Source of the DNA: Candidatus Heimdallarchaeota archaeon
GTDB lineage: Archaea > Asgardarchaeota > Heimdallarchaeia > JABLTI01
Direction of reading: 5' to 3'
Assembly: GCA_018238155.1 (NCBI GenBank)
Contig: JABCTZ010000036.1
Coordinates: 96,001 to 160,000 of the forward strand
Length of the DNA: 64,000 nucleotides
The position numbers were made by a program, and so were the translations under genes. Position 1 is the stretch's first letter. Every line of letters begins with the position of its first letter. Under the pieces are notes generated by a model. The model was not told where the DNA came from, did no database searches, and was given only the letters and a program-made list of their open reading frames with translations. This document shows, in pieces, positions 1 to 64,000 of the stretch.

Positions 1-455
1 ATTGCTAATGTTTCAGCCAAAGTGACAATCTTCTCGATTGCTTTTCGATATTTTTCAATTGTTAGATCTATTTCTGCACTGGAACTAAGAAAACTATAGA
101 ATAATCTTGAATCAGCTTCATCTCTAATTTTCAGTAAATCGAGTTTAGGTACTACAACACCTGCAACATTATTTTCAAAAGCTTCAATCTGCCATATTTC
201 TGGAGCAGCAAAAGCAATTTCTTTCAATCTGAGAGGTCCAACAGCCATTTGTGCATCAATTAATGTCTCATAAGCTTCCAAGGTCAATTTAGAAGAATCT
301 TCACGTAACCCACGAATTGTATCTACTACTTCGAAAAATTGTATAACAAGCGAATCTAACTTTTCTTGGAGAAGATCATGTCCTTTCTCAGCTAATTTCA
401 ATCTATCACGAAGTCTCATTAAATTCATACGAGTTGCTTGAACACCCATGCTCAT
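1..455 (-). CDS. atpD: A/V-type ATP synthase subunit D (5' part; runs off window)
   Basis: Manual reverse-strand translation from ATG at 455 gives MSMGVQATRMNLMRLRDRLKLAEKGHDLLQEKLDSLV..., matching the TRMxL...GHxLLxxK N-terminus of V/A-ATPase D. Missing from the ORF track because it is truncated. Confidence 0.9.
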   Translation of the reverse strand, partial: MSMGVQATRMNLMRLRDRLKLAEKGHDLLQEKLDSLVIQFFEVVDTIRGLREDSSKLTLEAYETLIDAQMAVGPLRLKEIAFAAPEIWQIEAFENNVAGVVVPKLDLLKIRDEADSRLFYSFLSSSAEIDLTIEKYRKAIEKIVTLAETLA

Positions 456-652
456 TGTCTATCTTTCCATCCTTAGATTGTTGGGTTAATATTAATTTTT
501 GTTTCACATTTAAGGTTACTTCTCTTTTTGGAAATAAAAAATAAAAAAAAACTTATTTCTCATACAAATAATATTTAGTCGATTTTTTGTATTTTTGCCT
601 AAGAATATAAATAATAACATCCTATTTATTTTAATAATATGAGTGAAATTCG

Positions 653-904
653 ATGAATAATTCCACAACTTCTGTAATCAATACTAATTTGAAAAAAATA
701 ATTCGATATATTCGAATTAGCCTTCTAGTTAATTTCATAATAACAATCCCACTTACTATATTAGCAATTTTAGCAATAGGTGAGAAAACTATTTTCATTC
801 TAACAATTATTTCAGTAGGATTATTGTGTTTTCAATTCTTTGTTTTACTAGCATTAGATATAATAAGAATGAACAAAGTACGTAAACTCGGCACAACTGA
901 ATAA
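653..904 (+). CDS. Small 2-TM membrane protein, hypothetical
   Basis: 83-aa ORF with two hydrophobic segments and a basic C-terminus. Confidence 0.5.
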   Translation: MNNSTTSVINTNLKKIIRYIRISLLVNFIITIPLTILAILAIGEKTIFILTIISVGLLCFQFFVLLALDIIRMNKVRKLGTTE

Positions 905-1007
905 CAATTTAAATAATTTCTGATTTTTTCTTTTTTTCTTTGTCTCAAACGATATTCAATTATCAAACTAAATTTTATAAATAAGATTTTTCTATTCTTT
1001 CTCTTCA

Positions 1008-2702
1008 TTGAGTTTCACCTTTAATGAAGAACAAGAGAACCGAGGAATAACAATGGTTGATTTATTGAAATCACTAAAAAAAGCTCTTGAAATAAATGAG
1101 AATGTTTTCGAGAGCCTCGAACGTAAGATGTTAATTCAAGAGTGTGTTGATAATAAAGAAGTATGCGTAAGTGCTAATGGTGCTTTAGCTACTTGGACAC
1201 CTCCTGAATCAACTGGGCGTAGTCCTAAAGATACTGTTATAGTAAAACGAACCCAAAGTAAAAATAAAATTGATTGGGATTCTCCTAATTGCATTTCAAT
1301 TACTGAAGAAACCTTTGATATGGCTTGGGAGGATGCTGTGAAGATTCTTGGAGGAGCAGATAAGGTTTATTTCTCTGAAAGATCACTAGGAGCTGATTCT
1401 TCATATACCTTAAGAATTAAAACTATTGGTAACCAAGCTCTCACACAGCTTTTTACATATAATATGTTTCGACCTGTTCATGACGATTATGAAAAGAGTG
1501 TTCTGAATGATGAACCTTTTACTCTTATTGTTCTGCCATACAGTAAATTGGATAGAGAACGTTATAATAGTCGATTACGAAAACTACCAAATGGCAAGAC
1601 AAGTGATATGCTCGTAGCAATGGACTTTGATAGAAAATTAGGCTTAATAATTGGTTCTGCTTATTGTGGTTCAGTAAAGAAATTAATGTTTACTGTAATG
1701 AACTATCTCCTCCCAGAAGTAGGAATATTACCTCTTCATTGCTCAAGTAATGAAGGTCCTGATGGTGATATTGCTCTTTTACTTGGTCTTTCCGGAACTG
1801 GAAAAACTACTCTCTCAGCTGATTCGTCAAGAGCTCTTTTGGGTGATGATGAACATGGATGGAGTGATAACGGAGTTGCTAATTTTGAATATGGTTGTTA
1901 CGCTAAGCTAATCAATCTGAGACAAGATAAAGAACCAGAAATTTACAATGCTATGATGCATAAAGTAGGTTATCTGAATCATGGAGCAATCTTTGAAAAC
2001 ACTATGATGTATCCAAATGGAGAATTTGACTTGTTCGATGAACGTTTAACACCAAATTCAAGAGGATCTTATCCATTATCTTTCTTGTCCAATGTCAAAT
2101 CTCCACCTATAGGCGGGCATCCAAAGACTATTCTCTTCTTAACAGCAGATGCAAACGGTGTAATTCCTCCTGTAGCAAAACTAACTCCAGAACAAGCTAT
2201 GCTCTGGTTTCTAATGGGATATACAAGTAAATTAGCTGGAACAGAAACAGGTATTGAAGAACCTGTGTCAACCTTCTCGAGATTCTTTGGTGAACCTTTC
2301 ATGCCACGAAATCCAGATGAATATGCAATCCTTCTTGGTGAAAAGATGGAAAAGCATGGAACAAAAGTGTATCTAATTAATACTGGTTGGTCTGGAGGAC
2401 CATACGGTGTAGGTAAACGAATGGATATTAACTTAACAAGAAGACTTGTGGATGCTGCATTATCTGGTGAGCTAGAAAGTGCTGAGTATCAACAAGATGA
2501 GATATTTAAATTGAGTGTACCTATATCCTGTAAAGGAGTTCCCGCAGATGTTTTGTGGCCTAGGAATACTTGGAAAGATAAAAAAGCATTTGATGAGCGC
2601 GCATTGAAGTTAGCAAAAGATTTCTGCGAACACTTCAAAAAAGCTTATTCAGATAAGAAAATCGATCCAAATATCGTCAAAACATGCCCCGGTACTTTAT
2701 GA
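1008..2702 (+). CDS. pckA: Phosphoenolpyruvate carboxykinase (ATP); probable start ATG 1053
   Basis: TGRSPKD, LPLHCS, GLSGTGKTTLS (P-loop), LGDDEHGW, GCYAK, NTGWSGG motifs; GAGGA RBS before ATG 1053. Confidence 0.95.
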   Translation: MSFTFNEEQENRGITMVDLLKSLKKALEINENVFESLERKMLIQECVDNKEVCVSANGALATWTPPESTGRSPKDTVIVKRTQSKNKIDWDSPNCISITEETFDMAWEDAVKILGGADKVYFSERSLGADSSYTLRIKTIGNQALTQLFTYNMFRPVHDDYEKSVLNDEPFTLIVLPYSKLDRERYNSRLRKLPNGKTSDMLVAMDFDRKLGLIIGSAYCGSVKKLMFTVMNYLLPEVGILPLHCSSNEGPDGDIALLLGLSGTGKTTLSADSSRALLGDDEHGWSDNGVANFEYGCYAKLINLRQDKEPEIYNAMMHKVGYLNHGAIFENTMMYPNGEFDLFDERLTPNSRGSYPLSFLSNVKSPPIGGHPKTILFLTADANGVIPPVAKLTPEQAMLWFLMGYTSKLAGTETGIEEPVSTFSRFFGEPFMPRNPDEYAILLGEKMEKHGTKVYLINTGWSGGPYGVGKRMDINLTRRLVDAALSGELESAEYQQDEIFKLSVPISCKGVPADVLWPRNTWKDKKAFDERALKLAKDFCEHFKKAYSDKKIDPNIVKTCPGTL

Positions 2703-2713
2703 AATCATATACT

Positions 2714-2755
2714 CAGACCTAAATTTCTTTAGGTTTGCTTTTCTCCCTTTTTTCT
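2714..2755 (+). terminator. Hairpin plus T-tract after pckA
   Basis: CAGACCTAAA-TTTC-TTTAGGTTTG (one G-U pair) followed by a pyrimidine/T run. Confidence 0.55.
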
Positions 2756-2834
2756 TATCAGACAAAATCCAAATGCTTAAAATAGGACGCATTAATTATA
2801 ATAAGAAAAAGAGATTTTTATCTAACAGAGTAAG

Positions 2835-3740
2835 GTGTCTTATTTGGCGATTAATGAAGAGATAGATGAAGCATTATTGCAACTTCAAGATTCAGATGAA
2901 AACATTCGAAGTCAAGCAGCACTTTCATTAGGTTGGATGGGTGAAAAAGAAGTAGTTAACCCTTTAATTCATATACTTCTAAATGATGATTCTGAAAAAG
3001 TGCGTGCTAATGCTGCAATGTCTCTAGGTCAATTGGGATTTGAGGAAGCTATTGATTCTTTGATTAAATCTTTGAAAGACGAAGATTATAGTGTTAGAGG
3101 AATGAGTATCTATTCCTTAGGTCTAATGAAAGCAACATCTGCATTAAAACCTCTAATAAAGGTTTTGAAAAATGATCCTGATAGAGAAGCTAGAATTGCT
3201 GCCGCTGAATCCTTAGCACAATTAGGGAAGGAAGAAGCAATACAACCTTTAGTTTTCACATTTGTGAATGAAGAGAATAAGGATGTAAAAAGAGAGGCAA
3301 AAGCATCTTATGAAAAATTAACTAAATTGCATAATACAAAAGGTATTGAGTTATTGGTTAAAGTAGAAGAAGCAGAGAAAACAAAACGGGCAATTTCTTT
3401 TCATCAAAAAGAACGTGATAAGATTATCACTGGTTTACAAAATAAAGAAATTGAGAAGAAACACTCCGAAAAAATTGCTACAATAGTTATGGAGCTTCCA
3501 CAACAACTTGATTTTGCAATTCACGATGAAAAAATCCCCTATGATGCAATTTGCAAAGAATTCGAATGTGACGATATCTCTTTAGAACTTGCTTTAAACC
3601 AAATACCCAAAAAACATTTCAATATTGAAATTGATTCAGCAAATAGGCTTTTCAAAGTTATTAAACCACAATCAGAACTAAGTGATGAAGCAAAAATGAA
3701 GATTAAATTACTTCGAAAGAAATTTGGTATTTCGTGGTAA
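2835..3740 (+). CDS. HEAT (PBS-lyase-like) repeat protein with C-terminal winged-helix/PCI-like region
   Basis: Repeated VRxxAAxxLG units over the N-terminal ~160 aa; C-terminal IPYDAICKEF...LE..L...IEID pattern. Confidence 0.8.
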   Translation: MSYLAINEEIDEALLQLQDSDENIRSQAALSLGWMGEKEVVNPLIHILLNDDSEKVRANAAMSLGQLGFEEAIDSLIKSLKDEDYSVRGMSIYSLGLMKATSALKPLIKVLKNDPDREARIAAAESLAQLGKEEAIQPLVFTFVNEENKDVKREAKASYEKLTKLHNTKGIELLVKVEEAEKTKRAISFHQKERDKIITGLQNKEIEKKHSEKIATIVMELPQQLDFAIHDEKIPYDAICKEFECDDISLELALNQIPKKHFNIEIDSANRLFKVIKPQSELSDEAKMKIKLLRKKFGISW

Positions 3741-3862
3741 TTTTCCAAATTATTTCGTTTTTGCAAAAATGATTTTTTTCATAAAAATACCTTTTACTTC
3801 TATCAATCCTTAAAATAAAAAATTGGTTGCTAAAAATGGACCAAAAGATTAATAGAAATCGC

Positions 3863-4786
3863 TTAATTCTTTCTTTTTCTTTTGATAACTATGCTACAAA
3901 TAACTAAAGCAGATAAGCTGACAAAAGTAATCACAAATTGATAACCTGAAATAAACCCTGAATAGTTATAGAATTTAAATCCTGGTAGAGAATAACTGCT
4001 TTCTTTACAAATAATTTCAATTGATTCATATATAATCACTTCTTCTAGTGTACCAGAAACACTCGTTGAAATACGATATCCGAGCAATATTCCCGTTAAA
4101 CTGTCCCAAATAAATTTAATATTGTGACTAAAATTAATATCAATTTCTAAAGAATCATTAACAAAAGATCCATGAATATAAATATCTAAAATAGCTTGAT
4201 TTTCTTGAATTTCAAAGAAAGATTCAAAATATGCCTTATAATCATAATTACTTTCTTTTGATTTGTGATAGTCTATACTGGCTATTTCTCTGAAATGATC
4301 CCAGAGTGAATCTTCAGGTTCAACAAAAAACCAAGAATTCATTTCAGGTCCAAGATCTATTTCTTGTTTATTGAATCCTTGAAGTGATAATCGTAAGATT
4401 TCTTGCTCTGGATAATAGAGGAATTTTTCCAATTCAAAAAGAAATAAATCGCTAGCAATTTCTCCAGATGCTGTTGCTGTGGAATTATCAACAATAAATT
4501 CAATACCAAGCTGTTCATCAACACTAATAATTTCAACATCAAAAGTATTTGATGGTGCAACTTTCACTCCCTTGAAATTTACTCCTTCGCTACCACTTAA
4601 TTGATCGCCAATCTGAATATTCCAACTTGCGTCTTCTATTGTATAATTAACAACAGTTTTGTCATCAACCTTCCAAACACTTTCTATATCAATTACTGAA
4701 TTTTTACCAAAGTAAGGGCTAAGTATGAGAATAAAAATGATGATCAGAAACAAAGATTGTTGTTTTTTATTCAAAGACCATATCAC
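3863..4786 (-). CDS. Secreted/surface protein with C-terminal membrane anchor
   Basis: N-terminal hydrophobic signal, beta-rich acidic body, C-terminal SGY-TM-KRKRK. Confidence 0.7.
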   Translation of the reverse strand: MIWSLNKKQQSLFLIIIFILILSPYFGKNSVIDIESVWKVDDKTVVNYTIEDASWNIQIGDQLSGSEGVNFKGVKVAPSNTFDVEIISVDEQLGIEFIVDNSTATASGEIASDLFLFELEKFLYYPEQEILRLSLQGFNKQEIDLGPEMNSWFFVEPEDSLWDHFREIASIDYHKSKESNYDYKAYFESFFEIQENQAILDIYIHGSFVNDSLEIDINFSHNIKFIWDSLTGILLGYRISTSVSGTLEEVIIYESIEIICKESSYSLPGFKFYNYSGFISGYQFVITFVSLSALVICSIVIKRKRKN

Positions 4787-4960
4787 CGAGCAGCTTAGTT
4801 CTATTTATTGATTATATTATCTGAACAAAAGATAATTTAAACTCTTGCTTATGATTGGAGAGAAAGAGCTCTAACGAAAGAAACTTTTTATTTTTAGAGA
4901 ACTACTTGGAAATTGAAGTATAGTTAAAAAAATATTTCCTTTGCAGGAGAAGCAATTAAA

Positions 4961-6214
4961 ATGAAAAAAATTACTATTGGAAATTTGTTAAGCGAACCGG
5001 GAAAAAGAGTTTATGGTTATCTAGATATTCTAGAACATCCTGTAGGAACAGTTGAACGCTTGCCTGTAATAATTGCTCAAGGAGCAAATGAAGGACCCAC
5101 ATTTTGGTTAACTGCTAATATTCACGGAGATGAATATACAGGAATATCTGTGATTCATAAAGTGATTAACACAATCGATCTGAGTAAATTGAAGGGAACA
5201 ATAGTTGCAATTCCAACATTGAATCCCGCTGGTTCAAGGGTCTGTCAAAGATACCCTTATTACGATAGAAAAGATCCAAATAGATTATTTCCAGATGGAA
5301 ACCCTTTCAAAGACAAAACTTTGAAATCCTTTGATGTTTCAAAAGTATTACGTTCTGAAGAAGACGAGAACTTGGTGGATGAAATATCGATAAGAACAAA
5401 ATCCCAAGTAGAAATAATGGGCATTTCAGAAGATGATGAGATAGATAATTTATACGAAAAATTCGAAGCTGACAATCTCTATCCCTCAATTCAAGAAATC
5501 ATTTTCAAACGTTTGTTTGCAATAATCAAGGAATCTGCTGATTATTTACTTGACTTACACAATGCCTTTCTAAAATCCATTCCATTTGTTTTTCTAGATA
5601 GAGTTCTTTATAATCCTGAATCTGAGGATCAAACTCTTGAAGAAGCAACTGCACTTTTCAAATTGACTGAGGAAATGGCTAAAGCATTCGGATTAACAAT
5701 TGTTAGAGAAGCATTGCCCGAAAAATATATTTCCAAAAAGCTTCACCGGTCAACCTCAGGTGCAGCATTGAATTATTTGAGAATCCCTTCATACACAGTT
5801 GAGCTGGGTATGTATTTAGATGTTGAACCCGAAGTTGTTGATGCTGCTACAACAGGGATATTCAATGTCCTATCTTGGGCAAAAATGCTTCCAGGTGAAA
5901 TTAAGAAATTAACCGGTGTAAGGGTTGTTGCTGAAAATGAATCTGTAAGATATCTTGGTCATCCAAGAACATCTAAATCAGCAATAATCGAGCTCAAAGT
6001 AGAAAAAGGGGATTATGTGAAAAAGGGTGATGTAATTGCCATCGCTCGAGATATTTTCGGGAGAGAAATACCCGACGTAGGCGAAATAAAAACTGAGGTA
6101 GATGGATATATTTTCATGTTTAACGAAGGGATTATTCGATATCCCAATGAGGAAATTTGTTGGATAGCTATAAAAGACAATCATCTAATGATAGATAAGT
6201 GGCCTAAGAATTGA
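4961..6214 (+). CDS. Succinylglutamate desuccinylase/aspartoacylase family (M14-like Zn hydrolase)
   Basis: IHGDE, NRLFP, DLHNA, TVELG motifs; C-terminal barrel-sandwich (VEKGDYVKKGD); acidic ~60-aa insertion after NRLFP. Confidence 0.85.
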   Translation: MKKITIGNLLSEPGKRVYGYLDILEHPVGTVERLPVIIAQGANEGPTFWLTANIHGDEYTGISVIHKVINTIDLSKLKGTIVAIPTLNPAGSRVCQRYPYYDRKDPNRLFPDGNPFKDKTLKSFDVSKVLRSEEDENLVDEISIRTKSQVEIMGISEDDEIDNLYEKFEADNLYPSIQEIIFKRLFAIIKESADYLLDLHNAFLKSIPFVFLDRVLYNPESEDQTLEEATALFKLTEEMAKAFGLTIVREALPEKYISKKLHRSTSGAALNYLRIPSYTVELGMYLDVEPEVVDAATTGIFNVLSWAKMLPGEIKKLTGVRVVAENESVRYLGHPRTSKSAIIELKVEKGDYVKKGDVIAIARDIFGREIPDVGEIKTEVDGYIFMFNEGIIRYPNEEICWIAIKDNHLMIDKWPKN

Positions 6215-6240
6215 TTTCTTCATTTTATAAATAAATTATT

Positions 6241-7719
6241 ATGAAGAAAAAGCCAAATAAAAATCTGTATTTGAGGTTTTGTGTTATGTCTTCTTATCTT
6301 TCAAAATTAAAAACGAAAATTCTTTTATGTCTGTTGATTACAGCAATGTTCTTTCCCGCAATACTTTCAAAATGTGAACTTACCCAAGATAGACTTTCAA
6401 TAGATTATATTCAAGCTGCACAAACAGGTCCACAAGTTTTTGATTTTCATGTAGCGATATCTCCTTCAAATAAGCTTCATTTAATTTACAGAGAAAAGAT
6501 CGGTGATATTGACCAAATTTGTTACCTTGAATCTTCCTCTAAATATGTTTGGAATCAATCAAAAAATATTCTGATAGCAGAAAATAACACACATAAGTTC
6601 TCAAGTAGACCTTCTATTACAACGAAAAATGAAGAGCTATTTGCAGTTTACGGGTTTGAGAAAGGCGAGAAAACAGGAATAATTTTACTTGTACGCAATG
6701 CAACCACTAAGATTTGGTCTAGTAAAATCGTGATTGAAGATATAGAAGGATCTATTTCCAATCCAATTATTGCATATAATGCGAATCAAACTAATTTTTG
6801 GTTATCTTGGGAAGATAATCATGAGGGATTTTATAATCAATATCTGATGACTGGTAATAGCTCCTCTTTACTTTGGGTTGCACCAACTAGATTATCATCG
6901 AATGAGTCGTATAATAGCCTTCATGGAAATTTCATATTAGATGAAGATGGAAACGGTCACTTTGTTTGGAAAGAAGGTCTGGAAAGTCATGAAAAGATAT
7001 TATATAGTAAAGTGTATTCTAACGGAACACTCACAGCTATAGAAGAAATTACAGATGGAACTTATAGATGCATTAAACCTGCTATTATAATTGATCAAAA
7101 CAAAAAAATTAATGTTTTTTGGAATAATCATTCTGATCCTAATCCCGGGCTATTTCTCGGAACGAAATTTATTTATTCAAGTATAAGAGAAAATGACAAT
7201 TGGAGCACTCCATTTGAAGTTGGTCCTTTTATTCCCGAAGGAAGACCTTCTTCGGGTGAATCAGACGCTTTTACTGCTGCTGTTTGTTTGCTAAAACCTA
7301 CGAATGAACTCTGGCTGGCATACGAGATTACTGAGGATTATGCCTATCATTCTGGAATTGATATTAGAAATAGAGAAGGCGCTTCCTGGCAACCAAGTAG
7401 CTTTCTATCGTTAGTTAATAACCGCGCAAAAGATCCGCAATTATTAGCTTCTACAAATGGTGATCTTATCTGCTTTTGGATAGATGCTCGTGCAGTTACA
7501 AATCAGGTTTATTTCCGCATTCGATTTGCTAATGAAGCATGGTCAAATGAAATTCCTTTAACAGCTTTCAAACAAAATTACTTTTCAACTATTTGGTTAT
7601 ATGTTTTAATAATAATTGTTACGGTAATAATACTAGCTATTCCTTCTATCGTGGTGCGAATTATATATAAGAAGAGAAAAGAGAAGTATATTCGAGAAAA
7701 AATTAGGAACTTGGGTTAA
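6241..7719 (+). CDS. Membrane-anchored extracellular beta-propeller-like (BNR/sialidase-like repeat) protein; probable start 6286
   Basis: Signal-like N-terminus, repeated PxIxxxxxGxxHxxW / WSxP units, C-terminal TM plus basic tail. Confidence 0.65.
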   Translation: MKKKPNKNLYLRFCVMSSYLSKLKTKILLCLLITAMFFPAILSKCELTQDRLSIDYIQAAQTGPQVFDFHVAISPSNKLHLIYREKIGDIDQICYLESSSKYVWNQSKNILIAENNTHKFSSRPSITTKNEELFAVYGFEKGEKTGIILLVRNATTKIWSSKIVIEDIEGSISNPIIAYNANQTNFWLSWEDNHEGFYNQYLMTGNSSSLLWVAPTRLSSNESYNSLHGNFILDEDGNGHFVWKEGLESHEKILYSKVYSNGTLTAIEEITDGTYRCIKPAIIIDQNKKINVFWNNHSDPNPGLFLGTKFIYSSIRENDNWSTPFEVGPFIPEGRPSSGESDAFTAAVCLLKPTNELWLAYEITEDYAYHSGIDIRNREGASWQPSSFLSLVNNRAKDPQLLASTNGDLICFWIDARAVTNQVYFRIRFANEAWSNEIPLTAFKQNYFSTIWLYVLIIIVTVIILAIPSIVVRIIYKKRKEKYIREKIRNLG

Positions 7720-8261
7720 AACAGGAAATCTTCTGCTGTTTTCTTTCTATCTTTTCCTTCTGGTTTTATTTTCTCTACTAATTCAAAATAAATTTCTTTT
7801 GGGAATTTTATTCCAAGAAATCTTGCAACAATTTTTTCTTTCTTTTTCTTAGAATGAGCAATAAAGAGAATTGTTCCAAAATCAAACCTACTGGAAAGTA
7901 TAGGCATCTTTCTAACTTTAATATATAAGATATCTGAGTATTTGATAACTTTCTTTTTCTTTGGACGGTAAATATTTATTAATTCAAATGAGTTATCCCC
8001 AATCCAATATCTCCTTGAATTAATTGATATATAGATGACAGCAAATACAAAAAAGAATACAAATGCTACAATTGACCAAATAATTTTAGAGTACAAATCT
8101 GGATTTGAACTGACTTGTACAATTGGGTCTACTACAAAATAGATTATTGCAAAAAATAAACTATTAATTATTAATGCTAACGCTAGAAAAGTGATTATAT
8201 ATGCTGTACTTGGAGTAACTGAATAATTTGCCGGTTTTTTTGAATTCATAAAATTTACCAC
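7716..8261 (-). CDS. 2-TM membrane protein with bacterial PH-like domain
   Basis: Two TMs followed by RYWI...IKYSDI...FDFGTI..GIKFP, typical of bPH domains. Confidence 0.6.
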   Translation of the reverse strand: MVNFMNSKKPANYSVTPSTAYIITFLALALIINSLFFAIIYFVVDPIVQVSSNPDLYSKIIWSIVAFVFFFVFAVIYISINSRRYWIGDNSFELINIYRPKKKKVIKYSDILYIKVRKMPILSSRFDFGTILFIAHSKKKKEKIVARFLGIKFPKEIYFELVEKIKPEGKDRKKTAEDFLF

Positions 8262-8461
8262 TACAAATACTATTATTTCAATTACTAATTATAGTTTTGT
8301 TGTATTCCAATTAAAAGTAGTACTAAAAGTCATTGAACTATTTTGTTGTTAAAAAATCAACAGCAAACAAATCATAATAATTCTGTATGGATGCTCTCTG
8401 GATCATAACGTGGTTTTGCTAATGACAAAAAGAGATTTCAAAATAGTTGAAAGAGGAGTAC

Positions 8462-9136
8462 TTAATCCTCTTCATTTTCTGATTGTTCTTCAGGTTCCTT
8501 AGTACTTTCTTCTGTTAGTTCTTTAGAAATTTCTTCAGCTACTTTTTCGATAGCTTCTTCATCAATTTCTTCTTCAACTTCTTCAGCCGCATCTTCTATT
8601 GCTTCTTCAACTGCTTCTTCAATAATTTCTTCAACAGCTTCCTCTTCTTCAATAGAATCTTCGATTTCGTCTTCTTCCTCTGTCATTTCCTCTGCGATTT
8701 CTTCTGCGGTATCTTCGTCAATATCTTCTTCTTCTATGGAGTCCTCTATTGCATCTTCAATTGCGTCTTCAATGGATTCTTCAACTGCTTCTTTTTCAAT
8801 CAAATCTTCTTTTGCTTCCTCAACGAACTCCAATTCTTCATCTTTATTAACGACTTTCCTTTCTTGTTTAGTTTTCTTGGTTCCAGCTTTTCTTCTAATG
8901 AGTCCTATGATTATTATTGTAATCAGAATTATTATTCCAATAATTACCAGAGCTGCGCCAATTAAGAACAAAATTATGAAAATTATTGGTAAGTCATCAA
9001 CAGTTTCAATTTGATCTGTTAAAGTCATCAAAGTAGGAACAATGACTAATAACAAACCCAAAATAGTAAGTGCATAAGCAGCTGCTCCTGCTTGACTACT
9101 TATTCTTCTTTTTTTAGGTTCTTCATTGGATGTCAT
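8462..9136 (-). CDS. 2-TM membrane protein with long Glu/Asp-rich tail
   Basis: Two TMs, a basic stop-transfer segment, then ~125 aa of E/D/A/I low-complexity sequence (IEDAIEDAIEDSIEEE). Confidence 0.75.
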   Translation of the reverse strand: MTSNEEPKKRRISSQAGAAAYALTILGLLLVIVPTLMTLTDQIETVDDLPIIFIILFLIGAALVIIGIIILITIIIIGLIRRKAGTKKTKQERKVVNKDEELEFVEEAKEDLIEKEAVEESIEDAIEDAIEDSIEEEDIDEDTAEEIAEEMTEEEDEIEDSIEEEEAVEEIIEEAVEEAIEDAAEEVEEEIDEEAIEKVAEEISKELTEESTKEPEEQSENEED

Positions 9137-9369
9137 AATTATTTACTATCCTTATCAAAATTAAATTTTTTGTAGGTGATAATTCAGCTGTTTTTTTTTA
9201 AAAAAGGTATTTCTCCATTTAATTTTGAAATTATGTGAAAAAAACCTTCCACTTTAGTATTCTAAATAAAATTCTTTTGCTTGTCAAAGAAAGTAAATGA
9301 CTATCGTTAATAGAGATAGTACAAGTAGTTAATTGCTATTCATTAAATGACGCTAAGGAGAATAATTCC

Positions 9370-9771
9370 ATGGAAATTGAAAGTAAATGGTTAGATAAAT
9401 ATCGTTTTTCAGTAACGAATGGTAGAAATGATCCAATAATAATCGATGTTGGACCTGATTATGGTGGCAAAGGACCTGCTGCTCTGGAATTGGTAATAAT
9501 GGCTTTAGCAACATGTTTAGGTACAACATACAAAATGATTGCTGATAAAATGCATCTCTCGATTTCAGCAATAAATGTGAAAGCAATTGCAAATAAAGAT
9601 GAGAAAGACTTCATCACTGACGTTCATTTGCATGTTTATGTTTCTTCTAAAGATTCCACTGAAAAACTGGAAAAGACACTTGAACTTGCCGAAAAGAATT
9701 GTCCTGTAGATAATATCTTTCATCAAACACAAATTCCCACAGAAGCTACTTTACACATTGATTCTAGCTAA
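9370..9771 (+). CDS. OsmC/Ohr-like family protein
   Basis: GPAALEL..ALATC ... EKNCPV two-Cys pattern. Confidence 0.85.
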   Translation: MEIESKWLDKYRFSVTNGRNDPIIIDVGPDYGGKGPAALELVIMALATCLGTTYKMIADKMHLSISAINVKAIANKDEKDFITDVHLHVYVSSKDSTEKLEKTLELAEKNCPVDNIFHQTQIPTEATLHIDSS

Positions 9772-9786
9772 TAGTTTTGCTTTTAG

Positions 9787-9818
9787 AAAAATGAGGTATT
9801 TTTTCTCCTCATTTTTTC
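9787..9818 (+). terminator. Hairpin between the OsmC paralogs
   Basis: AAAAATGAGG ... CCTCATTTTT inverted repeat. Confidence 0.45.
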
Positions 9819-9936
9819 ATTATTTAAATTCCCTTATTTGTACTTTGAAACAGCAAATTTTCGTAAAATCCGTAACGTTTATTTAAGTTAAAAATTCGCA
9901 GATTGAACTGAATAATTTCCGGAGGAAATTAAATCT

Positions 9937-10344
9937 TTGAAATCCGTATACAGATTAGCAAAAAACTTTCATGCCGTTGTAGATAACGGTAGAACACATT
10001 CAATAGCAATTGATTTACCACCTAATAATGGTGGGGAAGATTTAGGCGCCACCGCGCTTGAATTATGCGTTATGGGATTATCTGGTTGCATTGGCACTAT
10101 TTTTGCAAAAATAGCTAAAAAAATGCGTTTAACAATCACTCATTTAGAGGTTGATCTTGAAGCATTCAAAGGACCTAGTGATCCAACCATTACCAAGATC
10201 ACAGCCAAAGTTTTTGTAACCTCTCCTGATGGTCTTGAAAAATTAAATAAATGTTTGGAACTAACACTTGCATCTTGTCCTGTTGGAGTAATTTTTACAA
10301 ATGCAAATATACCAACTGAAGTAACTTTAGAGAAAGTAGCATAA
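9937..10344 (+). CDS. OsmC/Ohr-like family protein (tandem paralog)
   Basis: GATALELCVMGLSGC ... ASCPV; shared NGRxxxIxIDxxPxxGG with the upstream copy. Confidence 0.85.
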   Translation: MKSVYRLAKNFHAVVDNGRTHSIAIDLPPNNGGEDLGATALELCVMGLSGCIGTIFAKIAKKMRLTITHLEVDLEAFKGPSDPTITKITAKVFVTSPDGLEKLNKCLELTLASCPVGVIFTNANIPTEVTLEKVA

Positions 10345-10461
10345 ATTATATACTTTCTTTTCCTTTCTTTTTGTCGATATTAATATGAAAGGTTTTTAAT
10401 GGTGGAGAACCAATAAACCCTAGAGCTAATTAAAAGATTAGTAAATAATGGTGTATTTATT

Positions 10462-11013
10462 ATGTCATTCGGCAGCATTTTGTTAGGCATGTTGGTTGGT
10501 GGAATATTTAGTACGGGTGCAATTATTGGTGCCACCTTCTTAGGACGTTTTGTTCCTTGGTGGGCTGTGCTCCTGATAGGTGCAGCTGGCTGTCTATTCG
10601 GTGGTTTAATTGCAGGAATATTCGCAAAAGGTATTGGTGCTGGAGCTTTAGCAGGATTACTCTCAGGATTGCTTGTCTTTCTAGGTGTATTTTTGTTTGT
10701 TTGGCTTTACTACAAATCAGTAGTAATATCTATGATAGCAAGCGCGAGTAATGTTTCTGAAATCGCAAATGGGTTTGTTGATTTGTTCGGTGCCGGTGGC
10801 ACTCCTGTTGGACAAGCTATGTCTGAGTGGATTACTAGTAATGTTCCTCAAACATCTGATATGGAAGCTTTTGCTAATAGCAACTTCGTTTTCTTTGGTT
10901 TAATTGTTGGCGCTATTTTTGGCGGACTAGCAAGTGTAGTAAATCTATTCACCGGACTCATTGGTGGTATGTTTTCTAGAAAGAAAAGCGACAAATATGA
11001 TTCTTACTATTAA
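10462..11013 (+). CDS. Gly-rich 4-TM membrane protein (DUF5518-like)
   Basis: GGLIAG / GALAGLLSG glycine-zipper TMs. Confidence 0.6.
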   Translation: MSFGSILLGMLVGGIFSTGAIIGATFLGRFVPWWAVLLIGAAGCLFGGLIAGIFAKGIGAGALAGLLSGLLVFLGVFLFVWLYYKSVVISMIASASNVSEIANGFVDLFGAGGTPVGQAMSEWITSNVPQTSDMEAFANSNFVFFGLIVGAIFGGLASVVNLFTGLIGGMFSRKKSDKYDSYY

Positions 11014-11023
11014 AAGAACATCT

Positions 11024-11060
11024 CCGCGGGAAATTCACTCGCGGTATTTCATTCTTTTTA
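11024..11060 (+). terminator. GC hairpin plus T-tract
   Basis: CCGCGGG-AAATTCA-CTCGCGG followed by TATTTCATTCTTTTT. Confidence 0.6.
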
Positions 11061-11144
11061 TTATTTTATAGCTAATAGTTTTTAATGATGTAATTAGAAA
11101 GTAATTGATATAGATTTTAGGTAAAAGTTCCAGGAGTATACAAA

Positions 11145-12200
11145 ATGAGAATTGTTTTTCTATACACAATTTCTAAAGATGCTTACGATTATCTTAAAGA
11201 GAATATTCCGGAGGATATAGAGATAATAGCTCGAATAAAAGAAGAATATTCAGGTAAACAACCAAATCAAGATGTCGAAATTATTGCTGCAACAAAAGAA
11301 GCTGAAATATTAATGGGTCCTTATGTTACTGAAGAAATTCTTGAACAAGCATCACCAAAAAATGGTGGAAAACTAAAATTAATTATCATTCCTTGGACAG
11401 GTATTGATAGACTCAATTTTACTCTATTGAGAAAATATCCCGTTGTAGTTGCGAATAGTCATGGGAATGCTCGAACTGTGGCTGAACATGCAATAGCTCT
11501 TCTTCTTACTGCTACAAAAAATATTATCCATCACGATAAATTGCTTAGAAAAGGTGATTGGGGTTCTAGGTTTAAGCATATGCCTTCAGTAAACATTTTT
11601 GGTAAGACTGTTGGGTTATTGGGTTATGGTGCTATTGGAATAGAATGTGCAAAAATTCTCAGAGGTTTTGATGTTGAAATTATTGGTTGTAGGAGAACCA
11701 TTGAAAAGTCAACTGAAGAGCAAAAAAAACTTGCTGAGAAAATCTACTCAATAAATGAATTAGAGGTATTTCTAAATGAATCAGATATAGTGATTAATTC
11801 TTTACCTCTCACACAAGATACAAGAGATATTCTTAGCAAAAGAGAATTTGAGTGGATGAAAGATGGAGTTATTATTGTCAATGTTGGAAGAGGTGCAACA
11901 ATAAATGAAGAAGCGATTTATAACGCAGTAAAAGAAGGAAAAGTGTTTGCAGCAGGGTTGGATCCACAGTGGAAATATCCACCAAGAGATAAAACTGGAG
12001 AAAGAGATCATACAGAGAAAAACTACCCCTCCAATTTTCCAATACATGAATTTGATCAAGTAGTTCTCAGTCCTCACCGGGCTGCAGATTTAACAGAGGG
12101 ATATGAAAGAAAACATTGGTTTGATGTGGTTGAAAATATTTTAAGAATATATAAAGGTGAAAAACCAACGAATATTGTTGATTTAAACTTAAGCTATTAA
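11145..12200 (+). CDS. D-isomer-specific 2-hydroxyacid dehydrogenase
   Basis: VAEHA, GLLGYGAIG (Rossmann), LPLT, NVGRG, GLD, SPHRA. Confidence 0.9.
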   Translation: MRIVFLYTISKDAYDYLKENIPEDIEIIARIKEEYSGKQPNQDVEIIAATKEAEILMGPYVTEEILEQASPKNGGKLKLIIIPWTGIDRLNFTLLRKYPVVVANSHGNARTVAEHAIALLLTATKNIIHHDKLLRKGDWGSRFKHMPSVNIFGKTVGLLGYGAIGIECAKILRGFDVEIIGCRRTIEKSTEEQKKLAEKIYSINELEVFLNESDIVINSLPLTQDTRDILSKREFEWMKDGVIIVNVGRGATINEEAIYNAVKEGKVFAAGLDPQWKYPPRDKTGERDHTEKNYPSNFPIHEFDQVVLSPHRAADLTEGYERKHWFDVVENILRIYKGEKPTNIVDLNLSY

Positions 12201-12228
12201 AAAAAAGATTGAAAAGAGCCAGTCAGCT

Positions 12229-15200
12229 TTAAACTGCTGGTTCTATTTCTAATTTTGATTTGGATCCATGACCGACCCAACGTTTTAGTATGTACTTTCC
12301 AACAAGGAATTTTATTAGTTCCATTAAGAGTGCAGCAAATATACAAATGCCCATGAGTAAGAACCAATCATAAAGCCCAATTGGCATACTATCAAAGATA
12401 GTATTATTGACACCAAATTCTGCTCCCATTGGAACATAAATGGCAATCATTTGCAGTCCAAGAGCTAATCCAACCGACATCCAAAGCCATTTGTTGTTGA
12501 ATGGATTCATTTTCAATGTTGTTCTTTCAAAACCTGAACGAGTGATAAAGACATTGAACATCTCAAATAAAACAGACATAGTAAAGTTCAATGTTCTTGC
12601 ATGTGCATACCATATTTGAGAACCTATCTGTGTTAACCCAGCTCCTCCGGCATCTAAGCTAGTATGCTTTGTAAATATTAGCGCATAGGATTCTATCCAT
12701 GTACCTTTGTATTTAGCTAAATTTTCTGCTAATGCTATCAAATCTGTTCCTAAGTAATCTCCAGAATTCTCATCATAGATTTCTGCTTGAAAATGAGCTT
12801 CACCAATATAACCTAAAGGAACAAAGACTATCATGCTTGCAGCGAAAGCTAATAAACCTGCAATTATCGAGAAGATATAAATATCTTTCATAAATCCTTC
12901 GTCTTTCTTTCTTGGAGGGTCACGCATTATACCTGCAAAGGGTGGGTCAACACTTAAAGCAATAGCAGGCAGCCCATCAGTTACTAGATTGATCCAAAGA
13001 ATTTGGATAGCTGTATAGGGTGACTTTAAACCTAAGAAAACAACACAAACAAAGACTGTTAGAATTTCATCGAAATTACTTGCGATAAGATATCTGATGA
13101 ACTTGAGCATATTTTGGAAAATTGTTCTTCCTCGTTCCACCGCAGTGACTATTGTTGCGAAATTATCATCTGCTAGAACCATCTGTGCAGCTTCTCGAGT
13201 AACATCTGTACCTTGAATACCCATCGCTATACCAATATCTGCTTTTTTGATTGCTGGAGCATCGTTTACTCCATCACCTGTGGTAGCAACTACATGACCT
13301 TTTTCTTGGAACATACTGACAATTCTGTGTTTATGTTCTGGACTCACTCTGGCAAAGATTGAAACATCTTCAATAATATCGTTTAATTCTTCGTTAGACA
13401 TTGCTTCTAATTCAACACCAGTAACAGTTAACCATTTATCACCTTGAATTAGACCAATATCCTTAGCAATTGCTTCAGCAGTTATTTGTTGATCTCCTGT
13501 AACCATTACTGCAACAATACCCGCAGTCCGACATCTTTCCAAAGCACCTTTGACTTCAGGTCTTGCCGGATCTATTAAACCAACTAACCCAAGGAACACA
13601 AGATCTGTTTCGATATTTGCTTCAAGTTCAGATAGAAAGTCATCTTCATCAACTTTAATCAGTCTTTCATCAACAACTCTGTAAGCAAGTGCTAAGACTC
13701 GTAATGCCCTTGAAGCCATCTCATCATTCATTTCAAGTATCTTTTCTTTAACTCCTTCAGCTAACGGAGACACTTTGCCATCAATAGAAATGAAACTACA
13801 ATGTTCTAACAAAACTGGAGGTGAGCCTTTAGAATAGGCAATGAGATTTTCTTCATGTTCCTTTGAATCAGCAAATCGATTAATAGTGGTCATTCGTTTT
13901 CGTTGAGAATCAAAGAATATTTCTGCTTCTCTTTTATATGATGTTTCATCCAGTAAACCTGCTTTTCTTGCAAGCACCATTAATGAAACTTCAGTAGGAT
14001 CACCAATAATTTCAATCTCATCTGTTTCCTTGTCATAATGTACAATTGAATTATTGCAAAGCAACGAAGTTCGAGCAATCTTTTCTAGCTCGGGTGATTG
14101 TAATGGATTAACTGTTTTACCATCCTCTACAAATTCACCAATGGGTCTGTATCCTTCACCAGTAATTTTAATTAGATGATTTAGTGTTCTGACTTCTACA
14201 ACAGTCATTTCATTTTTAGTTAAAGTACCTGTTTTATCACTACAAATAATATCTACAATACCCAATGTTTCAACTGCCGGTAAACGGGAAACAATGGCAT
14301 TTTGTTTTGCCATCATCCTAACACCGATTGCATAAGTGAGTGTAATAGCTGCTGGCATCCCTTCTGGAATAGCTGAAACTGCTAATGCAATAGCATTTTC
14401 TAAAGCTTCACCCCAATGTTCCCAGCTCAGATCATGAAGTAAAGTAGCTGCGAAAACAATTGCACAAACTACTACTATTGTTAAACCAAGCACTTTACCA
14501 AGTTTATCAAGATTCTTTTGGAGGGGTGTTGCTTCTTCCTTTTCGCTTTGCATTAATGCAGCGATTTTGCCCATTTCAGTTTCCATACCTGTATCAACAA
14601 CAATCGCTTTTGCTCTTCCATAAGTTATTGTCGTACCCATAAAAAGCATATTGCGTCGATCACCAACAACAGCTTCTATGGCTATAAGCTGTTTAGAGTT
14701 TTTACTAAGGCTAACAGATTCACCTGTCAATGCACTCTCATCAACTTTCAAACTGGTAGATTCGAGCAACCTCATGTCTGCAGGAACCTTTTCACCTGCC
14801 TCAATAAGAACAATGTCTCCTACAACAAGGTCTTTCGAATCAATTATGTGTTCATTGTTATTTCGAATAACTCGAACTTCCTTGCTTACCATTTTCTTAA
14901 GTTCTTCTAATGACTTTTCTGCTTGGAACTCTTGAATAAAACCAATTAAACCGTTAATAATAACGATAGCAAAAATTACTCCTGCTTCAATATATTCTTC
15001 AAAAGCAATTGAAACAATTGCAGCAATAAATAGAAGGCCGATTAAGATATCAAAAAACTGACTTAGAAACAGAACTATGAGACTGGTTTTTCCTTTTTCA
15101 ACTAAAACGTTTAGCCCATATTTTTCTACTCTATATGCAATCTCTTTGTCTTCTAACCCATTAATTGGATTGACGTCTAGTTTTTCTATGACTTCTCCGG

Positions 15201-15288
15201 TGTCCATGGCATGATATGCATGGTCTGGACCTGCTTCAGCAATTATACTATCAATATCGTCTTGTTTTTTCTTTTTGTTTCTGAACAT
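12229..15288 (-). CDS. P-type cation (Ca2+) ATPase, P2A/SERCA-like
   Basis: LTGES, IPEGMP, CSDKTGTLT, KGSP, DPAR, TGD, GDGVNDAP, SNFDE, INLVTDGLPA, FEMFN. Confidence 0.95.
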   Translation of the reverse strand: MFRNKKKKQDDIDSIIAEAGPDHAYHAMDTGEVIEKLDVNPINGLEDKEIAYRVEKYGLNVLVEKGKTSLIVLFLSQFFDILIGLLFIAAIVSIAFEEYIEAGVIFAIVIINGLIGFIQEFQAEKSLEELKKMVSKEVRVIRNNNEHIIDSKDLVVGDIVLIEAGEKVPADMRLLESTSLKVDESALTGESVSLSKNSKQLIAIEAVVGDRRNMLFMGTTITYGRAKAIVVDTGMETEMGKIAALMQSEKEEATPLQKNLDKLGKVLGLTIVVVCAIVFAATLLHDLSWEHWGEALENAIALAVSAIPEGMPAAITLTYAIGVRMMAKQNAIVSRLPAVETLGIVDIICSDKTGTLTKNEMTVVEVRTLNHLIKITGEGYRPIGEFVEDGKTVNPLQSPELEKIARTSLLCNNSIVHYDKETDEIEIIGDPTEVSLMVLARKAGLLDETSYKREAEIFFDSQRKRMTTINRFADSKEHEENLIAYSKGSPPVLLEHCSFISIDGKVSPLAEGVKEKILEMNDEMASRALRVLALAYRVVDERLIKVDEDDFLSELEANIETDLVFLGLVGLIDPARPEVKGALERCRTAGIVAVMVTGDQQITAEAIAKDIGLIQGDKWLTVTGVELEAMSNEELNDIIEDVSIFARVSPEHKHRIVSMFQEKGHVVATTGDGVNDAPAIKKADIGIAMGIQGTDVTREAAQMVLADDNFATIVTAVERGRTIFQNMLKFIRYLIASNFDEILTVFVCVVFLGLKSPYTAIQILWINLVTDGLPAIALSVDPPFAGIMRDPPRKKDEGFMKDIYIFSIIAGLLAFAASMIVFVPLGYIGEAHFQAEIYDENSGDYLGTDLIALAENLAKYKGTWIESYALIFTKHTSLDAGGAGLTQIGSQIWYAHARTLNFTMSVLFEMFNVFITRSGFERTTLKMNPFNNKWLWMSVGLALGLQMIAIYVPMGAEFGVNNTIFDSMPIGLYDWFLLMGICIFAALLMELIKFLVGKYILKRWVGHGSKSKLEIEPAV

Positions 15289-15423
15289 TCAGTACAACGC
15301 CTTTGTTAGATATTGAATTGGGTATTACTTAGTTTACCCATTTGATAGACATGTACACCCAATGGTACACTTTTGATTAATCTATTTTATTATCAAAAAA
15401 ATCTTTGAGTAAAAACCTTTCTA

Positions 15424-16077
15424 TCAAAAGAAAAAATTAATTTTTTCTCTAATAATTAACTCAGAGTTAATTATAGTAATTAAAGCGCTTTTGCGTGCTA
15501 ATTCAATAGAATTTGCTGCTACAATCAATACTTTTGTTTGCTTCTGTAATGGTTTGTTAAATAAATTATCCAATTTTAATTCCAAATCCGGAAAGTAATT
15601 CGAAATCTGTATTTCATTTTCTGGGAACTTTATTGTCAAATCATCTGTAATTTCAAAAAACAAAATAGCTTGTGCACCATAAGCAATTGCAATATCTCTT
15701 ATCTTCCAAGAAGAATCTTCATGTTTATCTTTCAAGCATTTTAATGTCACAAAATAATGTTGCTTGTTTTCAAATGCTTGATATTTAAAAACACCATAAT
15801 CATAAAGTCGTTGATTAATCAAATTAATTACTTTCATGCCGTTCTCTGCAAGAGAATGTCCTGTTCTCCCAGGTGTTGTAGATAGAAGATTTTTGCTTTT
15901 ACAATAATTTAGCAAAGATTTTGTACTACTCTCAGATAGAAGTAGCTCCTTTTGAAGTTTATATCTTCCCATTGGCTCTTTCGAAATTAATAATAATGCA
16001 GTAAACAAATCACTGTCTGTGAATTCTGCGCGTGCTCCTCGTTTGCCTGTTTTTATCCATTTAACTATTTTAGACAT
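15424..16077 (-). CDS. Archaeal winged-helix protein (DUF4443-like), putative regulator
   Basis: EPMGRYKLQKELLLSESSTKSLL wHTH; WKIRDIAIAYGA C-terminal domain. Confidence 0.6.
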   Translation of the reverse strand: MSKIVKWIKTGKRGARAEFTDSDLFTALLLISKEPMGRYKLQKELLLSESSTKSLLNYCKSKNLLSTTPGRTGHSLAENGMKVINLINQRLYDYGVFKYQAFENKQHYFVTLKCLKDKHEDSSWKIRDIAIAYGAQAILFFEITDDLTIKFPENEIQISNYFPDLELKLDNLFNKPLQKQTKVLIVAANSIELARKSALITIINSELIIREKINFFF

Positions 16078-16120
16078 AGAGTATCACTTACTAGTTCACT
16101 ATTTTGTTTATTTTTTTCAT

Positions 16121-16630
16121 TTACTTTTTCATCTTTTCGGAATCTTTCACGGAAATAAGTATTACCCAAACAATCCCTACTAAGACGGCTACAGATAAAA
16201 TGCCTATTAGAATAAATAACCAAACTCTAATGGGATGATCTGAAGAATCAGCTGGATCTGTTCCACTCGCTACTTCAAAACCATCATTGAATCTATCTCC
16301 ATCTGTGTCTTCATTCCAAGGATCTGTTCCATGCAAATATTCATCTAAATTTACCAATTCATCAAAATCATAATCTAAAATACTATCATCTCGATTTATA
16401 TCAAGATCATTTTCAATTTCCCAGACATCTGGCATGCCATCTTGATCTGTATCTGTTTCATTTTCATCATTTAAAACAAAGATTATCTGATTTTGATAAT
16501 TAAATTTTAATTGTTCTGAAGTAACTAAAGTAAATTCGTAATCGTTAGAAATACCGGAATGTGTTGTTGAGATAAGAATGGTAAATATCAAAAAAATTGA
16601 TAAGTGAATGAAAGGTTTTTTCATATTCAA
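16121..16630 (-). CDS. Membrane-anchored protein with thrombospondin type-3-like Ca2+-binding repeats
   Basis: DTDQDGMPDVWE, DYDFDELVNLDE..GTDP, DTDGDRFNDGFE..GTDP; signal peptide and C-terminal TM. Confidence 0.8.
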   Translation of the reverse strand: MNMKKPFIHLSIFLIFTILISTTHSGISNDYEFTLVTSEQLKFNYQNQIIFVLNDENETDTDQDGMPDVWEIENDLDINRDDSILDYDFDELVNLDEYLHGTDPWNEDTDGDRFNDGFEVASGTDPADSSDHPIRVWLFILIGILSVAVLVGIVWVILISVKDSEKMKK

Positions 16631-16638
16631 TCATCTTT

Positions 16639-17331
16639 CTAATTTGAAATCACTTCACTTGAATCTCTTTTTACACTCAAAAGAGACCAACATTTCGTTG
16701 TAATTACTAATTCATCTCCTCTTATTTTTCTAAAAGGATAGGCTCGTAACCAACTATCTGCGTTCTCGGTAGCAATTAAAATTACTTCCACACCAAATCT
16801 ACCAACACCACCAATCTTAGTAAAATACAAGTAAAAGCTTTGAATTGCTTTAACTTCAACAATGTTATGGTTGGATATTTCTTTCCACCAGAAGATATTT
16901 CTCCAACTGATTTTTTCCGCCGTAAATTCTACCTTGAAAGTTAGCATACAAATTAATCTGATTATCGTATAAAGAATATCTAAACTGCCAAGAATTATCA
17001 GTACTATAAAAAAAGTATTTTGTGAGAGGAAAATCAATCCGGGAATAAAAAAAGCAAAACCAACAATCATTAAAGGTAAAAATTGTGCAACTAAAAACAA
17101 CCAAAAATCTTTGCCTTCGGTTTTTAAGCTATACCCTTGCTTAATTTTTTTAATAATCTCTTTTTCTTTCTCCTCGCTAATTTCAAGTTTAACAGAATGC
17201 TTCTCAACAAATTTCTGACGTTTTTCATCTACTTCTTTTATTCCTTCTCCACCAGTTAGAGATTCTTTCAGAGAAACTCGTATTTTATCGTTTTTGTTTC
17301 GCTTTTTCTTTTCTCCGCTCACGTTTTGCAC
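16639..17331 (-). CDS. 2-TM membrane protein, PH-like C-terminus
   Basis: Charged N-terminus, two TMs, beta-rich C-terminal domain. Confidence 0.55.
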   Translation of the reverse strand: MQNVSGEKKKRNKNDKIRVSLKESLTGGEGIKEVDEKRQKFVEKHSVKLEISEEKEKEIIKKIKQGYSLKTEGKDFWLFLVAQFLPLMIVGFAFFIPGLIFLSQNTFFIVLIILGSLDILYTIIRLICMLTFKVEFTAEKISWRNIFWWKEISNHNIVEVKAIQSFYLYFTKIGGVGRFGVEVILIATENADSWLRAYPFRKIRGDELVITTKCWSLLSVKRDSSEVISN

Positions 17332-17547
17332 CTTTAGTATGGAAATGATTATCTTATGGCTTTTTTAATGTTAAGTTTATGCTTTTGAAAAGTGTTTCTA
17401 AGCCAATTGAAAAAGATTGATATAAGAAAACTAACAAATTTATCAATTAAATCATTTTTGATAAGCTACTCAAAAATCCTTAATGCTATTCATACGATAA
17501 AATTTTAAGTAGGGTATTCACTCCTTATGTGATATACTTCTGTAAGG

Positions 17548-17808
17548 TTGGAAGATATGGAAGTTCACCAGCACCCTGAGAAAAAACACTTTATTGTAAC
17601 AGATGAAACTAGATGCAAAGGCTGTGGCTTGTGCATAGAGTTTTGCCCGAAAAATTGTCTTGGTTTTTCGGATGACTTGAATGAAAAAGGATGGCGTGTA
17701 TCAAAAATGCATCGAATGAAGGATTGCATTAAATGTTACCTGTGCGAGCGCATGTGTCCTGATTTTGCGATATTCGTGGATGAAAGCGATGTTCCCAAGA
17801 AAAAATGA
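17548..17808 (+). CDS. korD: 2-oxoacid:ferredoxin oxidoreductase delta subunit (2x[4Fe-4S] ferredoxin)
   Basis: CKGCGLCIEFCP and CIKCYLCERMCPDFAI; first gene of the OFOR operon. Confidence 0.85.
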   Translation: MEDMEVHQHPEKKHFIVTDETRCKGCGLCIEFCPKNCLGFSDDLNEKGWRVSKMHRMKDCIKCYLCERMCPDFAIFVDESDVPKKK

Positions 17809-17857
17809 TTACTTGTTCAAGGAGAAAAAAGAACGATATAATTAGGAGAAAAAGTTC

Positions 17858-19027
17858 GTGGTAGTAGATAAACAACCAAAGGTTTTGACTGGAACCTACT
17901 TTAAAAATGGTAATTGGGGTATAGTTGAAGGAGCAATTGCAAGTGGTATTGCCGAATTTTTTGCTTATCCCATTTCCCCCGCTTCTGAGATTGTTGAATA
18001 TATCAGTTTTCGTTTACCTGCTGTTGGAGGAAAAGCAGCCTTCATTGTAGAAGACGAAATCGCTTCGATAAATATGTGTGTTGGCGCATCTTGGGCAGGT
18101 TCTAAAGTTATGACAACAACATCCGGACCTGGTTTTTCACTTAAACAAGAAGGAATTGGTCTTGCATATATGACTGAGACGCCGATTGTAATTGTCAATG
18201 TTCAAAGAGGAGGACCTGCTACAGGTTTGCCTACATTTTCTGCACAAGGAGATTATATGCAAGTTCAATTTGGATCTCATGGTGATTATCCTGCAGTTGC
18301 ATTGACTCCATGGTCTGTGCAAGAGTGCTTTATTTTAACAATTGAAGCTTTTAATTTATCAGAACAGCTTCGCTCACCTGTTATTCTACTTGTAGATGGT
18401 GAAATAAGTAGAATGATGGAAGAGATTACAATTCCTGAGAAAGAAGAAATAAAAGTTCTTGATAGAAAAACTCCTCCAAAAGGAACTGATAAATCTAAAT
18501 TTAATCAATTTGATGCTAGAAATGAACCTGATTTGGTCCCACCAATGGCTCATTTTGGTGATGGCTATAAAATATTTGGAACAGGATTAACTCACAAGAT
18601 TGATGGTGTTCCTCTCTTAGATGAAGATTTACATACAGAGTTAATGAGTAGGTTATTTAAGAAAATTGAAATAAATAGCTACCTATTTCCAGAGCCTGAA
18701 TATCATCTTGTTGATGATGCTGAGGTTGTAGTCGTTGCAACAGGTATCGTTGCCAGATCGGCTTTGGAAGCAATTAATAAAGCGAGAGAAAAAGGCATTA
18801 AAGCGGGATTGATGCGGTTAATAACCGTCTGGCCATTCCCTGAAGAAGCAATGGAAAAAGTGGCTCAAAAAACAAATTTGATCGTTGCAGAAATGAGTAT
18901 GGGTCAGTTAATTTGGCCTGTAGAACGATTTGCACGAAAGAAATGCAAATTGGTTTCAAGGATTGGTGGAACACCTCCAACTCCAAAACAGATTCTAGAA
19001 GCAATAGAAGAAGAAATAACAAAATGA
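17858..19027 (+). CDS. korA: 2-oxoacid:ferredoxin oxidoreductase alpha subunit
   Basis: YPISPASE, EDEIAS, TSGPGFSL, VQRGGPATGLPT. Confidence 0.9.
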   Translation: MVVDKQPKVLTGTYFKNGNWGIVEGAIASGIAEFFAYPISPASEIVEYISFRLPAVGGKAAFIVEDEIASINMCVGASWAGSKVMTTTSGPGFSLKQEGIGLAYMTETPIVIVNVQRGGPATGLPTFSAQGDYMQVQFGSHGDYPAVALTPWSVQECFILTIEAFNLSEQLRSPVILLVDGEISRMMEEITIPEKEEIKVLDRKTPPKGTDKSKFNQFDARNEPDLVPPMAHFGDGYKIFGTGLTHKIDGVPLLDEDLHTELMSRLFKKIEINSYLFPEPEYHLVDDAEVVVVATGIVARSALEAINKAREKGIKAGLMRLITVWPFPEEAMEKVAQKTNLIVAEMSMGQLIWPVERFARKKCKLVSRIGGTPPTPKQILEAIEEEITK

Positions 19028-19037
19028 AGGTGAAATA

Positions 19038-19946
19038 ATGGTTGCAAAAGAACTCGAAATTGATACAAGCACTCTAGTGAAAAAACCAAAGATTAAATTG
19101 CAACATACTCATGAAGATCTCTTGCGAAAAAAAGCCATCCCAACTATTTATTGTCCTGGGTGTGGTATAGGCACAACAATAAATGCATTTCTGGAAGCAA
19201 TTACTAAATATACTATTATTCCTCATAATGATATTATAGTAGTAAGTGGTATTGGTTGTACTGGTAGAGCAAGTGGGTATGTGAACCTTGATGGTTTTCA
19301 TGCATTACATGGTAGAGCAATCCCATTTGCATCTGGAGTAGAGATTGCAAAACCAAAGATGAAACCAGTTATTATTTCTGGTGACGGAGATTTGTTCTCA
19401 ATTGGGTTGGGACATTTGGCTCATGCTGCGAGAAGAAATATCGATATGACTGTTATTTGTGTCAATAATGCAATTTATGGTTTAACTGGAGGACAAGATG
19501 CGCCAACAACTCCCGTAGGAGCAAAAACTAAAACAACTCCATATGGGAAAATTTCATTTCCATTCAATTTATCGCATATTGCTATTGCAAATGGTGCAAC
19601 ATTTTGTGCACGTTATACTGTTTATGAGTTTGTTCAACTCGCAAAAGCAATTGGTAGAGGGATGACCCATCAAGGATTTTCATTTATTGAAGTGATTTCA
19701 AATTGTCATGTTAATTTTGGTCGGAGAAACAATCTTGGCGATTCAATCGCAATGCGTAAGATGTTTAAAGAAGTGCGAGTACCGATGAAAGAAACAGATA
19801 TTGGTCTTGATATTCACAAGACTGACATCAAATTTGAAGTTGGCAAAGGATTTACACGAATCCCAACTGGGATTTTCTTAAATGAAAGAGATAAACCGGA
19901 AGAATTTTCGGAGAGGATTATTGATGCCTACGAATTCAACAAATAA
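19038..19946 (+). CDS. korB: 2-oxoacid:ferredoxin oxidoreductase beta subunit (TPP-binding)
   Basis: CPGCG, SGIGC, HGRA, GDGD...NN.IYGLTGGQ. Confidence 0.9.
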   Translation: MVAKELEIDTSTLVKKPKIKLQHTHEDLLRKKAIPTIYCPGCGIGTTINAFLEAITKYTIIPHNDIIVVSGIGCTGRASGYVNLDGFHALHGRAIPFASGVEIAKPKMKPVIISGDGDLFSIGLGHLAHAARRNIDMTVICVNNAIYGLTGGQDAPTTPVGAKTKTTPYGKISFPFNLSHIAIANGATFCARYTVYEFVQLAKAIGRGMTHQGFSFIEVISNCHVNFGRRNNLGDSIAMRKMFKEVRVPMKETDIGLDIHKTDIKFEVGKGFTRIPTGIFLNERDKPEEFSERIIDAYEFNK

Positions 19947-20520
19947 TTGTGATATAAATATTATGATAAGAGGTATTGGTGGTCAAGGTGTCAAACTAGT
20001 TGGCACTATTATTGGTCAAGCTGCCATATATGATAAAAGACATGCAGTTCAAAGTATGAAATATGGTTCAGCTATTACGGGCGGAGAAACACGTAGTGAA
20101 ATAAAAGTTTCTACAAAAAAAATCATTTATCCTCGTGTTACAGAAATCGACGTTTATGTAGCGCTCACACAAGATGATTTAGATAAATATTTTGAATCTG
20201 TCGTGTACATCGCTGGTAAAGAAGTTGCAAGAAATGTTCCTAAAGCAATAAAAGATAAAACACTAATGGTACCACTGCTAACAATTGCTGAACAAGTAGG
20301 CAATATTCGAGCTGCAAATTTAGTTCTCGCAGGTGTACTTAATCAATTATTTAATCTTGCTTCTCAAGAATCGTTCATAAAATCAATTGAATATCTTCTC
20401 CCAATAAAACATCACAAGGTCAATGTTGAAGCATTTAAAATGGGTGAAAAATACGATTTATCTCAAGACAATAACCACTCAATTATAGAACAAGCAGATA
20501 TTTGTAAGATTATCGAATAA
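19924..20520 (+). CDS. korC: 2-oxoacid:ferredoxin oxidoreductase gamma subunit
   Basis: GIGGQG, YGSAITGG; ATG 19924 with a GGAGAGG RBS is preferred over 19882. Confidence 0.85.
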   Translation: MPTNSTNNCDINIMIRGIGGQGVKLVGTIIGQAAIYDKRHAVQSMKYGSAITGGETRSEIKVSTKKIIYPRVTEIDVYVALTQDDLDKYFESVVYIAGKEVARNVPKAIKDKTLMVPLLTIAEQVGNIRAANLVLAGVLNQLFNLASQESFIKSIEYLLPIKHHKVNVEAFKMGEKYDLSQDNNHSIIEQADICKIIE

Positions 20521-20637
20521 AAAAAATTGGCGGGGAGTTTATTTCCCTTTCTTCTTTTTGTTTCTAAAATTTAGTAGCATTTTATCTAGTGTAGATAAAC
20601 TATCAAACTAAAGAATACTGGGAAATAGAAAATGAAT

Positions 20638-21444
20638 TCAATCTCTACCCAATGTTTTTGTTTTCGCTCTTAATTGAACTCCTTCATGATTTGGATACTT
20701 TTTCGCCATTCCCTCTAACTCTTCATCTAATTCAGCAACAAGATCAATATATTTATCATCTTTTCTAAATGCAGTCATAGCTGTTACAATACCATTTGCT
20801 CTTTGTAAAATGAAATCCTCGTCATCAGGGAACTCTGCAGTTAGATCCATTAATTCGTCCAAAAGTGTGATGGCAAATTTATATTCCTTCAATTTGCTTA
20901 AATAACCCATTGCATTTACTAATCCTTTCACTAAAGCAAGTTGTATGTCGTTATTCTCACTATGAGCAGTACCAAGTGCAAGTAATTCATTAATTAGCTG
21001 CTTAATTGGTTCTATTAACTCTCTTTGACCAAAATTAATAATTGAATTAACGAGACCTCCTGCAAGGGATCTTTGGCAAGACATATTCATTGGATATGTT
21101 CTCGCAAAAAGGCGAAGCTCTTCAAGGCGTGCATACATAGAATCGAATTTTTGTTTTTTCATTAAATATGACATGGAATTTGCAAGTGCGGTGGAAAATT
21201 GATTCTGAACTTCTTCAATATCTCCATATTCTGCTACAATATCTCTAAATCGCAATAATACTAGATCAATTCCCTCTGGATCACCAGACATGCCAAAAAT
21301 AGTAATGGTATTAACTAGACCTTTAGCATAACGTAATAGATTCATTTGATCTTTTGGGTTATCTACTGCTTTCTGTCGCATCTCATCTAATTGACCCATT
21401 GTTCTATCGTAGAATACTTGCCGTTTTTTATCTTCTTCAGTCAT
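20638..21444 (-). CDS. Alpha-solenoid protein with ~44-aa repeats
   Basis: Five to six repeats with L.EL......P.....Q..LAxGLVN consensus. Confidence 0.7.
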   Translation of the reverse strand: MTEEDKKRQVFYDRTMGQLDEMRQKAVDNPKDQMNLLRYAKGLVNTITIFGMSGDPEGIDLVLLRFRDIVAEYGDIEEVQNQFSTALANSMSYLMKKQKFDSMYARLEELRLFARTYPMNMSCQRSLAGGLVNSIINFGQRELIEPIKQLINELLALGTAHSENNDIQLALVKGLVNAMGYLSKLKEYKFAITLLDELMDLTAEFPDDEDFILQRANGIVTAMTAFRKDDKYIDLVAELDEELEGMAKKYPNHEGVQLRAKTKTLGRD

Positions 21445-21608
21445 AATTGTTTCTCCTGCTTTTATTATCAGATGATGCCAAACTCTTACTTATTTTCCCT
21501 CTTTGTTTATAAATGCTTTTTCTCTCTGCTTTGAAACTGGTTCGATTATTTAAATTTGTTCTCATGCAATAAGTCTAATACTCTTTTAGAGATTATTTAT
21601 TTTTGTCT

Positions 21609-22724
21609 TCAATTTTTATTCTTTAACTTGTTAATTGTTTCTTTCAAAGCTTCCAAGAATTTGGTATTATTTTCTTTTGAAGTTACACTCATCCTTAAGC
21701 AATTTTCGCAAAGTGGCACTTTACTCATATTTCTAATAAGAACCCCTGTGTCTCTAAGTAAATTTTCCTGAATTTCGTCAGCTGAGAAATTATTTACTTT
21801 AAACATGATGAAATTAGTAAAAGATTTGTAAGGAGTAATTTCAGATATTTTTTGTAATTCGAGGAATATTCTTTCTCTTTCAGTTACAATCCCTTTAGTT
21901 AAATTTGTTAGCAATTTGTTTTCTTGTATAACTGCTTTAGCTAATTCTAGAGATGCTATGTTTACATTGAATGCAGGAAGAAGTTCCTTTATTCTTGAAA
22001 CTAAAAACTCATCACCTAATGCATATCCAATTCTCATACCTGCCATACCATAAAATTTTGACATGCTTTTCATGATGATTAGATTTGGATAGTCATCTAG
22101 TGCGTTAATAAGAGAATATTGACCAAAATCTGAATACGTTTCGTCTAATGCAACGATGCCTGGGAATTCAGAAATAAGCTTTCGCAATTTTCCCTCTTCA
22201 AATTGATTTCCAGTTGGATTGTTAGGCGAACAGAGAAATAGCAATCGATCCTTTTTTGGTGTTATATTAGATAAAATATAATCTGTGTCAAGATCAAATT
22301 CAGGAGCAGGCGTTAAAAGAAGTTCAGTTATTCCTCCACCTTGAACTTTTGCTGCATGTTCATACATTGGATACGTAGGATTGATAATAACAGCATTTTG
22401 ACCTGCAATAATTGTTAATCGTACCATAAGATCAATAATTTTATCTCCTCCATTTCCAATCACAACTTGGTTAGAGTTTAGATTATTTTTTTCTGCTACC
22501 AGATCACATAAAGAATCACAATAGTCTTCTGGATATATTCTTGGGTCGATTTTTGCTGCAATTTGTTTCATTAATTTTTTAATGACTTCTTCTGGGAAAG
22601 CCAGATTTTCATTTAAACCTATTCGAACAGTTACTTTTTCCTTAATTTTCGCAGGCATAAATCCTCCTTTTCCTTGAAAGGGGTCATTAATCATGCTAGA
22701 CAAATAGACTTTTTTCTCTTGCAT
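21609..22724 (-). CDS. hisC: Histidinol-phosphate aminotransferase family (PLP)
   Basis: LNEN, GNGGD, CSPNNPTG, DETY, SMSKFYGMAGMRIGY; not in a his operon, so the substrate is uncertain. Confidence 0.75.
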   Translation of the reverse strand: MQEKKVYLSSMINDPFQGKGGFMPAKIKEKVTVRIGLNENLAFPEEVIKKLMKQIAAKIDPRIYPEDYCDSLCDLVAEKNNLNSNQVVIGNGGDKIIDLMVRLTIIAGQNAVIINPTYPMYEHAAKVQGGGITELLLTPAPEFDLDTDYILSNITPKKDRLLFLCSPNNPTGNQFEEGKLRKLISEFPGIVALDETYSDFGQYSLINALDDYPNLIIMKSMSKFYGMAGMRIGYALGDEFLVSRIKELLPAFNVNIASLELAKAVIQENKLLTNLTKGIVTERERIFLELQKISEITPYKSFTNFIMFKVNNFSADEIQENLLRDTGVLIRNMSKVPLCENCLRMSVTSKENNTKFLEALKETINKLKNKN

Positions 22725-22779
22725 TAATTATCAAATCCAATTATATTCTGCTAGTTAAACTCTAGTAAATGTTTTTTGG

Positions 22780-25161
22780 TTACTCAAGACCAAGTTCCTT
22801 TTTGACCGTATTTGTCCAAGCTTGGAACTTCATACCATGTCTCATTGGACCTATGAATTTAATCTGTTTAGACATATACGCTGAAGCGGCATTAACTTCT
22901 CCTGTAAATATCCCTGCAGCAACTGATTTATCCATCTCAATTAGGACATCATTAGATTCCAATATTCCTTCTCCGGTAGAAAATTTTCCGTTATCAATGT
23001 TTATCCAGTATCCTGGTCCGGGAACGATTTTAAATTGGAAATTCAGTTTTGATTTCTTTGATTTATTCTGAATTTTCTTATTGCCATTACATATTTCAAC
23101 TAAAACTTCAAGGTATTCAGGAATGTCTTCTAAATCAAAAGTTCCAGATTTCACTTTGGAAATAACAACTCCACGCAATCCTTCACCAAAAGAAGAAGCA
23201 TCCACTGATTTTGGCGGTTCAGCAGTTTCTAAAGTTAAGCCAATTTCAAATCCATCATGAATTGCATCAAGCATTTTTCTTACTCTTTTCCTTTTACAAT
23301 CTCCAATTTTGAAAACTTTTGGAACTAGTTTTTTCATATCATCTTCAATATCACAAAACGGCTTTGGTTCAATGGTGTTTACAATAGCATCAAATGCTAC
23401 AGTTTTTTCTTCATTATCTTTTAGTAAAATTGCTTCGTTCTTTTTGATTAATTTTATTGACGTTCCAACATGTACGGTAATGAGTTCATTATCAAATGTT
23501 TGTTGTACTATTTCTGAGCCAACGAGAGAATATAGATCTGCACCCAGAATTGAACTTTCTTCTATTAAAATTACTGATTTACCTTTACTTGTAAGATAAT
23601 CCGCAACCTCAATTCCAATCATACCACCGTTTAGAACAAGGATAGTTTTTCCCTCTGGAATGTTTCCACTTAAAACTTCTTCAAAAGTAGAGACCTGATC
23701 ATCAATTAGTCCATTTATAACAGGGATTTGTATCTTAGAACCCGTAGCTAAAATTGCTACGTTGGGTTTAAAATCTTCAACTATCTTTTCATCAAAAGTG
23801 GTGTTTAATTTGAGAGGAATAGCTAATTTCTCAATCAATATTTCATAATAATTTAGTACATTGTTTAGTTCAGATTTCATTGGTGAAACTTTGGCCAACA
23901 ACAAACTACCACCTATCTTATCTTTGCTTTCAATTAGTAAAACTTCATGCCCTCTTAATTTCGCTACTCGAGCAGCTTCTAATCCTGCTGGTCCTGCTCC
24001 AACAATTAGTACTTTCTGAGGATCAATTGTTCTTCCAATATCCTCATCTGTTCCAAGTACATTTGGATTTACTGCACACTTTAATGATTCTTCAATTAAT
24101 ATCTGATTTAAACAAGCATTACATGCCGGGCATATAATTACCTCATCTCTCTTTCCCTCTTGTAATTTATTTGGGAGAAATGGATCTGCTATTAGTGCTC
24201 TTCCCATAGCTACCATATCTGCTCTCCCTTCCTGTAGGATTTTTTCTGCAATTTCAGGTGTATTTATTCTTCCTACAACACAAATTGGCACTTTTTGAAC
24301 TGCACTTTTAATTATCGCCGAATATTCTGAATATACACCACGTGGAATGTTCATAAATGGGACAACAGGATAATAGGGCGAATCAAAAATACCTGCTGTA
24401 ATATTGATGAGGCCTACTCCATTTTCCTCGAGAGCAACAGCAATTTTTGCCATATCATCTACTTCAAGACCGCCTTCAATATAATCTCTACAGTTTATTC
24501 TAAAACCAATAATGAAATTCTCCCCACACTTATTTCTAATAGCATTCAATATCTCGAGAGCAATTCTCATTCTATTTTCTAAGGAACCACCATACTCGTC
24601 AGTTCTTTTGTTGTACACTGGAGAAAAAAATTGATTAATTAAATATCCATGCCCTGCATGAATTTCTACTCCGTCAAATCCTGCCTTTTTGACACGCAAA
24701 CATGCTTTTGCGTAGTTAGCAGTTAATTTCTTAATCATCTTCTTTGTGAGTGGTTGAGGGATAACTCCTGTTAAAGTGCTTGGTATATCTGACGGACCTA
24801 CTAATTGTTCTCCTGTAATGAAACTTGTAGCTTGAATGCCTGCATGATAAACTTGTATCATCGCGAGCGCACCATGTTTCTTGATGCTTTCAGCAACTTT
24901 TCGTAAATGAGGTATCTTTCTATCATTCTCTGCACTGAGCATACGAAGAGTACCTCGTCCAACAACATCGAAATAAGTTGCTTCAGCAATAATGATACCT
25001 GCACCACCTTTTGATCGTAATTCATAATATTTCAAATTACATTCAGTAGCTTGTCCTTTTTCATCTCCAAAATTAGTATCCATCCCTGGCATTACTATTC
25101 TATTTCTAATCATCACATTTCCAATTGTAATAGGTTCAAATAGTTTCAATCGCTTCACCAA
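22780..25161 (-). CDS. FadH/BaiCD-like NADH:flavin oxidoreductase (OYE + [4Fe-4S] + FAD domain) fused to a C-terminal SCP2 domain
   Basis: NRIVMP, EIHAGHGYLINQF, NKRTDEYGGSLENR, CPACNACL...CAVNP, VGAGPAG; C-terminal FQFKI..GPGYWI.I.NGK...GEVNAASAYMSKQIKF.G is SCP2-like. Confidence 0.9.
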   Translation of the reverse strand: MVKRLKLFEPITIGNVMIRNRIVMPGMDTNFGDEKGQATECNLKYYELRSKGGAGIIIAEATYFDVVGRGTLRMLSAENDRKIPHLRKVAESIKKHGALAMIQVYHAGIQATSFITGEQLVGPSDIPSTLTGVIPQPLTKKMIKKLTANYAKACLRVKKAGFDGVEIHAGHGYLINQFFSPVYNKRTDEYGGSLENRMRIALEILNAIRNKCGENFIIGFRINCRDYIEGGLEVDDMAKIAVALEENGVGLINITAGIFDSPYYPVVPFMNIPRGVYSEYSAIIKSAVQKVPICVVGRINTPEIAEKILQEGRADMVAMGRALIADPFLPNKLQEGKRDEVIICPACNACLNQILIEESLKCAVNPNVLGTDEDIGRTIDPQKVLIVGAGPAGLEAARVAKLRGHEVLLIESKDKIGGSLLLAKVSPMKSELNNVLNYYEILIEKLAIPLKLNTTFDEKIVEDFKPNVAILATGSKIQIPVINGLIDDQVSTFEEVLSGNIPEGKTILVLNGGMIGIEVADYLTSKGKSVILIEESSILGADLYSLVGSEIVQQTFDNELITVHVGTSIKLIKKNEAILLKDNEEKTVAFDAIVNTIEPKPFCDIEDDMKKLVPKVFKIGDCKRKRVRKMLDAIHDGFEIGLTLETAEPPKSVDASSFGEGLRGVVISKVKSGTFDLEDIPEYLEVLVEICNGNKKIQNKSKKSKLNFQFKIVPGPGYWINIDNGKFSTGEGILESNDVLIEMDKSVAAGIFTGEVNAASAYMSKQIKFIGPMRHGMKFQAWTNTVKKELGLE

Positions 25162-25284
25162 TATTTATTGTTAGTAATTAATACTACATGTAATTAGTTA
25201 TTATGATAAAAAATTTACCTTAAAAAAAGCAATCAATTCTCAAGGAGTATATTACGTTCTATTACAAGAAGACCCACAATCCTT

Positions 25285-27267
25285 TTGAGAAGAAAAAATC
25301 CTTCTACAAATATGAAACGAATAAGCTTTGATTTCACTGCTGAATGGTTTAGATTAATATTGATCCTTTTTGGTGGTTTACTTGTAGGTGGTATAATGTT
25401 TCTTTTTAATAGTTTAACGGGGTTCTTTACAGCATTCACACTCCTTATTCAGATAATTATAATCATTGTTTTTTGTTTATGGTATTTAAGATTAATATTT
25501 GCTTATATAACAGAACTAAGAAAAAAAAACCCCGAGAAAAAAGTTGGCATTCCTATTGGTTGGGCTATAGCTGGATTGCTTATTACTCTTATCAATTTCA
25601 TTGTATGGATAGGACTTTCAGTTATGATGTATAATTTCCCGAAAGTGGTTTTCTTTATACCAACTGCTTTAGCAATGGTTCAAATTCTTTACTTGTTCAT
25701 AAAAAGCAATAGACGAAATATGAAAGATTGGTTTCTATTATTATACAATAGCTTTTCATTTCTCTATCTATTTATTTGGATGTTATTTGATTTTGGAGTT
25801 GATATGCCTGGGGTATTAGGGGTTTTTAGTCATACAATTACTGGCAATGTTATGTGGTGGCAATTACTATTCGTTAATACAGGAGCATTCTTCTCACCAA
25901 CATTTATTTTTCCACCCTATCTTTTAAATCCAAGATATTATTTTGCACAACCAGTAGATGAATATCTTGCTGAGAAAAAAGCACAGGAAGATAAAATTGA
26001 ATCCAAAAAACAAATCGAAATAGCTAAAACTGAAGAAACTGAACAAGAAAAGATTTTACCAGGTGAAAGGAAACCATTTTTCGAGGAAAGAGAAAAACAG
26101 CGAGAAATTGATGAAGAAGTTAAGGCAATAGAAAAAGAAGTTTCAAGAATGAACATTGATAAAGATGTACAACATGCAGAATATGTTGGTTCTAGTGACA
26201 TCTCCTTTTCATATAGGCAGATCATAGCAAGATTTGATACCTTTTTACGGACATTTTCTCTCAGCGTTATTTTAATTCTAATCGTTATTACTCCCGTCAT
26301 GTTTGCGGGAAATATTTCTATGAATATATCTCCGGCTTATAACAAATTGGACTTTGCTCAAAAACCAGATATGGTTATTGCCGTAGATGGGAGCGTTTTC
26401 TCCTCATATGATTTTGAGGGAAATTTTTCTTATTACTGGAATACTGAACTGATCAATGAAATTGATCTTGCTAAGGATTTACATGCAACGCATCTACGTT
26501 ATAATATTAAATCAAGAATACTAAACAATACCAAATCAAAGCAAATACTTGACTCTGGTATTGCAATGATCCAGAATCAGGGTTTGAAAGTTATTCTAGC
26601 GGTAAGTGGTGATTTATTTTTCTTAAAGAAAGATTTGATTGATAATATCTATAAAGATGCTATTTCACTTGCTCAAGATTATCAACCTGATTATATGGTA
26701 GTTTATAATGAAATCAATGGTGAATTGCTGAATAACATAAATGAAATTTCTACAATAGATGATTGGCTACCTGCAATCGCAAATGTCACAAATAAAATTA
26801 AATCTTTAAGTCCCTCTACAAAAGTGGTTTCTTCTTTGTTAGCAACAAAGAATGGTATGAGTGATTTGCAATCAATGCTAGCTTATAATACCAGTTTAGA
26901 TGTTATCAGTATTAGTTTCTATCCTATTTTCTTTGGATGGCGTTTCAATTTGCTGAAGGAATACAGTGTTCTTTTCCATCAAGAAAGCTCCGGTGAAAAA
27001 TACTGGATTGGTGAAACAGGAATGGAAACATTGAACTATGGAGAAGGTGCGCAAGCTCGTTACTTAGCTAAAGTCCTTGATTTAGCAGCAAAAACAACAG
27101 AACTAGATGCGGATGGTGTGTGTATTAAAAGTCTAATAGATAATCATGGATATACAATAGAGCATGGGATAACAAGTCACATGGGTCTTGTTTATTTCAA
27201 CGGAAAGAAGAAAAAATCATTTGATGCAGTAAAATATGCTGCAGAAGTGATATTTTCGCTTACTTAA
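25285..27267 (+). CDS. Multi-TM membrane protein fused to a clan GH-A-like glycoside hydrolase TIM barrel
   Basis: ~6-7 N-terminal TMs, a charged coil, one more TM, then VYNEING (acid/base), ISFYP, WIGETG (nucleophile), MGLV...KKKSF. Confidence 0.65.
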   Translation: MRRKNPSTNMKRISFDFTAEWFRLILILFGGLLVGGIMFLFNSLTGFFTAFTLLIQIIIIIVFCLWYLRLIFAYITELRKKNPEKKVGIPIGWAIAGLLITLINFIVWIGLSVMMYNFPKVVFFIPTALAMVQILYLFIKSNRRNMKDWFLLLYNSFSFLYLFIWMLFDFGVDMPGVLGVFSHTITGNVMWWQLLFVNTGAFFSPTFIFPPYLLNPRYYFAQPVDEYLAEKKAQEDKIESKKQIEIAKTEETEQEKILPGERKPFFEEREKQREIDEEVKAIEKEVSRMNIDKDVQHAEYVGSSDISFSYRQIIARFDTFLRTFSLSVILILIVITPVMFAGNISMNISPAYNKLDFAQKPDMVIAVDGSVFSSYDFEGNFSYYWNTELINEIDLAKDLHATHLRYNIKSRILNNTKSKQILDSGIAMIQNQGLKVILAVSGDLFFLKKDLIDNIYKDAISLAQDYQPDYMVVYNEINGELLNNINEISTIDDWLPAIANVTNKIKSLSPSTKVVSSLLATKNGMSDLQSMLAYNTSLDVISISFYPIFFGWRFNLLKEYSVLFHQESSGEKYWIGETGMETLNYGEGAQARYLAKVLDLAAKTTELDADGVCIKSLIDNHGYTIEHGITSHMGLVYFNGKKKKSFDAVKYAAEVIFSLT

Positions 27268-27448
27268 ACCGCCATTTTTCAATAAACATTACCGAAAGTT
27301 TTTTTTAAATAAAAAAAAACTCCCCTTTTGCTGAGAATTGCCTAACCAAAGAGACAAAGCAATTAAAAAGAGAACATATTTATTGTTATAATATAAAAGA
27401 AGGCAAAAAAGCACTTCGATTAATAAACTAAAACTGAGGGTCCGCTTC

Positions 27449-28006
27449 ATGAGTTTCCGTGAAAGAAGATTCAAAACATCAACAGAAAAAGACATAAAAA
27501 TTCGATTATTAAATTGGACTGATCTAAATGGAATTACAAAGTTCCATGGTGAATTATACGATTGCAATTATTTTGATTCCCCACCCAACACTACTTTAGA
27601 AGTTAGATATGTTTTACGTAATTTGGAAGCGAGGGAACTTGCAGGCGGCTTAAGCTTAATAGCTGAACATCAGAAAGAGGTTATTGCTGAAGCAACACTT
27701 GAGACAAGTGTTTTTGGTATTCCAGTTCAGAAGCATGTGGGTAAAATTGGTGTAGTTGTATTACCTGAATGGAGACGTTTAGGAATTGGTACTGAATTAA
27801 TTACTGCTTTAGAGCATTTTGCAATAAGAAATGGTATCTTAACCCTTTGGACCCACTTCGAACGCGATTGTGAAGCCGAAGAAAATTTCTACTGTGAAAA
27901 ACACAAGTATGTTAAAACAGGGTTGCTTAAAAAAGCATTAATGCGTCAAAACAAACCTAAGGATCATTTAATTGTTCAGAAGGAACTTCCAAGAGGCGGA
28001 ATTTAA
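27449..28006 (+). CDS. GNAT family acetyltransferase
   Basis: VVLPEWRRLGIGTELI acetyl-CoA motif A; NFY. Confidence 0.85.
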   Translation: MSFRERRFKTSTEKDIKIRLLNWTDLNGITKFHGELYDCNYFDSPPNTTLEVRYVLRNLEARELAGGLSLIAEHQKEVIAEATLETSVFGIPVQKHVGKIGVVVLPEWRRLGIGTELITALEHFAIRNGILTLWTHFERDCEAEENFYCEKHKYVKTGLLKKALMRQNKPKDHLIVQKELPRGGI

Positions 28007-28139
28007 CCTTTTTTTCTTAAGTTTTGCTGAAACGCAAAACTTTATTTTCTTCTTTAAGTAATCAGCTTATACTCAGCAAAAAGTTTTGTATTTATCATTA
28101 ACTTTCAGCTAATCATTTCTCTCTTGGAGCTCAATTTAA

Positions 28140-31100
28140 ATGTCTAAAAAAGGAACAAATACTTCTAAAAATAAAAAAAATAAGGTATCTGTTTCGAAAG
28201 AAAAAGAATTTGATTTTTCAAAACTTGAAAAAAAAATCAATGAACTTGAATTTGCATTAATTCAAAGTGAAATGAAACAGTTAGGACTTTTTGAGCTAAC
28301 AAATGATGCGATATTTTTTATCAGTATGGATGGAAATTATCATGATGTTAACTTGAGAGCAGCAGAAATGTTAGGTTACAATCGACAAGATGTGATTGGC
28401 AAGAGCGCACTCCATTTTATTGTTGAAGAAGAAAAAGAGAGCTCTTCAAAGAAACTAGCAGATTTACAAGCAGGTCGCATTCTTCCAATATACACCAGAA
28501 CTTTCAAGAGAAGAAATGGCTCTACTTTTCGAGCAGAAATTAATGCCGCTGTTGTTCAGGATGAAGAGGGGAATCCTGTTTATATCCAAAGTGCTGTTAG
28601 AGATATTAGTGAGAGAGTTGAAGCAGAAGATTCCTTGAACCGTGAAAGAAAAGCCTATAACTTAATTTCAGAAGCAATTATTTATTCAGAAGATCTTAAA
28701 GACTTTTGTAATAGATGTCTTTCCGGTTTGACTTCACTTTTAGGTTTTGATGATTCAACTGTAAGGACATTTGATGAAGATTCTCGAATGTTAAATCCCA
28801 TAACTTCTATTAGTGTATTAAAGGATGGTGACATTTCATTAATAGGTCCTAAATCGATAGATGATCCTAATTTCATTTTTTCATTAACAGCACGTACTAA
28901 ACGAATTATCGTTTCAACAAGATCTGAGGATAGAGTTATTCTAGCACCTTTTGCTAAACGCTTAAAAGAGTTAAATGTTCATGCACTTATTTCCTGGCCG
29001 ATACTTGATGGAAAAGAAGAGCTTCTTGGGACTTTACAATTGATATCTTATAAACATAAAGAAATTACTGATGAAGATTTACTTTTCTTTGATATTATAG
29101 CTCATATGTTTACTGTTGCATTTGAAAGAAAAAGAAGCGATGATGCTTTGAGAAACAGCGAAAAAAAATATCGTTCTTTTGCTCAGAATTTTCAAGGCAT
29201 TATTTACAGAATCCGCAGAGATGGTACACCAATATTCTATAATGGTGCAATGGAAGAAATTTCAGGCTATACGACTCATGAGTTAACTTCTATGAATCCA
29301 AAATGGATTGATATTGTTCATCCTGATGACCAAGAAATGGTTAAGAGTGAATTTAATCGTTTACTTTCTCCTCAGTGTACAATAATTGATATTGAATATC
29401 GAATAATTCGTAAAGATGGACTGATCAGATGGGTTCACGAAATAGGTCAAACAATTTGTAATGAAAGAAATGATCCCATTTGGATTCATGGTGTGATTTA
29501 TGACATATCTGAAAGAAAGCGTTCAGAGGAAATTCAAGCAAAACAAAGAGACATTAGTAATTCTCTTGCTGCAACAAGCAATTTAGCAGAAGCATTATCA
29601 GTTGTTCTAGATGTTACTTCAGAAATGGATGTCATGGACTCTGGAAGTATTTACATTATTGATAGAGACTCACGTTTTCTGGATTTGATTGACACAAAAA
29701 ACCTTCCCAAAGAAGTAGCGAAAGAATTAGCTTACTTTTCAACTCATTCCCCATTCACACAAGCAATCCTTTCTGGAAAACCTGTCTATATTGAATCTGT
29801 TGGTCAAATGCCACAAAACATTGATGATAATTTGAAAAAGGAAGGGATTCTTGCAATAGCAACTCTTCCAATTATTTCTGAAGGAAATATTGTTGCTGCT
29901 ATTTTCTTGGCTTCACGTAAGTCAATTAGCATACCAATAAACACTCGAAATGCATTAGAAACGATTGCTTCTCAAATTGGTGCGTCAATATCTCGAATAC
30001 GAGCTGAGGATGCGTTACGAGATAGTGATGAAAGATATCGAACTTTTGTTCAGAATTTTCAAGGTATTGCTTACCAGAGCAAGCTTAATTGGAAGCCTGT
30101 ATTTCTTCATGGGGCGATAAAAGAAATAACTGGTTATACAAGTGAAGAATTGTTATCCGAAAAACCATCTTGGAAAGATATTATTCATCCATATGACTTT
30201 CCAGAATTAGAAGCAATAACTGAAGACTCTATTGCCTCTGAAAGCAAAATAGGTAAATATGAATATCGGTTAATAGCTAAAAATGGTGATATCATTTGGG
30301 TTCGAGATGTTTGGTCGGTTTTGACAAATGAACATGGAAAAACAACTAGTTTTCAAGGTTCCATTTACAATATTTCTGAAAGAAAAGAAGCTCAAAATGG
30401 GTTGGAAAAATTATATCTAGATTTAGAAAAAAGAGTTGGAGAACGTACTGAACAATTAACTCTGATCAATAAAGAATTAACTGCTTTTTCATATTCAGTT
30501 TCACATGATCTTCGAACGCCATTGAGACATATCAGTGGGTTTGCGAATCTATTATCAAAAAGAATAGAGAAATTAACTGACAAAGATGAACGAATTCTTA
30601 GTTATACTCAAAAGATAATCAATTCGACTGAGGAGATGAATAAACTCATTGATGGTTTACTTGTTTTCTCTAGAATGAGTAGAGTTGAAATGGTTAAAAT
30701 AAGAATCAATTTTACTGAATTGGTTCAGGATGTATTGAATGATTTCCAAATAGAATTAGGAAATAGAAAAATTGATGTTGCAGTACACTTTTTACCAGAT
30801 ATTGTTGGTGATCCATCACTGTTGCGACTTGTATTAGTTAATTTAATCTCAAATGCGTTTAAATTTACAAAAATACGTGATATCGCTAAAATTGAAATTG
30901 GAATTATACCCTCGAAGGAAGATGATAAAATAACTGTTTATATCAGGGATAATGGCGTTGGCTTTGATATGAAATATTATGAACGATTATTTGGTGTTTT
31001 CCAGCGATTGCATAAAAATGAAGATTTTGAAGGAACAGGTATAGGGCTAGCAACCGTTCAGAGAGTTGTGCGAAGAATGGGTGGAATAATCTGGGCGGAA

Positions 31101-31163
31101 GGAGATATTGATAAAGGCGCTACTTTCTATTTCTCTGTACCTAAAGCTGTTGATGAAAAATGA
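28140..31163 (+). CDS. Soluble PAS-GAF-PAS-GAF-PAS sensor histidine kinase
   Basis: PAS/PAC repeats (RDISER, YDISERK), GAF segments, SHDLRTPL H-box, NLISNAFKF, DNGVGF, FQRLH, GTGIGLA; no TM and no adjacent response regulator. Confidence 0.95.
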   Translation: MSKKGTNTSKNKKNKVSVSKEKEFDFSKLEKKINELEFALIQSEMKQLGLFELTNDAIFFISMDGNYHDVNLRAAEMLGYNRQDVIGKSALHFIVEEEKESSSKKLADLQAGRILPIYTRTFKRRNGSTFRAEINAAVVQDEEGNPVYIQSAVRDISERVEAEDSLNRERKAYNLISEAIIYSEDLKDFCNRCLSGLTSLLGFDDSTVRTFDEDSRMLNPITSISVLKDGDISLIGPKSIDDPNFIFSLTARTKRIIVSTRSEDRVILAPFAKRLKELNVHALISWPILDGKEELLGTLQLISYKHKEITDEDLLFFDIIAHMFTVAFERKRSDDALRNSEKKYRSFAQNFQGIIYRIRRDGTPIFYNGAMEEISGYTTHELTSMNPKWIDIVHPDDQEMVKSEFNRLLSPQCTIIDIEYRIIRKDGLIRWVHEIGQTICNERNDPIWIHGVIYDISERKRSEEIQAKQRDISNSLAATSNLAEALSVVLDVTSEMDVMDSGSIYIIDRDSRFLDLIDTKNLPKEVAKELAYFSTHSPFTQAILSGKPVYIESVGQMPQNIDDNLKKEGILAIATLPIISEGNIVAAIFLASRKSISIPINTRNALETIASQIGASISRIRAEDALRDSDERYRTFVQNFQGIAYQSKLNWKPVFLHGAIKEITGYTSEELLSEKPSWKDIIHPYDFPELEAITEDSIASESKIGKYEYRLIAKNGDIIWVRDVWSVLTNEHGKTTSFQGSIYNISERKEAQNGLEKLYLDLEKRVGERTEQLTLINKELTAFSYSVSHDLRTPLRHISGFANLLSKRIEKLTDKDERILSYTQKIINSTEEMNKLIDGLLVFSRMSRVEMVKIRINFTELVQDVLNDFQIELGNRKIDVAVHFLPDIVGDPSLLRLVLVNLISNAFKFTKIRDIAKIEIGIIPSKEDDKITVYIRDNGVGFDMKYYERLFGVFQRLHKNEDFEGTGIGLATVQRVVRRMGGIIWAEGDIDKGATFYFSVPKAVDEK

Positions 31164-31261
31164 AGGTCTTAGTTTTATGTGTATTATTATTACTAATACT
31201 AGTAACAGTTGTTATTGTAAGTGTTGTTAATAAGAAGAAAAAAGCAATACCAACACGATAA
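31160..31261 (+). CDS. Putative 33-aa single-pass membrane microprotein (MKVLVLCVLLLLILVTVVIVSVVNKKKKAIPTR)
   Basis: Manual translation; ATG overlaps the kinase TGA (ATGA); 21 uncharged, mostly aliphatic residues followed by NKKKK. Confidence 0.5.
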   Translation: MKVLVLCVLLLLILVTVVIVSVVNKKKKAIPTR

Positions 31262-31347
31262 AAATAAGAGGTGTTCAATTAATGTCTCATGAAATATTTT
31301 TTAAAATTCCATTCATTTTTTTTCTCTGTTTTTGAATTTACTTATTC

Positions 31348-32193
31348 TTATTTGGTAATCCAAGTTGCAATATATTTGTAGTTCTTTGGTTGTGGAACTA
31401 TTTGAGGATTTTTTACCACCCATTTTCCATCTAGTTGCTTTTCTTTTGCTGTTAATTCGAAATGAGACATCGCTATTCCAATATCAATAAATCTCATAGA
31501 TTTGTAAATTTCTAAACTATACTTTGATTGAGTTTTTAGATAGAAATGAAGAAGATCATTTATTTTTACAACTCTCCATGGTTGATCATTTCTTGCTGAT
31601 GGTGCTAGTCTCAGCATTTCAAGAGGAAGAGCAAATGGGGCTGATTTTTCTACTGTTAATGGTTTAGTGAATTGGTCGATAAAAAATAGGTCAACCCACT
31701 TTTTTCTTTTTCGAGCCTTAATCCACCAAGAAATAATTTTATCAACATTGCGTTTGTTTCGAGCTATTTTTCCAATAGGACTAATTGCAGGAATTATATC
31801 ATTATCTTCTAAGTCAACTAAATTTGAGAATGTTTTAGTATTAAAAGCACTACCAAGCCATACAGTACCATAATCCAATTCAGTTGCTTTTAGTATTATC
31901 TTTTCCATTAAATAACCGAAATCTGTAAAGTTAATCGATTTTTTATTCATAATCCCTACAATGAAATATCGTGCTCCGGAAATCATGCCATAAGTACCAA
32001 TCTTTAATTTCTCTTCTGTTTTCCCAGTATCTACAAGAATGAATTTTACTCTATTATTGAAGGGTCCTTTCTCTGTTAATTGTAGAAAGTCATTTATCTT
32101 TCCTATTGAGTTCTCATCCAATTTCTCATTTATATAGGTTCTACAAGAATATCGTTTGCGTATAATCTCTTCAATAGGTTTCTTAAAATCCAT
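31348..32193 (-). CDS. Nitroreductase family protein
   Basis: IRKRYSCRTY, GYLMEKIIL.AT...GTVWLG, RLAPSARNDQPW, IDIGIAMSHF. Confidence 0.9.
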   Translation of the reverse strand: MDFKKPIEEIIRKRYSCRTYINEKLDENSIGKINDFLQLTEKGPFNNRVKFILVDTGKTEEKLKIGTYGMISGARYFIVGIMNKKSINFTDFGYLMEKIILKATELDYGTVWLGSAFNTKTFSNLVDLEDNDIIPAISPIGKIARNKRNVDKIISWWIKARKRKKWVDLFFIDQFTKPLTVEKSAPFALPLEMLRLAPSARNDQPWRVVKINDLLHFYLKTQSKYSLEIYKSMRFIDIGIAMSHFELTAKEKQLDGKWVVKNPQIVPQPKNYKYIATWITK

Positions 32194-32249
32194 TGGTCAT
32201 CCAACGAGTAAAAAAAAGAAAAATTGATAGATAAATTTTTTCACTTGAT

Positions 32250-32906
32250 TTAATCTTCTTTGAGATCATCTTTTATGTCATCTATGTGATGAAACAGTTG
32301 GCGTCTTATTGCATCCTTTTTCTTTTCAGGGAAGAGTTGCCCTTCTTGATGTGGTGCTGGAGTAATTGTTGGTTTGGGTATTTGATTTGATACTATAATT
32401 GTCTTAACACTCATGATAAGCAAACATGGAAAACTAATCGCTGAAACATAGAATCCAATATATAATTTCATAAAAGGATCTGCAGTTTGTTTGCTAAAAA
32501 ATAACCCGAAGAAGATAGTTGCGAGAATACCTGCTATAGCTCCAATTGTTAATAATGAAGCAAAAACCCTTTGTAAAGTAAAACTCTGCCTCTTGTTTCT
32601 GCCTACAAAGAAAACAGATGCTAATGGAAAAATTATTGCTATGACAAACAAGAATATAATTGCCACAGAGTAACCATCATTTAAATCATAGAAACCACCA
32701 AAGTTTTCGTATTCGTTCTCAGGAATACGATCATATTGAGCCCATGTCCCAAAAGACCAAGTAGATCTATGCCATGTGACGTTGCCATCATCCCAAATGC
32801 TATGGGTGAATGGAACACCACATAAACAAATACTGGTGAAAATTATTATTGAAAGCATTATTATTATGTATGTTTTGTCTTTTGTTTTGTCTTTAGAAAT
32901 TGTCAA
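32250..32906 (-). CDS. 4-TM membrane protein (claudin/PMP22-like topology)
   Basis: TM1, ~45-aa Trp-rich loop, TM2, short basic loop, TM3, short loop ending YIGFY, TM4, soluble tail. Confidence 0.6.
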   Translation of the reverse strand: MTISKDKTKDKTYIIIMLSIIIFTSICLCGVPFTHSIWDDGNVTWHRSTWSFGTWAQYDRIPENEYENFGGFYDLNDGYSVAIIFLFVIAIIFPLASVFFVGRNKRQSFTLQRVFASLLTIGAIAGILATIFFGLFFSKQTADPFMKLYIGFYVSAISFPCLLIMSVKTIIVSNQIPKPTITPAPHQEGQLFPEKKKDAIRRQLFHHIDDIKDDLKED

Positions 32907-32968
32907 TTTTAGAATTACCTCTAATTCAAATAAATATTCTTGAATTGCATTTAATAATATAACTGAAT

Positions 32969-33019
32969 AAAAAAAAGGTTATGTGAGAGGGATTATGTTG
33001 TATTTCATACAACCTCTCA
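32969..33019 (-). terminator. Hairpin plus U-tract after the ABC operon
   Basis: TGAGAG..GTTGTAT-TTC-ATACAAC-CTCTCA; the A-run at 32969-32976 reads as a U-tract on the minus strand. Confidence 0.5.
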
Positions 33020-33050
33020 ATTATACTCAATAATGAGATAGAGTGAATCA

Positions 33051-33776
33051 TTAAGGAATGTGGATTCCACCATCTCGCATATTCAAAACAAGATCTACTT
33101 TATCCATAATCATTAGATCGTGGGTGACAATAACAACTGTTATACCAAGTGATTTGTTCAATTCTCGTAGTAATTTGATGATATCCTCACCAGTTGTTGT
33201 GTCTAGGTTTCCTGTTGGTTCGTCCGCAAAGATAATTTTAGGTGATTGGATCAATGCTCGAGCAATAGCAACTCGTTGTTTTTCTCCACCACTCAATTCC
33301 TTTGGACGGTGTTTTGCTCGATTTCCAAGACCTACTTGTTCAAGTATTTCTTGAGCACGTGCACGATCTTCTTTTTTAATGCCGCTTGGAATTAGTGGTA
33401 ACAAGACATTATCAATAGCTGATAACGTTGGGATGAGCAAGAAATCTTGGAAAACAAAACCGATTTTTGTTTTACGAATATCTGCCAAATCCTTCTCAGA
33501 GAGAGATGTAACTTCTATATCATCAAGTAATACACGACCACTGGTAGTACTATCCATGCAACCAAGGATATTGAGTAAAGTACTCTTACCAGAGCCACTT
33601 GGTCCTGCTATAGCAATGAAGCTACACTTTTTAATACCAAAAGATACATTTTTGAGAGCTATTACTTCTGAAGGTAACCCTTCATAGTAGATTTTTGTTA
33701 AATTGTACGTTTTAATGATGTATTCATCACTAAATTCATGATCAGTTATTTGTTGGTCTGGAATATAATCAACCAT
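33051..33776 (-). CDS. ABC transporter ATP-binding protein (LolD/MacB-like)
   Basis: GPSGSGKST, IGFVFQ, LSGGEKQRVAIARAL, FADEPTGNLD, VTHD. Confidence 0.95.
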   Translation of the reverse strand: MVDYIPDQQITDHEFSDEYIIKTYNLTKIYYEGLPSEVIALKNVSFGIKKCSFIAIAGPSGSGKSTLLNILGCMDSTTSGRVLLDDIEVTSLSEKDLADIRKTKIGFVFQDFLLIPTLSAIDNVLLPLIPSGIKKEDRARAQEILEQVGLGNRAKHRPKELSGGEKQRVAIARALIQSPKIIFADEPTGNLDTTTGEDIIKLLRELNKSLGITVVIVTHDLMIMDKVDLVLNMRDGGIHIP

Positions 33777-33788
33777 TTTTTTTCCTCC

Positions 33789-35021
33789 TTAAAGTGATCT
33801 AATGACTTCCATTGGTTTTACTCTGGCAGCTTTGATACCAGGTATTAATCCTGCAACCATTCCAAGACCTAAACCGAAACAAAGAACTTGTACAACAATT
33901 TGCCAAGTAATAATCATGAACGTTTGAGAGGCACCCATTTGTACAAGAGTAAGTAACCCAGCACCTAATCCAAAGCCTACAATTGAACCTAATAATCCAA
34001 TAATAATCGATTCAAGAACAATATCGAAGAGTATTGTTCTATTCTTCCATCCAGTAGCTTTCATTATTGCGAATTCTTTCATTCGTTCGGTTACACCCAT
34101 TAATTGAGCAACAACAATTGCCATTCCACCTGCAACAATAACAATAATAATCAGAATATTTTGCATAATGGCAAAATTCTTCAATAAATCGCTTACAGAT
34201 TCCAAATGTTCTCCCGTAATACTTACTTCCAATTTTGGTTCTAGCAACTTCAACTGTTCACCATATTTCTTTGTTTGATTTACACTATCTGAATCAAAAC
34301 GAATGCTTACGTAATTGTAACCAGTTTGTTCATATGGTAAATACAAACTGTTTAATGCAAGTCCAGTAGCAACTGACATTTGTATATTTGTACTCATCAT
34401 TGTCGTTGGGTCATCTTCATCCGTCTCAAAGATACCTACAGTAGTTAAATTAACTGAGTAAGAAAAATTTGTCATGAATTTCACCTCTTTTCCTACTGCA
34501 AATAATCCATCTGATCCTTTAGCAATATAATCTGCTACAATAATTTCGAAGTTATTTTCGTAATTTTTTCCATCTACAATCTTTGTTGATGGACCTTCAA
34601 ATTGCGCATCATCTACTATAGCTATTCCTGCTACATTTATTGGAACAAAAGGCATTGAAGGACCAAATCCACCCTGCTCTATAGTGATATTTGGCATGAA
34701 TTGTTCAAAACCTAAAACGTAAATTTCTGGACTAATTGCCTCAATCATATCACTATCTTCTATTGTCATAATAATATCTGTAATATTGGTTGGTAATTGT
34801 GAAATCGTTATCTCTTTACCATATTCAGAAACTTGTATATCCCCAAGCGTTTCTGCAATAGTATCATCTAATAGATTATCAAATCCTGCTGAAGCTGATG
34901 ATAATACAACCATTAATGCTATTCCAATCGCAATTCCTGTAATAGATAAACCTGCTATTAGTTTCTTGCGAAAAGCGTTCTTCAATGCAAACCGGATTGT
35001 CTGGAAACTCATTTTTGCCAC
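33789..35021 (-). CDS. ABC transporter permease (MacB/FtsX family)
   Basis: TM1, large extracellular domain, then 3 TMs; ERMKEFAIMKATGW, IPGIKAARVKP. Confidence 0.9.
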   Translation of the reverse strand: MAKMSFQTIRFALKNAFRKKLIAGLSITGIAIGIALMVVLSSASAGFDNLLDDTIAETLGDIQVSEYGKEITISQLPTNITDIIMTIEDSDMIEAISPEIYVLGFEQFMPNITIEQGGFGPSMPFVPINVAGIAIVDDAQFEGPSTKIVDGKNYENNFEIIVADYIAKGSDGLFAVGKEVKFMTNFSYSVNLTTVGIFETDEDDPTTMMSTNIQMSVATGLALNSLYLPYEQTGYNYVSIRFDSDSVNQTKKYGEQLKLLEPKLEVSITGEHLESVSDLLKNFAIMQNILIIIVIVAGGMAIVVAQLMGVTERMKEFAIMKATGWKNRTILFDIVLESIIIGLLGSIVGFGLGAGLLTLVQMGASQTFMIITWQIVVQVLCFGLGLGMVAGLIPGIKAARVKPMEVIRSL

Positions 35022-35082
35022 CTAAATTCCTGTAAATAATCATCTTTATAATGTGTCAATTTTGTTGTGGTTTACTTATAAA

Positions 35083-35106
35083 TTTGTTCACACTAGTGTA
35101 AACAAA
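35083..35106. promoter_or_regulatory. Candidate TetR operator
   Basis: 24-bp palindrome TTTGTTCACACT|AGTGTAAACAAA (1 mismatch) between the divergent ABC permease and TetR genes. Confidence 0.7.
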
Positions 35107-35153
35107 CAGCAATCTTTATATTAACCTTAATAAATACACTTAGAAGAACAATA

Positions 35154-35849
35154 ATGTCGGAAGACGGATCAAAATTAAAGAAAGAACAAAGGCAAGAATC
35201 GATATTAGATACAGCTTTGGAGTTAATGTGTACAAAAGGTATCAATGGTACTACTATGAGAGGAATTGCCAAAGCTGAAGGAATTTCTGAGACATTACTA
35301 TATCGTTTTTTCAAAAACAAAAACGAATTATTGTTTGCACTATTTGAAGCGAAAATCGTTAATATTGCTTATACAATACAAGAACTAATTGAAACAACTA
35401 AAGGGATGATACCTGATCCTGTGGAAACTCTTCCACTTATCTCTAAATTAGTTCAAAAAAGAATTGATAAAAATCATAAAATCTTTAATTTGATTCTCAA
35501 AGAACGAAAGGCTTTGAGAGCAATCATTGAGAAAGAAGGTGGATTTCAAATGATTTTTAAAGATAAAATCAAGACTCATACATTTATGGGTTTAATGAAA
35601 GATATTGCTAATAATAAAAGCTTAACGAATTATTTTCAAAGGTGTAAGGATGCAGGAAATCTAAGAGATGATTTAGAACCAGTGCATTGTGCAAATCTAT
35701 TTATTAAGATACTTTGGCCAACACCTATTTTTGATAATAATTTTACTCAACCAATTAATCCAATGTTACCAGATGCTCATAGCCAAAAAGCATTTGAAAC
35801 AAATATGAAAATTCTAATGTATGGTCTTGCGCCTGACAAAAAACATTGA
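35154..35849 (+). CDS. TetR/AcrR family transcriptional regulator
   Basis: ILDTALELM..KG..GTTMRGIAKAEGISETLLYRFFKNKNELL. Confidence 0.92.
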   Translation: MSEDGSKLKKEQRQESILDTALELMCTKGINGTTMRGIAKAEGISETLLYRFFKNKNELLFALFEAKIVNIAYTIQELIETTKGMIPDPVETLPLISKLVQKRIDKNHKIFNLILKERKALRAIIEKEGGFQMIFKDKIKTHTFMGLMKDIANNKSLTNYFQRCKDAGNLRDDLEPVHCANLFIKILWPTPIFDNNFTQPINPMLPDAHSQKAFETNMKILMYGLAPDKKH

Positions 35850-35932
35850 ATCCATTAAGGCTATTTTTTTATGGTTCAAAAAGAATTCTTTAATTATAAT
35901 GACAACCTTGTTAGATTAAACAACTCAAACAA

Positions 35933-36664
35933 TTGATTAGGGTGTTATTTCCTATGAGTGAAACAGCTAAGAAATTACTTTTACAGCTAAAGAAAGCAAA
36001 AAAAGTTAACAAACAAATTGATTTAGTACAACAATTGAAAGATTATAATCAAGAGGAAATGGTTAATCATGTTTTATTGATTCACCTTAATCGAAAAGAT
36101 CACGATTCCCTTCGACTTGAAATTTTAGCATCATTAAATTTTGATGATGAAAAAATTATTCGTCCTCTTACAGAAATAATTGGTGATTCATATGAATCAA
36201 TCGCGATAAAAGAAAAAGCTATTACACTTTTAGGAGAGAATAAAAGTAAAAACGCTATGAAGTCTTTAATGAAAATTTATCGGAAAGCAAAAGATCCGAA
36301 AATTCTTGATAATCTAGCTTTAGCTTTAACCTTTTTTGAAGATGTAAGTGTAATTAAACCTCTCATAAAAGCGTTACACCATGAAGAATTACGATTACCT
36401 GCTTTAACTGGTTTAGCTCGAAATGAATCTACCGTCTTTCGTTCAAAAGATTTGATGAAAGCACTTGCAAAATTAGAAATAACTAAACAATTCGAGCTGT
36501 TACACTATGACAAGATCATTGAAAATATTCTCGAAAAATTCAAACTGGCAAACAAAGAAGATCTTCTTCTAGCCCTTAATACGAAAAAGATGGATCAAGC
36601 TATCAATAACTATCGAAAGGAACAAGCAGAAATAGCTAAAATGCTGAAAAAGGTAAAGATGTAA
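35933..36664 (+). CDS. HEAT-repeat-like helical protein; probable start 35954
   Basis: IRPL....., IKEKAITLLGE, VIKPLIKAL repeats. Confidence 0.65.
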   Translation: MIRVLFPMSETAKKLLLQLKKAKKVNKQIDLVQQLKDYNQEEMVNHVLLIHLNRKDHDSLRLEILASLNFDDEKIIRPLTEIIGDSYESIAIKEKAITLLGENKSKNAMKSLMKIYRKAKDPKILDNLALALTFFEDVSVIKPLIKALHHEELRLPALTGLARNESTVFRSKDLMKALAKLEITKQFELLHYDKIIENILEKFKLANKEDLLLALNTKKMDQAINNYRKEQAEIAKMLKKVKM

Positions 36665-36998
36665 GAATCTTTTTCATTTATTTCTCATTCTTTTTATTTT
36701 GTTAATATTTTGCTTACATCAATAGTTTTAAATAGTTTAAACGTTCAATATGTTTTTAATGATTAAGCTCTCTCAAGAGAATAATCAGATTTGGTGTAAA
36801 ATGGATAGAATGATGCAAAACACCCATAACTCAAATATTGCCCTTCCCGATACAATATTTAACCTTGCATCCTATTTCCATTTTCCTTCAAGATAACTTT
36901 ATTCATCCTTCCCAAGCCAATTCGGGGAAAAAACCGCGTTGGCTATCAATTCTCTTCTCTCTGAAAGTAATCTGAAAAAAATAGCTTTAAAGTATCTA

Positions 36999-37562
36999 TT
37001 ATGCTTCCCCTAATTTTTCTGTGGAATTCATTAATCCTGCAATATTTGAGGGAGTAAAAAATCCATCAAAATCACCAAATCTTTGAATGTATTCAATGAT
37101 ATGATTTGAGGTTTTTGTAGGCAATGTGAAGATTTGTTTTATTCCTTCGTCTTCACTTCCAATGATCTTATCAGTAGTAAATTTTATACCTCGTGCTTTT
37201 TGTATTTCAACAACTTTTTCGATATTAGTTACCTCATAAGCAAGGTGATGCACTCGCGTGCCATATTTCTGGCAATATTTCTCAACTACAGAGTCTTCAC
37301 TTAAACCTTCACTGATAACAATAATTGGCAATGTATCAAATAATTTCAATGTAGTAGTAATAGCATTTGAATGAACAACTTTGAAGCTCTTGAACAACCG
37401 ATAAGGCAAAGCATTGCTTAGCTCCTCCATTAACTTCACACGTTCACCTATTTTTGCTCGATATGCAATATGATCTAATTTGATAATGAGATCATCAATA
37501 CCGGATTCTTTGCGATCTTTCTCATTTTTCTTAAATTCTTCTAACATTTTTTGCAACACCAA
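36999..37562 (-). CDS. VOC-family metalloenzyme resembling the catalytic C-terminal domain of 4-hydroxyphenylpyruvate dioxygenase
   Basis: LDHIAY, VHHLAYEV, IKQIFT, IEYIQR, GFF..SNIAGL. Confidence 0.75.
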   Translation of the reverse strand: MVLQKMLEEFKKNEKDRKESGIDDLIIKLDHIAYRAKIGERVKLMEELSNALPYRLFKSFKVVHSNAITTTLKLFDTLPIIVISEGLSEDSVVEKYCQKYGTRVHHLAYEVTNIEKVVEIQKARGIKFTTDKIIGSEDEGIKQIFTLPTKTSNHIIEYIQRFGDFDGFFTPSNIAGLMNSTEKLGEA

Positions 37563-37672
37563 ATAGAGATATATCTCTAACTCAATTTAAAATGCGTTGA
37601 AGTAAATATTAAAACCATCGTTATAAAAAGTAAAGATGGTCCTTTGAGGAAAGACCATTAGTAAATGCTTCA

Positions 37673-39106
37673 TTATTCTTTTGCAGATTCTATCCATTCT
37701 CCAACTTCTTCTAAATTAGGAATCAAGTTGCTTCTTTTCAGAAATTTTTTCACATGTTTATCTTTGATAGCGACTTGCACTGTTTTCCAAAGTTTACTTT
37801 GTTTCTGTTTCTTAAGATCTGCTTTGGTACGAATGCCTGCACTATAGAGAATCACCACATCATGCACACGTAATCTCCAAATTTCAAGCATTAGATTAGT
37901 TTCGATAATCATTCGTGAAATATCTTCGACTTTGAGCTGATTATAATTTAGTTTCTCCTGTAGCAGATTGACTATTTCATCTGGAGTTGTAACCAATAAA
38001 TCCAGCACTTTGTTGATTCCTATCTTTTTAAATTTGTCAGCAATTGCTTTTGTCATTTCAGCAACGTCACTGATATCTGAATTCAAAGTGATAGCTGGAG
38101 TGAATCTGGATTTTTTAGGGAATTTTAATTTTGGTTTAGCTTCAATAATTACTACTTTTTTCTCTGTCTTCAATGGGATTGCTTTAAGAGACTTTGGTAA
38201 ATTGACGGGTTTAATTTTTCCATCTTGGAGAACTTGCAAATAATATCTATCATCTTGCAAGAGAGAATTTTGTACTCTTTTTGTTTTGTAAAATTCATTT
38301 TTCATTTGTTTTGTTGTTCTCTTGCGCATTTTCTTTTCTTGGTTTTGTCGATTTCTTTCTGCTTGTGCAGATAATTTTATTCTTGATTTCGTTGAACCAA
38401 GTTTAATTTTACCTGGATCAGGATTTCCTGCTTCAGCTATTGCTTTGAGATATAGTGAAGCTGTTCCTTGAATTGCCGAAGCAATTCTTTGAGAAATCTT
38501 TGTTTTTAAGACATCATTGTATCCTTTTCCCCAATTACATTTTTGACCTTGTTCAAGGTCATAATTTTCTATCACAAAAACATACGAGTTATTCGCTTCA
38601 TTTGCAGCTTTTATAACAAAATCTTTGATTTTATTTATTTGTTCTGGAGGATTAATTACCATGTCTTTTCGTAAATCTAAGTAAATTTCTGCCGCTCCCC
38701 ATTCTGTGAAAGAATGGATTAGTCCTTCTTCTTCTGTTTGACCAGTGTGTAATGGATGATTAATATCCGCAAAATAATGACTCATGACTCCTGCAGCATA
38801 AACAGCTTTCTCCCATTTTTTATTCTTTAATGCAGATACGGTTTTATTAAACCAATCATAAACCGCTTTTGGTGCCCCACCCCATTTTTCCGGCATATAT
38901 AAAACATGGTTTTTGTAATCTTTAAAAAATTCATCTGGTGCTGTTGATCCTTCCAAAAGCCTTTCATAATATTTTAGAAAAAGGTTAGCTATATTTTCTT
39001 CTAGAAATTTTACTGCTTCAATAGCAACTCGGTGATGAATACTTCGAGTAGTACGATTTTCAAAAATTAAGTTAAATATTTTCTCATCCATGTAATCACT
39101 ATCCAA
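37673..39106 (-). CDS. Zn-dependent phospholipase C/S1-P1-like domain fused to a DUF4332 (HhH-like) domain
   Basis: SIHHRVA, GSTAPD, KNHV, MSHYFADINHPLHT, IHSFTE; C-terminal ISDVAEMTKAIADKFKKIGI..V.DLL and LRVHDVVILYSAGI. Confidence 0.75.
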   Translation of the reverse strand: MDSDYMDEKIFNLIFENRTTRSIHHRVAIEAVKFLEENIANLFLKYYERLLEGSTAPDEFFKDYKNHVLYMPEKWGGAPKAVYDWFNKTVSALKNKKWEKAVYAAGVMSHYFADINHPLHTGQTEEEGLIHSFTEWGAAEIYLDLRKDMVINPPEQINKIKDFVIKAANEANNSYVFVIENYDLEQGQKCNWGKGYNDVLKTKISQRIASAIQGTASLYLKAIAEAGNPDPGKIKLGSTKSRIKLSAQAERNRQNQEKKMRKRTTKQMKNEFYKTKRVQNSLLQDDRYYLQVLQDGKIKPVNLPKSLKAIPLKTEKKVVIIEAKPKLKFPKKSRFTPAITLNSDISDVAEMTKAIADKFKKIGINKVLDLLVTTPDEIVNLLQEKLNYNQLKVEDISRMIIETNLMLEIWRLRVHDVVILYSAGIRTKADLKKQKQSKLWKTVQVAIKDKHVKKFLKRSNLIPNLEEVGEWIESAKE

Positions 39107-39319
39107 TGAATCTGCTAAGATAATTTTAAATCAATGCTATCCATTTTTGGTTATTTGCTAAAAGTATTTTCATTTAAGCTCTACAAATAGTGAAGAAGAA
39201 CCTCATGAAATTATAGAATTGGATTACAAGTAATCCTCAATTAGAAATCCTCTTATAGAAGTTTCTTTCAAAAATAACTATTAAAATCAAATGGTTTGTA
39301 ATAGGATGACTGCATAAAC

Positions 39320-39973
39320 GTGAAAAGAAAAGAATTAGTTATAATTGGAATATTGTTAACTTGCATAATTACTATACCAATAATTAATGTAAATGCCGTT
39401 GCTTACTGGCATGTTTTAGACGAAAAAAATGATGTTGTTCACTTTTATGATGAGGAATATCAAGACACAGGTGATTATCTCGATTCTGTAGATATTGTGA
39501 GTATTTCTATTGATGATGAAAATTTAATTTTGAAATTTGATGACAGACCTGCTAACAATATATTTCATGAGTATTCTTTTGATATTACTTGGGATAATGC
39601 TGCTTTCGGATGGGGAAATTCTACACAAGCCATCTATGGTGGAATTGGTAAATGGAATTCAATAACAACTCATATTACCCTTGAAAATGGGACACTAATT
39701 TATCAAAATACAACCTATCTAGAAATAATCATTTACAAAAATTCTATCATTTGTCCTATACCTGGATTTGAATATTTTGTTGATAAAGTTCCTGAGAATC
39801 TTTATGCTGTTGCAATGTACAGATCTAATGTGTCAACTCTAAATGGTGATCGTTACTATGACATTGCTAATGGGACAGTAATCTCTGGTCGTTTATCTGG
39901 CTTTTCAGCAATAATTGGTATAACCAGTCTCTTCTCAATTGTTCTATTATTTAACTATAGAAAGAAAAAATGA
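39320..39973 (+). CDS. Secreted/surface protein with C-terminal anchor
   Basis: Signal peptide, DxxxDV and DIVS motifs, C-terminal SGF-TM-RKKK. Confidence 0.65.
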   Translation: MKRKELVIIGILLTCIITIPIINVNAVAYWHVLDEKNDVVHFYDEEYQDTGDYLDSVDIVSISIDDENLILKFDDRPANNIFHEYSFDITWDNAAFGWGNSTQAIYGGIGKWNSITTHITLENGTLIYQNTTYLEIIIYKNSIICPIPGFEYFVDKVPENLYAVAMYRSNVSTLNGDRYYDIANGTVISGRLSGFSAIIGITSLFSIVLLFNYRKKK

Positions 39974-40083
39974 GCGAATGATTTTTCTCTTTTTAATTTT
40001 TCTTTTTTTCTCTACTGTTCATTTTTTAGTGCAGTAAAGCTCCCCAATGAAACCCAGTGATGATTGTTTTAGGCTTTCTAATT

Positions 40084-41073
40084 TCATTTGATAATGACCT
40101 TTTCTGGCAAATGTACAGCAAATGTACAGTGAGTATGACCATTTAAAGCAGTTTCAAAAGGTTCGATTCTTATTGGCTGCTCAAATAACTGTTCGTAATA
40201 ATCCTTATACCAACCGCCACTACACTGACAGAAGTGTTTTGAAACCTCTTGCTCCGTTCCATCTTTTATGGCTCCACGTACCCATGGGCAGAAACAAGCA
40301 TAAAACCGTTTCATTCTCTCATCATTTGTCTCGAGTAGCTTCTTAGTTTGATATGGATTTTTGGTTACAAAGATTATGTTCCCTTCTCTTTTTCCAAGAG
40401 CAGCTGTCTTGTTGTTTTTGACGTATTCAACAACATCATCATCAACAATTTGAGCAAATGCTAAAGTTCCTTCATTTCTATGTTTCTCAAATTCCTTTAC
40501 TTTTTCTAACCGTTTCTTTTCGAGAAAAGCATCTATACCAAATTCATGATAGTCCTTTCGATCCTTTTTCATATCTCCTCCTAGACCTCCATGCAAACAA
40601 GGTTTTAGCAACTCAATTAATTTCTTTTCCCCAAGTTTCTCTTCTGCACGTTTCAAAATAGCTTTTGTGAATTGAGGTTTCTTCTCCGGATGAATGCCTA
40701 ATGATGGTATGGTTAACCCAGCAAAGATTTCATCTCTAATTTCTTCACTATGCCATTCAGCTATTCTTGCAGAAAGATTATCCATTGCGTTATGTGATTC
40801 GAAAATATCTATTGTTGCTTCAATAAAATCATTTCTCTTAGTAAAGTACGCGTAATTAAATAAAGCCAATAGGAATGTTAACACATCATCCTTTTCTTGT
40901 TTAACTAAATATTCTGTATAATCTACTACTTTATTGACCTCTACAGTATCAATAGTCTGTTGTTGTTTCTTGAGATATTTTTGATATTCTTTTAAGCTCT
41001 CTAAATATTTTCCAATTTTCTTTTCATCTGCTTTTTTGTTTACTAAATATTCCCTGAATTTTTTCTCATTCAT
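40084..41073 (-). CDS. Cys-rich hypothetical protein (DUF6144/V4R-like C-terminus)
   Basis: PCLHGG, YACFCPW, FCQCSGGW, HCTFAV. Confidence 0.7.
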   Translation of the reverse strand: MNEKKFREYLVNKKADEKKIGKYLESLKEYQKYLKKQQQTIDTVEVNKVVDYTEYLVKQEKDDVLTFLLALFNYAYFTKRNDFIEATIDIFESHNAMDNLSARIAEWHSEEIRDEIFAGLTIPSLGIHPEKKPQFTKAILKRAEEKLGEKKLIELLKPCLHGGLGGDMKKDRKDYHEFGIDAFLEKKRLEKVKEFEKHRNEGTLAFAQIVDDDVVEYVKNNKTAALGKREGNIIFVTKNPYQTKKLLETNDERMKRFYACFCPWVRGAIKDGTEQEVSKHFCQCSGGWYKDYYEQLFEQPIRIEPFETALNGHTHCTFAVHLPEKVIIK

Positions 41074-41247
41074 CTCTATTCACATCAAATAATTTTCTAT
41101 TTCATGCTAATAGCTATTATATCTGAATTTAAACTTTCGCAGAAACTTTAGAATTCTTTCTTAAACATTTGAGAAAACATCCGCCAACCAAAAATCTAAC
41201 AAAAACCTCAAAAACTAGACAAAGTAAGTATTTTTTGAATAAAAAAA

Positions 41248-42519
41248 ATGGAGAAAATAATTTTGAAAATCAATAAAGAGATACAAGCATTCTTACAAGA
41301 ATATGCGAAGAAACGGTTTCTTGAATATGTAAAAATAGATACAACATCAGATGAAAATACCGGCACTTTTCCATCTACTGAAAGACAATTTAATCTAGCA
41401 AAAATCTTAGCAAAAGAACTGAAAGATTTGGGATTTCAGAATGTATCGATGGATGAGTTTTGCTATGTTTATGGAGATCTTCCTGCAACTAAAGGATTAG
41501 AAAAAGTTCAAGCATTTGGGTTAGTTGCTCATATGGATACTTCTCCTGCTGTAAGTGGTTCAAATGTTGAGCCTGTAATTCACAAAAACTATAATGGAAA
41601 ACCAATCAAATATCCAAAAAATAATGACATTCAACTAACAATAGAAGACTCTCCTGAATTGAAGAAATTTATTGGAATGGATATTATTACTTCTTCTGGT
41701 GATACTCTTTTAGGAGCAGACGATAAATCGGGTATAGCCGGAATTATGGCTGCAGCTGCAGCATGGCAAAAATACCCTGAATTAGAACATGGTCCAATAG
41801 TTATTTGTTTTACACCTGATGAAGAAATTGGTCATGGTACAACAAAAATAAACATGGAACGATTGCCCAACTTTTGTTATACTTTTGATGGAGGAGAAAT
41901 TGGTGAATTAGAGCTTGAGTGTTTTGATGCTTGGAAAGCGACAATTATTTTTAAGGGAGTAAGTGTTCATCCCGGCTACTCCAAAAACCTCATGGTCAAT
42001 GCAATTGAAATAGCTTGCAGATTTGCGTCTCAAATTCCTGAAGCAGAAACACCACAAAATACTGAAAAGAGAGAAGGTTTTTATCATTTATATACAATGG
42101 ATGGTAATTGTGTAAAAGCTCGAATAGTCTTTATTTTGAGAGATTTTGAGAAGGTGAATAATGAGAAAAGGATGACTTATCTAACTAAATTAAAAGAGAC
42201 TTTTGAAGAAAGATATCCTGGATTAACAATTGAATTAGATTTTGTTCATAGCTACGAAAATATGATTATCTATCTAAAAGAGCATCCTGACATTATCTCA
42301 AAAGCTGCTGAAGCAATCAAGCAAGCGGGTTTAGAATTAAATAAAACTTTGATTCGAGGTGGGACTGATGGTGCAAGATTGAGTGCTAGAGGCATTCCAA
42401 CTCCAAATATCTTTGCAGGAGGTGTTTTGTTTCATTCCTTGAAAGAATATATCCCAGTTCCTGCATTACAAAAATCTGCAGAAGTTGTTCTTTATCTAGC
42501 AAAAAATTGGGCAGTTTAG
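41248..42519 (+). CDS. pepT: Peptidase T (tripeptide aminopeptidase, M20B)
   Basis: YVKIDTTSD, AHMDTS, LLGADDKSG, FTPDEEIG, HPG, RGGTDG, FHS..EY. Confidence 0.95.
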   Translation: MEKIILKINKEIQAFLQEYAKKRFLEYVKIDTTSDENTGTFPSTERQFNLAKILAKELKDLGFQNVSMDEFCYVYGDLPATKGLEKVQAFGLVAHMDTSPAVSGSNVEPVIHKNYNGKPIKYPKNNDIQLTIEDSPELKKFIGMDIITSSGDTLLGADDKSGIAGIMAAAAAWQKYPELEHGPIVICFTPDEEIGHGTTKINMERLPNFCYTFDGGEIGELELECFDAWKATIIFKGVSVHPGYSKNLMVNAIEIACRFASQIPEAETPQNTEKREGFYHLYTMDGNCVKARIVFILRDFEKVNNEKRMTYLTKLKETFEERYPGLTIELDFVHSYENMIIYLKEHPDIISKAAEAIKQAGLELNKTLIRGGTDGARLSARGIPTPNIFAGGVLFHSLKEYIPVPALQKSAEVVLYLAKNWAV

Positions 42520-42735
42520 TATAATGTGGTAAAACAGCTAAATATCTCTATAAAAGTTAGAATTTAATTTCCAATATGTTCTAATCTTTACAGATTATTT
42601 TAATTTCAAATAAAACTAATATATTCAACAAGCAAAAATGATTTTTTTCTTTTTTTTAATAAATTACCTGGTTTATGAGCAAAATAGACAGTATTTTTTT
42701 ATCTAGTAAAACCACAGATACACGAGGAAAATGAA

Positions 42736-43143
42736 ATGAGAGTTGTTGAAATCGTACGAGTAGATGCTCGTGGAAGAATCACAATGCCAGCATCACTTCG
42801 AGAAACAATTGGTATTGCAGAAGGAATGCATGTAATGCTGATAGGTGATTTAGAAAAACTTGAAGTTCGACTGTTGCCTTTTGCTGATCCTGAAGCAGAT
42901 CTATATGAGCTGCATATTACACTTACTGATAAACCGGGTTCACTTGCAGAGATGGCTGCTTTTTTAGCTGAAAATAAGATAGATCTGTTATCAAGCCAAT
43001 CTAGAACTTTGAGGCGAGGTAAATCTGCAGAATGGTATCTTATAGTTGATATCTCTAAAAGTAGAAATGATTTAGAAAATGTTTGTGCTACTATTTCTGC
43101 ATCAGATGCAGCAGAAACAGCTGTCTATAAAAAATTCCAATAA
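42736..43143 (+). CDS. AbrB/MazE-type DNA-binding + ACT domain regulator
   Basis: RVDARGRITMPASLRETIGI..G followed by the ACT motif DKPGSLA. Confidence 0.85.
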   Translation: MRVVEIVRVDARGRITMPASLRETIGIAEGMHVMLIGDLEKLEVRLLPFADPEADLYELHITLTDKPGSLAEMAAFLAENKIDLLSSQSRTLRRGKSAEWYLIVDISKSRNDLENVCATISASDAAETAVYKKFQ

Positions 43144-43318
43144 AATGATAAATTGTGTTGAATATTAGGTCATTTTTCAACCTTTTTTCTTTCTTCATTC
43201 ACTCAATTTAGGTTTTCATTCAAAACTTTTAATTATAAAAAAAAGTATTTCTTTAATGGGATACATTCAAAATGATTTATTCAATCAATATGGCTTGCTT
43301 GGAGCGTGTAAGTAAGAA

Positions 43319-44110
43319 ATGAGTAATGAAGAAAAATCATCTAAAAAAGTTAAATCAACAAAGGGTACTGCTAAAACGAAAAAAACATCAACTAGTTCAA
43401 CAAAGAAGAAAACATCCTCTTCGACTAAAAAGAAAGTAAGTAAACAACCAAAAACAAAACCAAAACAACCAAAGAAAGAGGATTTTGAAGCAGGTGGTGT
43501 TGATGATTCTCTCCTCCTAGATGGAATTAATTATATTGAGGATAACAAACTAGATACTGCTTTGGAAGCATTTGAAGATTTCACTAATAAATACCCAAAA
43601 AATCACTTCGGTTGGTATTACATCGGGTACACAAAGATGCTTCAAGATAAGAAAAAAATCGCTGTGAAGAATTTCAAAAAAGCTTCTAAATTGAATAATA
43701 CCTTTTTACCAAGTTTGTATTATGAAGGGTTAGTAGAGTTTGAAAACAATAATTTTGTTGACGCATTGAAAGTTTTTGATGGTATAATGGAGAAATTCAA
43801 TTCTGATGTAATTAAAGACAGTAATTTTAATATTCCATATTTCATTGGGATTTGCCATCATTATTTGGGTAATCTACAACGAGCAGAAGAATATTTCTTA
43901 TTTGCCTACAATATGTCTCCTGATGATCCTGTTGTGCTCTATTACAAAGGATTCAATGAATTAGCTATGAGAAATTATGATTTTGCTATGGAAACGTTCA
44001 AAAATTTATTGATGGTAGATATGAATTATCAAACTTTTTGGGATTTGGTAAAAGGCTACAGTTATTACTATCACCAAGCAGATGATAAAAAAAATTCAGA
44101 AGAAGAATAA
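43319..44110 (+). CDS. TPR protein with K/S/T-rich N-terminal tail
   Basis: WYYIG...A...F..A....P-type TPRs; N-terminal low-complexity SSTKKK repeats. Confidence 0.8.
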   Translation: MSNEEKSSKKVKSTKGTAKTKKTSTSSTKKKTSSSTKKKVSKQPKTKPKQPKKEDFEAGGVDDSLLLDGINYIEDNKLDTALEAFEDFTNKYPKNHFGWYYIGYTKMLQDKKKIAVKNFKKASKLNNTFLPSLYYEGLVEFENNNFVDALKVFDGIMEKFNSDVIKDSNFNIPYFIGICHHYLGNLQRAEEYFLFAYNMSPDDPVVLYYKGFNELAMRNYDFAMETFKNLLMVDMNYQTFWDLVKGYSYYYHQADDKKNSEEE

Positions 44111-44222
44111 TCTATCCTTCTTCAATTATTTTCTCTTTTTGAATTACATTTTTTAGAGAAGAAATTTATTTAAAGCATTTGTAGTTAGAACATCTGCTAG
44201 AAGAAGTCTTAAGAAAAAATAC

Positions 44223-46304
44223 TTGGAAGAAGAAACATTGACTACTAAAAAAATACGTTCACTCCTTTCTAATGAAGAACAAGAATTAATCAAATTAATT
44301 GGTTTCATCTCAAAAAGATATTCTTGGGAAACAAAAACACATCTCATACAAAGAGCTCAGTTGAAAAAGAAAAAGGATAAAAAAAGAACCAAATTTCTAC
44401 AAAAAATCGACTCAAAAAGAACTAAGCGTAAATATGTAGAGAGAATGAAGATACCTCTTCTTCCTTTACTTCTTAGTCAAGCTCTTACTCAAGGCATTCC
44501 TTTGAGAGAACCTCAACGAAAGAAAGGTAGCAGAGAAGAACCAAAACAATTGCTTGTTGATGTTCAAGAAAAATTCATTCCATCACAAGAATTCACTCAG
44601 TTTATTGAAGAGAATGATCTTTTCACTGAAAATGAATTTATTGAAGATTTACCTTTAAAAGACTTACAATTTATCTCCGACAAAATTTATTTACAGAGAA
44701 TAGATGCTGATAATTCTAAGATTCTCGTAAAAATGTATGTTAATTGGGGATACCTCTCTGAAGATAAATTGCCTTTATTTATTGATAAAAATGGGAATGA
44801 ACTTGCATATTGTTTAATTCATGTTTCTGATATTGAAAATAAATCGGTAGCTGTTTTCCCTTTAACACATAGATCACATTATCTTAGTGATATTGAAAAG
44901 ACAGCAGATTCATTATTTATTGGTATGATTTCTGAATTGAAACCAAATACAAAGTACAAGTATAGAATTGAATGCTATAAGAAAGAATGTTCTACCATTT
45001 TTGCTAGAACTAAATTATTTGCTTTTAGAACATCATTTAACTTGAATGAAAAAAACAAGCCAATTTTCTTCTCAGTAAGTTCAGATTTGCATGGAGGAAG
45101 AGATGGTGGATTTTTGCGTGGAAAAGTTCAAGCTTCAATACCAATAGGAAACACCGATTTAGGGCGAGTATTTCGAAGTTTGGTAGCAACAGAACAAAAA
45201 ATCACCTTTGGAGAAGGGTATTCTTTAGCTGTGGCAACTGGTGATTTAACTGAAAATGCTTTCTACAGTGAATATTGGGCTGATTTATTTACAAGATGTA
45301 GTCCTTTGTGGAATCATGTCCCTCTTTTAACCACTATTGGAAACCATGATTATTACACTGGTGGCAAAGGTCGGGGGCATGTATTGGGTGGTTTAGATGA
45401 AGATTGTCGATATTGGCATAAATATATTACAAATCCAGTTACAGGTCCAGGTGTGTTGCCTGGTCATTGGTATTCAATTGATCAAGGTAACGTTCATATG
45501 ATTTTTCTTGATACAAACGGTACTGGTTGGGGAAAATACAACATTGATTGTAATTCTGCTCAATGGCATTGGCTCGAAAATGATTTGAAAACATGGCGAG
45601 AAAAATTAGATCGAGGAGAAAAAGCCCCTGAAACCTGTCTTGTTTTCTTCCATTCGGCAATTTTTAGTTGTGGATTTTGGGGGCAAGGATTTGATTGGGG
45701 TAATGATGAAAAAGTTCAATCATACCTTACTCCCTTATTTAGAAAATATGGTGTAAGGATGGTACTCTTTGGACATGATCATATTTACCAGCGAACAAAA
45801 TGGATGAATACCCACTACCTTGTAAATGGACGTCATGGAGGAACAATGAGACCCGATTTCTTTTTCTTGAGAAACCGTGCATTATTTGATATTAATAGAT
45901 CGAGTAACAATAGAACTACAAGAGTTTATACTACATTTTATGTTCCTCCAAATAACAAACACTCTACAGATGAAGATCAAAGTGATTTTGTACTCTTCAA
46001 GAAAAAAATTCGCAATCAATTATTGAGTGAACCTACAAGCAGTTTCTTTTTCTTTGGACTTAGGAGAAATAATGTTCAAATTGGACGTATTTTTGATAAA
46101 CACAAGGAGAAAAAAGAGAAGCTTATCGATGATTTTATTCTGCCAAAGTTGGACACTCATTTATGGTTGAGAGCATTTGCTGTAGAACTGAACTCAGAAC
46201 CCAACGAAATGGAAATATTCGATATGGCATTTATTAGAATGACACCAATTGATACACAAGATAAACACTACATCTTCTCCTGCCCGGAGAAAGTAGTTAA
46301 TTGA
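44223..46304 (+). CDS. Purple-acid-phosphatase-like metallophosphoesterase with FN3-like domain and long N-terminal extension
   Basis: ELKPNTKYKYRI (FN3), SDLH, TGDL, IGNHD, FFHS, FGHDHIYQR. Confidence 0.85.
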   Translation: MEEETLTTKKIRSLLSNEEQELIKLIGFISKRYSWETKTHLIQRAQLKKKKDKKRTKFLQKIDSKRTKRKYVERMKIPLLPLLLSQALTQGIPLREPQRKKGSREEPKQLLVDVQEKFIPSQEFTQFIEENDLFTENEFIEDLPLKDLQFISDKIYLQRIDADNSKILVKMYVNWGYLSEDKLPLFIDKNGNELAYCLIHVSDIENKSVAVFPLTHRSHYLSDIEKTADSLFIGMISELKPNTKYKYRIECYKKECSTIFARTKLFAFRTSFNLNEKNKPIFFSVSSDLHGGRDGGFLRGKVQASIPIGNTDLGRVFRSLVATEQKITFGEGYSLAVATGDLTENAFYSEYWADLFTRCSPLWNHVPLLTTIGNHDYYTGGKGRGHVLGGLDEDCRYWHKYITNPVTGPGVLPGHWYSIDQGNVHMIFLDTNGTGWGKYNIDCNSAQWHWLENDLKTWREKLDRGEKAPETCLVFFHSAIFSCGFWGQGFDWGNDEKVQSYLTPLFRKYGVRMVLFGHDHIYQRTKWMNTHYLVNGRHGGTMRPDFFFLRNRALFDINRSSNNRTTRVYTTFYVPPNNKHSTDEDQSDFVLFKKKIRNQLLSEPTSSFFFFGLRRNNVQIGRIFDKHKEKKEKLIDDFILPKLDTHLWLRAFAVELNSEPNEMEIFDMAFIRMTPIDTQDKHYIFSCPEKVVN

Positions 46305-46328
46305 TTAAAGGCAGAAAGATAAGCTCAA

Positions 46329-47342
46329 ATGAGTATATGTGAAATGACACACGAAAAAATGATTGAAAAGGGAATGAATCTCCTTTCTAAAAACCGAATT
46401 GAAGAAGCAATAAGAGAATTCAAAGCTGCTCTTAATATTGATCCCTCAAATTATGAGGGTTTATTGAATATCGGAATTGCATATGGTAGACTTGGCAACC
46501 ATCAAGAAGCAATAGTTTGGTTAAAGAAACTATTGAATTCTTTTCCAGATGATGCTAAGACTCTCTTTAATATTGGCATTGGTTATCGAGAATTAGGTAA
46601 TATAGAAAACGCAATAGAATATTCAAAAAGATCTGTTAATTCAAACCCACTAAATCTAGATGCGTGGTTAAATCTCGCTATTATTTACTTTCAGCAACAA
46701 GAATATGAATCAGCTGCGGGTGCATTTGAGAAGGTTTTAGTAATAAAACCGGAAGATGAAAAAATTTGGGAAAGCTTGGGTTTATGCTATTTAAAGTGGA
46801 ATAAATATAATAAGGCAATCGAATCATTCACAAAATCAATCAATTTTGAACATGTGAGACCTACTGCTTGGAATAATCGAGGAAAAGCATATCAAGAAAA
46901 CAAACAATACTCAGAAGCAATAAATGACTACAAAGAAGCATTGAAATTACGACCTGATTATAGTTACTCTTTAATGGGTTCTGGAGTTTCAAATTTACTT
47001 TTAGGTAACTTTACAGAAGCGATTAAATTTTTCAAAAAAGTAACCAAATTATATCCAGAGGAATTATCTGCTTGGACTGAACTTGCTACTGCTTATGAGT
47101 TAAATGAGAATTTCCAAGGAGCAAGAGATACGTATTTGGAGCTTTTAAAAAGTCAACCAGATAATGAAATGATTCTACTTGAACTAGCAAATATTCACTT
47201 GAAACTTAATGAAGAAAAAAAGGTGCTAAAAATTTTCAGTAAATTAATTTCTGTTACTCCTGAGAATAAAGAAATTATTCGTAGCATTCCAGCATTCAAA
47301 GAATTAATGCATAAAAAAGAATTCAAGAGTTTGTTGAAATGA
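46329..47342 (+). CDS. Tetratricopeptide repeat protein
   Basis: About nine canonical 34-aa TPRs. Confidence 0.9.
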   Translation: MSICEMTHEKMIEKGMNLLSKNRIEEAIREFKAALNIDPSNYEGLLNIGIAYGRLGNHQEAIVWLKKLLNSFPDDAKTLFNIGIGYRELGNIENAIEYSKRSVNSNPLNLDAWLNLAIIYFQQQEYESAAGAFEKVLVIKPEDEKIWESLGLCYLKWNKYNKAIESFTKSINFEHVRPTAWNNRGKAYQENKQYSEAINDYKEALKLRPDYSYSLMGSGVSNLLLGNFTEAIKFFKKVTKLYPEELSAWTELATAYELNENFQGARDTYLELLKSQPDNEMILLELANIHLKLNEEKKVLKIFSKLISVTPENKEIIRSIPAFKELMHKKEFKSLLK

Positions 47343-47442
47343 AAAGTTGATTATTCAAATTCTGTTTTCTTTTGAGAGGAAACTTTATATCAAGAATGAA
47401 TCAATTTGAATCTGATAACTTATGTTTTTTAGGTGAATAACC

Positions 47443-48723
47443 TTGGTTGATCTTAAGAAGAAATTACTAATATCAGACGATAAGCTAAAAACTATCAATG
47501 ATTTCTTTCTCAAAGAAGATAATCCGGTGATAGATGATTTATTAGCCGTTGTTGAAAAATACGGCGGTGTTGAAGAAATAAACAAAAAAGCTAACGAAGC
47601 ACGTAAATTGGATACTTTGCTAGCTAAATTGGAAAAAGTAAAACCAGAGTATGTTAAAGATTTGAACTGGTTAATAGAACAACGAGATAATGGTGCATTC
47701 ATTAGTATAGCTGATTATCGCAAAAAGATTCTCGGTGATAAAGCAGCTACAATGACTTTTGATGAGTCGTATGCAGTTACTCTTGAAATAAGTGCTTGTC
47801 AATACTTTCCATTTTTAATGGCTGAAGCAAAACAAGCAATTGAGAAGCAAGAATTAATGCCTGCAAGATATATTCGCGTCAGAAAAATGAAAGAACAAGA
47901 AGAAGATGGTGACATTCTTGCAATGGCTGCAGCAATGCAGATTATTGACGCATCTTATGTAGAAACCTTGGATACAAAAGGAACTGCTCCCGGACCTGAT
48001 GGCGCACCTGTAAATGTTCATCTTGGTGGTCCAGCTACTATTACTGGCTATTTCGGTGGAGTTGGTCAACCAAATGATTTTGGCATTAAATGGATTGACG
48101 AATTCTTGTATTATTACACTGAATATGGCATTAAGCAAGTTTTGAACATCAATCCTGGTACAGTCTTGCTTGGATATATGTTACACAAATTAGGTGTTGA
48201 TATGGAATTCAAAATCTCAGTTTTTATGGGAAATGATAATCCATACGCCTGTTTCTGGACATTAATGACAGCAAAACTCTTTAGCAGAGATGATGGGACA
48301 AGTCCATTGATTGGTTTTAATCTATCGAATTCTGTTAACAATAAAACTATGGAAGTCACTGCAGACTTTAGAAAAGATTTTGGTTTTGAAGACATAGTTC
48401 GATTTGAGCACCACATAACTGAAACATATAAGCACATTGTTAGACAACCATATGATCGAACAGATGAACTTGTAGAGTTAGCAAAGACTGTGAAAAATGT
48501 CAGTGCTAAACACGAAGGCGGGAAAGTGGCGATAGAAGAAACACGAAAATATCAATCTGATATTTTAGATTACTTTAGAGATAAATCTGAAGTAATTGAA
48601 AAAGGGGATATGGAAAATATGATGATCAATTATCTAGACAAACATCATTCATTGAATTTCACTGCAGAAGCTTTAACCAAGAACGGTTTGACCTTTATAG
48701 CTGCAGGAAAATTACACAAATGA
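47443..48723 (+). CDS. Conserved hypothetical protein, possibly a U32-like TIM barrel
   Basis: Long ORF with enzyme-like Gly/His motifs (NVHLGGPATITGYFGGVGQPND, FKISVFMGNDNP, RFEHH, SAKHEGG); 25 bp upstream of the DapA-Fae gene. Confidence 0.7.
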   Translation: MVDLKKKLLISDDKLKTINDFFLKEDNPVIDDLLAVVEKYGGVEEINKKANEARKLDTLLAKLEKVKPEYVKDLNWLIEQRDNGAFISIADYRKKILGDKAATMTFDESYAVTLEISACQYFPFLMAEAKQAIEKQELMPARYIRVRKMKEQEEDGDILAMAAAMQIIDASYVETLDTKGTAPGPDGAPVNVHLGGPATITGYFGGVGQPNDFGIKWIDEFLYYYTEYGIKQVLNINPGTVLLGYMLHKLGVDMEFKISVFMGNDNPYACFWTLMTAKLFSRDDGTSPLIGFNLSNSVNNKTMEVTADFRKDFGFEDIVRFEHHITETYKHIVRQPYDRTDELVELAKTVKNVSAKHEGGKVAIEETRKYQSDILDYFRDKSEVIEKGDMENMMINYLDKHHSLNFTAEALTKNGLTFIAAGKLHK

Positions 48724-48748
48724 AAAATGTTAATGGGAGCTGAAAATA

Positions 48749-50263
48749 TTGGCTAAATTCTTACCCGGAGGAGTCAGTCCAGCGTTAGTGACTCCTTTTA
48801 CTAAAAAAGATGAACTTGATGAAGAAGCTTATCGAAAACTGATCAGATTTGTTATCGATGACTTAGGTGTTACTGGAATTGTTCCTGCAGGCTCGACTGG
48901 AGAATTCTCCTCTCTCTTTTGGGATGAACAAAAGAGAATAATAGAAATTGCTGTTGAAGAAGCAAATGGAAAAGTAGATGTGATGGCTGGAACTGGTACT
49001 AGTGGTACTAAACGAACAATCGCAATGACCAAACATGCAAAAGATGTTGGTGCAGATGCTGCATTAGTTATTACTCCTTATTACATGAAACCAACCCAAA
49101 GAGGGTTGTACAAACATTACTCAACACTTGCAGATAAAGTTGATATGCCAATAATGGTGTATCAATTACCCGCTTTGACTGACGTAGTTTTACCGCGAAT
49201 GGTAGTCGAAGATTTAGCAGTTGAACATGAGAATATTGTTGGTATGAAATGTTCTTGGGGAAGCATGCCTTATCTTATGGAAATACTCGAGAGAGTAAAA
49301 CCTGTTGCCCCTGACTTTAAGATCTTGTGTGGTTGGGATGAAATTGTATTCCCAGCACTCGCAGCCGGTGTAGATGGATGTATCCTTGCTTCAGCTAATT
49401 TCATAGGAGACCATTGGGTTAAAATCAAGAAATTGGTTGATACCGGAAAATTCGTAGAAGCACGCAAAGCTGAAATGGAAATCCACAAGCTAACACGCAT
49501 AGCCGTGAAAACTGGTGGAGCAGGAGCAAAAGAAGCACTCAATATGATGGGCATTAAAGTACGAAAACCAAGACTACCATTAGAAATTGGTGGAAGTATC
49601 AGTCACGAGCTTCGTTCTGAATTGCGTCTTGAACTTGAGAGAATTGGTAAGATCAAGAAAGAAGTTAGAATTGCTTTACCAGAAACCAAAGAGAAAATCG
49701 AAGAACGATTTGGAGCTGTGGAAATTACTCTTGAAACAATCCTCCAAAACAAACTCTTGGTTGGTGAAGGCTTCTTTGGTGGTGATCGCCCAGAAATGGC
49801 TCATATAGATCTTCTAATTGGTCCTCGAGATGGACCAGTAGGAGTAGCTTTTGCAAAAGGTATTGCTTTAGTGAAAGACGATCCTTCTACAGTCGAAGGA
49901 CACGAACCATTATTAGCTCTTCTTGAAACCAATGAGTCTGTGAAACCTGAAACATTGTTAGTTCCAAAAGTATTCATCCGAAATCTACGACAAGCAGCAA
50001 TGGTTTTTGGACCAGTACAATCAGGTGTTGCTAAAGCAGTTATAGAATGTGTGAAAGATGGTTTTATTCCTGAAAAGTATGTGAAAGATCTAGTCATTAT
50101 TGCTAGTGTCTTTGTACATCCAACAGCTGTCTCAAGAAATCGAGTCTATGTGAATAACAAAAAAGCAACTGTTATGGCTATTAGGAACGCTATAGAAGGA
50201 AAACCAGATTTGGATTACTTGTTCGATGCTCCTGGAAGGCATCCACTAAAGAATGAACCATAA
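48749..50263 (+). CDS. DapA/NAL-family class I aldolase fused to a formaldehyde-activating enzyme (Fae) domain
   Basis: N-terminus: ALVTPF, GSTGEF, TPYY, VYQLP, GMKCS. From ~49754: VGEG..G...EMAHIDLLIGPRDGPVGVAF...GH.PLLA....VKP.TL.VPKV.I....QA..VFGP.Q.GVAKAV...V.DG.IP...VFVHP...N..AT..AI..A..G.P...HP. Confidence 0.9.
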   Translation: MAKFLPGGVSPALVTPFTKKDELDEEAYRKLIRFVIDDLGVTGIVPAGSTGEFSSLFWDEQKRIIEIAVEEANGKVDVMAGTGTSGTKRTIAMTKHAKDVGADAALVITPYYMKPTQRGLYKHYSTLADKVDMPIMVYQLPALTDVVLPRMVVEDLAVEHENIVGMKCSWGSMPYLMEILERVKPVAPDFKILCGWDEIVFPALAAGVDGCILASANFIGDHWVKIKKLVDTGKFVEARKAEMEIHKLTRIAVKTGGAGAKEALNMMGIKVRKPRLPLEIGGSISHELRSELRLELERIGKIKKEVRIALPETKEKIEERFGAVEITLETILQNKLLVGEGFFGGDRPEMAHIDLLIGPRDGPVGVAFAKGIALVKDDPSTVEGHEPLLALLETNESVKPETLLVPKVFIRNLRQAAMVFGPVQSGVAKAVIECVKDGFIPEKYVKDLVIIASVFVHPTAVSRNRVYVNNKKATVMAIRNAIEGKPDLDYLFDAPGRHPLKNEP

Positions 50264-50324
50264 ATCTCATTCTTTTCTCTCTCTTTTTTGAGCAATCGAT
50301 TTTTTTCATCTACTCAGATCGTTT

Positions 50325-51104
50325 CTATTGCTTACCTTTTCTGAAGCTAACTAATTCCGGTTGAACAAAATTCAATGCTTTTTCGAATCTCTTCTTATCC
50401 CTTTTCATTCCAAGAAATTTAGTTATTTGTTTAATAGTTTTCTCAGATTTGTTAAGTAAATCATCAAAAGTAATTATTAGGCATTTCTTATTTTCAGTAA
50501 CCTTATCCATTTTTGAGTATGAGCTGGTTATTAGTTGTTCGAGGAATTTTTTGTTTTCTAATAATCTTCCATTTGCAAAATAATTTGCTAATAATCTTAT
50601 GACCAAATATGTTCGATAAATATGGTTATCGAAGAGGCTTAGCTCATGATTGAATGATGAATAGAAATTAGTTTGAACGCTGATTTTCATAATTGAATTT
50701 GCAATTTGTTTCACATCTCTCTTTAGAATTATGTAATGTGGATTTTCAAGCAAACTATCAATATAATATATTATGTGAAATGATGATGGATCTTTCCAAC
50801 CCCAATATGGTTCTTTTCTATTTCTAGCAATTGTTTCCAGAGTTAGTTCCCAGTTTTTCTCAACTGCTTGTTTAATTTTAGATTCTGAAGGATAATCAAA
50901 ATAGATTCCTGAAGAACCTGCATCATATAAAATTCTATGACTTAATTTTAAAAAATCTTGATTTTCAAAACAACCATACTTGTTAACATGTTGCCCTTTT
51001 ATCAGATCACTTTTCTTTCCCATGTACACTCCTAAATAATGTAAAATACCAGAGAGCACGGTAGACCCTGATCGCAACAAACATAATGGTATAACTGTTT
51101 TCAT
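50325..51104 (-). CDS. Sulfotransferase-family (P-loop) protein
   Basis: LRSGST (PAPS 5'-PSB-like loop), GCFEN, WGWKDP, TFDDLL. Confidence 0.75.
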   Translation of the reverse strand: MKTVIPLCLLRSGSTVLSGILHYLGVYMGKKSDLIKGQHVNKYGCFENQDFLKLSHRILYDAGSSGIYFDYPSESKIKQAVEKNWELTLETIARNRKEPYWGWKDPSSFHIIYYIDSLLENPHYIILKRDVKQIANSIMKISVQTNFYSSFNHELSLFDNHIYRTYLVIRLLANYFANGRLLENKKFLEQLITSSYSKMDKVTENKKCLIITFDDLLNKSEKTIKQITKFLGMKRDKKRFEKALNFVQPELVSFRKGKQ

Positions 51105-51108
51105 TTAG

Positions 51109-52872
51109 CTAGAACTTCCCTTTTATATTGACAAAATCGTCTTCAGAGTAGTTATTTATCTTACTAAAATTATGTATTTTCCATACGTTAATAATTTCAT
51201 CAAATGTTAATTCTTTGAGAATTTTACTTAATATTACTCTCATTAATACTTCCTTTGTATAAGGTCTCTTAGAATCTTGAAATGCAATTGCTTTTAATAA
51301 GTTCTTAGAAATTCTAGAATTAAGTGCAGTACAACCAAAAAGAGCTTCATCGTATGTTTCAAAACCGAGGTAATAACAAGTATCATCCAGCATAACAGGT
51401 TGATTGTTAATGGGACTAATTAAAGCGAAGATTGGTTCTTTATACATAGCACCAATGGCTATTTTGAATGGACGAAAGGCATATTCCCCAATACCAAAAA
51501 TTGAAAATGGAGCTTTGTTTTTATAGATAGAAGATTTTCTTTTGGTGAAGTATTCAATTTTTGAGTTCAGATAGTCCCAAATCTTCGGATATTTTGATTC
51601 AATGTATGCCGTATCTTCGTTCAACTTTTTGTGTGGAATGATTATTCTTCTTTTCGTTTCTATTATTTCAAATGTTCTCAAGTTTGATCCTTTTAACAAA
51701 GGATAGAGTAATTTCTGTTCGAAATCTAAAATTTCTCCTAATTTGTTCGTTAATTGATGATCTTTGTTAAAAGACAGCTCCAATACTTTCGAGCAATCAT
51801 GTTTTACTCCTTGTCGCCATACATGTTTTGATTTACCATCAAAAACGTTGACTTTTTTATACTTCTCAAAATCTGAGACAAATTTGTTATCTATCCAACC
51901 AAATTTTCTAATTAGAATTTCAGGTGCATCCAAATCATAAACCTTGCAATAGTGTGCTTCATTTGAAGCATTTAAATCAAAAATAAATAATGATGCATTG
52001 CAAGATTTCCCAAATTCTTTCGTAGCATCAATTTGATATTGTTGTAAATTGCTTATTTTCTTGTCAGAGGTTAGAAGGCTTTTTGTGATATTTCTTATTA
52101 CGGTGTTTTTACAGAGCAAAGCTACTTTACCTTCACAACTGGAGAAATTATCGATTATTTTTTGAATTATTGATTCAGCAATATCGAAATTGCTCTTTCC
52201 TGTTAAAGCTTCAAGCCCAACTAACTTCATCTTATTGCTTTTATTTGGAAGATTACTTGAATTCAGAGAGCTTAATTCAGCATTTGTGATCCACGGGGGA
52301 TTTCCAACTATCAGAATGGGTGTATGCTCTAGAGAACTAATTAGCTCCTTAAAATCGTGACTAAAAATATTATCTCTATGAACAAATATATCTAATTCTG
52401 GTATTGGTTCCTCTGTATATCTTTGTAAAAGAGAATTGATACCAAAATTCCAAATGCGCTCTTTTTGAATTTCTATTCCATAAACAGCTCCCGCATTTGG
52501 AAAATACTCCGATATTTGAAGAATAAAATTACCATCACCAAATGTTGGCTCAATGATGAGCCCAGGTTGGATGCCTGTCAATGTAATTAAATTCAATACT
52601 TTTTTCACTAAACTTGGTGGAGTTTGGATATCTGCCCATTCATTACTTTTAGGTATTATTTTTGAATTCTTGCCATGTGACTTCGTTAAGATTAGATGGC
52701 TCTTGAATTCAAGTAATTCTTCTTGAGAGCTGAAAAAATTAGTTATTCGTGTTAGACCTCTGAAGATTTCATTTGCTTTTTCGTAATTTGTTGATTTGTC
52801 AAAAAGTGATATAATAGTTGAAAAATATTTTCTTATATCCTCTTCATTCAAATTTACGAATTCTCCTGTCAT
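51109..52872 (-). CDS. N6-adenine/N4-cytosine DNA methyltransferase (gamma-type order, motif I then NPPW) with TaqI-like C-terminal TRD
   Basis: QTP, IEPTFGDGNF (motif I), GIEI, VGNPPW (motif IV), WRQGVKHD. Confidence 0.85.
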   Translation of the reverse strand: MTGEFVNLNEEDIRKYFSTIISLFDKSTNYEKANEIFRGLTRITNFFSSQEELLEFKSHLILTKSHGKNSKIIPKSNEWADIQTPPSLVKKVLNLITLTGIQPGLIIEPTFGDGNFILQISEYFPNAGAVYGIEIQKERIWNFGINSLLQRYTEEPIPELDIFVHRDNIFSHDFKELISSLEHTPILIVGNPPWITNAELSSLNSSNLPNKSNKMKLVGLEALTGKSNFDIAESIIQKIIDNFSSCEGKVALLCKNTVIRNITKSLLTSDKKISNLQQYQIDATKEFGKSCNASLFIFDLNASNEAHYCKVYDLDAPEILIRKFGWIDNKFVSDFEKYKKVNVFDGKSKHVWRQGVKHDCSKVLELSFNKDHQLTNKLGEILDFEQKLLYPLLKGSNLRTFEIIETKRRIIIPHKKLNEDTAYIESKYPKIWDYLNSKIEYFTKRKSSIYKNKAPFSIFGIGEYAFRPFKIAIGAMYKEPIFALISPINNQPVMLDDTCYYLGFETYDEALFGCTALNSRISKNLLKAIAFQDSKRPYTKEVLMRVILSKILKELTFDEIINVWKIHNFSKINNYSEDDFVNIKGKF

Positions 52873-53060
52873 TTCATTTACTAATGATTACATCACAAAT
52901 ACTTTATTATCAACATTTTCCTACACCTTCAAAAAATCTTTTTTGACGAAAAGGTAATATATAGATAGTACATTCAAAGTAACATGAACAAATTACTCTT
53001 TCGAGTATTTTTCTGAAAGATCAACAGGGTGAACGAACTTTCAGTTAACTGGTCTCTGAG

Positions 53061-53672
53061 TTGAATTTATTGATGAAAGATAGTGATACATATGATAAAT
53101 TATTTGCCGAATTAGGTAACCGCGATATAAAAGATCGCTCAAATGCAATTGATGTTTTAGCTTCAATGAAAAATGAAGAAATTATCACTCATTTGGTTTC
53201 TCTTCTCAGAGAAAATTCCTCACGAATTATACGTGAAGGTGCATGTAAGACTCTTGGAAAAATTGCTGATACACAAGCTACTGATCCTCTCATTTTAGCA
53301 CTCGATGATTCTGAAGAAAGTGTACGGTATCAAGCTGCAATTGCTTTGGGACAAATTGGTGATAGGAAGGCTGTCAATTCACTATTAAGAATTCTGAAAC
53401 AAAAAGACGATCCACTCGTTAGATCTGAAGCGGCAAAAGCACTCGGTTTAATTGGTGATCCTAGCGCTCTTAAAATACTTTTGAATATTCTCCGGAAAGA
53501 AGAAGATCGATTTCTTAAATATCATGTAGTAACTTCATTGGGACGTATTGGTGAACCAAAAGCTAAGAAAGCTCTTGAAAAAATAATCAAAGATGAATCT
53601 GATGATAGATTGATTTTGCGTTCAAGAGAAGCACTAGAAAAAATTACTGGCGGTAATATTGTAGCTGGATAA
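53061..53672 (+). CDS. HEAT (PBS-lyase-like) repeat protein
   Basis: VRYQAAIALGQIGD, VRSEAAKALGLIGD repeats. Confidence 0.9.
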   Translation: MNLLMKDSDTYDKLFAELGNRDIKDRSNAIDVLASMKNEEIITHLVSLLRENSSRIIREGACKTLGKIADTQATDPLILALDDSEESVRYQAAIALGQIGDRKAVNSLLRILKQKDDPLVRSEAAKALGLIGDPSALKILLNILRKEEDRFLKYHVVTSLGRIGEPKAKKALEKIIKDESDDRLILRSREALEKITGGNIVAG

Positions 53673-54106
53673 GAAAAAGAAACTAAATATTCCTTTTGCT
53701 CTATCTTCCCTTAAATTTCACAGTAAACATCTGTTGGATAAATTTTTTTACTGAAATCTAGGTTTTATTATATAACAGATATACTTCAGCTATATACTCC
53801 TGAGTTTGTACAAATATTGAAGTATCTGCCATAACCTAACTAGTATCTTCATTTATTACCATAATAATCCGTTCATTTAATCAAATACTGTTATTTATCT
53901 TCTTCTAATGTGAGAAAAGAACCATTAAACGAAAATTATTTCCTTTGTTGTTAATTTATAAACAAATTTATTGTCTTTTCTTCTCTTGCGTAAAAAACCA
54001 GAACTGTAATATATCTCCAAGTTATCTAAATCAATTATCTGGAAAATCAATATGGTTTCAAAATATCTAATAGGTTAGACTTTAGAATTTATTGGAATGA
54101 TTTATA

Positions 54107-54793
54107 GTGCCTTCAAATGTAGTATTAAGTTTAAAAGCAAAAACAAGACATGTTATGTTGGAACAAATTATTTTAGCAGAGTTTTCAAAAATAGCTATTT
54201 TAGAAATACGAGCAGATTTTTTGATAGCAAGTGAACTTACTTTTGAAGTCATGCAAATGATTCGAAAAGCTACCAGTAAACAAATTATTTTCACTCTCAG
54301 AAAAGAAAGTGAAGGAGGTTTTTGTTCTTTTTCTGATGCTGAACGATATGAATTCTATAAAAGCGCTATGGATCTTGGTTATGATTATATCGATGTGGAA
54401 TATTCTTCGAAAGATCTAGTACAAAAGTTATTTGAAGAAAAGCATTCCTCAAAGATCATTCTCTCATATCACAATTTTAGAGATACTAATCCTGTGGAAA
54501 TTACTAATACTTATCTTGATATGTGTTATCAGAAACCTGATGTAATAAAAATTGCTACAATGGCCAATAAAGAAACTGATAATGAAATTCTTCAAGAGTT
54601 ACTCAATGGGCACAAAATCAATTCTACAGATTTAACTTGTTTTTGTATTGGTGACCTTGGAAAGAAGAGTAGGATCTCTAATATGAAAAATAGTAATTCA
54701 TTAACATTTGTTGCAACAGAGAAAAGAAGAAAAACATTCCCCGGACAACTTACTTATGAAGAATTATTAAGAATAAAAGATGAACCGATTTAG
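54107..54793 (+). CDS. aroD: Type I 3-dehydroquinate dehydratase
   Basis: EIRAD, IFTLRKESEGG, YIDVE, SYHNF (catalytic His), IKIA (Schiff-base Lys), PGQL. Confidence 0.85.
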   Translation: MPSNVVLSLKAKTRHVMLEQIILAEFSKIAILEIRADFLIASELTFEVMQMIRKATSKQIIFTLRKESEGGFCSFSDAERYEFYKSAMDLGYDYIDVEYSSKDLVQKLFEEKHSSKIILSYHNFRDTNPVEITNTYLDMCYQKPDVIKIATMANKETDNEILQELLNGHKINSTDLTCFCIGDLGKKSRISNMKNSNSLTFVATEKRRKTFPGQLTYEELLRIKDEPI

Positions 54794-54902
54794 CATGCTT
54801 GAGTTAATAGTAATAAAATATATATGACTATTTGATTTTTGTATGGTTATTTTTTGACCTTTATTCTTTTTATTAGAATGTGTTTATATATAACCACATA
54901 CA

Positions 54903-54956
54903 TCCTAGATATAGGAGAATACTATAATATAGTAAATTACTCTCTAAAGAGTAATT
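54903..54956. promoter_or_regulatory. Three adjacent short inverted repeats upstream of the AbrB/receptor operon
   Basis: TCCTA-GATA-TAGGA (54903-54916), TACTAT-AAT-ATAGTA (54920-54934), AATTACTCT-CTAA-AGAGTAATT (54935-54956). Confidence 0.4.
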
Positions 54957-54984
54957 AGTAGAATAGCATTTCTTGGTGTTTTGA

Positions 54985-55350
54985 GTGAATGAAATTAATA
55001 ACTTTAACTCAATTTTAAAGTTAAGTGTAACTGAGAACCATAAACTGCTTTACATTAATTTACCAAAGGAGCTTATACAAACGCTGAATTTGACCGAAAA
55101 TGATTTACTTGAATATGATATTAGAGGTAAACAGTTCTATTGTCGGAAAAAAGGTTCAGAAGCAATGCTACGAAATACAAGTAACAATCTCTTTGCTGGT
55201 TTAAAAGTTGAACGAACTATAACACGGAATAATACTATTCTACGAACGAATCTTCCGAAAGAAGTAGCTCAACCATTAGCTATTACGAAAGGAGATGTGG
55301 TTGAAATCTCTTTAGAGAAGAAAGTAATAATCGGAAAAAAAATTTACTAA
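54985..55350 (+). CDS. Tandem AbrB/SpoVT (swapped-hairpin) domain protein
   Basis: Two INLPKE...LNL..ND.LE / TNLPKEVA..LAI.KGD.VE repeats. Confidence 0.75.
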   Translation: MNEINNFNSILKLSVTENHKLLYINLPKELIQTLNLTENDLLEYDIRGKQFYCRKKGSEAMLRNTSNNLFAGLKVERTITRNNTILRTNLPKEVAQPLAITKGDVVEISLEKKVIIGKKIY

Positions 55351-55377
55351 AAATGAATATTCACAGGAGAAAATAGA

Positions 55378-58077
55378 TTGCGAATACGAAACCGAATTAT
55401 GGTTACATTCATTGTTTTGTTGATTCTTCCATCGGTAGTAATGATTACTATTTCTAGTAGTCGAATAAGTTTACTATCAAAGGAGAATGCCAATGACTCA
55501 TCCGCTGCTCTTTTAAAGGAAGAGTTAGAACATCTTGATCGATTGTCTTCAGATGCGTCTCAGAAAATTAATGAGTTGTTTAACCAAATCGTTGCAGAAG
55601 TAACGATGCTTGACAATTATACAGAACGACTTTTCAATGGTGATATTCCCATTGATTCTTATCAATCATATTGGTGGGATTCAGCTTTAGAATTCTCAGA
55701 AACAGGACGAACAATACCTGGCATTGGGTATAATGCTGATTATGATTCTGACATCTCATTTGATACAAGTTGTTATTACATTCCAAGAGATAAACTCACT
55801 AATTTACCTGGATCTGACCCACACGCTTGGACACCAGAATTAAAAACTCTCTTGGATAATTCCTCAAATATGGATATTGTTTTTAAGAATCTTCACGAAG
55901 CAAATCCTAATTATATTTGGATTTACGCTGCTTTTGCTGATTCAGATTATTCTTTATTTAGAAATTATCCATATGATACGATGATTTGGACTCAAGAAGA
56001 TGAAGACGGTAATCCAGTTCCTGCTGCTGATGACTGGGACCCTCTTGAACAAGATTGGTATCAAAATGCTGCTTCTATCGCTGATAATAGAACGGCTTTC
56101 ACTGCTCCATATTTTGACCCCGTAGGATTGATTCTCTCAGTGGGACGTCCAGTGAGATTTACTAATGGAACTCTCTTTGGAGTAGTTAGTGTGGACATTA
56201 TGATTCAGACTATGCAACAAGATATTCTTGATCTTGATGTTAGCACAAATGGTTATGCTTTTCTTATTGATAGCAATGGTGATACTATTACACACCCTGA
56301 TTTAGTTGATGATTTTGTATCAATTGAAGAGTTAGAAATGTCTGATGCAACAAATAGTGAACAAACTGCTTTTACAACTATTATCAACGATATGAAGTCT
56401 GGAGAAGCTGATATTGCTGATTTCACAAAAAATGGCGATAAATGGTACATCTCTTATCAATCAATAGATGCTGCAGGTTATTCCTTAGCATTGATAGTTC
56501 CTGAAGCAGATATTGTAGAACCGATAGAAGAATTAAGAGCTGAAATCCTTCGAAGAAGTACAAATAACATACTAATTTCTGTTGGATTATTGATTCTTGC
56601 TCTAGCCTTGATTATTTTTGTTTCAGTAAGTGTTTCACGAAGAACAGTACAACCTATAGAAGATTTCATTGATTTAACTGAAAGAATTGCTAAAGGTGAT
56701 TTATCTCGAGACCTCGATGATGATGAAACGATTCCAAGAGAAATTCGTGGTTTGCATGAAGCGCTTGATGGGCTATTAACTGCCTTGCGATTTGGGAATT
56801 CGGACTATTATGGTGGAAATCTTGATTTAGCATACAACAACTATCTGAAAGCTCTCAAACTATTTGAAACAACTAAGGATGATGCCGGTATTGGTGTTTG
56901 TTTGAATAACCTTGGAAATGTTTATCGAGAATGGGGCGAAATGGATCAAGCCAAAGATTTCTATGCAAAAGCTATCACTGTTGCAGAAAAACTCAACGAT
57001 AAGGCCAGTTTAGCTTCAAGATACAATAATTTTGGTTTAACCTTATTAGATGTTGGTAACGTTGAAGAAGCACAAAAATATCTTGAAAAAGCATTAACTC
57101 TAAATGAGAGTTTAGGAAATATTCGTGGAAGAGTTCTTTGTTTGAATAATCTTGGTTTAGCACACTTTAAGAAAGGCTCAATAAAACTTGCATACGGTTT
57201 CTATGAAGATGCCTTAAAACTAGCCGAAGAAGATGATTTCCTAAGAGGAGCAGCACATAGTCAACTAAATCTTGCTGTTTTCTATCTAGAACAATTTGAT
57301 GTTCTAACCGCTAAAGAATACTTCAAGAAAGCCCTAGAAAGTTCTCAAATGGTAAATGACGTTCTCCTCGAAGAAGAAGTTTTACAACGATTCCAATTAA
57401 TTGAGAACGAACTCGGTGAAGATGCAACTGAAGAACAAATTAAGGATACATTGGCAAGATTGCGAGGTTCTGCTTCTCCACAAAAAACTGTGCAATATGT
57501 TCTTGACTACAGTGGTTCAATGAGTGGTTCACGTAGCAGAGCTTCAATTAGAGGTTCTCTTGACCTTCTAAAGACCGCTCTAAAAGACAAAGACACTGTT
57601 GGTATTATTACATTCTTTACTCAAAGTCACACTATTATGAACTTTACACAAGTAAGGAATAATCGTCAACACATTCAACAAACGTTTAAACGTTTAACTA
57701 GACCAAATGGCAATACTGCTATGTGGGATGCTATAATTGATGGCATTGAGAATTTGTCTCAAGTGGGTGGAACACAAAGATGGTTGGTGTTGTTAACAGA
57801 TGGAGAAGATAACTCCAGTAAAAAAACTGCTACTGATGTGAAGCGCATCATTAAGAAGTTGAAATATCAATTGAATTTAGTAATTATTAGTGTTGGAAAC
57901 ATCGGAAATGATGAATTGGAACTAATGGACTTTACTAAAACGCTTAATGGTACTTTCATCAAAGTTGATGATACTAAGAATGTTCACAAAGCAATTGAAA
58001 AAGCATTCAAGACCGTTGGACAATTGATGTCTCAAGCACAAGTATCAGTCGAAGGACTGGTATTGGATGATTTGTGA
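55378..58077 (+). CDS. Membrane receptor: TM-dCache_1-TM-HAMP-TPR-vWA
   Basis: TM1; dCache (DWY..A, TAPYFD, GVVSVDI, GYAFLIDSNG..ITHP); TM2; HAMP (QPI..F......IAKGDL...EI..L); TPRs (CLNNLG, YNNFG); vWA with full MIDAS (DYSGS, T in GNTA, TDG). CAGGAG RBS before TTG. Confidence 0.88.
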   Translation: MRIRNRIMVTFIVLLILPSVVMITISSSRISLLSKENANDSSAALLKEELEHLDRLSSDASQKINELFNQIVAEVTMLDNYTERLFNGDIPIDSYQSYWWDSALEFSETGRTIPGIGYNADYDSDISFDTSCYYIPRDKLTNLPGSDPHAWTPELKTLLDNSSNMDIVFKNLHEANPNYIWIYAAFADSDYSLFRNYPYDTMIWTQEDEDGNPVPAADDWDPLEQDWYQNAASIADNRTAFTAPYFDPVGLILSVGRPVRFTNGTLFGVVSVDIMIQTMQQDILDLDVSTNGYAFLIDSNGDTITHPDLVDDFVSIEELEMSDATNSEQTAFTTIINDMKSGEADIADFTKNGDKWYISYQSIDAAGYSLALIVPEADIVEPIEELRAEILRRSTNNILISVGLLILALALIIFVSVSVSRRTVQPIEDFIDLTERIAKGDLSRDLDDDETIPREIRGLHEALDGLLTALRFGNSDYYGGNLDLAYNNYLKALKLFETTKDDAGIGVCLNNLGNVYREWGEMDQAKDFYAKAITVAEKLNDKASLASRYNNFGLTLLDVGNVEEAQKYLEKALTLNESLGNIRGRVLCLNNLGLAHFKKGSIKLAYGFYEDALKLAEEDDFLRGAAHSQLNLAVFYLEQFDVLTAKEYFKKALESSQMVNDVLLEEEVLQRFQLIENELGEDATEEQIKDTLARLRGSASPQKTVQYVLDYSGSMSGSRSRASIRGSLDLLKTALKDKDTVGIITFFTQSHTIMNFTQVRNNRQHIQQTFKRLTRPNGNTAMWDAIIDGIENLSQVGGTQRWLVLLTDGEDNSSKKTATDVKRIIKKLKYQLNLVIISVGNIGNDELELMDFTKTLNGTFIKVDDTKNVHKAIEKAFKTVGQLMSQAQVSVEGLVLDDL

Positions 58078-58089
58078 GGTTGTGAAAAG

Positions 58090-59580
58090 ATGACTATAAC
58101 CGACTTTTTCAAAAGAAGAAGCATTAGAACAAATATAATGGTAAGCTTTTTCCTATTGTCCATCCTCTTCATGGGTGGAATTGGTGGTATCTCTCACCTA
58201 CTTGTACAACGATCTGGTGATCAAACGATTACAGACAGTACAGCCGCATTAGAGGAACAAATAACTGCAAACATTGCAATTACTGCAGAGAAAAATGCAG
58301 AAATCATCAACGAGAAACTTTCTAGTGCACAAGCAATGGTAGACTTTTTGGCAAGTGAATTGGAATATGTTTTCAGTGATGAAAATCGATATGGTGATCG
58401 CGATGTTTACTATGACCTTTGGTTTGATAATACAACTTCGTTACATTCAACACATTCACCCATTGATACTCATTGGGATAGTGATTATCAAGTAGATCTT
58501 AGCTGGGACTATTCAAGCTATTATTACTCCCACTCTGATGCCGCTGACTATGATACCTTGACACTAAAACAAAATCAAACTTTGGAAACAGTAGCAAATA
58601 TGGATTATGCATTCCAAAATGTTCATGATAATGCCCCCGATTTTAGATGGTTATACATTGTTCTGCCATTTGATGGAGCAGGAATTGATTTGTTTATCAA
58701 TTATCCAGGGAGTTGTGTTGCAGGAACAGATGCTGAAAGACTCGCTGAACCTTGGATTCCAAGCGAAACCGAAGATTGGTATACAGAAGTTCTTGCAGGT
58801 GATGGTGACATTGTTTTCACTGAGCCATATTTTGATCCAATTGATGGTATTCCTTTGATTACAATCGGACGTAGTGTAAGCTTCTCAAATGGTACATTAA
58901 TCGGTGTTATTTTTGGAGATATCTCGATTGAAACAATGGTTGACAAAATCTTAGCTGTTACAGTATTAGAGACTGGTTACGCTTCTTTAGTTACAAGTAG
59001 CGGCTCAGTTGTTGCCCATCCTGAATTGATAATTGAGGAAGGAGAAGATGAATACCCAGACATCTCTAATGTAGAGGCAAATAGTGACAGCACTTCTGCT
59101 CTCACAAGTGCCCAATTAACTGCAATCTTTTCCGGTGTTTCTGGACTACTACGTTATACACGAGATGCTCAAGAGAGATTTCTTGCTTATCATCCTGTTG
59201 GCAAAGGGAACTACATTAGCCTCATTATCTTGCCTGTTGATGAAGCATTAGCTGGCATTGAACCTGTTGAGGAAAGAATGACTGCTGCAGTTGCTAGTAC
59301 AACAACGATTATTTGGATAATTGCTGGAGCGAGTTTAGCTATTGGCATAGCTATTGGTTTAACTCTTACAGCCTATATCACTAAACCATTTAATCATCTG
59401 ATAGAGGTTGCTCGTTCTCTCTCAACAAGGAGAGCGCGAAGAGACATCATGGACGGACTTATGACAGCAATTGATCCTAAATTGCTTGAAAGCGAAGATG
59501 AATTAGGAGAACTTACTCGAGCATTCAAAGGAATGATAGATTCTGTTCAACAAGCGGAGCTAGAGAAGAATGATGATTAA
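58090..59580 (+). CDS. Membrane sensor: TM-dCache_1-TM-HAMP with no output domain
   Basis: Paralogous dCache (DWY, TEPYFD, GVIFGDI, GYASLV...VVAHP), TM2, HAMP (KPF..L, DELGELTRAF..M), then stop. Confidence 0.85.
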   Translation: MTITDFFKRRSIRTNIMVSFFLLSILFMGGIGGISHLLVQRSGDQTITDSTAALEEQITANIAITAEKNAEIINEKLSSAQAMVDFLASELEYVFSDENRYGDRDVYYDLWFDNTTSLHSTHSPIDTHWDSDYQVDLSWDYSSYYYSHSDAADYDTLTLKQNQTLETVANMDYAFQNVHDNAPDFRWLYIVLPFDGAGIDLFINYPGSCVAGTDAERLAEPWIPSETEDWYTEVLAGDGDIVFTEPYFDPIDGIPLITIGRSVSFSNGTLIGVIFGDISIETMVDKILAVTVLETGYASLVTSSGSVVAHPELIIEEGEDEYPDISNVEANSDSTSALTSAQLTAIFSGVSGLLRYTRDAQERFLAYHPVGKGNYISLIILPVDEALAGIEPVEERMTAAVASTTTIIWIIAGASLAIGIAIGLTLTAYITKPFNHLIEVARSLSTRRARRDIMDGLMTAIDPKLLESEDELGELTRAFKGMIDSVQQAELEKNDD

Positions 59581-59617
59581 TTCTTCTCTCTCTTTATCTT
59601 TTTTGGAGTAAAATTAA

Positions 59618-61441
59618 ATGACATGGACATTAGAAGACAGTAAACTGATTTATTACGCAAATCGAAACGATTTTTCATATCTCGATATAAATGCTAAAGG
59701 ACAGCTTGAACTGATAATTGATGAAAAAAGTATTTCCTTCCAAGATATAGTGAAGATGGTTCATAAAAAAACTAAATATAAGAAAACTTCCTTTGCAATA
59801 CGAGTTCCTCAATTAATAACAAAACAGATTCAAAAATTAATTCAATCTTTTGATACTGCCATTATAAAATATGATTACGTTGGAAATTATTTTCCTATCT
59901 ATCCGATTAAAGTTAATTCACAAAGATTAATTATTGAATCTATTATTAAATCCCATCCAACATATTCTTTTGAAGCCGGAACCAAATCAGAATTCATTTT
60001 ATTACTGCATGCACTTGAGACTGAAAAGCATCGATTAATTATGTGTAATGGCGGAAAAGACCCGGAATATTTACGCTCAATTAATCAAGCTATAAAAGAT
60101 GGTTATAGTGTGTGTATTTCAATTGAAACAATTCTTGAGATGAAGGATACACTCAAAATTATTGATGAAGAGAATGTTCAATTGGCTTTAAGAATAAAAC
60201 CTTATGTTGCAATGCACGGTCATTGGGGTGAATCTAGTGGACGTCATTCCAAATTTGGTTTGTCTATTGCTGAAATGCTTGAAGTAGTGAAAATTCTCAA
60301 ACAGAAAAAGAAATCAAAATTAGTAACTATGTTGCATGCTCATCCGGGATCACAAGTAACTACTCTCCCTGATTTCTATCCATTTGCTGAATTCATGGCA
60401 AATACTTTCAAGAAATTACATAGTCTTGGCCTTACCTCTCTAGATACAATTAATTTTGGAGGCGGTTTGCCTATAGACTATGATAATAGTCTTGACCCAA
60501 ATTTTATGGAGAAATACGCTCAGATTCTTGTAGAACAATTAGTAAAATTCCTTCCTGATTTTCAACCAAATATTTCAACAGAATCTGGGAGAGCAATAAC
60601 TGCTACTTCAACTATGATAATGGTGAAAGTGATTGAGAAATATGCTATTTTTCCTGAAAAAGAACCAAAACAAAAACTCCTTGATAATTTTCAACAACGT
60701 TTTGATCGTTTATCGCAAGTTCAAAGTATAGAACAGATTATTGAGAATTGGTTTGATTGGGATAGAAAATCTGGACAGTTAATTGATCCCGACAAACTAT
60801 TAGCCTTTGAATTTTTATCCTTTAAATTGAAAAAAAATCTCAGAATGAAATTCTATGACTTTTCAGGCTATAGCAATTACTTAGAAAATGAAACTATTAG
60901 GTCATTGCTGATGCCTGAATTTACACTCCAAGGAAATTTCTCTGTTTTCAATAGTATAGCTGATTATGTACTTGTTCACCAATATTTTCCGGTAATACCA
61001 ATTAGTGATTTACATGAGCAACCTGAAACAATTGCTCGATTATTTGATATAACATGTGATAGCGATGGAAAGGTTGCTACATATCATACCATTCAATCCA
61101 CGAAGAAATTATTCACCAAAGATGACTTTCTTTTGACCTATCCTGAACAAAAAATTCTTAATGGATTTCCAATCGGTAGCCTCAGAAATATTGTAGGTGG
61201 TTATTTACTCATTCCTCTTGCAGGAGCGTATCAGGACATCATTGAATTCAATCATAACCTCTTGGGTGATTTACCTGATATTCTTGTTGGATTTGATGAA
61301 GGAGATTGGCATGTTGAACTTATTAATGGAGCTCAATCAATAAGCGATCTTCTAGCTGAGGTTGGTTTTATTTCTACAGTCACTGACGATCCATATATGG
61401 ATCAAGATGACGATGAAGACGAGAAAGAAATACTAGAATAA
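59618..61441 (+). CDS. speA: PLP-dependent biosynthetic arginine decarboxylase
   Basis: YPIKVN, EAGTKSE, CNGGKD, WGESSG..SKFGL, HPGSQ, GGGL, ESGRA, NFSVF.S..D, DITCDSDG, GAYQD...HNL. Confidence 0.9.
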   Translation: MTWTLEDSKLIYYANRNDFSYLDINAKGQLELIIDEKSISFQDIVKMVHKKTKYKKTSFAIRVPQLITKQIQKLIQSFDTAIIKYDYVGNYFPIYPIKVNSQRLIIESIIKSHPTYSFEAGTKSEFILLLHALETEKHRLIMCNGGKDPEYLRSINQAIKDGYSVCISIETILEMKDTLKIIDEENVQLALRIKPYVAMHGHWGESSGRHSKFGLSIAEMLEVVKILKQKKKSKLVTMLHAHPGSQVTTLPDFYPFAEFMANTFKKLHSLGLTSLDTINFGGGLPIDYDNSLDPNFMEKYAQILVEQLVKFLPDFQPNISTESGRAITATSTMIMVKVIEKYAIFPEKEPKQKLLDNFQQRFDRLSQVQSIEQIIENWFDWDRKSGQLIDPDKLLAFEFLSFKLKKNLRMKFYDFSGYSNYLENETIRSLLMPEFTLQGNFSVFNSIADYVLVHQYFPVIPISDLHEQPETIARLFDITCDSDGKVATYHTIQSTKKLFTKDDFLLTYPEQKILNGFPIGSLRNIVGGYLLIPLAGAYQDIIEFNHNLLGDLPDILVGFDEGDWHVELINGAQSISDLLAEVGFISTVTDDPYMDQDDDEDEKEILE

Positions 61442-61633
61442 TCTTTCTCTTCATTATTCTTATCTTTAGTGATTTTTTTCTAGCGTTGTTTGGAATAAAT
61501 ACCATTTTTTTCTCCTAACCAAAATAAGGTCATAAATTATGGTTGAATTTAAGAAAAGCTCCTAATTCATATTTAAGTGAAAACAACATTCTTTAGTGAA
61601 AGGTAAAAAATGTGAATTATAAAAACAAGAAGT

Positions 61634-63073
61634 TTGAGATTTATGAGTAAAGAAAATCCTTTCTTGGAAATAAAAGAAAATACTCTTCATTTTGATAGAG
61701 TAAATTTACTTCGAAGTGTAGCTGCTAATTTTGGTACACCAACATATGTTTTTAGTGAAAATATAATCAAGCAAAATCTGCTGAATTTGCAAACAGCTTT
61801 TACTTCGCAATATCCCCAAACTGAAATTGCATATTCAATTAAAAACAACATGATTATTGATTTCTCCTCGATTATTGCTGATGAAATCAATTACTTCGAA
61901 ACAACATCGTTAACAGAACTACTTCTGGTTGAAAAGTTAGCCCAACAAAAGAATAAACCTCTTAATTTAATTTCAACAAATTTGTTTAAACCTGATGGTT
62001 TAATTGAACACATAATTGATTTTGGCAATCAAATTACTCGAGAGAAAAAAAATTTGCAAATGAGTGGCATAATTGCAATTGATTCATATCAAGATATGAA
62101 AAATATTGAACGTGTAGCCAAGAATGCAAACAAAAAAGCAAAAGTTTTAGTTCGAGTAAACCCAGGAATTCAGATGTCTCGTGAAAAAACGATTTTTGCA
62201 TCAGCTTATCCCGATGCTAAATGTTCTACTATCATTAAAGACATTCAACCAATAATTGATCTAAGCCAGAATGAAACAATCGAAGAGTGGCTTTTAAAAA
62301 GAAAGCATTCACCTAAATATGATTTTGCAGAAAGAATAATTCAAGAAGCAGAAAAAAGTGAGCATTTAGAATTATTAGGTATTCACGGGCACCTTGGTAG
62401 TCAGGTTACAAATATCGATTATTTCCATCACTTCTTTGAAGTAATTACTCTATTTTACAAACTAATGGAAGAAAAATTAGGAAGAAATCTCTCATTTCTT
62501 GATTTAGGTGGAGGATATCCTGTTCAGTATTCTATAAAAGAATGTGTCCCTTCAATTGAAGAAATAGCTGTTAGCTTGTCTCAAAAGATCTCTCAAGCAA
62601 AAATAACTCCTCACTTAATAATTGAAAGCGGTCGATTTGTAACTGCTAGTAGTGGTTTATTGCTCTCAAAAGTTACTCTTACAAAAGAGAATCCCTCAGG
62701 AGGAAAAATTGCCGTGCTTGATATGTCTGTTTATAGTGATCTATTAGACGTCATTGCAGCCAAATGGAATTTCGATATCTCTTTAGTCAATGATTTACCT
62801 GAACGAAAAGACGAAACCAAAGAATATTCTTGGGATTTGGTCGGTGCTACAAATGATACTTTAGATCAATTGAATCCAATCAATTATCCAGATAACCCAA
62901 ACATTGACCAGCGTTCTTTTCCTCGTGATTTAAAACCAAATGATTATATTGTTATTACAAATGCCGGTGCTTATACAACCTGCTTTAATTCCAATTATTG
63001 TGGGCGACCAAAACCGATGATTGTTCTAATTGAAAAAGATAAGAATATTCGTTTAATAAATCGTAATTATTGA
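61634..63073 (+). CDS. Fold-type III PLP decarboxylase (LysA/ODC family), divergent; probable start 61643
   Basis: FGTPTYV, YSIKNN (PLP Lys), LVRVNP, HGHLGSQ, DLGGG, IESGRF, GAY; GATNDTLD in place of GxxC[D/E]xxD. Confidence 0.8.
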   Translation: MRFMSKENPFLEIKENTLHFDRVNLLRSVAANFGTPTYVFSENIIKQNLLNLQTAFTSQYPQTEIAYSIKNNMIIDFSSIIADEINYFETTSLTELLLVEKLAQQKNKPLNLISTNLFKPDGLIEHIIDFGNQITREKKNLQMSGIIAIDSYQDMKNIERVAKNANKKAKVLVRVNPGIQMSREKTIFASAYPDAKCSTIIKDIQPIIDLSQNETIEEWLLKRKHSPKYDFAERIIQEAEKSEHLELLGIHGHLGSQVTNIDYFHHFFEVITLFYKLMEEKLGRNLSFLDLGGGYPVQYSIKECVPSIEEIAVSLSQKISQAKITPHLIIESGRFVTASSGLLLSKVTLTKENPSGGKIAVLDMSVYSDLLDVIAAKWNFDISLVNDLPERKDETKEYSWDLVGATNDTLDQLNPINYPDNPNIDQRSFPRDLKPNDYIVITNAGAYTTCFNSNYCGRPKPMIVLIEKDKNIRLINRNY

Positions 63074-63125
63074 TGAATTTTCTAATAGAAAAGCTATTAT
63101 CAGCAAAATAGTTAGTTTAAAATTA

Positions 63126-63539
63126 TTGTATGCTATTAGTAAATTAGTGAGAACTAGTCAAAAGCAGAAGTTGAGTGATTTGTCCTATTATCGAAGATTT
63201 TCTCCAAAAATTATTCTATTAATAACATTAATTGTAGGTGTACTAGTTGCCACACTTTCAATTGTTATTGTTAATACGATTGTCCATGATTGGGGAATAT
63301 ATGAGATTTTTACTTCGTTAGGAACATCAATTGGGATTTGTGGTGGGATTCTTGCGTATATTTCTTTTAGTGGTGGAACTCAGGTATCAAATTTTTATTT
63401 ACACTCTAGGTACACAAAAATGGCTCATGTAGAAAATGAATATGCGAGAAAAAGGCGACAAAAAGCGCCTTGGTTGAGTTTTCTAATAATTATCATTGGT
63501 GGAATTTTTATTGCGATAGGCCTCATAGGTTTACTTTAA
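63126..63539 (+). CDS. 3-TM membrane protein, hypothetical
   Basis: Three hydrophobic segments. Confidence 0.55.
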   Translation: MYAISKLVRTSQKQKLSDLSYYRRFSPKIILLITLIVGVLVATLSIVIVNTIVHDWGIYEIFTSLGTSIGICGGILAYISFSGGTQVSNFYLHSRYTKMAHVENEYARKRRQKAPWLSFLIIIIGGIFIAIGLIGLL

Positions 63540-63589
63540 AATGCTTACCGAGTGTTTCTTTTTACATTATAATTATCGTTGGTGAAAAA

Positions 63590-64000
63590 ATGGATGAATA
63601 TTATGCAACAAATAGAAAAGTTTGGGACGAATTTGCTAAAATACATTTCAAATCTGAACATTATCGAGTGAAGGAATTTCTTGCTGGTGAAACATCTCTA
63701 AAACCATATGAATTGGAGGAATTGGGAAAGGATGTGCAAGATAAGACATTATTACATTTGCAATGCCATTTCGGTTTAGATACGTTATCTTGGGCAAGAG
63801 AGGGTGCAAAAGTTACCGGCGTTGATTTTTCAGGAGAAGCTGTGAAATTAGCTTGTCATCTCGCCAAAGAAATAAATGTTGATGCTAAATTTGTTCAATC
63901 AAATATCTATGATCTCCCTGATGTTCTTGATGAACAATTCGATATTGTTTATACTTCAATTGGTGTTTTATGTTGGTTACATGATATTAGTAGGTGGGGA
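63590..64000 (+). CDS. Class I SAM-dependent methyltransferase (partial, runs off window)
   Basis: Manual translation MDEYYATNRKVWDE...LLHLQCHFGLDTLSWAREGAKVTGVDFS...FDIVYTSIGVLCW; GGTGA RBS. Confidence 0.88.
   Translation, partial: MDEYYATNRKVWDEFAKIHFKSEHYRVKEFLAGETSLKPYELEELGKDVQDKTLLHLQCHFGLDTLSWAREGAKVTGVDFSGEAVKLACHLAKEINVDAKFVQSNIYDLPDVLDEQFDIVYTSIGVLCWLHDISRWG

Follow-up and report, generated by a model that had tools for sequence, protein, structure and literature searches.

What does an enzyme do that joins an aldolase of the DapA type to a formaldehyde-activating enzyme (Fae)? Such a fusion is encoded in the window, a 64,000-nucleotide stretch of DNA from a Candidatus Heimdallarchaeota archaeon. 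Its gene opens with a TTG start codon, 25 nt past the stop of a co-directional upstream gene, P0122, and about 8–13 nt 3' of a candidate ribosome-binding site. An Rfam scan of the window gave no gathering-level matches. The features of the locus are:

47443..48723, + strand: partner gene P0122, 426 aa, TIM-barrel-like, directly 5' of the fusion gene
48735..48739, + strand: putative ribosome-binding site GGGAG, from sequence reading
48749..50263, + strand: aldolase–Fae fusion gene, a single uninterrupted ORF of 504 aa plus stop
48767..49627, + strand: DHDPS/NAL-family class I (Schiff-base) aldolase domain, aa 7–293 (PF00701, E 9e-72)
49175..49177, + strand: Leu143, at the position of Arg138 in E. 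coli DHDPS (alignment to DHDPS 2EHH and 2YXG)
49628..49759, + strand: conserved linker LELE(K/R)IGK ... EERF, aa 294–337
49760..50227, + strand: Fae domain, aa 338–493 (PF08714, E 2e-48)
50228..50260, + strand: conserved C-terminal tail ..RHPLKNEP, aa 494–504

The aldolase domain has the features of the PF00701 superfamily, namely a TIM-barrel match, a Schiff-base lysine and a Tyr/Thr/Tyr proton relay, and the fusion family shows no variation at Lys167 (49247–49249), Tyr138 (49160–49162), Tyr112 or Thr50. Every motif that an earlier note had named from the letters was found (G48-S-T-G-E52, Tyr138 in YQLPALT, Lys167 in GMKCS and, in the Fae domain, His352 in AHID). Database names imply a genuine DapA, that is, a 4-hydroxy-tetrahydrodipicolinate synthase, in which case the attached Fae would have a regulatory or unrelated role. 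Consistent with these names, the protein passed the TIGR00674 dapA profile marginally (212.4 bits versus a cutoff of 206.15), its nearest solved structures are the DHDPS of Aquifex (E 8e-53) and M. jannaschii (E 9e-50), with E. coli YagE also matched (E 4e-42), and of the three DHDPS-family genes in its genome this one resembles DapA most. In E. coli DHDPS, however, Arg138 of the motif YN(V/I)PxRT binds the carboxylate of aspartate semialdehyde. Alignment with solved DHDPS places the arginine of YN(I/V)PSRT at Leu143 of the fusion, and among 17 diverse members of the family the equivalent residue was C, L, V or A, never R. A search of the window's own genome (90.7% complete) did not find the DapB domain DapB_C (PF05173), which is present in 11 of 14 control genomes; the linker and both domains are, moreover, co-conserved across phyla. 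On the family-wide loss of the arginine and the failure to find DapB in the genome we rejected a true DapA, a reading that we consider extremely improbable, in keeping with the earlier view of the barrel as something other than a DHDPS. We regard the annotation of the fusion as 4-hydroxy-tetrahydrodipicolinate synthase as a mislabel.

The Fae domain is complete. It scored 167 bits against the TIGR03126 fae cutoff of 118 and 165 bits against the PF08714 cutoff of 27, starts close to the nucleotide (about 49754) proposed earlier, and keeps the catalytic His352. It aligns over the length of the M. extorquens Fae (1Y5Y, E 1e-27), relative to which it carries an insertion. In the single-gene fusion family the motifs A351-H352-x-D354 and F455-V-H-P458 are invariant, along with L296, E297, G300, K301, R320 and F321 of the linker and H498, P499 and P504 of the tail. 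All conserved Fae motifs are kept in the archaeal single-gene form. Fae forms homopentamers, and its union with a tetrameric aldolase would pose a problem of symmetry. In tandem pairs the Fae-like domains are each partly degenerate, and the C-terminal tail is retained by paralogue B only.

We found the fusion encoded by at least 572 species genomes, in Asgard, Bathyarchaeia, Thermoplasmata, Methanofastidiosia, Chloroflexota and Thermodesulfobacteriota. The full-length homologues are 41–98% identical, and their presence in so many genomes and phyla led us to reject an assembly chimera or a one-off, which the earlier note had named as a finding that would overturn its reading. We know of no H4MPT use in the bacterial carriers (Anaerolineae and Thermodesulfobacteriota). 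Our literature search turned up no description of the fusion or of a natural route through 4-hydroxy-2-oxobutanoate (HOB). To our knowledge, a route from pyruvate and a C1 unit to a homoserine precursor has so far been described only in engineered pathways.

Fae condenses formaldehyde with H4MPT. Mch, a marker of the H4MPT pathway, is encoded in 55 of 57 fusion-positive Asgard genomes versus 29 of 64 fusion-negative ones, and within the Heimdall class Mch and the fusion occur together in the window's family only. A search of the window's genome for H4MPT-pathway genes, a check that the earlier note had put forward, recovered two Mch genes and a canonical Fae–Hps (510 bits, NF009833). The fusion itself matched NF009833 with its Fae part only (profile positions 3–150 of 392; 127.5 bits versus 274) and has no Hps (OMPDC-type) domain.

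The fusion also has a striking relation to homoserine dehydrogenase (HSD). Among the 121 Asgard genomes that were 85% or more complete, 48 encode the fusion only, 45 HSD only, 9 both and 19 neither (odds ratio 0.08). The families divide sharply: the fusion is present in 25/27 genomes of f10, 6/7 of f16 and 3/3 of f17, versus HSD in 1/27, 0/7 and 0/3, and the order is reversed in f2 (fusion 0/14, HSD 10/14) and f4 (0/7 and 7/7). Among 111 Bathyarchaeia the counts are 30 with the fusion only, 61 with HSD only, 7 with both and 13 with neither (odds ratio 0.05); in one of the seven with both, the fusion is a remnant with three stops that adjoins the HSD gene. A family-level majority table gave p = 0.02 (related genomes are not independent). 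In two phyla, Asgard and Bathyarchaeia, the fusion and HSD thus come close to excluding each other. In the window's own genome HSD was not detected, and its domain PF00742 was present in 14 of 14 controls. Fusion-positive genomes may carry an undetected HSD of a non-homologous type.

The enzymes on either side of HSD show what these genomes retain. The window's genome has Asd and a genuine threonine synthase (553 bits versus a cutoff of 303). Asd was not found in the fusion-positive Asgard families f16, f17 and f21 or in most of f10, and searches of genome G011 and of G012, a single-contig genome, did not find PF02774. Of the Bathyarchaeia, 10 of 37 genomes with the fusion have Asd-like genes, versus 64 of 74 without it. 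ThrC-family matches (E ≤ 1e-35) are present in all genomes of f10 (27/27), f16 (7/7) and f17 (3/3). Fusion-positive, HSD-negative genomes, often Asd-negative as well, thus keep threonine synthase and therefore still need a source of homoserine. ThrC by itself does not prove a gap at homoserine, because the 19 Asgard genomes with neither fusion nor HSD, two of them single-contig, mostly retain ThrC-like genes too. Canonical ThrB was uninformative as a marker of the step from homoserine to threonine, since it exceeds its cutoff in only 10 of the 121 Asgard genomes, irrespective of HSD.

We propose that the fusion converts methylene-H4MPT and pyruvate to HOB, and thence to homoserine, in place of HSD, a reading that we consider probable, if only by a little. 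The Fae domain would interconvert CH2=H4MPT with H4MPT and enzyme-held formaldehyde; Lys167 of the aldolase domain would form an enamine with pyruvate, which would add to that formaldehyde to give HOB. A transaminase would then convert HOB to homoserine, with threonine synthase acting afterwards. Physiologically, the fusion would stand in for HSD in anaerobic archaea running an H4MPT C1 pathway, and in some lineages it may replace the entire branch from aspartate through aspartate semialdehyde to homoserine. We infer the substrates (pyruvate and formaldehyde), the product HOB, the direction, the interdomain channelling and the reaction of the partner. The chemistry that leads from pyruvate and formaldehyde through HOB to homoserine is established with other aldolases, and the synthetic homoserine cycle is built on it (PMC7918591). 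The earlier note had suggested a channelling link between a 4-hydroxy-2-oxoacid and pterin-bound C1; the near-exclusivity with HSD, the association with Mch and the clusters of the partner gene point that way. Its example, HOB derived from homoserine, implied cleavage, and on this point the evidence leads elsewhere, as it favours the biosynthetic direction.

A further candidate for the route is the partner gene. Mapping of the fusion's neighbourhoods, another follow-up suggested at the outset, placed P0122 next to it in 48 of 77 loci. Of the 57 fusion-positive genomes, 54 have either P0122 or an L003-type partner, a shorter distant homologue, and never both. P0122 has more than 8000 homologues, 62–100% identical across Asgard and Bathyarchaeia, and had no match in Pfam, NCBIfam, PDB sequences or the ESM-Atlas feature search; its AF2 model (pLDDT 76) gave only generic TIM-barrel matches in a fold search (Z 10–11). 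The two partner families were connected by hhalign (probability 69%, E 4e-5). The L003-type partner matched PF01136 (peptidase U32) weakly (E 0.22), structures in the PDB at TM 0.47–0.58 (class II aldolases and the U32 protein Mk0906) and uncharacterised ESM Atlas clusters at TM 0.86–0.94, one of them with 23% U32 annotation. Prediction of a complex between the fusion and P0122 gave no answer (score 0.00, mark 0.32), which is evidence neither for nor against an interaction. Other enriched neighbours (TrmI/GCD14, AhpC, UDP-glucose dehydrogenase, an M24 peptidase and a nitroreductase) reflected lineage-specific synteny without functional signal and were set aside.

The gene order around the partner points to homoserine metabolism. 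In f10 and at one Loki locus it adjoins threonine synthase, and in other lineages it lies in clusters of the order P0122, aminotransferase, HSD. No aminotransferase was clustered with the fusion in the neighbourhoods examined, and the window's genome has no close orthologue of the cluster aminotransferase, its relatives there being only 35–36% identical. The TIM-barrel partner, in either form, may act at the homoserine/HOB node and could supply the missing step, one resembling that of homoserine kinase. The broader proposal, that many Asgard archaea, Bathyarchaeia and further anaerobes bypass the aspartate pathway and obtain homoserine and threonine through a C1 route in which P0122 is a new enzyme, for example a non-orthologous homoserine kinase, is one that we put forward tentatively, as somewhat short of probable.

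The same chemistry could instead be catabolic, with HOB cleaved to pyruvate and formaldehyde, and Fae capturing the formaldehyde as methylene-H4MPT for oxidation or acetogenesis. HOB would then come from homoserine or be made by the TIM-barrel partner from another precursor, and lineages without H4MPT would drain it through an aminotransferase and HSD. Such a role would follow the known logic of Fae–Hps, which the window's genome also encodes and in which Fae mops up formaldehyde released by the aldolase, and dependence on Mch fits it equally well. Asd was not found in genomes with the P0122–aminotransferase–HSD module, a pattern that would fit production of HOB by the partner and its removal by the fusion; HSD may there run from homoserine to aspartate semialdehyde, and P0122 would therefore lie upstream of HOB. 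We nevertheless hold a catabolic role to be unlikely: it leaves the fusion-positive, HSD-negative genomes with a threonine synthase and a homoserine requirement, and it would be odd for a catabolic step nearly to exclude a biosynthetic dehydrogenase in two phyla. We also know of no plausible abundant precursor of HOB.

Two further readings change the substrate. The nucleophile cannot be read from sequence, and another 2-oxoacid (2-oxobutanoate, 2-oxoisovalerate or hydroxypyruvate) might be hydroxymethylated to ketopantoate or a related product. PanB carries out such a reaction, a methylene-H4F-dependent hydroxymethyl transfer to a 2-oxoacid. However, the window's genome encodes a canonical PanB (353 bits), for which reason we rejected PanB replacement as the main reading, and a PanB-like role would leave both the HSD exclusivity and the linkage of the partner to HSD and ThrC unexplained; we judge it very unlikely. 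Alternatively, the Fae-like domain might bind another aldehyde or pterin, or serve as an oligomerisation scaffold, with the aldolase cleaving a larger 2-keto-3-deoxy acid. The insertion relative to M. extorquens Fae, the partly degenerate domains of the tandem pairs and the possible absence of H4MPT from bacterial carriers agree with this, but the archaeal single-gene form retains every Fae motif and scores well over the equivalog cutoff, and the presence of the fusion tracks Mch. We regard a role of the domain apart from formaldehyde as highly improbable.

If the biosynthetic route to homoserine is correct, the textbook branch from aspartate through aspartate semialdehyde to homoserine would be replaced in a large, ecologically dominant set of sediment archaea that includes relatives of the ancestor of eukaryotes. 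The metabolism reconstructed for Asgard and Bathyarchaeia, and the auxotrophies predicted for them, would change, and a systematic mis-annotation as 4-hydroxy-tetrahydrodipicolinate synthase would be corrected in hundreds of genomes. The route would constitute a previously unseen link from Wood–Ljungdahl C1 metabolism to amino-acid synthesis, and would give a functional context to P0122, a very large conserved family without annotation. It would also give the synthetic homoserine cycle a parallel in nature, for an aldol route so far known only from engineered E. coli, and would provide work on synthetic C1 assimilation with a natural aldolase dedicated to HOB, in which formaldehyde channelling is built in.

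The fusion shares its fold and its Lys/Tyr/Thr/Tyr catalytic set with the PF00701 aldolases (DapA, NAL, KDG aldolase, YagE and YjhH), but is without the aspartate-semialdehyde-binding arginine and the context of the DAP pathway, and adds the conserved linker, the Fae domain and the C-terminal tail. The HOB aldolases of the synthetic homoserine cycle, E. coli RhmA and YfaU and related enzymes, catalyse the reaction proposed here (PMC7918591). Those enzymes are metal-dependent (class II), act promiscuously and, in engineered E. coli, take up formaldehyde in free form. The fusion would instead be a class I enzyme of natural origin, dedicated to the reaction and supplied with formaldehyde from methylene-H4MPT by its fused Fae. 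PanB, like the proposed fusion, moves a hydroxymethyl group from a methylene-pterin to C3 of a 2-oxoacid; its fold and mechanism are unrelated, being metal-dependent with direct use of methylene-H4F. The closest parallel in design is Fae–Hps, in which Fae is likewise joined to an aldolase that forms or cleaves a C–C bond to formaldehyde and which, as we propose for the fusion, links the H4MPT C1 pool with central carbon. In the fusion the order is reversed, with the aldolase N-terminal and Fae C-terminal, and the aldolase is a Schiff-base DapA/NAL barrel, whereas Hps is a metal-dependent OMPDC-type enzyme. Fae–Hps uses ribulose-5-P and serves pentose-phosphate synthesis; the fusion would use a 2-oxoacid, and its context is that of homoserine and threonine.

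The aldolase-Fae (formaldehyde-activating enzyme) fusion lies just downstream of a partner gene, P0122, among the following features of the window:

44223-46304, forward strand, 693-aa metallophosphoesterase among TPR-repeat genes
47443-48723, forward strand, partner gene P0122 (426 aa), upstream of the fusion
48749-50263, forward strand, aldolase-Fae fusion, a single uninterrupted ORF of 504 aa with a TTG start
aa 7-293 of the fusion, DHDPS/NAL-family class I aldolase domain (PF00701, E 9e-72)
aa 338-493 of the fusion, complete Fae domain (PF08714, E 2e-48; TIGR03126, 167 bits versus a cutoff of 118)
51109-52872, reverse strand, 587-aa ORF with no Pfam match, upstream of and co-oriented with a sulfotransferase-like gene (50325-51104)
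54107-54793, type I 3-dehydroquinase

The fusion's start codon falls 25 nt past the upstream stop and is preceded by GGGAG. Every aldolase and Fae motif listed in the earlier note is present, confirming its two-domain reading. In an alignment of 17 diverse fusion-family members, the Schiff-base K167, Tyr138, Tyr112 and Thr50 of the aldolase were invariant (17/17), as were a G-x-D-E motif, the linker, the A-H-x-D and FVHP motifs of the Fae domain, and a C-terminal HP...P tail.

Homologues of the fusion carry the database name "4-hydroxy-tetrahydrodipicolinate synthase", and the dapA equivalog profile is marginally passed (212.4 versus a cutoff of 206.15). In E. coli DHDPS, Arg138 binds aspartate semialdehyde; the aligned residue of the fusion is Leu143, and this position is never Arg among the 17 family members. 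DapB was not found in the window's genome, which is 90.7% complete. Because of the family-wide absence of this Arg, the marginal score and the missing DapB, we rejected a DapA identity and did not file the fusion as DapA, in line with the earlier view that it is probably not a DHDPS; that it is a true DapA is the less likely reading. The same genome holds a DHDPS-family paralogue (L009:1501-2391, contig C3) whose profile match begins ~50 codons before the first ATG/GTG/TTG and which has CNVPIYS where YNVPxRT is expected, lacking both Tyr and Arg; it may use an unusual start codon or be non-catalytic.

Protein collections are rich in full-length two-domain homologues (41-98% identity), and a scan of species-representative genomes returned at least 572 carriers. 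Most are Bathyarchaeia and Asgard archaea (Heimdall-, Hod-, Loki-, Thor- and Borrarchaeia), with others in Methanofastidiosia, Thermoplasmata, Anaerolineae/Chloroflexota and Thermodesulfobacteriota. The distribution mapping proposed earlier thus reveals a real, widespread family spanning several phyla. Bacteria and Thermoplasmata have two tandem paralogues (L088:10001-12904, L083:6538-9443 and L079:9965-13213; also L093, L090 and L092), and genomes of Asgard family f10 have two adjacent fusion matches. Both paralogues keep the aldolase Lys; the Fae His and C-terminal tail are missing from A and retained in B, whose central Fae region (GPAQ) is degenerate or lost. These complementary losses suggest an obligate heteromer. 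The single-gene fusion of the window keeps all features that the tandem paralogues lose.

We compared the occurrence of the fusion with that of homoserine dehydrogenase (HSD), using genomes at least 85% complete.

Fusion and HSD in Asgard and Bathyarchaeia genomes
Asgard (n = 121): fusion only 48, HSD only 45, both 9, neither 19; odds ratio 0.08
Bathyarchaeia (n = 111): fusion only 30, HSD only 61, both 7, neither 13; odds ratio 0.05
Asgard family f10: fusion 25/27, HSD 1/27
Asgard family f16: fusion 6/7, HSD 0/7
Asgard family f17: fusion 3/3, HSD 0/3
Asgard family f2: fusion 0/14, HSD 10/14
Asgard family f4: fusion 0/7, HSD 7/7
Asgard family f7: fusion 0/4, HSD 4/4
Asgard family f20: fusion 0/6, HSD 5/6

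The two were near-exclusive, and the alternation repeats among genera within the mixed Asgard family f13. We regard the pattern as strong but not conclusive, since related genomes are non-independent and tabulating majorities by family yields p = 0.02. In one of the seven Bathyarchaeia genomes with both (G224), the fusion is a remnant with two TGA and one TAA stops (G224:C8:518030-520183), ~650 bp from an intact HSD gene; it looks like one system caught replacing the other.

The window's genome (4.08 Mb), Heimdallarchaeia-like Asgard to judge from how its nearest homologues are named, encodes two copies of Mch, a marker of the H4MPT C1 pathway and one of the genes the earlier note had proposed to look for, together with a canonical Fae-Hps, PanB, the aspartate-semialdehyde route enzyme Asd and a bona fide threonine synthase (ThrC; NF006050, 553 bits versus 303). 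HSD was not detected there; the same family was found in 14/14 control genomes. Mch occurs in 55/57 fusion-positive Asgard genomes versus 29/64 fusion-negative ones, and within the window's class both Mch and the fusion are confined to the window's family. Archaeal-type Asd was not found in f16, f17, f21 and most of f10 in the Asgard sample, and the general Asd domain family was not found in fusion carriers G011 and G012 (a single contig), with 14/14 controls positive. Among Bathyarchaeia, Asd-like genes occur in 10/37 fusion-positive versus 64/74 fusion-negative genomes. ThrC-family matches (E <= 1e-35) were obtained in f10 (27/27), f16 (7/7) and f17 (3/3). Carriers with ThrC and without Asd/HSD would apparently need homoserine while missing its usual route. 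Two points temper this: the 19 Asgard genomes with neither HSD nor fusion mostly retain ThrC-like genes, and Asd is present in f13 and in the window's genome.

P0122 stands in a highly conserved family (62-100% identity between Asgard and Bathyarchaeia, over 8000 homologues) and matches nothing in Pfam, NCBIfam or PDB sequences. Its model (pLDDT 76) is a TIM barrel with generic matches only, and an invariant loop (178-211, KGTAPGPDGAPVNVHLGGPxTITGYFGGVGQPN) is a low-confidence region of that model. Across 77 fetched loci with a full fusion ORF, a P0122 homologue adjoins the fusion in 48, being co-directional and 9-26 bp upstream in Asgard and divergent in Bathyarchaeia. A ~316-aa partner (L003-type) takes its place in 11 of the 77, and the two never occur together. 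The L003-type model (pLDDT 91) is also a TIM barrel, with class II aldolases and U32-like proteins as its nearest matches; hhalign suggests a distant homology between the two partner families (probability 69%, E 4e-5). The L003-type partner occurs in exactly those fusion-positive Asgard families lacking P0122; by our tally, 54/57 fusion-positive Asgard genomes have one or the other.

In Hodarchaeales and in Heimdall families f2, f4 and f5, which have neither the fusion nor Mch, P0122 heads a conserved cluster, followed by a class I aminotransferase and a genuine HSD (415-427 bits versus 373); the ten P0122-bearing f2 genomes are exactly the ten with HSD. Genomes with this cluster lack Asd. In two families a gene resembling the aldehyde:ferredoxin oxidoreductase (AOR) family, 598-599 aa, directly follows HSD (L100:7130-8926, L101:6960-8759); its product may form aspartate semialdehyde from aspartate by reduction, or oxidise that aldehyde. 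Elsewhere P0122 lies beside a threonine synthase with a C-terminal PadR-like fusion, in f10 (verified in L107:2147-5744 and L108:2215-5749) and at a Loki locus (L013:2674-6278), a layout kept in Thor-like and Loki genomes; an ECF S-component-like gene (TIGR04002) lies between the two, divergent to ThrC-PadR. As P0122 is linked, depending on lineage, to the fusion, to aminotransferase plus HSD or to ThrC, we place all of these at the homoserine/4-hydroxy-2-oxobutanoate (HOB)/threonine node. A canonical homoserine kinase (ThrB) scores above threshold in just 10/121 Asgard genomes, where ThrC is nearly universal, and is present in f3 and f7, both without P0122; this fits, without proving, P0122 as supplier of a ThrB-like step.

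The most economical reading of these gene patterns is that the fusion would be a dedicated HOB aldolase (pyruvate + formaldehyde -> HOB), its Fae domain drawing formaldehyde from methylene-H4MPT, and an alternative to HSD. Aldolase-Fae and HSD plus aminotransferase would then be alternative links from central metabolism to the homoserine/HOB node, with the choice set by availability of the H4MPT C1 pathway. We lean slightly towards the biosynthetic direction, since ThrC is kept by carriers in which HSD is often missing, and in many cases Asd too. Catabolic operation seems rather improbable; the main point in its favour is that P0122-aminotransferase-HSD genomes lack Asd, which could mean that the partner produces HOB. 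Alternatively, the neighbouring AOR-like enzyme could supply aspartate semialdehyde from aspartate. Other donor substrates for the aldolase and a non-canonical function of the fused Fae are also less likely than a HOB aldolase supplied by Fae. Full-text literature searches found no description of an aldolase-Fae fusion or a natural HOB route; the conversion of pyruvate and formaldehyde through HOB to homoserine is described as a designed pathway with promiscuous class II aldolases (PMC7918591).

Follow-up and report, generated by a model that had tools for sequence, protein, structure and literature searches.

A dCache receptor pair of Asgard archaea with a TPR-vWA output part and a genomic link to decarboxylases

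How does a transmembrane receptor pass on a signal when its cytoplasmic part carries no enzyme? This question is raised by a gene, here called R1, in a stretch of 64,000 nucleotides from a Candidatus Heimdallarchaeota archaeon (the window). To our knowledge, Cache/HAMP receptors of prokaryotes otherwise signal to a kinase, a cyclase/phosphodiesterase, a phosphatase, or a chemotaxis array. R1 ends in protein-docking modules only, which would be a new receptor output. It is preceded by an AbrB gene and followed by a second receptor gene, R2; the open reading frames and the gaps of 27 bp (AbrB to R1) and 12 bp (R1 to R2) are as given in a preliminary description made from the sequence alone (Table 1). 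The TTG start of R1 aligns with the Met start of a homolog (P0011), and the genome contains a single copy of the R1/R2 gene pair. We found no published description of the pair.

Table 1. Genes of the locus and features of R1 (window positions; residue numbers refer to R1)
Feature	Position	Strand	Size or residues	Evidence
HEAT_PBS repeat protein	53061-53672	+	203 aa	Pfam HEAT_2 at 1.3e-43
AbrB/SpoVT-type protein (P0001), two tandem domains	54985-55350	+	121 aa	Pfam PF04014
R1	55378-58077	+	899 aa	ORF list, Pfam, AlphaFold2 model
R1 TM1	55396-55452	+	7-25	hydropathy
R1 extracellular dCache_1	55465-56562	+	~30-395	Pfam dCache_1 and MCP-like_PDC_1, Foldseek
R1 pocket segment WDPLEQDWY	56035-56061	+	220-228	alignment to PctA
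R1 TM2	56569-56625	+	398-416	hydropathy; continuous helix 376-438 in model
R1 HAMP-like helix-linker-helix	56632-56814	+	419-479	Pfam, family matches, model
R1 TPR array, five helix pairs and cap	56821-57468	+	482-697	Pfam, model, Foldseek
R1 cytoplasmic vWA	57484-58035	+	703-886	Pfam VWA, model, conservation
R1 C-terminal motif VSVEGL	58042-58059	+	889-894	alignment
R2, partner of R1	58090-59580	+	496 aa	Pfam, hydropathy, pocket alignment
SpeA-like PLP-dependent arginine decarboxylase (P0004)	59618-61441	+	607 aa	NCBIfam, motifs, adjacency
Second PLP decarboxylase, LysA/ODC type	61634-63073	+	479 aa	profile matches, neighborhood comparison

Pfam, hydropathy, and an AlphaFold2 model of R1 (mean pLDDT of 82) together give the order TM1, dCache_1, TM2, HAMP, five TPRs, and a vWA domain with a MIDAS site; from dCache_1 onward, this is the order the preliminary description had proposed. 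The dCache_1 domain (PF02743) scores 55.5 bits against the Pfam cutoff of 45. In the model, a long N-terminal helix is followed by two alpha/beta modules, which make up a double PDC fold with a transmembrane helix on either side. By the two hydrophobic segments, the dCache domain is extracellular and the TPR-vWA part cytoplasmic. The HAMP match (PF00672) is weak, with 18.3 bits in R1 (cutoff of 25; E value, 0.003; residues 419 to 448) and 22.4 bits in R2. Though below the Pfam cutoff in the single protein, the assignment is supported at the family level, with HAMP matched by 17 of the 33 family members, the best at 4e-13 and one eukaryotic member at 1e-11. The model has a helix-linker-helix at residues 376 to 438 and 454 to 479, and the earlier placing of HAMP at about 56620 to 56790 and of the vWA from about 57481 (residues 415 to 471 and 702) is consistent with it. 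The second HAMP helix runs unbroken into a conserved junction, LRFGN..YY.G, whose residue N474 is invariant in the Asgard set. The longer motif LRFGN..YY.G...NN.GN, flagged at the outset from the single sequence, turned out in the alignment to be the signature of the family.

No kinase, GGDEF/cyclase, PP2C, EAL, or MCP domain was found in R1 or R2 with Pfam and NCBIfam, which upholds the original reading of a receptor without enzymatic or MCP output; kinase-named matches are confined to the TPR or HAMP regions and lie far under their cutoffs. What R1 has instead is a TPR array (TPR_12; E value, 4.8e-24) and a vWA domain (E value, 4.1e-14; 53.6 bits against a cutoff of 23.8; residues 708 to 873), both of which fold accordingly in the model. 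The array carries a conserved Asn ladder (N511 and N551) and R548, kept in the Asgard, viral, and eukaryotic lineages, and its closest solved folds in Foldseek are the peptide-binding TPR domains of LGN and KLC (21 to 24% identity). The vWA has the beta-alpha fold and the complete metal site, a DxSxS motif (D710, S712, and S714; 57505-57519) followed by Thr about 70 residues on (T780) and Asp about 100 residues on (D808). In 69 of 69 sequences, from Asgard archaea, viruses, and eukaryotes, none of the five MIDAS residues varies, and the earlier claim of an intact site is borne out. After the vWA, at or near the C terminus in all three lineages, comes a motif of the form hydrophobic-x-hydrophobic-E-x-hydrophobic and then an acidic tail, disordered in the model. 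We infer that the output of R1 is protein recruitment, and the invariance of the MIDAS site strengthens this reading. Docking modules as the only output, together with an unchanged metal site, point to a recruitment-based receptor logic that is typical of eukaryotes. The MoxR/AAA partner suggested in the preliminary description was not seen in any neighborhood examined. An acidic tail of the decarboxylase was also considered as a ligand of the MIDAS site or the TPRs and was dropped, since conservation of the tail does not extend to other loci.

R2 repeats the input half of R1. It consists of a transmembrane segment (residues 16 to 34), a dCache_1 domain, a second transmembrane segment (residues 406 to 424), and HAMP (residues 427 to 488), without an output domain. 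Wherever an Asgard locus extends far enough to tell (57 of 57), R2 is the next gene after R1, separated from it by a few to about 100 bp; the partner sensor first noted in one locus is a true conserved partner. An R2-like gene adjoins an R1-like gene in all six giant-virus loci, and the eukaryotic members are R2-R1 fusions of about 1,600 amino acids, which predicts that the two subunits work jointly. The R1 and R2 subtrees are congruent. In a paralog-rooted tree, the viral and eukaryotic R2 modules fall within the R2 clan (support, 99); the trees were built with LG+G4 in quick mode or with FastTree, and compositional outliers were flagged among the viral and eukaryotic rows. On these trees, the R1/R2 duplication appears to predate the split of the Asgard, viral, and eukaryotic lineages. 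R1 and R2 most likely form a heteromer, probably a heterodimer.

What the pair may sense is suggested by its ligand pocket. Numbered as in PctA, the amino acid-binding motif of dCache_1AA domains comprises Y121, R126, W128, Y129, Y144, and D173 (Gumerov et al. 2022, PMC8915833). In R1, Y121 is replaced by W and R126 by Gln (residue 225), W128 and Y129 are kept, and Y245 and D273 correspond to the retained Y144 and D173, so that the motif reads W, Q, W, Y, Y, D. In R2, Glu takes the place of R126, and Y144 and D173 are retained. Neither receptor thus has the full dCache_1AA motif, and judged by their sequences, both domains descend from a PctA-type amino acid sensor. The related amine motif, dCache_1AM, comprises the retained D173 equivalent and two aromatic residues, along with further positions (Cerna-Vargas et al. 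2023, PMC10589655). At the positions compared with it, R1 keeps D273, W227, and Y245 and has lost the carboxylate-binding Arg. With the amine-holding residues kept and the carboxylate-clamping Arg replaced, the predicted ligand is a decarboxylated amino acid or a polyamine. The window R1 has Gln at this position, and its close relatives have Tyr or Phe, while most clades have Glu; its own ligand may therefore differ.

The neighborhood of the pair points in the same direction. A gene for a SpeA-like arginine decarboxylase is adjacent to the receptor pair in 40 of 42 loci and occurs there in at least four placements: downstream on the same strand, downstream and convergent, upstream and divergent, and 4.7 kb upstream. 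The enzyme of the window scores 339.9 bits with NF003763 (cutoff of 369) and 320 bits with TIGR01273 (cutoff of 624), and its translation contains the PLP-Lys motif YPIKVN, a GGG motif, and a TCDSDG motif. The LysA/ODC-type decarboxylase is found next to the module in the window clade only. In all decarboxylase-linked relatives, as in the window, the amine-holding residues and the aromatic lid are present in both pockets. At the R126 position, R1 of these loci has Glu or another non-Arg residue (Gln, Ser, Tyr, or Phe), and in almost every Asgard R2 the residue is Glu, Asp, or Gln. The full amino acid motif is kept in viral R1, in a subset of Asgard type B, and in P0127, P0137, and P0139. The decarboxylase is absent from each of the three Arg-keeping loci whose neighborhood is known (L050, the P0131 contig, and L096), a contrast to be read with the small number of Arg-type loci and with the fact that most of the other loci are from related Thorarchaeota and not independent. 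The decarboxylase link and the matching pocket change suggest agmatine and polyamines as ligands. No decarboxylase was found near viral and eukaryotic members, so that the amine link, if real, is confined to the Asgard members.

Other neighbors are less constant. The AbrB gene encodes a clear SpoVT/AbrB protein (PF04014; 37.5 bits against a cutoff of 24.7; E value, 2.3e-9), and its adjacency in the window stands as first reported. As a part of the module it is not conserved: it occurs in 6 of 73 loci, all from the window clade (L007 to L012), and is a clade-specific addition upstream of R1. A cytoplasmic FG-GAP/BBS2-like beta-propeller is encoded beside the module in most Asgard lineages. An ortholog was found neither near the module nor elsewhere in the genome of the window, where searches gave weak repeat-level matches only. 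The HEAT_PBS protein of the window offers no more than a lead to a cytosolic partner; a HEAT_PBS gene is also present on the P0131 contig. In the sister clade (L006 and L013), R2 itself is fused to HEAT repeats.

We compared R1 with known systems. Its Cache domain has PctB (2.7e-13), PctA (2.4e-12), and CACHD1 (1.9e-11) as best solved relatives and matches alpha2delta-1 at 3e-7, and in Foldseek the ectodomain matches dCache chemoreceptors, with Mlp24 also among the top matches. Like R1, PctA, PctB, and PctC of Pseudomonas aeruginosa and Mlp24 of Vibrio have an extracellular double Cache with two flanking transmembrane helices, followed by HAMP. Their output, however, is an MCP domain feeding CheA, while that of R1 is TPR plus vWA, and the Pseudomonas Pct receptors are homodimers, in contrast to the conserved paralog pair seen here with an output on one member only. 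The dCache_1AM receptors PctD, McpX, and PacA, likewise derived from the amino acid sensor, show the same kind of pocket change, with the carboxylate-binding residues lost and the Asp and aromatic residues kept. Cerna-Vargas et al. (2023, PMC10589655) report such domains among archaea for Halobacteriota alone, and the outputs joined to them are without exception kinases, MCPs, cyclases, or phosphatases.

The preliminary description had pointed to the eukaryotic alpha2delta/CACHD1 proteins. These share with R1 a dCache_1 domain of the amino acid sensor lineage and a vWA with MIDAS, and Foldseek aligns about 560 to 610 columns. In alpha2delta/CACHD1, the vWA sits as an insertion inside dCache_1, and all of the ectodomain lies outside the cell (Gumerov et al. 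2022, PMC8915833). They have no HAMP or TPR, whereas the vWA of R1 is C-terminal after TM2-HAMP-TPR and cytoplasmic, and R1 does not belong to this family. A specific kinship did not hold up either: none was detected by sequence between the vWA domains, the best solved relatives of the R1 vWA being the CLCA1 vWA and 8s05, and the Cache resemblance is no stronger than that to the bacterial PctA and PctB. LGN/Pins and the kinesin light chain have, like R1, an Asn-rich concave TPR groove, which in them binds extended peptides. They are soluble eukaryotic scaffolds without receptor attachment, and R1 is related to them in fold and in repeat class (TPR_12), a class also common in bacteria. BatA, BatB, and BatC of the aerotolerance operon in Bacteroides and Leptospira are membrane-associated vWA/TPR proteins without enzymatic domains, as is R1, but they lack a Cache or HAMP input, and their gene context differs.

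On balance, we lean toward a heteromer of R1 and R2 that senses amines and signals by recruiting proteins in a metal-dependent manner. Both dCache domains would bind an amine outside the cell, in R1 through Asp273 and Tyr245, with an aromatic lid. Examples of predicted ligands are agmatine, putrescine, and cadaverine, which would make the ligand class the product class of the adjacent SpeA-like enzyme and, in the window clade, of the LysA/ODC-like enzyme. Binding would be signaled through TM2 into a mixed R1/R2 HAMP bundle. Beyond HAMP only R1 would carry the signal on, its second HAMP helix continuing by way of the invariant LRFGN into the first TPR helix, so that a HAMP switch would change the orientation of the TPR solenoid and the vWA. 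The output would then involve no catalysis: cytosolic proteins would be bound or released in a regulated way, at the TPR groove with its Asn ladder and at the Mg2+-dependent MIDAS. Candidate partners are the FG-GAP/BBS2-like beta-propeller, the HEAT-repeat protein, the AbrB regulator (in the window clade), and the decarboxylase itself.

The same mechanism could serve another ligand. The pair may sense the substrate of the decarboxylase (arginine, lysine, or ornithine) or another amino acid, as would fit a domain lineage of amino acid sensors with PctA, PctB, and Mlp24 as top matches; many family members keep the full amino acid motif, and Gln225 could still form a hydrogen bond with a carboxylate. 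We consider this unlikely, as the decarboxylase-linked R1 and the R2 proteins have exchanged the Arg mostly for an acidic residue, which would repel a carboxylate, and the loci that keep the Arg are the ones without a decarboxylase. We give somewhat less credence to R1 and R2 as independent homodimers, in which case R2 would be either a separate sensor or a truncated form that acts as decoy or modulator, and co-regulation alone would explain the adjacency. HAMP receptors are typically homodimeric, and stand-alone dCache-HAMP proteins without output exist in bacteria (Atlas clusters). The strict adjacency in Asgard genomes, the keeping of the pair in giant viruses, the single-chain fusion in eukaryotes, the congruent subtrees, and the ancient duplication all argue against this.

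It is highly improbable, in our judgment, that R1 is not a transducer at all and that the Cache domain serves for localization only, in a membrane-anchored vWA/TPR scaffold of the BatA/BatB type or of a conflict or defense system. TPR and vWA do occur in the Bat aerotolerance proteins, R1 gives weak NCBIfam matches to BatA and BatC, and vWA domains are found in NTP-dependent conflict systems. These Bat matches are far below the cutoffs (22.5 bits against 380 and 19.9 against 175), the PADLOC matches are to generic TPR models only, and no NTPase, MoxR, or effector gene is conserved across the neighborhoods compared. Furthermore, dCache-TM-HAMP is a canonical signal input module, here with a conserved ligand pocket.

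The amine-sensing, recruiting pair that we favor belongs to a family with a wide distribution. Homologs of the pair from end to end are present on giant-virus contigs, where they were recovered with an alignment query; a scan of the viral contigs with a single protein gave no match. Eukaryotic homologs come from EukProt and MMETSP sources and from one contig with eukaryotic neighbor genes. They align to R1 residues 26 to 892, well beyond generic TPR matches, as the surmise of a family shared with eukaryotes required. The preliminary description did not contain the giant-virus members, the eukaryotic R2-R1 fusion, the decarboxylase link, or the switch from Arg to Glu or Gln in the pocket. A family common to Asgard archaea, protists, and giant viruses is relevant to the question of which signaling parts the eukaryotes' archaeal ancestor possessed, and also to the exchange of genes between giant viruses and their hosts. 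As a tentative scenario, with at best a limited chance of being right, the pair arose in Asgard archaea, reached the eukaryotic stem by descent or early transfer, and was fused there into a single four-TM receptor; giant viruses would have taken up the pair later, either never fused or split anew. If so, the pair would be an Asgard-derived prototype of eukaryote-style signaling, in which an outside ligand controls the assembly of an inside scaffold, not an enzyme. The named full-length prokaryotic matches are all from Asgard archaea, apart from two near-identical contigs and with about 10 metagenomic clusters outside this tally; the two contigs, labeled Zixibacteria and Bathyarchaeia, are probably mislabeled.

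The receptor gene (R1, P0002), the partner sensor gene (R2, P0003), and an AbrB/SpoVT-type gene (P0001) are co-directional ORFs in a window with a G+C content of ~32%. The gaps are 27 bp between P0001 and R1 and 12 bp between R1 and R2, in agreement with the preliminary description. When R1 was analyzed with Pfam, it gave a dCache_1 match of 55.5 bits (cut-off, 45), a weak HAMP match (residues 419 to 448; E = 0.003), strong TPR matches (TPR_12, 4.8e-24), and a VWA match (residues 708 to 873; E = 4.1e-14) in which the MIDAS residues are present. HAMP was matched in 17 of 33 family members (best E value, 4e-13), which supports it at the family level. No kinase, cyclase, phosphatase, or MCP domain was found in R1 with Pfam and NCBIfam. 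An AlphaFold2 model of R1 built with 33 homologs as input (mean pLDDT, 82) begins with a TM helix continuing into the long dCache helix, followed by two α/β Cache modules. Residues 376 to 438 form a single continuous helix, comprising TM2 and the first HAMP helix; after a linker, the helix of residues 454 to 479 continues into five TPR pairs and a cap (482 to 697), an α/β vWA fold (703 to 886), and a disordered tail. By hydropathy, R1 and R2 each have two TM segments, which places the Cache domains outside and the TPR-vWA part inside. Domain searches, model, hydropathy, and MIDAS residues thus uphold the earlier claim of a dCache-HAMP-TPR-vWA receptor with neither an enzymatic nor an MCP output.

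The receptor is real and conserved. A word-indexed search returned ~73 full-length R1 clusters with 31 to 94% identity and the same Pfam set, with no annotation beyond "tetratricopeptide repeat protein" or "cache domain-containing protein"; the named ones are Heimdall-, Hod-, Thor-, Hermod-, and Promethearchaeota MAGs, apart from one copy labeled Zixibacteria. Scanning one genome per prokaryotic species, we found 77 full-length R1 loci, all from Asgard-labeled MAGs except one contig labeled Bathyarchaeia; the other non-Asgard matches were partial and covered the vWA only. R1 matches (E up to 1e-40) occur in 122 of 400 genomes and 36 of the 85 genera of the phylum, and the genome of the window (4.08 Mb, ~91% complete) contains a single R1 and a single R2. 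The labels "candidate division Zixibacteria" (copy P0009, 75% identity) and "Bathyarchaeia" (copy L009, 71%) are probably binning or labeling errors rather than signs of transfer. A Cache-less variant is seen in many genomes of Asgard family f20, whose ORFs match only R1 residues ~398 to 895 (TM2, HAMP, TPR, and vWA); other genomes of this family have full-length copies of ~876 aa.

We read six distant loci gene by gene and surveyed 73 loci by tblastn. Among loci with enough sequence, R2 lies directly downstream of R1 in 57 of 57, a SpeA-like arginine decarboxylase gene is adjacent to R1 in 40 of 42, and a gene for a cytoplasmic β-propeller protein is adjacent in 37 of 45. The pairing of receptor and partner sensor is therefore confirmed as a conserved neighborhood. 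The AbrB gene, which had been counted as part of the module, was found near R1 at only 6 of 73 loci, all in the window's own clade (L007 to L012, at least 68% identity), and is a lineage-specific addition outside the core. The decarboxylase lies downstream on the same strand in Thor and the window clade, downstream and convergent at locus L005, upstream and divergent in the Heimdall/Hod clade, and 4.7 kb upstream at locus L006. Because adjacency persists through at least four arrangements, it argues for selection on the receptor-decarboxylase linkage rather than for inherited gene order. The window decarboxylase scores 339.9 bits against SpeA model NF003763 (cut-off, 369) and retains the PLP-Lys, GGG, and CDSD motifs. 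The β-propeller protein has no TM segment, resembles the FG-GAP, BBS2, and Itfg2 propellers, and has tails of a Zn-finger or winged-helix-like kind; its gene does not occur near the window, and a search of the window's genome gave no ortholog. In the clade sister to that of the window (L006 and L013), R2 is fused to C-terminal HEAT_2/HEAT_PBS repeats. A free HEAT_PBS gene is present in the window and another near the module on the P0131 contig, which makes the HEAT_PBS protein a candidate partner of the receptor, as a lead and no more. At locus L043 (Thorarchaeota chromosome CP070658), an exception, the protein encoded after R1 matches R2 at its N terminus only and has lost the pocket motif, and no decarboxylase gene lies nearby. 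At two distant loci, the pair is followed within one to three genes by a small GTPase gene (Arf/Ras/Roc type), which may be chance given the abundance of such genes in Asgard genomes. An ORF of the window is a strong hit to the PADLOC type II DNA methyltransferase model (E = 1.5e-111) and has no Pfam or NCBIfam match.

Coordinates of the genes in the window and at homologous loci
Feature	Sequence	Position	Orientation	Length
AbrB/SpoVT-type gene (P0001)	Window	54985-55350	Co-directional with R1 and R2	121 aa
Receptor R1 (P0002)	Window	55378-58077	Co-directional with P0001 and R2	899 aa
Partner sensor R2 (P0003)	Window	58090-59580	Co-directional with P0001 and R1	496 aa
SpeA-like decarboxylase	Window	59618-61441		
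HEAT_PBS gene	Window	53061-53672		
Methyltransferase-model ORF	Window	51109-52872	-	587 aa
R2-HEAT fusion	L006	10752-12764		~665 aa
R2-HEAT fusion	L013	4784-6781		~665 aa
Gene after R1	L043	12852-14801		649 aa
Small GTPase gene	L005	14965-15624		
Small GTPase gene	L006	12872-13471		
Eukaryotic fusion gene region	L095	10001-14842		
Cache-less R1 variant	G233:C40	5710-7233		~580 aa
Cache-less R1 variant	G199:C11	45235-46758		~580 aa

The closest solved relatives of the R1 Cache domain are PctB (2.7e-13), PctA (2.4e-12), CACHD1 (1.9e-11), and α2δ-1 (3e-7). The published amino acid motif is Y121, R126, W128, Y129, Y144, and D173 in PctA numbering (PMC8915833), where R126 clamps the carboxylate and D173 binds the amine. 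In the PctA alignment, R1 has W, Q, W, Y, Y, and D at these positions, and R2 has Glu at R126 and retains Y144 and D173. At the R126 position, decarboxylase-linked R1 proteins have mostly Glu and otherwise other non-Arg residues (Gln, Ser, Tyr, or Phe), and nearly all Asgard R2 proteins have Glu, Asp, or Gln. Viral R1 proteins retain the complete motif (YDPRCRxWY...Y...D), as do several Asgard paralogs. The decarboxylase is missing from all three Asgard loci that keep Arg and have a known context (L050, the P0131 contig, and L096). These loci come from at least two different regions of the tree and so give two or more independent pocket/decarboxylase contrasts, all pointing the same way. According to PMC10589655, amine-specific Cache domains arose from amino acid sensors by loss of the carboxylate clamp and retention of the amine-binding Asp. 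As the R1 and R2 pockets show the same loss and retention, we infer from these residues, in small numbers, that the ligand would be an amine of the agmatine or polyamine class.

Searched exhaustively with HMMER, 1.84 billion representatives yielded many further end-to-end R1 homologs (23 to 30% identity) on nonarchaeal contigs. Giant-virus contigs carry, besides R1, genes for Bro-N, PARP, RNA ligase, and a papain-like protease (L086), both ribonucleotide reductase subunits, PolB, PolX, and UCH (L087), or two aminoacyl-tRNA synthetases, an IF-2-like factor, and many proteins without known relatives (L088); three more members (L089 to L091) are on IMG/VR contigs named as giant-virus MAGs. A Cache-only R2-like gene (~500 to 570 aa) adjoins the R1-like gene in all six giant-virus loci, with the order R2 then R1 in three. 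The eukaryotic members (~1,520 to 1,690 aa) are from EukProt and from MMETSP, which consists of transcripts of cultured protists. Their C-terminal ~930 residues align to all of R1, and so the suggested eukaryotic homology extends beyond generic TPR matches; the N-terminal half is an R2-like Cache module, and by sequence these proteins are R2-R1 fusions with about four predicted TM segments. One is encoded on a 45.6-kb contig (L095), where the neighbors include genes for ARL2-binding BART, CCDC81, FAST-kinase-like, OST3/OST6, RWD, and G-beta-like WD40 proteins. There the fusion gene is a single uninterrupted ORF of 1,613 codons, and its region has a G+C content of ~47% versus 37 to 38% in the flanking eukaryotic genes.

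Conservation across these lineages is marked in the output half. None of the five MIDAS residues varies among the 44 Asgard, 15 viral, and 10 eukaryotic sequences compared, and all three groups conserve the TPR Asn ladder (N511 and N551), R548, and R471, G473, Y477, G480, and A485 of the HAMP-TPR junction; junction residue N474 is conserved in Asgard and viral members. A hydrophobic-x-hydrophobic-E-x-hydrophobic motif is found at or near the very C terminus in all three lineages. The closest folds to the TPR part are the peptide-binding TPR domains of LGN and KLC, and the best solved relatives of the vWA are those of CLCA1 and 8s05. Sequence and model support a predicted output by metal-dependent protein binding.

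Phylogenetic analysis of R1 (69 rows, LG+G4, quick mode) shows giant-virus, eukaryotic (support, 100), and Asgard (99) clans, the last split into type A, which includes the window, and type B, which includes a second pair in one Heimdall genome. When 50 representatives were added, 10 were placed within or next to the Asgard clan (one as a long branch just outside), ~25 in the viral clan, 6 in the eukaryotic clan, and 9 in two unnamed groups on the virus/eukaryote side. These two groups are full length (P0172, P0180, and P0207; P0155, P0160, P0161, P0162, P0205, and P0248). No bacterial clan was recognized in the enlarged tree, which includes unnamed clusters that could hold one. In a joint R1 and R2 tree of the ectodomain-to-HAMP region, one R2 clan (support, 99) unites the N-terminal halves of the eukaryotic proteins with R2 of Asgard and viral members, which indicates that the R1/R2 duplication took place before the three lineages diverged; the R1 and R2 subtrees of Asgard are mirror images. 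With R2 as the root, eukaryotic and viral R1 form the sister group of Asgard type B (99), a position that would lie within Asgard. A single Asgard R1 clade is, however, not rejected (AU test, p = 0.27), and Asgard is a single clade in the R2 half, so the trees favor no one direction of transfer. All trees come from quick searches without a site-heterogeneous model and have long branches, and some viral and eukaryotic rows are outliers in composition. How the family is distributed bears on the origin of eukaryotes.

The input half would work like that of PctA-type or amine-type Cache/HAMP receptors and does not carry the amino acid motif of PctA-type sensors; R1 as a whole falls outside every described receptor class, because it is without their defining output. 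α2δ and CACHD1 have the same parts, Cache domains and a MIDAS vWA, but their topology and domain order differ and they show no special sequence affinity to R1; the proposed kinship with α2δ comes down to this common parts list, with the vWA closest to CLCA1 and 8s05. We found no published description of the R1 architecture for Asgard archaea or giant viruses, and as far as could be searched, R1 and R2 are an undescribed receptor family. We reason, with moderate confidence, that they would form a heteromeric amine sensor with a recruitment output. The eukaryotic R2-R1 fusions, in which the vWA is not inserted in the Cache domain, are unlike the eukaryotic dCache_1 proteins of a 2022 survey, where it is inserted in all (PMC8915833).
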